This document shows positions 1 to 24,149 of a stretch of 24,149 bases of DNA, piece after piece. This stretch comes from a virus (taxonomy: Duplodnaviria > Caudoviricetes). The DNA lies in IMG/VR virus record IMGVR_UViG_3300025018_000524, positions 1 through 24,149 of that record, one strand, 5' to 3'. The stretch's first letter is position 1, and the number at the start of each line of letters is the position of its first letter. Below the pieces are notes generated by a model that saw only the letters and a list, made by a program, of their open reading frames with translations, made no database searches and was not told the origin of the DNA. A program made the position numbers and the translations under genes.

Positions 1-2
1 CG

Positions 3-473
3 ATTAATATTTATTTCGAACACAAAGACGATTTTGAATGGGTAGAAATCAACAATGAGAACTGCCCTACTCTTGAGAAATATGGATGCAAGCCCTTTAA
101 GATCATGAAGAAGAAAATGCGTAATAAGGATGGTAAGGTCTGGAACAATATTAACTTTTATGAAGCTAAAGAAGAAGCTGAGAAGCTAGGATATAGACTA
201 CCAGATATCAGAGAGATGCTGGCCTTACTAGAGCATTATAAATTGGTAAATCAAAATATTAGCCACAAAGATAAGGATTTTCTAGGCATTGAGGAGTTAT
301 CGTATGGCGAAGATGTGTGTTTTGAATGGATAGAAGGGGCTGGATGTGCTTTCCTTCGCAGAACCTCTTGGGTTTATACGTCTTACGCAGGCGACTTCAT
401 ACTAGATTTGGATGCTGCTCCGACGAATCGGCACCACAACGTTGGCTTTCGCTGCACCAGTGATCTACCGTAG
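3..473 (+). CDS. FGE-sulfatase/C-type-lectin-fold protein, probable DGR target; 5'-truncated by the window
   Basis: The frame of ORF 105..473 is open back to base 3 (INIYFEHKDD...). WNNINFYEAKEEAEKLGYRLPDIRE resembles the FGE-type RLPTEAEWE motif. The C-terminus FLRRTSW...NVGFRC is the typical CLec end. Confidence 0.75.
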   Translation: MNIYFEHKDDFEWVEINNENCPTLEKYGCKPFKIMKKKMRNKDGKVWNNINFYEAKEEAEKLGYRLPDIREMLALLEHYKLVNQNISHKDKDFLGIEELSYGEDVCFEWIEGAGCAFLRRTSWVYTSYAGDFILDLDAAPTNRHHNVGFRCTSDLP

Positions 474-518
474 CAATCTAGTAATCTATGTATTTATCTA
501 AGAATCTATGCAAACCTA
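463..518. repeat. Short spaced ATCTA repeats
   Basis: ATCTA at 463, 476, 484, 496 and 504, and ACCTA at 514. Confidence 0.5.
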
Positions 519-823
519 TGAATAAACCACAATTATCAGAGCCACTGCTAACAATCAACCAATTTGACGATACGGTATCAGGAAAAAGTTTCAGAGAGTG
601 GTGCAAATGGAATGATCTTAGCCATGCTCAAGCCCTCCAAGACCAGCGAGAGGGGTATATAGCGGAGGTGGAGGAGTTGATTGAGGACGAGTTAACACCG
701 CATGAGTTTGTTTCTGACGATCCCACGATAGAGCGAATTGTTCAGGATGAAAAATTAAAACACCTAAAGCAACTCAAAACAAAACTAGCATCACTGAAAG
801 GGAACAGGAATGAAAGAACTTAA
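518..823 (+). CDS. Hypothetical phage protein
   Basis: ORF 488..823. ATG 518, after the ATCTA repeats, is the preferred start. The stop overlaps the next gene. Confidence 0.65.
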   Translation: MNKPQLSEPLLTINQFDDTVSGKSFREWCKWNDLSHAQALQDQREGYIAEVEELIEDELTPHEFVSDDPTIERIVQDEKLKHLKQLKTKLASLKGNRNERT

Positions 824-1172
824 GTTTAGAGCCTACGGCAAACACACGGGAATGTTTGAGGTAAATGAAATTGATTTTGAAAATGAATCTGTGAATGAGG
901 TAACTTGGTGTGTTCTTATGCAATTCACTGGTCTTAAAGACAAAAACGGTGTAGAGATTTATGAGGGGGATCTTGTGAGAATTGAAGTATCCACAGATGA
1001 AAATGACCCCTTGATAACACATGGAATATTCACAGTTTATTTTTATGCAGGTTCTTTCAGAATTGATACTAATGAGGATGGTGGCTACCCGCTAAGTGAT
1101 TATTTGCATCAGGATTGTGAAGTAATCGGCAACATCTATGAGAACCCAGAACTCTTGAAAGGAACAGAATGA
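810..1172 (+). CDS. YopX-family protein
   Basis: KFRAY, MQFTGLKDKNGVEIYEGD and EVIGNIYENPELL are YopX motifs. Confidence 0.92.
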   Translation: MKELKFRAYGKHTGMFEVNEIDFENESVNEVTWCVLMQFTGLKDKNGVEIYEGDLVRIEVSTDENDPLITHGIFTVYFYAGSFRIDTNEDGGYPLSDYLHQDCEVIGNIYENPELLKGTE

Positions 1173-1174
1173 CT
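1137..1174 (+). repeat. 38-nt exact direct repeat, copy 1
   Basis: TATGAGAACCCAGAACTCTTGAAAGGAACAGAATGACT is identical to 2188-2225. Confidence 0.95.
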
Positions 1175-1843
1175 AATCAAGATAAAATCATACTCGACCT
1201 CTGCGGTGGTACTGGTTCTTGGAGCAAACCATACTCAGATGCTGGCTACGATGTGAGACTTGTGACAATTCCCGATAATGATGTTCGAACATATGTACCA
1301 CCTAAAAATGTTTATGGAATTCTAGCAGCTCCACCTTGCACTATGTTTAGTGATGCTCGGACTAATGCTAAAACCCCAAGAGATTTAGAAGGAGGGTGGG
1401 AAGTAGTTGAGGCTTGTCTAAAAATCATTCGCCATTTTCAGTTTAGAACAGATAGCGACCAGCAAAAGTATTCCCCTCTGAAGTTCTGGGCATTGGAAAA
1501 CCCTTGGTATGGCAGGCTTAAATGGTTTATAGGACATCCGACATTTACTTTTTCACCCTGGGAATTTGGAGATGCTTACAAAAAAAAGACGGCTATTTGG
1601 GGATATTTTCATAATCCAGTAAAAACTTGCAGTAATATTAAAGAAGTTCTTACTAAAGAACAGATTGAATTACATAAGACTAATTCACAGAAGCTTCCTA
1701 GTCTAGCAAGATCAATGCCCAAGTTCGACATGATTAAGTTTAAAGACATTCACCCAGAGTCATTCGGGAAACTAGATCGCCAGGCTCTCCGGTCCATTAC
1801 TCCGCAAGGATTTGCACAAGCATTTTATAAGGCTAATCAGTAA
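1169..1843 (+). CDS. Compact DNA cytosine-C5 methyltransferase-like protein
   Basis: SAM-binding motif I (ILDLCGGTGS), catalytic motif IV (AAPPCTMFS) and motif VI (ALENP). ATGA overlap with the upstream gene. Confidence 0.82.
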   Translation: MTNQDKIILDLCGGTGSWSKPYSDAGYDVRLVTIPDNDVRTYVPPKNVYGILAAPPCTMFSDARTNAKTPRDLEGGWEVVEACLKIIRHFQFRTDSDQQKYSPLKFWALENPWYGRLKWFIGHPTFTFSPWEFGDAYKKKTAIWGYFHNPVKTCSNIKEVLTKEQIELHKTNSQKLPSLARSMPKFDMIKFKDIHPESFGKLDRQALRSITPQGFAQAFYKANQ

Positions 1844-1851
1844 GGAACAGA

Positions 1852-2223
1852 ATGAAAATAATTAAGTTTAGAGTTTGGGATAAAAAAGAAAAACAGATGA
1901 ATTTCACTGATAAACAGATGTTAAGGCAGGGTAGAGCGGTTCAATTTAATTTTATGATTCCCTGGAGAGAAAACATATTTTCTGATGAGTGGGAACTCAT
2001 GCAATTCACTGGTCTTAAAGACATAAATGGTGTAGAGATTTATGAAGGAGATATTGTCTTGCATCACGATCATCCCCAACCTCTGCCAAGAGTGGCTATT
2101 GAGTGGAATGATAAAACCGCAAGATTTGAACCACGGATCGGTTTAATGTCTGAGGCTGGAGAGTGGCTGGAGGTTATCGGCAACGTATATGAGAACCCAG
2201 AACTCTTGAAAGGAACAGAATGA
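1852..2223 (+). CDS. YopX-family protein, second paralogue
   Basis: KFRVWDK, MQFTGLKDINGVEIYEGD and EVIGNVYENPELL. Confidence 0.92.
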   Translation: MKIIKFRVWDKKEKQMNFTDKQMLRQGRAVQFNFMIPWRENIFSDEWELMQFTGLKDINGVEIYEGDIVLHHDHPQPLPRVAIEWNDKTARFEPRIGLMSEAGEWLEVIGNVYENPELLKGTE

Positions 2224-2225
2224 CT
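2188..2225 (+). repeat. 38-nt exact direct repeat, copy 2
   Basis: Identical to 1137-1174. Confidence 0.95.
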
Positions 2226-2369
2226 GAAAAACAAACACCCGTTGAACTCTTAAAAGAAATTGAGAAAGTAGACAAAAAAGAAAGGGCGGCAATTATGCAA
2301 GCGCAGATGACAGTACTACCTCAAGCATTTATTGAGGCAATGGCTAGTAAAGGAAAGGAAAAGAAATAA
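2220..2369 (+). CDS. Hypothetical 49-aa protein (not in the ORF track)
   Basis: ATGA overlap with the YopX stop and an AAGGA Shine-Dalgarno. MTEKQTPVELLKEIEK...KGKEKK fills the gap. Confidence 0.7.
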   Translation: MTEKQTPVELLKEIEKVDKKERAAIMQAQMTVLPQAFIEAMASKGKEKK

Positions 2370-2371
2370 CC

Positions 2372-2554
2372 ATGCAAACTAAAAAGAATCTAGGCAAATC
2401 TATACAAAAAAAACAGAAAGCTAAACTAAATAAAGAAAAGATTGAGTTTGCGAGAGGTGTGCAGTCAGATATGAAAAGAATCTATAGCTACAGATGTCGA
2501 GAAGAAATGCCAAAAGAAACATTTATTCAGAAGCTATTGAGGTGGTTCAGATGA
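2372..2554 (+). CDS. Hypothetical basic protein
   Basis: 60 aa, preceded by AAGGA; the stop overlaps ATG 2551. Confidence 0.6.
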   Translation: MQTKKNLGKSIQKKQKAKLNKEKIEFARGVQSDMKRIYSYRCREEMPKETFIQKLLRWFR

Positions 2555-2925
2555 CATACTTTAAGACTTGGCAGACTAAGGGAGATAATAAATATCGAGC
2601 TGTAAAGAAAACAGTCAATGGTATTATCTATCATTCCCAGAAGGAAGCCAATAAGTCTGTAGAGCTAGATTATCTTGTTAAGGCTAAAGAGATTAAGAGC
2701 TGGACCCGTCAGGTCAAGGAAGAACTTAGGGGAGAAAACGGAACGCTTATTTGTAAAGTATACCCAGACTTTCTAATCACCCATAATGACGGCACACTAG
2801 AGTATTTGGAGATTAAGAGCAAGGTGACAGCAACTCCTATCTGGAAGATAAAATGGGGGCTACTCCAAGACAAGCTACAGGACAAAATGAAAACAGGTGA
2901 AGTAAAAATGACAGTGGAGTATTGA
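2551..2925 (+). CDS. DUF1064-like PD-(D/E)xK nuclease
   Basis: NKYRAVK..V.GI.YHSQKEA, YPDF and LEIKS. GAGGTGG Shine-Dalgarno precedes ATG 2551. Confidence 0.8.
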   Translation: MTYFKTWQTKGDNKYRAVKKTVNGIIYHSQKEANKSVELDYLVKAKEIKSWTRQVKEELRGENGTLICKVYPDFLITHNDGTLEYLEIKSKVTATPIWKIKWGLLQDKLQDKMKTGEVKMTVEY

Positions 2926-2926
2926 G

Positions 2927-3139
2927 ATGATAAATAGACGAGAACTGCTAAAGTTACCAATTGGGCTACTAAGGAAACAACGGCCAGTTAGTCCAGGGGA
3001 ATTAGAAGCAGCAATTCTAAACTCAAGTGAGGCTTCATTCTTAAGAGATCAAGCATTATTGGTTTATATAGATCCAGCAATGAGAATCACATATTACGGA
3101 GCTATTTTCAGGGAACTGGAAGAAAGTGAGGGCAAATGA
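2927..3139 (+). CDS. Hypothetical protein
   Basis: 70 aa, GGAG upstream, tightly packed with neighbours. Confidence 0.6.
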   Translation: MINRRELLKLPIGLLRKQRPVSPGELEAAILNSSEASFLRDQALLVYIDPAMRITYYGAIFRELEESEGK

Positions 3140-3531
3140 ATCTCAATAAAATAACATTCTGCAATAACTGTAACTGCATGAGCCATAATCTGGTCAATGA
3201 TGTATGTGGTAAATGTAAAGAAAATAAAACACCAACACTAAGTAAGGAAGCTGAGAAGCTGTTTGATGACACATTTCATATTGATAGAGTTGGATGGCGT
3301 GGTAGAGGTAATGATTGTCATGTTGCCGAGATATTCCCCTATGATGATGAGGGTAGGCAGGTAGTACCAGATGTAGCAGACCTCAAACAGGTAATCTCTC
3401 AAATAGAACAATCAGCCATCCTTGCTGAGAGAAAAGCAATTTACAAAATGGTTATGGAAAACGGCAGTGCTAATAGAGCATCTATACTTCACAAACTGGC
3501 GAGAATTATTCAAGGAGAAGAAAAACTATGA
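3136..3531 (+). CDS. Hypothetical protein with N-terminal Zn-ribbon-like motif
   Basis: CNNC...CGKC; ATGA overlaps at both ends. Confidence 0.7.
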   Translation: MNLNKITFCNNCNCMSHNLVNDVCGKCKENKTPTLSKEAEKLFDDTFHIDRVGWRGRGNDCHVAEIFPYDDEGRQVVPDVADLKQVISQIEQSAILAERKAIYKMVMENGSANRASILHKLARIIQGEEKL

Positions 3532-3761
3532 GGCAAGATTCAATAAGCAACGACTCACATTATTGCGAAGAACCAATAATTTGTCCATATTGTTGTCACA
3601 ATTATGAGACTAGGTGGTACTTATCTTTCGGTAGACATCACTTTAGGTTTCACTTGGGAAAGGTTTTTGGAAGGTGGACTTTTAATGTTGGTCTAAAGTT
3701 TGTTGATTTCGGGCTTGCTTGGGATGAAAAGCGTGAAACCATCACAGAAAGTACAGAATGA
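3528..3761 (+). CDS. Hypothetical protein
   Basis: 77 aa with CPYC; ATGA overlaps at both ends. Confidence 0.6.
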   Translation: MRQDSISNDSHYCEEPIICPYCCHNYETRWYLSFGRHHFRFHLGKVFGRWTFNVGLKFVDFGLAWDEKRETITESTE

Positions 3762-4000
3762 AAACTAAATACTACACAGAGGGAGATACCCAAGAACAAC
3801 TTTGCATAAACTTCCTAAAACAAATAGATCCCATCTTAAATGAGATTATGCCAATGGATGTGACTTACGATGAGGAGAGAGAGGTATACGCAAACAGGAT
3901 TTATTGTCTTAGGAAACTATCAAAACAGGTAGCCGCTGATATCAAGGCATTACTTTACGACAGACTAGAACTAGAGAAAGAGTATTCTAAAGATGAATAA
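3758..4000 (+). CDS. Hypothetical protein
   Basis: 80 aa; ATGA overlap with the upstream gene. Confidence 0.65.
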   Translation: MKTKYYTEGDTQEQLCINFLKQIDPILNEIMPMDVTYDEEREVYANRIYCLRKLSKQVAADIKALLYDRLELEKEYSKDE

Positions 4001-4003
4001 ACA

Positions 4004-4012
4004 TGCTATAAT
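4004..4012 (+). promoter_or_regulatory. Extended -10 promoter
   Basis: Intergenic TGcTATAAT, a perfect extended -10. Confidence 0.6.
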
Positions 4013-4018
4013 CAGGAT

Positions 4019-4053
4019 ACGACCTGAGCAAGTATTACTTGAGAGGTCGTTTT
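4019..4053 (+). terminator. Hairpin plus T run; terminator or RBS-occluding stem
   Basis: ACGACCT-gag-CAAGT-att-ACTTG-ag-AGGTCGT-TTT. GAGG lies in the 3' arm, 7 nt before GTG 4054. Confidence 0.6.
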
Positions 4054-4392
4054 GTGTTTAAGACAGAAAAAAAGAGAACTCTAAGGCAGAACAATTCTCT
4101 CCATTTATATTTTAATCATCTTTCCAAGGCTCTCAATGACGCTGGACTAGATGTACAAACAACCCTAAAACATAATATTTCGGTACCCTGGAGCGATAAG
4201 ACTGTAAAAGAACTAATCTACAAGCCAATTCTAAAGGCTCAGCTCGGAAAAGACAGCACTACACAAATGACCACCAAGGAAATTGATTTAGTATTCGACA
4301 CGATAACAAGATTCACTAGCGAGAAGTTGGGTCTGCAAGTAGATTTTCCAAGTATTGAAACACTTATGTGGAAAGAAAGGTTGAAAGTATGA
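4054..4392 (+). CDS. NinB-like recombination protein
   Basis: KRTLRQNNSLH at the N-terminus and STTQMTTKE match the NinB/Orf pattern. GTG 4054 is the preferred start. Confidence 0.65.
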   Translation: MFKTEKKRTLRQNNSLHLYFNHLSKALNDAGLDVQTTLKHNISVPWSDKTVKELIYKPILKAQLGKDSTTQMTTKEIDLVFDTITRFTSEKLGLQVDFPSIETLMWKERLKV

Positions 4393-4532
4393 AATATATT
4401 CTACCGATAACACTGGGGGTAGCACTAGGATTAGGATTCTTATTCTTAATTGTAGCTAAGATATCACTAGACCAAGAGAAACTACCCTGTAGCTCTAATG
4501 TAGATATTAGATGTGTAAATTATAGGGAGTAG
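4389..4532 (+). CDS. Small membrane protein, 47 aa (not in the ORF track)
   Basis: ATGA overlap; hydrophobic N-terminus MKYILPITLGVALGLGFLFLIVAK. Confidence 0.65.
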   Translation: MKYILPITLGVALGLGFLFLIVAKISLDQEKLPCSSNVDIRCVNYRE

Positions 4533-4534
4533 AT

Positions 4535-4702
4535 ATGACAGAAGTTTGTGAATATTGTGGAGCAGCTTTAATAGCTCACAGAGGAAAAAAAGTTTATGAG
4601 GATGGTAAATACAAGTTTACCAATCCAGATCAAGTAGTAAAGTACCACGCGGCTTGCAGAAAAGAAGGCAGATTAGTGGCACATAAAGAAAGGAAATCAT
4701 AG
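4535..4702 (+). CDS. Small Zn-finger-like protein, 55 aa (not in the ORF track)
   Basis: GGGAG Shine-Dalgarno; CEYC...HAAC. Confidence 0.7.
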   Translation: MTEVCEYCGAALIAHRGKKVYEDGKYKFTNPDQVVKYHAACRKEGRLVAHKERKS

Positions 4703-4825
4703 AAAAATATTTCAGAGAAGGGAAGGATCTACCAACCCTCCAGGAGATTGAAGACGATCTACTTAAAAAACAAAGAGAGAAGATAAATCTTAATAAAACC
4801 TATCGCTGGAAATAACTTGGTAACT

Positions 4826-5146
4826 ATGAAACAACACATAACCGTTGAACAACTAGACTCACTTACTATCAAACAGAAGCATGAGCTTGAGCGTTTTTTC
4901 AATCCAGAGCTTGATGATGATTATATGTGGGGACTTAATTCTTTAGAGGTAACTATTGGAAAAATGATAGAGTTTTTGACAATGAAGGGTCAAAACTTTT
5001 GGATTAACTACGATAGAAACCCCGACCTGTTTACTTTGACTAAAGGCAAAAAGCCATATCCCGATGACCCAAACCTTGAACATTTAACGCCTGAACTTTG
5101 CGATGCACTCTGGGAATCTGTAAAAGAAGTATTGGAGAAAGAATGA
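4826..5146 (+). CDS. Hypothetical phage protein
   Basis: ORF 4817..5146 with ATG 4826 preferred; ends ELCDALWESVKEVLEKE. Confidence 0.75.
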   Translation: MKQHITVEQLDSLTIKQKHELERFFNPELDDDYMWGLNSLEVTIGKMIEFLTMKGQNFWINYDRNPDLFTLTKGKKPYPDDPNLEHLTPELCDALWESVKEVLEKE

Positions 5147-5325
5147 AAGCTAAGTTTTATTTCACTATCACTCTAAAAGGCAATGATGAAACTCTACCAA
5201 CGCCACCTATAACACTAGAGGCAATAGAACCAAAAGCATTTACAGTAACGGGTGTGAATGTGTATCAAGAGGTACTAGATGGTGAAGTAATATTAGTTAA
5301 GCAGATAGAGGTTAAGAATGACTAA
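5143..5325 (+). CDS. Hypothetical protein
   Basis: GGAG Shine-Dalgarno and ATGA overlap at 5143. Confidence 0.6.
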   Translation: MKAKFYFTITLKGNDETLPTPPITLEAIEPKAFTVTGVNVYQEVLDGEVILVKQIEVKND

Positions 5326-5340
5326 AGCTAATAGGGGGTA

Positions 5341-5361
5341 TGGTATTATTGCATCAGATGC
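5341..5361 (+). promoter_or_regulatory. Putative extended -10 promoter for terS with adjacent palindrome
   Basis: TGgTATTAT (5341-5349) followed by GCATC-a-GATGC (5351-5361). Confidence 0.45.
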
Positions 5362-5379
5362 GGCAAAAGATAAAGATAT

Positions 5380-5736
5380 ATGGCAACATTAAAACAAAAA
5401 CTAGCGGTAGGGAAACTAGTGGAAAATGGTGGAAACGTTAGTCGGTCAATGTTGGATGCTGGCTATACTCCTGCTACAGCTAGCACACCACAAAAACTTA
5501 CCAACTCTAAAGGCTTCCAAGAACTAATTGAGAAGTATTTACCTGACGACAAGATACTAGGGGCATTGGGTGAAGATATAGATAGGAAACCTCAAAACAG
5601 AACTCCAGAATTAACCCTAGCTGCAAAGATTAAGGGAATGATGATTGAGAAAAAAGACATTACCAGCGGAGGAGAGAAACTACGGGGAAACACAATAATC
5701 TTTCAAGATTTTTCAGATGAACCAAAAAGTAAATAA
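5380..5736 (+). CDS. terS: Terminase small subunit
   Basis: HTH-like GNVSRSMLDAGY, C-terminal DITSGGEKL, and overlap with the start of terL. Confidence 0.8.
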   Translation: MATLKQKLAVGKLVENGGNVSRSMLDAGYTPATASTPQKLTNSKGFQELIEKYLPDDKILGALGEDIDRKPQNRTPELTLAAKIKGMMIEKKDITSGGEKLRGNTIIFQDFSDEPKSK

Positions 5737-6979
5737 GGTCTACAAACCTCTATTTTTTAATAAATCACGCTATACAATCCTTATGGGAGGTAGAGGCGCC
5801 GGTAGATCAACCGTCGCATCTCAGTTTGCCCTCTCACATCTTATCTCAGATCAGTTTTTCCGTTGTGCCATCATGCGATATATCTTAGGCGATATTCGTA
5901 ATTCAATATTCAGAGAAATAACAGACAGAATTGACGAGGCAGAGATTGAGAACTCAGTCACCATCAACAATTCCCTCATGCACATAGATCACGGCAATAA
6001 CTCAATCAATGCGGTTGGATTCAAGAAATCATCATCAGATCAAAGGGCCAAACTTAAATCACTTGCAAACTACAACTGCGTGATTATTGAGGAAGCTGAC
6101 GAGATCCCCGAAGAAGATTTTATGCAGTTGGATGACTCACTTAGAACTGTTAAGGGTGATATTAAGATCATTCTCTTGCTTAATCCCCCAGCAAAGACTC
6201 ACTGGATTATTAGGCGATGGTTTGATCTCTTACCCTCCGACACTCAGGACTTCTACGCCCCCAAGCTCAAAGCAGACATAATAGACACGACTTTCATTCA
6301 CACGAGCTACCACGACAACAAATTAAACCTCGACTCAAACGCTACCGCAAACTATGAGAATTATAAGACTAGTAAGCCAGCGCATTATCACAACATGGTG
6401 AGAGGACTCGTGCCGGAAGTGGTACAGGGCAAGATCTACTCTAACTGGGTAGAGATTGAGGACATACCCCACGAAGCCAGGCTAGAGAGGTATGGAGTTG
6501 ATTTCGGGTACACGAATGATCCTACGAGCATTGTGGCACTCTATTACTACAACGGAGGCTATATACTCGATGAGGTTGTCTACAAAAAGGGTATGAGCAA
6601 TAAGGAGATAGCAGACACTCTTAACTCTCTCAAATCAGCCCTAGTCATAGCAGACAGCGCCGAACCTAAGAGTATTGATGAGATCAGAAGCTATGGAGTC
6701 AATATCCTGCCAGCACAAAAAGGTAGAGACTCAATCAATCAGGGCATACAGTACGTTCAGGATCAGCAAATTAGCATGACTAAAAGAAGTCGTAATGGCT
6801 GGAAAGAGTATGAGAATTACGCTTGGAAGATCAATAAGGATGGAATAGTCATAAATACACCCATAGAGCAATGGAATCACTTTTTGGATGGGGTCAGGTA
6901 TGCGTTTGATTCACTCAAACCAGAGGAAGAAGAGTACACGTTACCGAGTAGTATTTTCAATAGCACGGGATTTTACTAA
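5717..6979 (+). CDS. terL: Terminase large subunit, PBSX family
   Basis: Walker A GGRGAGRS, Walker B IIEEA, LLNP, and nuclease motifs GVDFGYTNDP, ADSAEPKSI and NHFLDGVRY. Confidence 0.95.
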   Translation: MNQKVNKVYKPLFFNKSRYTILMGGRGAGRSTVASQFALSHLISDQFFRCAIMRYILGDIRNSIFREITDRIDEAEIENSVTINNSLMHIDHGNNSINAVGFKKSSSDQRAKLKSLANYNCVIIEEADEIPEEDFMQLDDSLRTVKGDIKIILLLNPPAKTHWIIRRWFDLLPSDTQDFYAPKLKADIIDTTFIHTSYHDNKLNLDSNATANYENYKTSKPAHYHNMVRGLVPEVVQGKIYSNWVEIEDIPHEARLERYGVDFGYTNDPTSIVALYYYNGGYILDEVVYKKGMSNKEIADTLNSLKSALVIADSAEPKSIDEIRSYGVNILPAQKGRDSINQGIQYVQDQQISMTKRSRNGWKEYENYAWKINKDGIVINTPIEQWNHFLDGVRYAFDSLKPEEEEYTLPSSIFNSTGFY

Positions 6980-7302
6980 TGACCGACGTTGATATGTACA
7001 CCCAGCTATTCAAGTTTGCCCAACAAATAGGTTCTGGAAAGATCAAGCCTGAAATGGTTATAAATAACGGTAAAGTCGTTAAGATGAGGATAGATGGCCA
7101 ACAATCCTACCTCTACAACCGATCAGCTCAGGACACCAACGACAACACCCAAGCAATAAAACACATCTCGCAACGAATCAACTCAGCATTACAGGGTAGA
7201 GACACAAATGAATTACTTTTCAACATAGTTTTCCACAACGGCAAGATCAAAAAGATTGGCTGGAACAGTGAAATATTTATTAATCTTGACCAACCACATT
7301 AA
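6979..7302 (+). CDS. Hypothetical protein between terL and portal
   Basis: 107 aa; TAATG overlap with terL. Confidence 0.75.
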   Translation: MTDVDMYTQLFKFAQQIGSGKIKPEMVINNGKVVKMRIDGQQSYLYNRSAQDTNDNTQAIKHISQRINSALQGRDTNELLFNIVFHNGKIKKIGWNSEIFINLDQPH

Positions 7303-7315
7303 ATAGTGTTATCAT
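7286..7315 (+). promoter_or_regulatory. Sigma70-type promoter
   Basis: TTGACC-18 nt-TATCAT with a TG extension. Confidence 0.6.
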
Positions 7316-7352
7316 ACCCCTGTCTCTAACCAGAATAGTATCTGGCGACCAT

Positions 7353-7386
7353 AGACGCTTTACCCGCAAGGGGAGCGTCTTTTTTT
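7353..7386 (+). terminator. Intrinsic terminator-like hairpin abutting the portal ATG
   Basis: AGACGCT-tta-CCC-GCAA-GGG-g-AGCGTCT-TTTTTT-ATG. Confidence 0.7.
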
Positions 7387-10317
7387 ATGTCAAAAAACAA
7401 CAAAAACAAACAAAAAAAATCAGTTAAACCTCAAGTAGTCGAGGAAAAGAAAACTCCCAAAGCAGAAGCAAAGAAAGAGAGAAAAGAGGTTAATATCTCT
7501 CGGATTATTGATGAATATAACCAAGACTTTGACGCCCTTTCAACCATCCACGATGAGTTCACAGCTAAGGAAAAAGTACTCATGGGTGTTAGGGTTGATA
7601 AGATCACTAAGGGTTCAACTAAGTCACAAATTGTAGACCCGACACTTCAGACGGCAGTCCTTAAGCAAAACAACGAAACAATGGCGCAAATGCCAACGGG
7701 CAAGGTAAAAGCCTATCTGGGGGATGAGGGTAAGTCTTTACTTATGAATCTCTTACTTGAGAATCACATACTGCCCAACGCTAATACACAATTTGATATT
7801 TACACTAAGTTTTGGTTGCTCTCGCTTTATCGTAAGGTATACGGCTCATTTGGGGTACTAGTCGATTACGTTCAATCCGATCAGTACACTGGTGCAGACT
7901 TTACCCTTATTCCAGCACGATCACTCGTGCCTCAAAAAGGTAGATACACTGTCAATTCATGTGACTACATCAGTGTCCGCTCGGTTGTTAGCAAGAAGTG
8001 GTTGCTCGACAGAGATACAAAGTATTGGAAGAACATTGACAAGTTAATTACTGATGCACCAGAGGCTAAACCAGACACAGACTATCAGACATTCATCGAA
8101 GAAAAGTACTCAACAGACTCTACCTCTGGCTCATCAAGCAAAAAGGATGAGTTTGAGCTAATCACTCGTTACTACAAAGACCGCTGGATCACCTTTAGCA
8201 AAGACATGAAGTTAATTCTAAGAGACATAGACAACCCCCATAAAAACGGTGAGATTCCTATTGTTATTGCCCACTCCTACCCACTGCTACATCGCTTCTT
8301 TGGTTTGGGTGAGTTTGAGAGGGGTATGGTCTTGCACAAAGCGCAATCATCTCTCGTCAATCTCTACATGGATGGTGTGAAAATGAGTATCTTCCCTCCA
8401 CTTAAATTAGATCCTAAAAACCTAGTCATGGAAACAATCAAGCGAGATCCTGGAGCTATGTGGTTTGTTAAGGGTGGCAACATGGGTGCAATCGACCAAA
8501 TGCAGATCAGCCCTCAAGGACTCAATACATTTCAATCTACTTATGCTTTCTTAAAGGGTGCGATGTTAACCCTCACCAACACAACTGACACCTCGATTAG
8601 CTCTAACACCGATCCAGGACTTGGTAAAAGCCAAAGATACTCAGAACCAGTGCTAACTCCTACGGGTTGGGTAACAATGGGAGAGTTACAGGTTGGGGAC
8701 AAAGTTATTGATGATGCTGGTAAGTCAGCAGAAGTGCTTGAGATACACGAACAAGGCAAGATCGACTCATACGATGTGTACTTCTCTGATGGCACAAAAA
8801 CAAACTGCTCTCTAGACCATTTGTGGACTGTAACCAATAAAAGAAACCACGCTAAAAAAGAAGATAAAACACTAGCTCAAATGTTAGAAACTGGACTCTT
8901 TAGAGACGCTTACGACAAGAGATATGAAAAAACTAATAAAAGCTACTACTACAGCGTAGATCTAGTAGCACCGGTTGAGATGGAAGCAAAGGAATTACCA
9001 ATAGATCCATATTTGATGGGGTTGTTACTTGGAGACGGTGGTTTTAGTGAAGATCGACAGACTATAAGCTTTACCAACTCAAAAGAAGATATTAAAGATG
9101 CTGTTAGAGAGTTACTACCAGTTGGAGACAGACTCGTTAGTAAGGGTAAGAGAGCCAATGAGTTTAGGATTTATGGAAAAGTTGTTGACTCACTTGAGGA
9201 ATACGGACTTAAAGGGCATCTATCAAAAGAAAAATGGATCCCAGAAGATTATCTCTTTAACTCACTAGAAAACAGACAAAGACTCTTTCAAGGATTGATT
9301 GACACTGACGGCTACCACGCCACAGAAACTTGTATCGAGTACTGTACAACCAGTGAAAAACTAGCTCAAGACTTCTTAGAATTATCTAGGTCACTTGGCT
9401 ACTACACCTCTATGGTTGTTGGTGTTAGTAGTGCTGTGTATAGGGGTGAGCTAAAAAAGTACGGAAATAAGTACCGCATCTACATTAATGCCAAGAAGCG
9501 CAAAAACATCATTGCTATTCAGAAATCAGAGCCAGAGGAAAGCAGGTGCTTGTTCGTAGACACTCCAAACCATTTATATGTAACTAATGGCTACACGCTA
9601 ACCCACAACACCCCGCAAGCACTCAAGATGCAACAGATGACTCAACAAATGAGATCTGGTTTTGACCGCAAGATGATGGATATAGCCATTGAAGGTATCT
9701 ACAACAAGATGATTGATGTAATGCTGGCTCGTCAAGAGAAGCCAATTAAATTGAAGTTTATGCAGGGTGAAGTTGAGCAGATCAAGAAACGCTATCCCGA
9801 TGTTCAAGAGTTATTAAAGGGCGACAAGGGTGAGCTAGTTATCAAGCCTACGGATATCACTGACACAAAATACAGATTCAACATCGACACAGGTTCAACC
9901 GTTCAAAAAGATCAAGCACTAGAGAATGAGACACTTACATCTCTACTTGAGTTAATTTTCAAGATCCCAGGCGCACCAGAGCAAATCCAAGCTACGGGAA
10001 CAATAACAGTAGGCAATCAAACGATCAACTTCGCCGAGATCATGAAGCAATGGGTCATTACCTCAGGTATCCATGATTGGGACAAGATTATCGAGGATGC
10101 AAAAGAGATGGGAATTGAGGAAGGGATGATGCCCAATCAACAGGAAATGATGCCCCCAATGCCGCAGGGTATGCCACCCATGGACCCCACGATGGGACAA
10201 GGTATGCCACAGGGTATGCCTATGCAACAACCACAAGCGTCTCAGTATCAACCCACAGGGAATCAAGAAGTAGATCAAATAATGCAGGAGATCATAAATG
10301 GAAACCGCATTGCATGA
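7387..10317 (+). CDS. Portal protein with intein (976-aa precursor, 649 aa spliced)
   Basis: Lies between terL and scaffold/MCP. NPHKNGEIP..HRFFGLG and PGAMW are podovirus-portal-like segments. M/P/Q-rich tail. Confidence 0.85.
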   Translation: MSKNNKNKQKKSVKPQVVEEKKTPKAEAKKERKEVNISRIIDEYNQDFDALSTIHDEFTAKEKVLMGVRVDKITKGSTKSQIVDPTLQTAVLKQNNETMAQMPTGKVKAYLGDEGKSLLMNLLLENHILPNANTQFDIYTKFWLLSLYRKVYGSFGVLVDYVQSDQYTGADFTLIPARSLVPQKGRYTVNSCDYISVRSVVSKKWLLDRDTKYWKNIDKLITDAPEAKPDTDYQTFIEEKYSTDSTSGSSSKKDEFELITRYYKDRWITFSKDMKLILRDIDNPHKNGEIPIVIAHSYPLLHRFFGLGEFERGMVLHKAQSSLVNLYMDGVKMSIFPPLKLDPKNLVMETIKRDPGAMWFVKGGNMGAIDQMQISPQGLNTFQSTYAFLKGAMLTLTNTTDTSISSNTDPGLGKSQRYSEPVLTPTGWVTMGELQVGDKVIDDAGKSAEVLEIHEQGKIDSYDVYFSDGTKTNCSLDHLWTVTNKRNHAKKEDKTLAQMLETGLFRDAYDKRYEKTNKSYYYSVDLVAPVEMEAKELPIDPYLMGLLLGDGGFSEDRQTISFTNSKEDIKDAVRELLPVGDRLVSKGKRANEFRIYGKVVDSLEEYGLKGHLSKEKWIPEDYLFNSLENRQRLFQGLIDTDGYHATETCIEYCTTSEKLAQDFLELSRSLGYYTSMVVGVSSAVYRGELKKYGNKYRIYINAKKRKNIIAIQKSEPEESRCLFVDTPNHLYVTNGYTLTHNTPQALKMQQMTQQMRSGFDRKMMDIAIEGIYNKMIDVMLARQEKPIKLKFMQGEVEQIKKRYPDVQELLKGDKGELVIKPTDITDTKYRFNIDTGSTVQKDQALENETLTSLLELIFKIPGAPEQIQATGTITVGNQTINFAEIMKQWVITSGIHDWDKIIEDAKEMGIEEGMMPNQQEMMPPMPQGMPPMDPTMGQGMPQGMPMQQPQASQYQPTGNQEVDQIMQEIINGNRIA
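8629..9609 (+). mobile_element. Intein (327 aa) with LAGLIDADG homing endonuclease and class 3 WCT signature
   Basis: Block A SQRYSEPVLTPTGW, block B DHLW, LAGLIDADG motifs LMGLLLGDG and FQGLIDTDG, block F SRCLFV, block G LTHN followed by +1 Thr. Confidence 0.93.
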
Positions 10318-10618
10318 CACAACCAAGGTATTTATTGAGGCGATCAAAGAAATACCAAACGTTGAAACAGAAAGGGAAAATGATGAGCTGATTAGTTCGC
10401 TGTTTATGGATCCGAGATTTACAGCTTTACAGGACTACATCAACTCAATGATTAAGCAACTGGACAACCTAGAGGGAATAATCCAACCCTCAGATAGTCC
10501 GGAAGAAATAGGGTTTAGATACATGATCGCAAAGGTGGCAAAAACATATTTGATAACAGTACGAGACTTGCCAGAGGTAATAGCAAATGTCAGACGAACA
10601 GAAAAAGACCGAGAGTGA
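10298..10618 (+). CDS. Hypothetical head-module protein
   Basis: AGGAG Shine-Dalgarno; overlaps the portal end. Confidence 0.8.
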   Translation: METALHDTTKVFIEAIKEIPNVETERENDELISSLFMDPRFTALQDYINSMIKQLDNLEGIIQPSDSPEEIGFRYMIAKVAKTYLITVRDLPEVIANVRRTEKDRE

Positions 10619-10847
10619 TCAAATAAACTTTGAGCAGGTATTCGGGATCACGTCTGAACAAATTGAAGAAATACGGAAGGGAGCGATAGAGAAAGCAAAG
10701 CAAGCTACACATAGATGGAGACAAAGAGGATTCTGGCTGGTGTGTACCTCATGTGACAACAACCACGCAATCTGGATACAGGGCAAAGAGATGATCGGCG
10801 AGAATGAAGATGGTACGCCAATACTTAGAGAATTGAAGAAAGCTTAG
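10587..10847 (+). CDS. Hypothetical protein with possible Zn site
   Basis: GAGGT Shine-Dalgarno; HRW...CTSCDNNH. Confidence 0.75.
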   Translation: MSDEQKKTESDQINFEQVFGITSEQIEEIRKGAIEKAKQATHRWRQRGFWLVCTSCDNNHAIWIQGKEMIGENEDGTPILRELKKA

Positions 10848-10856
10848 GGGTTTTAT

Positions 10857-10899
10857 TGAGTTCTTTAACTCACTGGTGGTCGACCCTCAGTAACGGGTC
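10857..10899 (+). promoter_or_regulatory. Two small hairpins in the scaffold leader
   Basis: TGAGTT-cttt-AACTCA and GACCC-tcagtaac-GGGTC. Confidence 0.4.
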
Positions 10900-10924
10900 T
10901 GTAAAAAGTATAAAGGAAATCATC

Positions 10925-11728
10925 ATGACTGATGAAATCAAAGAGACGATAAACGAGGCAGATACAGCCTCAGATGAAACGTCCTCATCTGAAGTTCAAG
11001 AGGAAACTCAAGCTCCCGATCAAGAGCAAGAGGAGATTCAAGAGCAGGAATCGGTGGCTGAACCTACACAGCAGGAGAAGAAACCTACACGAGCTGAAAG
11101 ACGTGTTCAACAGCTTCTGGAGAAGATGAAGGCTCAGAAATCTCAGGGAGAATATCCCGACTTGGCTTCAGCCAATACACAAGATGAGCCACTTATCAGC
11201 CCTGACGATTATGAATCGGGGATTGATCCAGCGGCACTAGAACAAAGAATTAAAGCACGTGAGCAGAGAAACTTACAAGCAAGCACGCAAAACATTAAGC
11301 AACAGCTTAAAGCAGAGTTTGCTTACGAGCAGGCGGCCAAAGATCATGAGGCAGACCTAGAGTCAGTCTCACAATCCGAGGACATTAAAAAAAACCCTGC
11401 GCTGGAAAGAATGGCAGTCAGACTCTACGAGAAGGAAAACTATCTAGTTGACCCTCGCACGGGACAGACGTTTTTCAATCCAGTCATTAAGTTATCCGAA
11501 GCTCTCAAGATCGTTAAGCAAGACTTAGCAGAAGCGACAGGCGTTGCCCTAGCTGATGTTCAGGTTAAAGCTAATGAGAACAGAGAAACAGGTGCGCTAT
11601 CTCCTTCGCAGGGTGCGTCAAGTTCAGATTCTGAATACACTCAAGCTCTCGATAACGCTATTCAAAAAGGCGATGATCAATCTTGGGCAGAGGTGTTTAA
11701 GAAGCGTGGACTTACCAACGTATCCTAA
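10925..11728 (+). CDS. Capsid scaffolding protein
   Basis: Acidic N-terminus, coiled-coil character, directly upstream of MCP. AAGGA Shine-Dalgarno precedes ATG 10925. Confidence 0.8.
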   Translation: MTDEIKETINEADTASDETSSSEVQEETQAPDQEQEEIQEQESVAEPTQQEKKPTRAERRVQQLLEKMKAQKSQGEYPDLASANTQDEPLISPDDYESGIDPAALEQRIKAREQRNLQASTQNIKQQLKAEFAYEQAAKDHEADLESVSQSEDIKKNPALERMAVRLYEKENYLVDPRTGQTFFNPVIKLSEALKIVKQDLAEATGVALADVQVKANENRETGALSPSQGASSSDSEYTQALDNAIQKGDDQSWAEVFKKRGLTNVS

Positions 11729-11753
11729 TTAGTAATAATAAGGAAAGCACACA

Positions 11754-12641
11754 ATGTCACAATCGACAGCAAAAACAACTTTCCAAGCTATCGGAAATCG
11801 TGAGGACTTAACCGACGTGATCACAATGATCTCGCCAACCGAGACTCCTTTTTTCTCTCGCTTCGGAAAGACAAAAGCAAGTGCAGTTCTTCATGAATGG
11901 CAAACAGACAGTTTGGCTAACGCCGCTGACAACGCCAACATTGAGGCTGCAGACTACTCTTTCACTAGACCAGCCAGTCGTTCACGACTGACCAACTCAG
12001 TGCAGTACTTCATGACCCCAGTTGAGGTGTCTGATCTACAACGCTTGGTTGATACCGCAGGCCTTGAGGATGAGTTCGCGTACCAACTTGCCAAAAAGAT
12101 GAAGGAACACGCTCGAGACATCGAGTATGCCCTCGTCACTGGTACTGGTAACACAGGTGCATCAGGCACAGCACGACGTCTTAAAGGCGTTCTCGCTTGG
12201 CTGACCACAACTGTAACGACCGGTACTGGTACAGGCAGTGAAGCTCTCACAGAAGATATGTTCAACGACACGCTCGAGGACATCTGGGATGAGGGTGGTA
12301 TGCCCGACTATGCCTATGCAAATGGTGGACAGAAACGCGCTATCAGTGACTTCACTGGTGGAACGACAAAGAACACCGATGCAGAGGACAAAGTCGTGTA
12401 CAAAGGTGTAGACGTTTATGATTCTGACTTCGGTCGAATCAAAATCGTACCTCACCGCCACATGACTTCATCTGTGGTTGCAATTCTACAGAATGATCTG
12501 TGGAAAGTCGCAACCGTTGCTGGCACACGAAAGCAAGATGTAGCTAAGATCGGCTCCGCAACTCGCGCAGTCATCGAAACCTACCTCACGCTCGAATCCA
12601 GAAACGAAGCAGGAAGTGGAAAAATTACTCAATTAAGTTAA
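11754..12641 (+). CDS. Major capsid protein, SU10/DUF5309-like
   Basis: GNREDLTDVI..ISPTETPF, HEWQTDSL, RDIEYAL and YDSDFG. Confidence 0.9.
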   Translation: MSQSTAKTTFQAIGNREDLTDVITMISPTETPFFSRFGKTKASAVLHEWQTDSLANAADNANIEAADYSFTRPASRSRLTNSVQYFMTPVEVSDLQRLVDTAGLEDEFAYQLAKKMKEHARDIEYALVTGTGNTGASGTARRLKGVLAWLTTTVTTGTGTGSEALTEDMFNDTLEDIWDEGGMPDYAYANGGQKRAISDFTGGTTKNTDAEDKVVYKGVDVYDSDFGRIKIVPHRHMTSSVVAILQNDLWKVATVAGTRKQDVAKIGSATRAVIETYLTLESRNEAGSGKITQLS

Positions 12642-12656
12642 TTAGTTGAGAGTGTA

Positions 12657-12687
12657 TGGGTGGGGTGGTGAAAACTGCCCCACACCA
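12657..12687 (+). terminator. GC-rich GAAA-tetraloop hairpin after the MCP gene (no T tract)
   Basis: GTGGGGTGGT-GAAA-ACTGCCCCAC. Confidence 0.55.
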
Positions 12688-12700
12688 ACAGATAGACACT

Positions 12701-13129
12701 ATGAGGAAGATAAATCAGCCAACTACTACACAACCAACAATTAAAGTGGTTAATGAACAATCTCCCCGTAGTGTTATCAATAATGATGACGACATAGACT
12801 TCGACTTTTCAGAAGAAGCTATGAAGGGAGATAACTTCTCCATAACTAACGAAGCAATAAGGCTCATCGGACTTAAACAACAATTAGATATAGACGCAAC
12901 AGATAGAGAACACGACCAAGAATTGAAACACATCCTTGAATGGGCGAAAGCAGCAGGGATTAAGAATAAGAATCAGTTATCAGCAAAACTCAGAGAAATA
13001 CAATACAAACTCGGATACTCAGAACCCAAACAAGCAATTAAGAATATATACAACTACATCAGACTAGACAGTCAAATCAAATCACTAGTCAATCAACAGG
13101 AGGTCTTACATGGCAAACATAGGAACTGA
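12701..13129 (+). CDS. Hypothetical protein
   Basis: ORF 12656..13129; ATG 12701, downstream of the hairpin, is preferred. Confidence 0.75.
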   Translation: MRKINQPTTTQPTIKVVNEQSPRSVINNDDDIDFDFSEEAMKGDNFSITNEAIRLIGLKQQLDIDATDREHDQELKHILEWAKAAGIKNKNQLSAKLREIQYKLGYSEPKQAIKNIYNYIRLDSQIKSLVNQQEVLHGKHRN

Positions 13130-13421
13130 TCAAGCAGTAACTAGACGAGAACACGTCCAGACCATAGAAGCTAAAAGGGTCGTTGAAACAGATCTCTTTG
13201 GCGGACTGGTAACAAACGGAAACTTCACCACAGCCGTTGATACAGCTGATGCCGACACAACATATTTCGGTAAGGCGCAAATCGGCACAGCCACCTCAGA
13301 AGCAGAGTGGCAGATTAAGAAAATAACAGTTAGTGGAACAGTGACACTCATCCAGTGGGCTAATGGCACAGATGCTTTCACGGCAGAGTGGGACGAAAGA
13401 GCCGGATACTCTTTTTCTTGA
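13110..13421 (+). CDS. Small beta-rich probable virion protein
   Basis: AGGAGG Shine-Dalgarno; Thr/Ala-rich; TYFGKA..G......WQIKKI...WANG...W..R pattern. Confidence 0.7.
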   Translation: MANIGTDQAVTRREHVQTIEAKRVVETDLFGGLVTNGNFTTAVDTADADTTYFGKAQIGTATSEAEWQIKKITVSGTVTLIQWANGTDAFTAEWDERAGYSFS

Positions 13422-13428
13422 GGAAACT

Positions 13429-13743
13429 ATGTTACCCAAAAATCAATCAGCATTTGACGCATCAATCCGAAAACTAGCCGATGAGATAAATACCAAAAGA
13501 CAGTTGGAGATCAATCAGATCTATTCAGGCAAGAACGAGTTTGATGAGTATGTCGGTTATGCCCGAGAACATGGCGTGTTTGAAAAGGGTAATAAAAGCA
13601 AATCAATGCGAAAGATTGCTTCATTCCCCGTAGAGGTCGATCAATTCTTCACGAAGGTGTACGGGGACAATTATTACAAAGACCCCGATTTTTTCAAGAA
13701 ATATCACAATGAATGGGCAGTTATAAAAAATAGTAAGTTATGA
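13429..13743 (+). CDS. Hypothetical protein
   Basis: GAGG Shine-Dalgarno before ATG 13429; ATGA overlap with the glycosyltransferase. Confidence 0.75.
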   Translation: MLPKNQSAFDASIRKLADEINTKRQLEINQIYSGKNEFDEYVGYAREHGVFEKGNKSKSMRKIASFPVEVDQFFTKVYGDNYYKDPDFFKKYHNEWAVIKNSKL

Positions 13744-14858
13744 AAAAGTTATTAATCCTCCAGCCAAGAACAGAGGATGGTTGTGGATGGTACAGACTTA
13801 TCCAGTTTGCTAAGCTGGCCAAGAAGAACGATTTAGACGTTCAATTCATAGACGTTTCACTATCAGAGGAAAAACTATCTGAGTCAATCTCACTCGCTGA
13901 TGCTTACCTTCTTAGACTATCAGACCTCGTGGCAATAGAAGTCTTTGAACAGTTTGAGTGGGACAAGATCAACAAACCAATCTTTCTTGACATAGATGAT
14001 AACTACGAGTCAATCGACCCTCTTTCAGACCTCTACAGAGCCTATGGACTTCAAGATGTTCAGCTTCAAGATGGTACATATCTATGGAAAGATGGGGTTA
14101 ATTTAGACGTTAAGAAAAACACCAAGAGGTTGGCTAGGTTCAGAACAATTCTAAAAAAGGCTACGATGGTTTGCGTCACGACCTTTGAACTGAGAAACTA
14201 CGCAAACAAATATAATAAAAATGTAGTGATAATACCCAATGCGATTGACTTTGATATATTCCCCAAAGTAAAAGATGTTAACAAAAACAAGAATGAGGTC
14301 AGGTTGTTGTGGTCGGGCGGTTCTACTCACTTCCCAGACTTACTAGAGATCAGAGATCAATTAGAAAACCTAATGGCTCGCAACCTCAATTTACACCTAT
14401 ACATCCTGGGTGTACCGTTTAATGGAATTATCAAGAATATGCCAAAAGACCGCGTGCATCCTATGGGGTGGGTTAAGCCTGATGGACATGGATATAGACT
14501 GGCTTGCATTGATGCAGATATTGCTATTTGCCCTCTTAAAGACTTCTCATTTAATTACTTCAAGTCGAGTGTTAAATACTACGAAACATCGGCTTTAAGA
14601 GTACCTAATGTCTGTAAGAATATACCGCCATACAAAGATGATATTGCCGATGGTCATAACGGCCTACTCTACTCGACCCCGAATGAGTTTCAGGACAAGG
14701 TACAGTCACTTATTGATGATCCAATCAAAAGAATCCAAATTGGTAATGCCGGATATGAGTATGTGAAGCAACACCGCAAAATTGAGGATATAGCCAAAGA
14801 TTGGGCTACTGTTATTAAGGGAACTATTGAGGCCGTCAATGAAAATAGCACTCGTTAA
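13740..14858 (+). CDS. Glycosyltransferase, GT-B fold (GT4-like)
   Basis: GCGWYR, DIDD, IPNAID, WSGGSTH, FNYFKSSVKYYE and GHNGLL. Confidence 0.88.
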   Translation: MKKLLILQPRTEDGCGWYRLIQFAKLAKKNDLDVQFIDVSLSEEKLSESISLADAYLLRLSDLVAIEVFEQFEWDKINKPIFLDIDDNYESIDPLSDLYRAYGLQDVQLQDGTYLWKDGVNLDVKKNTKRLARFRTILKKATMVCVTTFELRNYANKYNKNVVIIPNAIDFDIFPKVKDVNKNKNEVRLLWSGGSTHFPDLLEIRDQLENLMARNLNLHLYILGVPFNGIIKNMPKDRVHPMGWVKPDGHGYRLACIDADIAICPLKDFSFNYFKSSVKYYETSALRVPNVCKNIPPYKDDIADGHNGLLYSTPNEFQDKVQSLIDDPIKRIQIGNAGYEYVKQHRKIEDIAKDWATVIKGTIEAVNENSTR

Positions 14859-15654
14859 TTGGAACTTAAATAAAGTTGGTGGCTCGCAGTCATTTACCCA
14901 CACCCTGGCTACAGCTTTTGAGCAACTAGGACACAGCGTAACTAAACACGACACTCATTTTGAAGGTGAGGCTGATCTAGTTATTCTCTCTCAACCATCC
15001 CACTGCACTGCGCTGACAAATGCACCCATTATCCAGGTTTCACATTCCTCTTTTGTCCCCCTCGAGAGGTTTACGAATAAATCATCTTATCGAGTCTCAG
15101 TTAGTCAAGAGATTAAACAACTTGAGGAGAAATTGGGTTTTGATAGCGTTGTTATAAATAATCCCATCGATACGAGTATTTTTAAGTTACTAAACCTAAG
15201 AGAGAAGTGTGGAAGGGTTCTGTATATGTCACATGATGGGGCTCTTGCTAGAGAAACAATACAAAGCGCCTGTAGAAAAAAAAGTGTTGATTTTGCAATG
15301 ATAGAAAACTCACACAACATTGCCGAGGATATTCATAGAGCAGATGTTTGTATAGGAATCGGTAGGTGTTTATTGGAAGCTATGGCGTGTGGCAAGAACG
15401 TAATTAGTGGAGATCATAGAAATTGGATGGATTCATTTAAGGGAGCGGGACTCATCGAACCAGATAGATACACCTATCACACAAGAGATAACTTTTCCGG
15501 GAGATTGAGTCCTAGGGAGGTCACTGAACAGATGATTATTGATGCAATAGAAAATTACGACCCAGATCGCGGAATAAAACTATCAAAATTAGTAAAAAGG
15601 ACTCACGATGCCAAAGCAATCGCAAGACAATACCTCAGACTTATATCAAATTAG
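14839..15654 (+). CDS. Glycosyltransferase, GT-B fold (GT4-like)
   Basis: MKIALV..GGSQSF, INNPID and GRCLLEAMACGK. ATG 14839 is the preferred start. Confidence 0.85.
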   Translation: MKIALVNWNLNKVGGSQSFTHTLATAFEQLGHSVTKHDTHFEGEADLVILSQPSHCTALTNAPIIQVSHSSFVPLERFTNKSSYRVSVSQEIKQLEEKLGFDSVVINNPIDTSIFKLLNLREKCGRVLYMSHDGALARETIQSACRKKSVDFAMIENSHNIAEDIHRADVCIGIGRCLLEAMACGKNVISGDHRNWMDSFKGAGLIEPDRYTYHTRDNFSGRLSPREVTEQMIIDAIENYDPDRGIKLSKLVKRTHDAKAIARQYLRLISN

Positions 15655-16246
15655 ATATGAGAAACATCAAAACAAAAAAAGAGATCAATTAGCCTTCTCT
15701 AAAGGTATTCTCAATGCTCCACAACTAAATAAAGACGATTTTGTAGGATTTGAGCGTGTCCTCCAGGCTAGGAGAACACAAAGAACGTTCATTTCTAAGC
15801 CTGTGGAAGCTGAAAAGTTAGATATTCTACTTAAACACGCTTCACTCTGCCCCTCATCTTGTAATAGGCAAGCTATCACTATCAAAATAGTTGAACACAG
15901 GCACGAAAAAGAAATACTTTCGGGGCTATTGGTGGGTGGCGTTGGCTGGTGTCACAGAGCAGATAAATTGTTATTGGTATTTGCACACAAACAAGCCTAC
16001 AAAGCGCCTGGAGAGATCAACTTCATGCCTTATCTAGATGCTGGAGTAGTTATTCAACAGCTCTATTTATCCGCAACGGCACTCAATTTAGGTATAGGCT
16101 ATATCAATCCCAACCTTCGAGAAGAAAATAAGAAATTATTTAAGGATAGATTTAATCCCAATGACCATATATTTTGTGGGACATTAGCTCTTGGGTATTT
16201 TAATTACAAAGCAGAGGAAGCCCCAAAAGACAGATTGACAACATAG
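15608..16246 (+). CDS. Nitroreductase-family (FMN-binding) protein
   Basis: RRTQRTF, PSSCNRQ, LDAGVVIQQLYLSATALNLG and LALGY. Confidence 0.88.
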   Translation: MPKQSQDNTSDLYQIRYEKHQNKKRDQLAFSKGILNAPQLNKDDFVGFERVLQARRTQRTFISKPVEAEKLDILLKHASLCPSSCNRQAITIKIVEHRHEKEILSGLLVGGVGWCHRADKLLLVFAHKQAYKAPGEINFMPYLDAGVVIQQLYLSATALNLGIGYINPNLREENKKLFKDRFNPNDHIFCGTLALGYFNYKAEEAPKDRLTT

Positions 16247-16264
16247 TGACTATTAATATATACT
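16235..16264 (+). promoter_or_regulatory. Sigma70-type promoter
   Basis: TTGACA-18 nt-TATACT. Confidence 0.6.
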
Positions 16265-16336
16265 CGTCTACAATCTTCGCAGTATAATTTACTGTTAAAA
16301 GATTAAATAGTTTCGTATATAAATAAGTATACAAGT

Positions 16337-16368
16337 AACTCCAAGTCGAAAGGCTATGGAGTTTTTTT
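16337..16368 (+). terminator. Intrinsic terminator-like hairpin
   Basis: AACTCCA-AGTC-GAAA-GGCT-a-TGGAGTT-TTTTT. Confidence 0.75.
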
Positions 16369-16387
16369 GTTATCAGACGGGAAAAAT

Positions 16388-17569
16388 ATGGCTTTATATC
16401 AAGGACCAGTTCAGCAATATCAAAACGCAACTTTATTTAATAAGACTGGAAGCGATGCGCCGTATCTAGGACCAGTTCAACGGAATCAGAACCCACAAGC
16501 ATTCGCACAGAGTGGTAGTGATGCGGTAGCTACGGCAGCATATAGAGCCCCACAACCAACTTCAAGTGGTGGTGGCGGTGTTGATCTATCCAACAAAGCA
16601 AAACAGGATGATTACGCAAGGACTCTAGGATTTCCAGGTTGGAATGAATATCAAGCAAATCTTTCCAGACAATCATACGAGAACTCGCCAGAAGGAATAG
16701 AAGCTCGCAAAAGAGAAGCAGCCCTGCGTGGTCAAATTGACCAGGGATTCGGCGCACTTAAACAAGGCTACAACGAGCTACTCCCCTACTACGAACAAGA
16801 AGGTCAAAGACGAGTAGGTCAAGTTGGGGAAACCTTCGACACTATCTTTAAAGGACTCGGACAAGCTAAGCAGGCAGGAATGGATAAACTCGGACTCGCT
16901 AGAGAAGAAGTCGGTAGAAGATCTGCTGACTCGATTCAAGATCTAAAAAGTAACTTAGGTCAAGTTATGAGAAACACTGGTATGCAACTTGGCGCAATGG
17001 GCGCGGGTGACACATCAGCTTCTCAAGTCATGGCTCCTTATGCCTATACCAAGATGGCAGGTAAAGAGTTTGGAGGTATTCAGAGACAAGCAAATGATCA
17101 GTTCGGACAGATCGATCAAAAGGATGTCGATTTAGAGCAAGAGTACGGACAAATGTACAACCAGACGGAGATCGAGAAATCACAACATATTGAAATGATC
17201 CGATCAGAAGTAGGTTCGCAAGTCGCACGAATTAGAGAAATGATCCCACAGGTAGATGCGCAAAGGGCTCAGGCTTTAGCAGGACTCGAACAGTCTCTGT
17301 TAAGTCAGGCTCAACAGCAATTAATGCAAATCCAAGCTGAAGATAAACAGAAGAAAGACTCGCTTCAACAGTGGGCTTTACAGAGAATGGCGCAACTACA
17401 AGACGCTCAGCTTTCGATTCAAAATACTGCCAACTTCAACCCTCAAGCCATTGCATTTAATGAGTTGAGAAGTATCGGAGCAATGCCAGCTTACGGACAA
17501 GATCAGGAAGCCTACTTTAATCCCGCAATGTTGGCTCAGAAACGCAGGGAAGAATTGGGGGTAGCATGA
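16388..17569 (+). CDS. Probable internal virion / DNA-ejection protein (Q/A/G-rich coiled coil)
   Basis: Composition, an LGAMGAG segment and position before the giant gene. ATG 16388 is preferred. The function is inferred. Confidence 0.65.
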   Translation: MALYQGPVQQYQNATLFNKTGSDAPYLGPVQRNQNPQAFAQSGSDAVATAAYRAPQPTSSGGGGVDLSNKAKQDDYARTLGFPGWNEYQANLSRQSYENSPEGIEARKREAALRGQIDQGFGALKQGYNELLPYYEQEGQRRVGQVGETFDTIFKGLGQAKQAGMDKLGLAREEVGRRSADSIQDLKSNLGQVMRNTGMQLGAMGAGDTSASQVMAPYAYTKMAGKEFGGIQRQANDQFGQIDQKDVDLEQEYGQMYNQTEIEKSQHIEMIRSEVGSQVARIREMIPQVDAQRAQALAGLEQSLLSQAQQQLMQIQAEDKQKKDSLQQWALQRMAQLQDAQLSIQNTANFNPQAIAFNELRSIGAMPAYGQDQEAYFNPAMLAQKRREELGVA

Positions 17570-18099
17570 TAATGAATAACTCTCAGACCATGCGTCCACC
17601 GGTTATACGTCCACCGAGTCGCTCTTTCCTTCCTCAAATGCCAATAGACGCTCGTATACAATCTGGTTTTGTATCTTCCGATTCCCCAGCTCCATTTCAA
17701 CCACCTAAAACCCCGGCTTCGAAACTACCAGTGCATAACTCTGGCAACTTTATTAATACTCAAGATTGGGGCAGAACCCCTCCACCTGGAGGAATGTATA
17801 CAACTGATATGCCACCTGGGTGGGAAGATGGGTCTTTCTGGGTTTATAACCCTGTCACTGGAGAGAGGAGAGAGGGCTATCCCGATGATGCCAGGCGATA
17901 TGATCCTTCACCAATTTTAAGAAGTCCCCAACAACCAGAGGTATTCCGAGATGATATTCAAAGAGGAAATAATGGCCAGCCAGGAATGTGGAATGAGGGT
18001 ACTGGACAAATCAATCAACAGTCCAAGATACTCCCTATGCCTTTTTATGGGAACATCTCTGAACTGAATAGAAGACGTAGGCAAGAACTAGGAGTCTAA
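17566..18099 (+). CDS. Proline-rich hypothetical protein, probably internal virion
   Basis: ATGA overlap; its C-terminus mirrors that of the upstream protein. Confidence 0.65.
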   Translation: MIMNNSQTMRPPVIRPPSRSFLPQMPIDARIQSGFVSSDSPAPFQPPKTPASKLPVHNSGNFINTQDWGRTPPPGGMYTTDMPPGWEDGSFWVYNPVTGERREGYPDDARRYDPSPILRSPQQPEVFRDDIQRGNNGQPGMWNEGTGQINQQSKILPMPFYGNISELNRRRRQELGV

Positions 18100-18101
18100 A
18101 T

Positions 18102-21100
18102 ATGGCGTCAACAATCGACCAACTAAAGTCATTGTTCAAAAAAGCCAAAAAGAAAACCCTAGATGCAACCACGATAGACGAAAGAATAGGGCAAGGCTTT
18201 AATAACTTACGTGGCAACTTTAGACAGCAACAGGTACAGGCCTCAAAGAACAGAGCCGACTTCGCCAGACCGTTTCAACAAGGGGCATCTAATGTGGTTG
18301 GCAATTTTCGCGCGATCACAAATCCTCAGACAGGGCAGGATTGGTTTCGCGGATCTCCAAATACTAACATTCCATATCAGGCAATTAACACAGCTTCAAA
18401 GCCTATCCAGTGGGTTGGACAGGGTATTGGTAAAGCCATTGTTGCTCCATTGGAGTCTGCATTTAATACTGTAGAAAACAGAACAGACCAGAGACTAGCA
18501 AATACTTTGAGAAATCAACAGTCTAGGGCGATGAGTGCTGGAAACTTAGACGTAGCGCGAAATAGAGCGAGACTAATTGGAGAAAATCAACAAAGACAAG
18601 CTTCCCGACTCACCTCATTTGGAAATGATATTAACAGTATTAGAAAAACGACGGCGGCTGGCGCACTTGGCGCTGGTCTTTCAGCGTTAGGTGTTGGGGC
18701 AGGGACACCTACTCTTGCGGCGACCGCGGCTCTTTCGGGAGGTATTGGATATGGAGCAACTAAACTTACGGGCGGCACTAATTTGCAAGCTCAGGAAGCA
18801 CTGGGACAAGGAATAGGCAAAGCACCACAATATGCGGGGGTGAATAAAATCACTACGCCAATAATTACCAGGATGCTCAATCCAGTAGCCATAAGAGGTC
18901 TTGGAGAGCGTTTATTTTCCTATGGAACCGCCAACGCATTGGCTAACATTGCTGAAGATTATACTCTTTCTAAGGCCAGTCAAGAAAAAATGACTTCCGG
19001 AGATGTTCTTTCAAGCGCGGGCATCGGTGCAGTTATTGGCGGTGTATCTGGTTCATCCCCAGAGCTTAAACGATTTATGGGTAAGTTTGCCAAGAAGGTA
19101 GGCGGCTCAGTTGATGCTCAAGGATTTATCAGAAATAAAACAGGACAACTCTACGACCCAGGTACAGGCAGATGGGTAAAAGAAACCGCATCAAAGGCTG
19201 TGGAAGCTGTTAAAAACAAGCAAAAACAACTTGTAGAGTTTGTGGGCGGTAATGCCTATGATCCTAGTGAGTTTAATCTAAGATTAAGGAGTGATGGTTT
19301 TGGTATGGATCTAGCTCCAAATGCTCAGAGTAGATTGAGGGTTAACCCAGAGGCAGGATTTGTAAACATGGGCGCACCAGTAGCAGGTATGCCTACGGTT
19401 AAGTTTCAAGAGCCAGCAGTACGAGGTGACATTACCAAGCTACAAAACAACCTCGATGAAGTACTCGGCACTAAATCATTCAATTCCACTGGTAAATGGC
19501 AAGCAGACCTGCCAGCACGGCAGACAGCAAAACAACAACTCCAAGGTTACGCAGATCAAGGCGAACCAGAAGCACGAAAACTCTTGGATTATGTAAACAA
19601 ATTAGAAGATGATATTGCTACAGCACAGATAAGCAACCAAGCTACTACACCAAAGGGAGTGGGAGCTAACCAAAGAGTACCGATTAAAAACCCCGTGGAA
19701 ACTCGTAGTCTCTCGAATCCTCAGGTTCAGGATACAACTCGTTCATTATCCGCATCTCCTCCTCAGTTGGCAGGTAGTCGGGTTCGGGTTCAAAATACTG
19801 CACCACGACTATCCACAAAAATACCAATAAACAGTAAAACAAATACGCAAGTAGTGGATTCCGCTCGTACCAATGTTTCATCAAAGGCTAATCTCTCTGG
19901 CAACCAAGGTGGTCGCATTCAATTGAATACTCTTCAGAATCCCAGGATTCAGGTAATAAATAGTCAGCCACCATTGATAGGGAAAACGCAATTACCAATC
20001 CAATCACCGTTGCGAAGCAGAGTCCCAATAAAAACCGAAGTGCCGGTCTCAGGTGTTCCATTAAACAGTAGTATACCATCACAAAAACAAAGAGGCTTCA
20101 CTTCGTCTGTTCAAGAAGCACCATCAGTTTTTGACCCAGTAAAAGCAGATGTAAGTGGAACATATACCCCAAAACCAAATGACAAACTGATGGGTGAAGC
20201 AAAAGCACTCTTACAAGATGGGGCAAAGATTGACTTCAAGAATACCCAAAACCTCGATCAAAAGGTTGCAGCAACCATTCAAGAAGCTCTCAATCAACAG
20301 AAACTGGGTAACTATGAAGCCGCAGCTAATCTATTTAACAACCTTTCAGAGCAAGGTACTGAATTGGGTCGCAGTGTCCAGGCATTCTCTCTCTTAAAAA
20401 GCATGACTCCAGAAGCAATAGCTTTATCAGTAGCGGGGAAAATAAAGAAATATAACCTAAGTGCTAAAAAACTAATTCCTGAGTTGAATGGTGATCAAAT
20501 GGAGATGATTACTGAACAGGTAAAACTTGCGGACAGCCTGAGGGGTAGAGAGAAGAAAATTGTCCTGCATCAGTTAAAACAAACCCTTGATAGTTTAATC
20601 CCCTCAACACTTGCGGACAAGCTCATCACCACTTGGAAGGCGGGACTCCTTACTTCTTTAAGAACCCACGAAAGAAACTTAGTCGGCAACACAATGCACC
20701 AAATGGGTGAAATAGCAAAAGACTATGTCGCATCTCCAGTAGACCAACTGCTCTCCTTCAAAACAGGACGAAGAACACTCACCGCTACCACTCAGGGACT
20801 CGGTGAGGCAGTAAGTAAGCAGACCAGGCAACAGGCTACCGACCTTGTGAAGCTAGGGTTTGACCCAACTGAACAGATAAATAAGTTTGATATAAAAAGA
20901 GTCACTTGGGGTAATAATAAGTTTGAGCAAGGGTTAAAAATATATACCGATGCGGTCTTTAGGACACTTGGAGCAGCAGATAGACCATTTTATAACGCAG
21001 CACTTGCTCGTTCACTCTACGATCAAGCGGGGGCAGCCGCAATCAACGCTGGTAAAAAGGGTGATGGAACATTTATTACAAACCTGGTCAAAAACCCGAC

Positions 21101-23207
21101 TGAGGAAATGTATAAGATTGCGGTGTCAGATGCCAACATCGCCACGTTCAAAGACAGGACCACCGCTTCAAATGTGGCAAACGCCATCAAAAGATCCTTA
21201 TCTAGTAATGAGCTTGCTAAATTTGCTGGTGAGTTTATTATGCCGTTTACAGGCGTACCATCTTCTATATTTACTCAGTTGAAAAACTATTCACCAATTG
21301 GACTTACTCAAGGAATGATTGACGCAGGGAGGGTATTGGTGGGAGATGTACCACAGCTTCAACGCCAAGCATCACAAGAAATAGGTCGAGGGGTAGTGGG
21401 CACAGCCATCATGGCTCTAGGAGCGTATTTAATGAGCAGGGGACTTGTGACAGGACAGCCCAAGGATCAGGAAGAATCCAGACAGTGGGAGCTAGAGAAT
21501 AAACCTAGAAACTCAATTTATATCGGGGGTAAGTGGAGAAGTCTTAACTCTATTGGTCCAGAAGCATTTATCTTTCTTTCAGGAGCGAAGCTCCAAGAGG
21601 AGATGAATAAACCAGATGGCTCTCTGGGAACGTATGGCGCAAGTCTTGGAAAAGACTTTTTAGATCAGTCTTTTGTAACTGGTATTCAGCAACCAGTCAA
21701 CGCTATTACTGATCCCGCTCGATACGGAAAGTCATACGCCGGTAATGCAATATCGTCGTTTATACCAAACATCATTAAAGACTCATCTAAGGCTTTTGAT
21801 GGAACTGCTCGAGAGGCAAACACGGTCCTTGATTATACAAAGATGAGTGTCCCAGGTTTGCGAAATACGCTTACTGAAAAGAGAGACGTGTTGGGCAATA
21901 TTATCCCTCAAGAACCAACGGGAATAGCCGCTTTTATTGATCTTTTCAACTCTAAGACTCCGCGTGGTAGTGAGCTAGTAGGTGAATTATCCAGGCTCTA
22001 CGGTGAGGGATATGGCGCAACACCTAGTAAGCTGAAAAAAGAGCAGACTATCAACAAAAAGAAATACGTTCTTACTCCAGAGCAACTTAACGCTTATGAG
22101 GCAGGTGTTAGCCAGCCCCTACAGTCTGCTCTTGAAAAATTAATATCATCATCCGCGTACGCAAGTCTTACTGATGAGGAAAAGCAAAAGAAGGTAGATA
22201 AGGTTGTTTTGGATGTTAGAGCTGAATACAAAAAAACTAACGCAGACGAAATTATTGTGGGGGCGAAAGTTCCGGTTAAAAAACCAACCTTCCAACAAAC
22301 TGAAGACCAGCCAAAAAACATCCTCGATAAAGTAGCTCTCGCAGCTCAGGGTATAGGCGTTGATCCGCAGAACACGATCAAAGCTATTTTCACTCAGGAA
22401 GAACTACGAAAAATCGAGGGTAATGCTGTTATTCTTAAACGTCAGGAGTTTTTGAATAAAGAGAACGACCCCAACTTACAACGCGATCACATCATCCCTC
22501 TGGGCCTGGGTGGCGATAACTCAGACGAAAACCTTAAATATGTACCCAAAGACTGGCACGCTGCTAAGACTAAGAATGATAATAGACTGATTCGTGAACT
22601 GCAAAGTGGCAAAATAACCCGTCAAGAAGCCCAAGAGCAAGTGAGAACCTGGATTGAAAACAACCCACACGAAACGTATGTGATGGAATCAGAGCCCACT
22701 AGTGAGTCAGTTAAAACCAATATTACTGAGGGTAGCATTATCAATCGTGAGTTTGAGATTGATAATGGAGTAGATAAGGATGGAGAACCCAAAACCAAGA
22801 CAGTCAAGATCGAAGTGCCAGAATACCCCACCCTTACGGGTCAGGATGAGTTGGATAAGAAACTTAAATCTAGTTATTACAGCAAACTAAACACCGCTAA
22901 AAACAACACACTTAAATTATATGAGGCAGGAGTCATCACCGCAGAACAGGCAGAGGAAATACTAGGTGATCTGGATACCAAGCAAACGAAATCATCGGGC
23001 AAAACAGGCAGAAAACTAAAAATCAAACTCGGCTCTACCCCCACCCTCAAAAAAGTCTCAATTAAAGCACCACAAGTCTCTCAGATGGCTAAAATCAACT
23101 TCAACATCCCCACAGCTCCAAGAGTGCCAGTAAGAAAGACAAGCACGACCAGACCACGAATTAAGCTAAGAGATGCTAGTAAGAAATTATTAAGCGTGGT
23201 AAGATAG
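18102..23207 (+). CDS. Large (1701 aa) probable DNA-ejection / polyvalent protein with C-terminal HNH motif
   Basis: Gly/Ala-rich hydrophobic N-terminal segments, a helical core, an LPD38-like stretch (NSIYIGGKW..SFVTG..SFIP..DVLG), DHIIPLGLGGDNSDENL..WHAAKT and a basic tail. Confidence 0.75.
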   Translation: MASTIDQLKSLFKKAKKKTLDATTIDERIGQGFNNLRGNFRQQQVQASKNRADFARPFQQGASNVVGNFRAITNPQTGQDWFRGSPNTNIPYQAINTASKPIQWVGQGIGKAIVAPLESAFNTVENRTDQRLANTLRNQQSRAMSAGNLDVARNRARLIGENQQRQASRLTSFGNDINSIRKTTAAGALGAGLSALGVGAGTPTLAATAALSGGIGYGATKLTGGTNLQAQEALGQGIGKAPQYAGVNKITTPIITRMLNPVAIRGLGERLFSYGTANALANIAEDYTLSKASQEKMTSGDVLSSAGIGAVIGGVSGSSPELKRFMGKFAKKVGGSVDAQGFIRNKTGQLYDPGTGRWVKETASKAVEAVKNKQKQLVEFVGGNAYDPSEFNLRLRSDGFGMDLAPNAQSRLRVNPEAGFVNMGAPVAGMPTVKFQEPAVRGDITKLQNNLDEVLGTKSFNSTGKWQADLPARQTAKQQLQGYADQGEPEARKLLDYVNKLEDDIATAQISNQATTPKGVGANQRVPIKNPVETRSLSNPQVQDTTRSLSASPPQLAGSRVRVQNTAPRLSTKIPINSKTNTQVVDSARTNVSSKANLSGNQGGRIQLNTLQNPRIQVINSQPPLIGKTQLPIQSPLRSRVPIKTEVPVSGVPLNSSIPSQKQRGFTSSVQEAPSVFDPVKADVSGTYTPKPNDKLMGEAKALLQDGAKIDFKNTQNLDQKVAATIQEALNQQKLGNYEAAANLFNNLSEQGTELGRSVQAFSLLKSMTPEAIALSVAGKIKKYNLSAKKLIPELNGDQMEMITEQVKLADSLRGREKKIVLHQLKQTLDSLIPSTLADKLITTWKAGLLTSLRTHERNLVGNTMHQMGEIAKDYVASPVDQLLSFKTGRRTLTATTQGLGEAVSKQTRQQATDLVKLGFDPTEQINKFDIKRVTWGNNKFEQGLKIYTDAVFRTLGAADRPFYNAALARSLYDQAGAAAINAGKKGDGTFITNLVKNPTEEMYKIAVSDANIATFKDRTTASNVANAIKRSLSSNELAKFAGEFIMPFTGVPSSIFTQLKNYSPIGLTQGMIDAGRVLVGDVPQLQRQASQEIGRGVVGTAIMALGAYLMSRGLVTGQPKDQEESRQWELENKPRNSIYIGGKWRSLNSIGPEAFIFLSGAKLQEEMNKPDGSLGTYGASLGKDFLDQSFVTGIQQPVNAITDPARYGKSYAGNAISSFIPNIIKDSSKAFDGTAREANTVLDYTKMSVPGLRNTLTEKRDVLGNIIPQEPTGIAAFIDLFNSKTPRGSELVGELSRLYGEGYGATPSKLKKEQTINKKKYVLTPEQLNAYEAGVSQPLQSALEKLISSSAYASLTDEEKQKKVDKVVLDVRAEYKKTNADEIIVGAKVPVKKPTFQQTEDQPKNILDKVALAAQGIGVDPQNTIKAIFTQEELRKIEGNAVILKRQEFLNKENDPNLQRDHIIPLGLGGDNSDENLKYVPKDWHAAKTKNDNRLIRELQSGKITRQEAQEQVRTWIENNPHETYVMESEPTSESVKTNITEGSIINREFEIDNGVDKDGEPKTKTVKIEVPEYPTLTGQDELDKKLKSSYYSKLNTAKNNTLKLYEAGVITAEQAEEILGDLDTKQTKSSGKTGRKLKIKLGSTPTLKKVSIKAPQVSQMAKINFNIPTAPRVPVRKTSTTRPRIKLRDASKKLLSVVR
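19684..19881 (-). CDS. Nested antisense small membrane protein 2 (65 aa)
   Basis: MKHWYERNP, hydrophobic LLAYLFYCLLVFLWIVVV, then an acidic tail. The ATG lies 6 nt after the stop of nested ORF 1. Confidence 0.6.
   Translation of the reverse strand: MKHWYERNPLLAYLFYCLLVFLWIVVVQYFEPEPDYLPTEEEMRIMNELYPEPEDSRDYEFPRGF
19888..20061 (-). CDS. Nested antisense small membrane protein 1 (57 aa), probably leaderless
   Basis: MEHLRPALR, hydrophobic FLLGLCFATVIGLVIAFSLSMV, then an acidic tail with CxxxxC. The ATG lies 8 nt after an extended -10. Confidence 0.6.
   Translation of the reverse strand: MEHLRPALRFLLGLCFATVIGLVIAFSLSMVADYLLPESWDSEEYSIECDHLGCQRD
20070..20078 (-). promoter_or_regulatory. Antisense extended -10 promoter inside the giant gene
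   Basis: The minus strand reads TGgTATACT-actgttta-ATG. Confidence 0.6.
23197..23205 (+). promoter_or_regulatory. Putative extended -10 promoter
   Basis: TGgTAAGAT at the end of the giant gene. Confidence 0.4.
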
Positions 23208-23241
23208 TAGGAGTTTAGTACAGCCATAGTGTTGTACGTGT

Positions 23242-23274
23242 AAACCACTAACCCGAAAGGGAGGTGGTTTTTTT
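23242..23274 (+). terminator. Intrinsic terminator-like hairpin
   Basis: AAACCAC-taa-CCC-GAAA-GGG-ag-GTGGTTT-TTTT. Confidence 0.75.
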
Positions 23275-23294
23275 GGTTCTAAAGGACAAAAATA

Positions 23295-23945
23295 ATGATA
23301 ATCACATCTTTATTAGCTAAAATCCATGAAAAGTACGAAGGATCAACTGATTATCCTACAGAGGGCGATGACTATGACGTTCGACTCGCTCTCGTCAATC
23401 AACGTATCGAGGACTGGCAAGATGAGAACGTCAACTGGAGAGAACTGTACGCCAACTCACAAGATGCTACTACAGGTGACATTACCACTGTTTCAGGCAC
23501 ACTCGCCTATGACTGTCCTGATAACTTCCTAAGAATCTCAAGCTTTATCAAAATAAACGACATTGAGTTTGAGTATATGGATCAAGACAAAGTGCTTGAG
23601 GATCAAACCCACCCATCGGGGAAAAGATACTTTTACATAACGGGTGGTTATGGCTCGTACGTTATTAATCTCTCCCACGACCCAGAAGGTGCATACCCTA
23701 TTTATTATATGTACTACAAAGAGGCCACCCTAATGACTACTGGTGCTGATATCCCCGAGATGAGCAGGCCAAAATACATCATTAATGGTGTACTAGCTGA
23801 TCTGTACGAACAAGACAACAGAAATGACATGGTGGAACTCTACACCAATAAAGCAGATGAAGCGATGGAACAGATGATTATTCAAAACGAAATGAGCCCA
23901 CAAGGGCAGAGTTTCGGGGTAGAAGGATTTGGATTCGGAAAATGA
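23295..23945 (+). CDS. Probable head-tail adaptor / tail tubular protein A
   Basis: AAGGA Shine-Dalgarno; T..G...YDCPDNF and helical ends; located before a tubular-B-like gene. Confidence 0.65.
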   Translation: MIITSLLAKIHEKYEGSTDYPTEGDDYDVRLALVNQRIEDWQDENVNWRELYANSQDATTGDITTVSGTLAYDCPDNFLRISSFIKINDIEFEYMDQDKVLEDQTHPSGKRYFYITGGYGSYVINLSHDPEGAYPIYYMYYKEATLMTTGADIPEMSRPKYIINGVLADLYEQDNRNDMVELYTNKADEAMEQMIIQNEMSPQGQSFGVEGFGFGK

Positions 23946-24149
23946 GCAGAAAAGTAAGAATCAGACAAACCAAGACGAACAAGTTTCACCAGATGCTTGA
24001 AAACTTCTCTGGTGGTACTAATTCTGTTATCTCTGAGGCTCGCTTGGGACGCAAAACTTCCAATCACAAATACGCTCTCCAAACAACCAATGTGACTCAG
24101 GCACAAGATGGTATCTGGCAGACTAAACCAGGACTAGGGTATTTTGGTA
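23942..24149 (+). CDS. Probable tail tubular protein B / nozzle, 3'-truncated (not in the ORF track)
   Basis: ATGA overlap and open to the window end. NFSGGTN...TNV....DGIWQTKPG resembles the N-termini of podovirus nozzle proteins. Confidence 0.6.
   Translation, partial: MSRKVRIRQTKTNKFHQMLENFSGGTNSVISEARLGRKTSNHKYALQTTNVTQAQDGIWQTKPGLGYFG

Follow-up and report, generated by a model that had tools for sequence, protein, structure and literature searches.

HK97 gp15, Ltp and Sie2009 are small, membrane-bound proteins encoded near entry genes by free-standing genes of long-tailed phages. All three, from HK97, TP-J34 and Tuc2009, respectively, are prophage-encoded blockers of DNA injection (PMC10883804). 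The short-tailed phage P22 makes SieA, a protein of the inner membrane that prevents P22 itself and its relatives from injecting DNA, with escape mutations in the ejection proteins gp16 and gp20 (PMC10883804). SieA proteins are 162–164 aa long with three predicted helices and an FxRYPxEAxxFNK motif, have their own promoter, and fall into diverse sequence types (PMC10883804). Pseudomonas phage Fc02 carries olg1 (gene 10), whose 7.9 kDa product is encoded antisense to a lytic gene that it overlaps; olg1 is separately transcribed and confers exclusion (PMC9936078). Antisense ORFs embedded in annotated genes, with evidence of purifying selection, have been described in P. aeruginosa (PMC8850804), and the EHEC ORF asa is embedded antisense in an annotated gene (PMC6294744).

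The window analyzed here is the whole 24,149-nt record of a virus, with its annotated genes on the plus strand. In prokaryotic systems, few fully nested antisense genes have comparative proof of selection. The window contains two small ORFs that lie wholly inside a giant gene on the opposite strand, with both frames open, and comparison with relatives indicates that this cassette is real, hidden, and family-wide. We treat the two antisense ORFs as predicted genes on four grounds: their frames are open, they exceed chance, they recur at one position in relatives, and two pairs of relatives bear signs of protein-level selection.

Layout of the nested cassette

The window encodes a terminase, an SU10-type major capsid protein with its adaptor, and a protein with a weak SU10 portal match, so the phage is most likely short-tailed. 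The probable portal gene (7387–10317, 976 aa) has an internal LAGLIDADG/Hom_end/HNH-like stretch (~385–700) that resembles an intein with a homing endonuclease. At 13740–16246, genes for two glycosyltransferases and a nitroreductase are interspersed with virion genes; relatives have larger glycosylation clusters there. Two YopX-family paralogues (810–1172 and 1852–2223) sit on either side of a DNA methyltransferase. The giant gene and the cassette comprise the following features:

18102..23207, plus strand: giant gene, 1701 aa, with a variable N-terminal part, a helical conserved core (~661–1380), and a C-terminal HNH-like stretch
19593..20096, plus strand: sense linker, residues 498–665, without F/W/Y/M/C/H, a module boundary just upstream of the conserved core
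20070..20078, minus strand: predicted extended -10 promoter TGGTATACT, 8 nt before the ATG at 20061, in leaderless or near-leaderless geometry
19888..20061, minus strand: ORF1, 57 aa, with a basic N-terminus, a single hydrophobic helix, and an acidic tail ending in ECDHLGC
19684..19881, minus strand: ORF2, 65 aa, with a single hydrophobic helix and an acidic tail, net charge -9

The core of the giant protein has 316 homologues and a structure model with pLDDT 80. The internal virion protein family phrog_6651 matches 26 of 58 aligned cores (best E = 9e-21; the window's own core, 2.5e-5), the giant protein weakly matches two 'internal virion protein D' records (E = 3e-7), and no solved relative of the core was found by sequence. 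These remote sequence matches, as distinct from a fold comparison, make a podovirus large internal virion (ejection) protein the probable identity of the giant protein. Its HNH-like stretch spans residues ~1455–1507. The homologues P0023, P0024, P0032, P0085, P0109, and P0117 have add-on ADP-ribosyltransferase, peptidase C39, HNH, and SLT domains, which resemble those of polyvalent proteins as described in PMC5512222.

The initial annotation had read the minus strand as TGGTATACT, 8 nt, and an ATG, followed by a 57-aa ORF, 6 nt, and a 65-aa ORF in one frame split by a single TAG, each protein having a basic N-terminus, one helix, and an acidic tail. All of this is borne out: the motif occupies 20078–20070 of the minus strand, the ATG is at 20061, and the gap from the ORF1 stop to ORF2 is 6 nt. 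Hydropathy over 19 residues is 2.56 for ORF1 and 2.57 for ORF2, with a basic N-flank, and a membrane location is predicted for both. The cassette had also been placed outside the wobble-sharing frame occupied by the shadow ORF at 11954–12283, and codon-position pairing agrees, with antisense position 1 opposite sense position 1 and antisense position 2 opposite the sense wobble. The linker, reported as free of F/W/Y/M/C/H over residues 528–659, indeed lacks them, although the run is really 498–665 and extends 30 residues past the cassette. ORF2 is likely translated by re-initiation 6 nt past the ORF1 stop. TAG is an ordinary stop in this genome, ending 5 of its 28 genes; given this usage and the same predicted orientation of both ORFs, read-through of the TAG into a single 125-residue protein was set aside.

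Scored with a promoter matrix trained on 15 relatives, with the window excluded from training, the ATG at 20061 ranks first among the window's 757 ATG sites. A sigma-70 scan omits the cassette promoter because the -35 element is absent, no -35 match being listed for 20070–20078, and no terminator was listed past ORF2. In a sequencing run that is possibly its source, the cassette stretch lies in one contig at a depth of 50.8, and matching pieces from three further runs show zero differences to it.

Excess over chance and recurrence in relatives

The cassette frame is the most stop-rich over the giant gene, with 132 stops against 84 and 58 in the other two frames, and its longest open stretches there are ORF1 and ORF2 (70 and 68 codons). 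Because the antisense middle base is the sense wobble base, synonymous codon choice in the sense gene determines how hydrophobic the antisense protein is, and a clean test with the sense protein fixed is therefore possible. Under synonymous redraw, 10.55 ± 2.4 stops were expected across the cassette and 2 were observed (1 of 20,000 draws, P = 5e-5). Both helices together appeared in 1 of 20,000 draws, and 22 acidic residues were seen against 11.9 expected (P = 5.5e-4). Each ORF alone passes the joint test of stops, hydropathy, and acidity, with 0 of 20,000 draws in each case. For ORF2, no stops occur against 4.9 expected and 13 D/E residues against 5.2 expected; the acidity of ORF1 taken alone is not significant (P = 0.17). 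Codon permutation within the region gave P = 0.001 for stops. Seven of 54 sliding control windows reached a joint P < 0.02, four overlapping the cassette and three outside it, the latter with weaker hydropathy and 1–2 stops. Sense wobble bases are A at 14 of 23 and 13 of 19 codons under the two helices and mostly T (12 of 25 and 17 of 36) under the acidic tails. The antisense open length and composition exceed what the sense protein forces.

The reverse demand is visible in the linker. S, P, Q, R, N, and T make up a fraction of 0.59, compared with 0.47 implied by the antisense proteins and 0.35 elsewhere, and F/W/Y/M/C/H are not seen, against an implied 0.07. The antisense proteins account for much of the S/P/Q/R/N/T bias, not for the total absence of F/W/Y/M/C/H. 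This absence goes beyond the antisense demand, which argues that the sense frame, too, is maintained as a disordered linker.

ORF1 belongs to a small family. The nested ORF of locus L020 matches it pairwise at E = 8e-7, P0124 (a called 56-aa gene) is 48% identical to it (E = 6.7e-5), and ECDH[FL]GC is common to all three. Read through the overlap, this motif forces sense hexapeptides such as NQSGRI (NQxGRI). Across 120 homologous proteins (165,806 positions), the implied hexapeptides were counted 12 times, with 10 instances at the cassette site, about 96–113 residues before the core. Because they recur at this distance, nine further relatives, known from protein only, probably carry ORF1-type genes. 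P0122 and P0123 were discarded as ORF1 homologues because they are repeat proteins. Searches of PHROGs, Pfam, a word-index protein search, and the ESM Atlas gave no family or close relative of ORF1 or ORF2, and ECDH-motif DNA patterns in viral contigs returned either zero stretches or 13 with only L020's own record relevant. No ORF2 homologue was found, and the case for ORF2 is built on its intrinsic statistics. An ORF of L031 looks like ORF2 by eye and was not counted (pairwise E = 0.10).

Three collection scans yielded 115 loci; 44 were removed as duplicates or because they had no anchoring part of the core, and 71 were kept, including the window's own contig and four loci with fewer than 110 codons upstream. 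Counts over these 71 leave out 12 distant loci (L160–L171) from a second viral scan, whose 38 loci were mostly on contigs already included, and a locus search with a single protein as query gave no matches. A same-frame, ATG-led hydrophobic ORF of at least 25 aa begins 40–67 codons before the core anchor at 19 of the 71 loci, and elsewhere in the cassette frame only three such ORFs occur besides ORF2. L066 (24 aa) and L090 (GTG start) raise the count to 21 of 71, window included. The consensus before the 19 starts is GTGnTATAnT followed by 8 nt, with TTGACA-like -35 boxes in several. Three of its bases, T-17, T-14, and A-11, coincide with sense wobble positions, and 16, 14, and 14 of the 19, respectively, retain them. 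An untrained textbook motif is matched at six or more of eight positions with spacer 8 by 14 of 43 same-frame site ATGs versus 22 of 2679 elsewhere, and 14 sites have an 8-nt spacer, with every other spacer from 3 to 13 found at most once; the site window for both counts was chosen post hoc. In a promoter-ATG scan of whole records, the nested site scored highest in three of five cassette-bearing virus records and fell below the cut-off in the other two.

Two gap-free pairs of relatives bear on selection. Between L051 and L053, sense wobble positions differ at 12 of 55 cassette codons versus 167 of 300 in the core (P = 3e-6), and antisense wobble positions at 17 of 55 versus 18 of 300. Between L031 and L092, the sense wobble differs at 0 of 48 cassette codons versus 47 of 300 in the core and the antisense wobble at 4 of 48 versus 3 of 300, with 46 of 47 residues of the antisense protein kept. 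Sense-wobble change is thus suppressed and antisense-wobble change raised, which indicates that the antisense protein is under purifying selection in these two relative pairs, as distinct from the window's own ORFs. More distant pairs have the same order of wobble differences, but they were aligned on the antisense protein and are therefore biased.

These comparisons address what the initial annotation had proposed, namely dual coding, to be examined by selection in both frames and by conservation in homologues. The inverted wobble pattern over the cassette appears in both gap-free pairs, and 21 of 71 loci carry a same-frame small membrane ORF at the site, mostly 8 nt behind an extended -10. 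Together with the null models and the promoter bases at sense-synonymous sites, they support dual coding. The proposed two-gene operon is present in the window, but this form is rare: a second ORF was seen among relatives only in L077, and most have one gene. The cassette looks like an exchangeable in-frame module and not only, as had been proposed, like an overprint on a tolerant linker that was already there.

Several observations bear on how this site evolves. P0002 has a core 71% identical to that of the window and shares the module before the linker, yet the linker between the same landmarks is ~46 residues long versus 163 in the window (~117 shorter). Three cassette-free pairs with near-identical cores diverge 52–76 codons before the anchor. 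Because of the shorter linker and the divergence of near-identical relatives at this point, we take the site to be a module boundary. The cassette is scattered on the core tree, which left out seven loci with short cores or flanks, occurring in 20 of 64 rows with 12 changes, at least nine of them forced by strong branches. Comparison of these loci suggests that the cassette behaves like an exchangeable in-frame moron. The nested proteins are diverse (24–80 aa, one or two helices, mean column identity 18%), and many relatives' proteins have no acidic tail, so one mechanism may not cover all. Antisense hydrophobic stretches in L007–L009, L025, L055, and L058 were not counted, as they have no promoter-led start. 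L085:5041, on the minus strand, is an 81-aa hydrophobic ORF with a promoter-like site at the same position in the wobble-sharing frame; it is possibly another type of cassette, or else a shadow ORF that arose by chance.

Nine loci also have free-standing small genes on the minus strand, mostly with a hydrophobic helix, 0.9–1.9 kb upstream of the giant gene. They have a similar extended -10 promoter 6–9 nt before the ATG, the L020 gene has a CAP domain, and they are candidate exclusion morons:

L012:2532, L020:2258, L021:1548, L026:2287, L029:2526, L034:1381, L036:2188, L078:2931, and L085:3651, minus strand: free-standing small genes

Possible host, predicted target, and rival explanations

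No tyrosine integrase was found in eight cassette-bearing records, and no serine recombinase or HTH_3 repressor in five of them, of which two have a completeness of 90% or more. One of the eight is classified as a provirus, and the 353,668-nt contig L084, with the same sequence as L020, includes a cassette-bearing phage region that is probably a prophage; an integrase is present in one cassette-free relative. Expression of the cassette may take place in a prophage or, alternatively, in the early phase of a lytic infection. The host is possibly a member of the Patescibacteria, on weak grounds: L047, in which the cassette is unassessable, lies in a 1.2-Mb genome bin of a phylum whose genomes are mostly 0.7–1.2 Mb, and the bins of L048 and L049 carry other labels. 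Across 31 genomes of that bin's phylum, the sole phylum scanned, the TGnTAyAnT-8 nt-ATG pattern occurred 201 times at spacer 8 versus 130 at spacer 11, the enrichment being seen in some of the genomes. G013, a small genome of G001's phylum, has 32 matches at spacer 8 versus 7 at spacer 11. The pattern suggests that leaderless genes are common in some small genomes of G001's phylum, and a literature search on the point listed no paper.

The complex model of ORF1 with the giant core scored 0.73, versus 0.00 for the best of three controls, which were unrelated proteins not matched for membrane character, and the score drops to 0.00 when chain 1 is replaced. Of 157 solved pairs, 116 reach the score mark, as do 2 of 215 mismatched ones; these counts apply here only approximately. 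Runs agree in at least 77% of contacts, and the partner pLDDT is at least 71. The predicted interface is enriched in conserved positions, with 20 of 67 residues at least 90% conserved versus 64 of 653 elsewhere, and the core surface includes the invariant WKAGLL (845–850) and PFTGVP (1048–1053). ORF1 is thus predicted to bind the conserved core of the giant protein, with the caveat that a conserved groove normally filled by another ejection protein or by another copy could admit any hydrophobic helix. The putative link to a cognate ejection protein made in the initial annotation gains support from this ORF1–core model. Membrane topology is predicted by the positive-inside rule. The basic N-flank and acidic tail suggest that ORF1 is oriented N-in and C-out, in which case both cysteines would be outside.

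We lean, somewhat beyond an even chance, towards the cassette being a superinfection-exclusion module aimed at the ejection protein encoded by its own host gene and excluding related phages. Transcription by the host housekeeping RNA polymerase would start from the extended -10, yield a leaderless mRNA, and be uncoupled from the phage late program. ORF1, and ORF2 through re-initiation, would insert into the cytoplasmic membrane, the N-terminus facing the cell interior and the acidic tail the exterior, where the ORF1 helix and CDHxGC tail are predicted to bind the ejection-protein core of an incoming related phage. Bound ORF1 would prevent assembly of the DNA conduit, the action proposed for P22 SieA, and the cost in the sense frame would be an open, disordered linker. 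An optional membrane protein, driven by a host promoter and predicted to act on the conduit core, makes SieA-like exclusion the best reading, and the patchy distribution of the cassette (20 of 64 rows, 12 changes) fits an accessory function. For the broader proposition that a family-wide, fixed linker slot holds exchangeable antisense inhibitors binding the adjoining core, with the linker's odd composition as the footprint of an entry-blocking gene that annotation pipelines are unable to call, we judge the chances to be evenly balanced.

Predicted binding to conserved surfaces of the core and a location within its gene would also suit proteins that act on the phage's own new ejection protein, either as an antidote or chaperone sparing the producer's membrane or as an accessory part that seats the conduit. 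This we consider unlikely: the cassette was not found in 50 of 71 loci and is scattered on the tree, unlike a needed assembly part, and an opposite-strand, host-type promoter would not be timed with the late genes. We give a similarly low probability to proteins that exclude other phages or alter the host surface by way of host membrane proteins such as receptors, transporters, or pili. The complex model passes with the cognate core and falls to 0.00 on chain 1 replacement, and the site is fixed beside the core, both of which count against a host target; in its favor are the diversity of the nested proteins, the other free-standing antisense membrane genes nearby, one with a CAP domain, and occlusion of a host factor raised as an alternative for SieA (PMC10883804).

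The working product could instead be an antisense RNA that damps late-gene expression, with the ORFs secondary. No other element is conserved as well as the promoter, and its transcript could pair with late mRNA. Against this, substitutions concentrate at the antisense wobble and yet preserve the antisense protein (L031/L092 retain 46 of 47 residues), which RNA pairing would not demand; nor would a constraint on the RNA leave that wobble free to change. The RNA folds no better than shuffles (z = +1.52), and Rfam gave no match, which leaves this account improbable; an antisense RNA effect may still accompany cassette transcription as a side effect. Least probable is that the A-rich, S/P/Q/T/K-rich linker yields hydrophobic antisense frames by chance. 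Such stretches do arise from A-rich sense DNA in L007–L009, L055, and L058, there with no promoter-led ORF, but nulls with the sense protein fixed still fail to reproduce the cassette. Chance frames also sit poorly with the fixed promoter spacing, the common ECDH[FL]GC family, and the inverted wobble patterns, and the shadow-ORF account is already largely refuted.

Implications and comparison with known systems

If the binding model is true, the 57 residues of ORF1 amount to an inhibitor whose predicted site lies on the ejection protein, and the way in which SieA-type proteins block the DNA conduit could be examined directly with purified components. With about twenty natural variants at one position, the locus lends itself to studies of the origin and exchange of overlaps. 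Low-complexity linkers of giant virion proteins can mark hidden genes, recognizable by the sense protein alone (NQxGRI), so the number of exclusion genes in uncultured phages is probably underestimated. A literature search, with most subscription papers and supplements outside its scope, found no report of such cassettes inside ejection genes.

The giant protein resembles ejection proteins of the T7 gp16 or internal virion protein D type by weak sequence matches. Like P22 SieA, the cassette would supply a putative membrane protein with its own predicted promoter and diverse sequences in what is most likely a short-tailed phage (PMC10883804). SieA is a separate, prophage-expressed gene, whereas the cassette lies inside the ejection gene on the opposite strand; the nested proteins are 24–80 aa with one or two helices and lack the FxRYPxEAxxFNK motif as given in that source (PMC10883804). 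ORF1 and ORF2 fall outside the P22 SieA family, having 57 and 65 aa, one helix each, no such motif, and no PHROG or Pfam match. The free-standing HK97 gp15, Ltp, and Sie2009 differ from the cassette, which is nested and whose ORFs have no family match in PHROGs or Pfam.

With Fc02 olg1, the cassette shares a small ORF opposite to and overlapping another gene (PMC9936078). Unlike the cassette, olg1 lies in a lysis-lysogeny control region, has an SD sequence, and overlaps a gene that is not for a virion protein; binding between the overlapping products, as modeled here for ORF1 and the core, is not among the predictions reported in the parts of that work consulted (PMC9936078). The P. aeruginosa and EHEC asa examples, as described in PMC8850804 and PMC6294744, are chromosomal, whereas here one site hosts divergent or unrelated small membrane genes across a phage family. 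Gain and loss of nested genes at one site also sets the locus apart from these two cases. The cassette is thus built like a nested antisense gene and, as predicted from the complex model and by analogy, would work like an injection-blocking exclusion gene.
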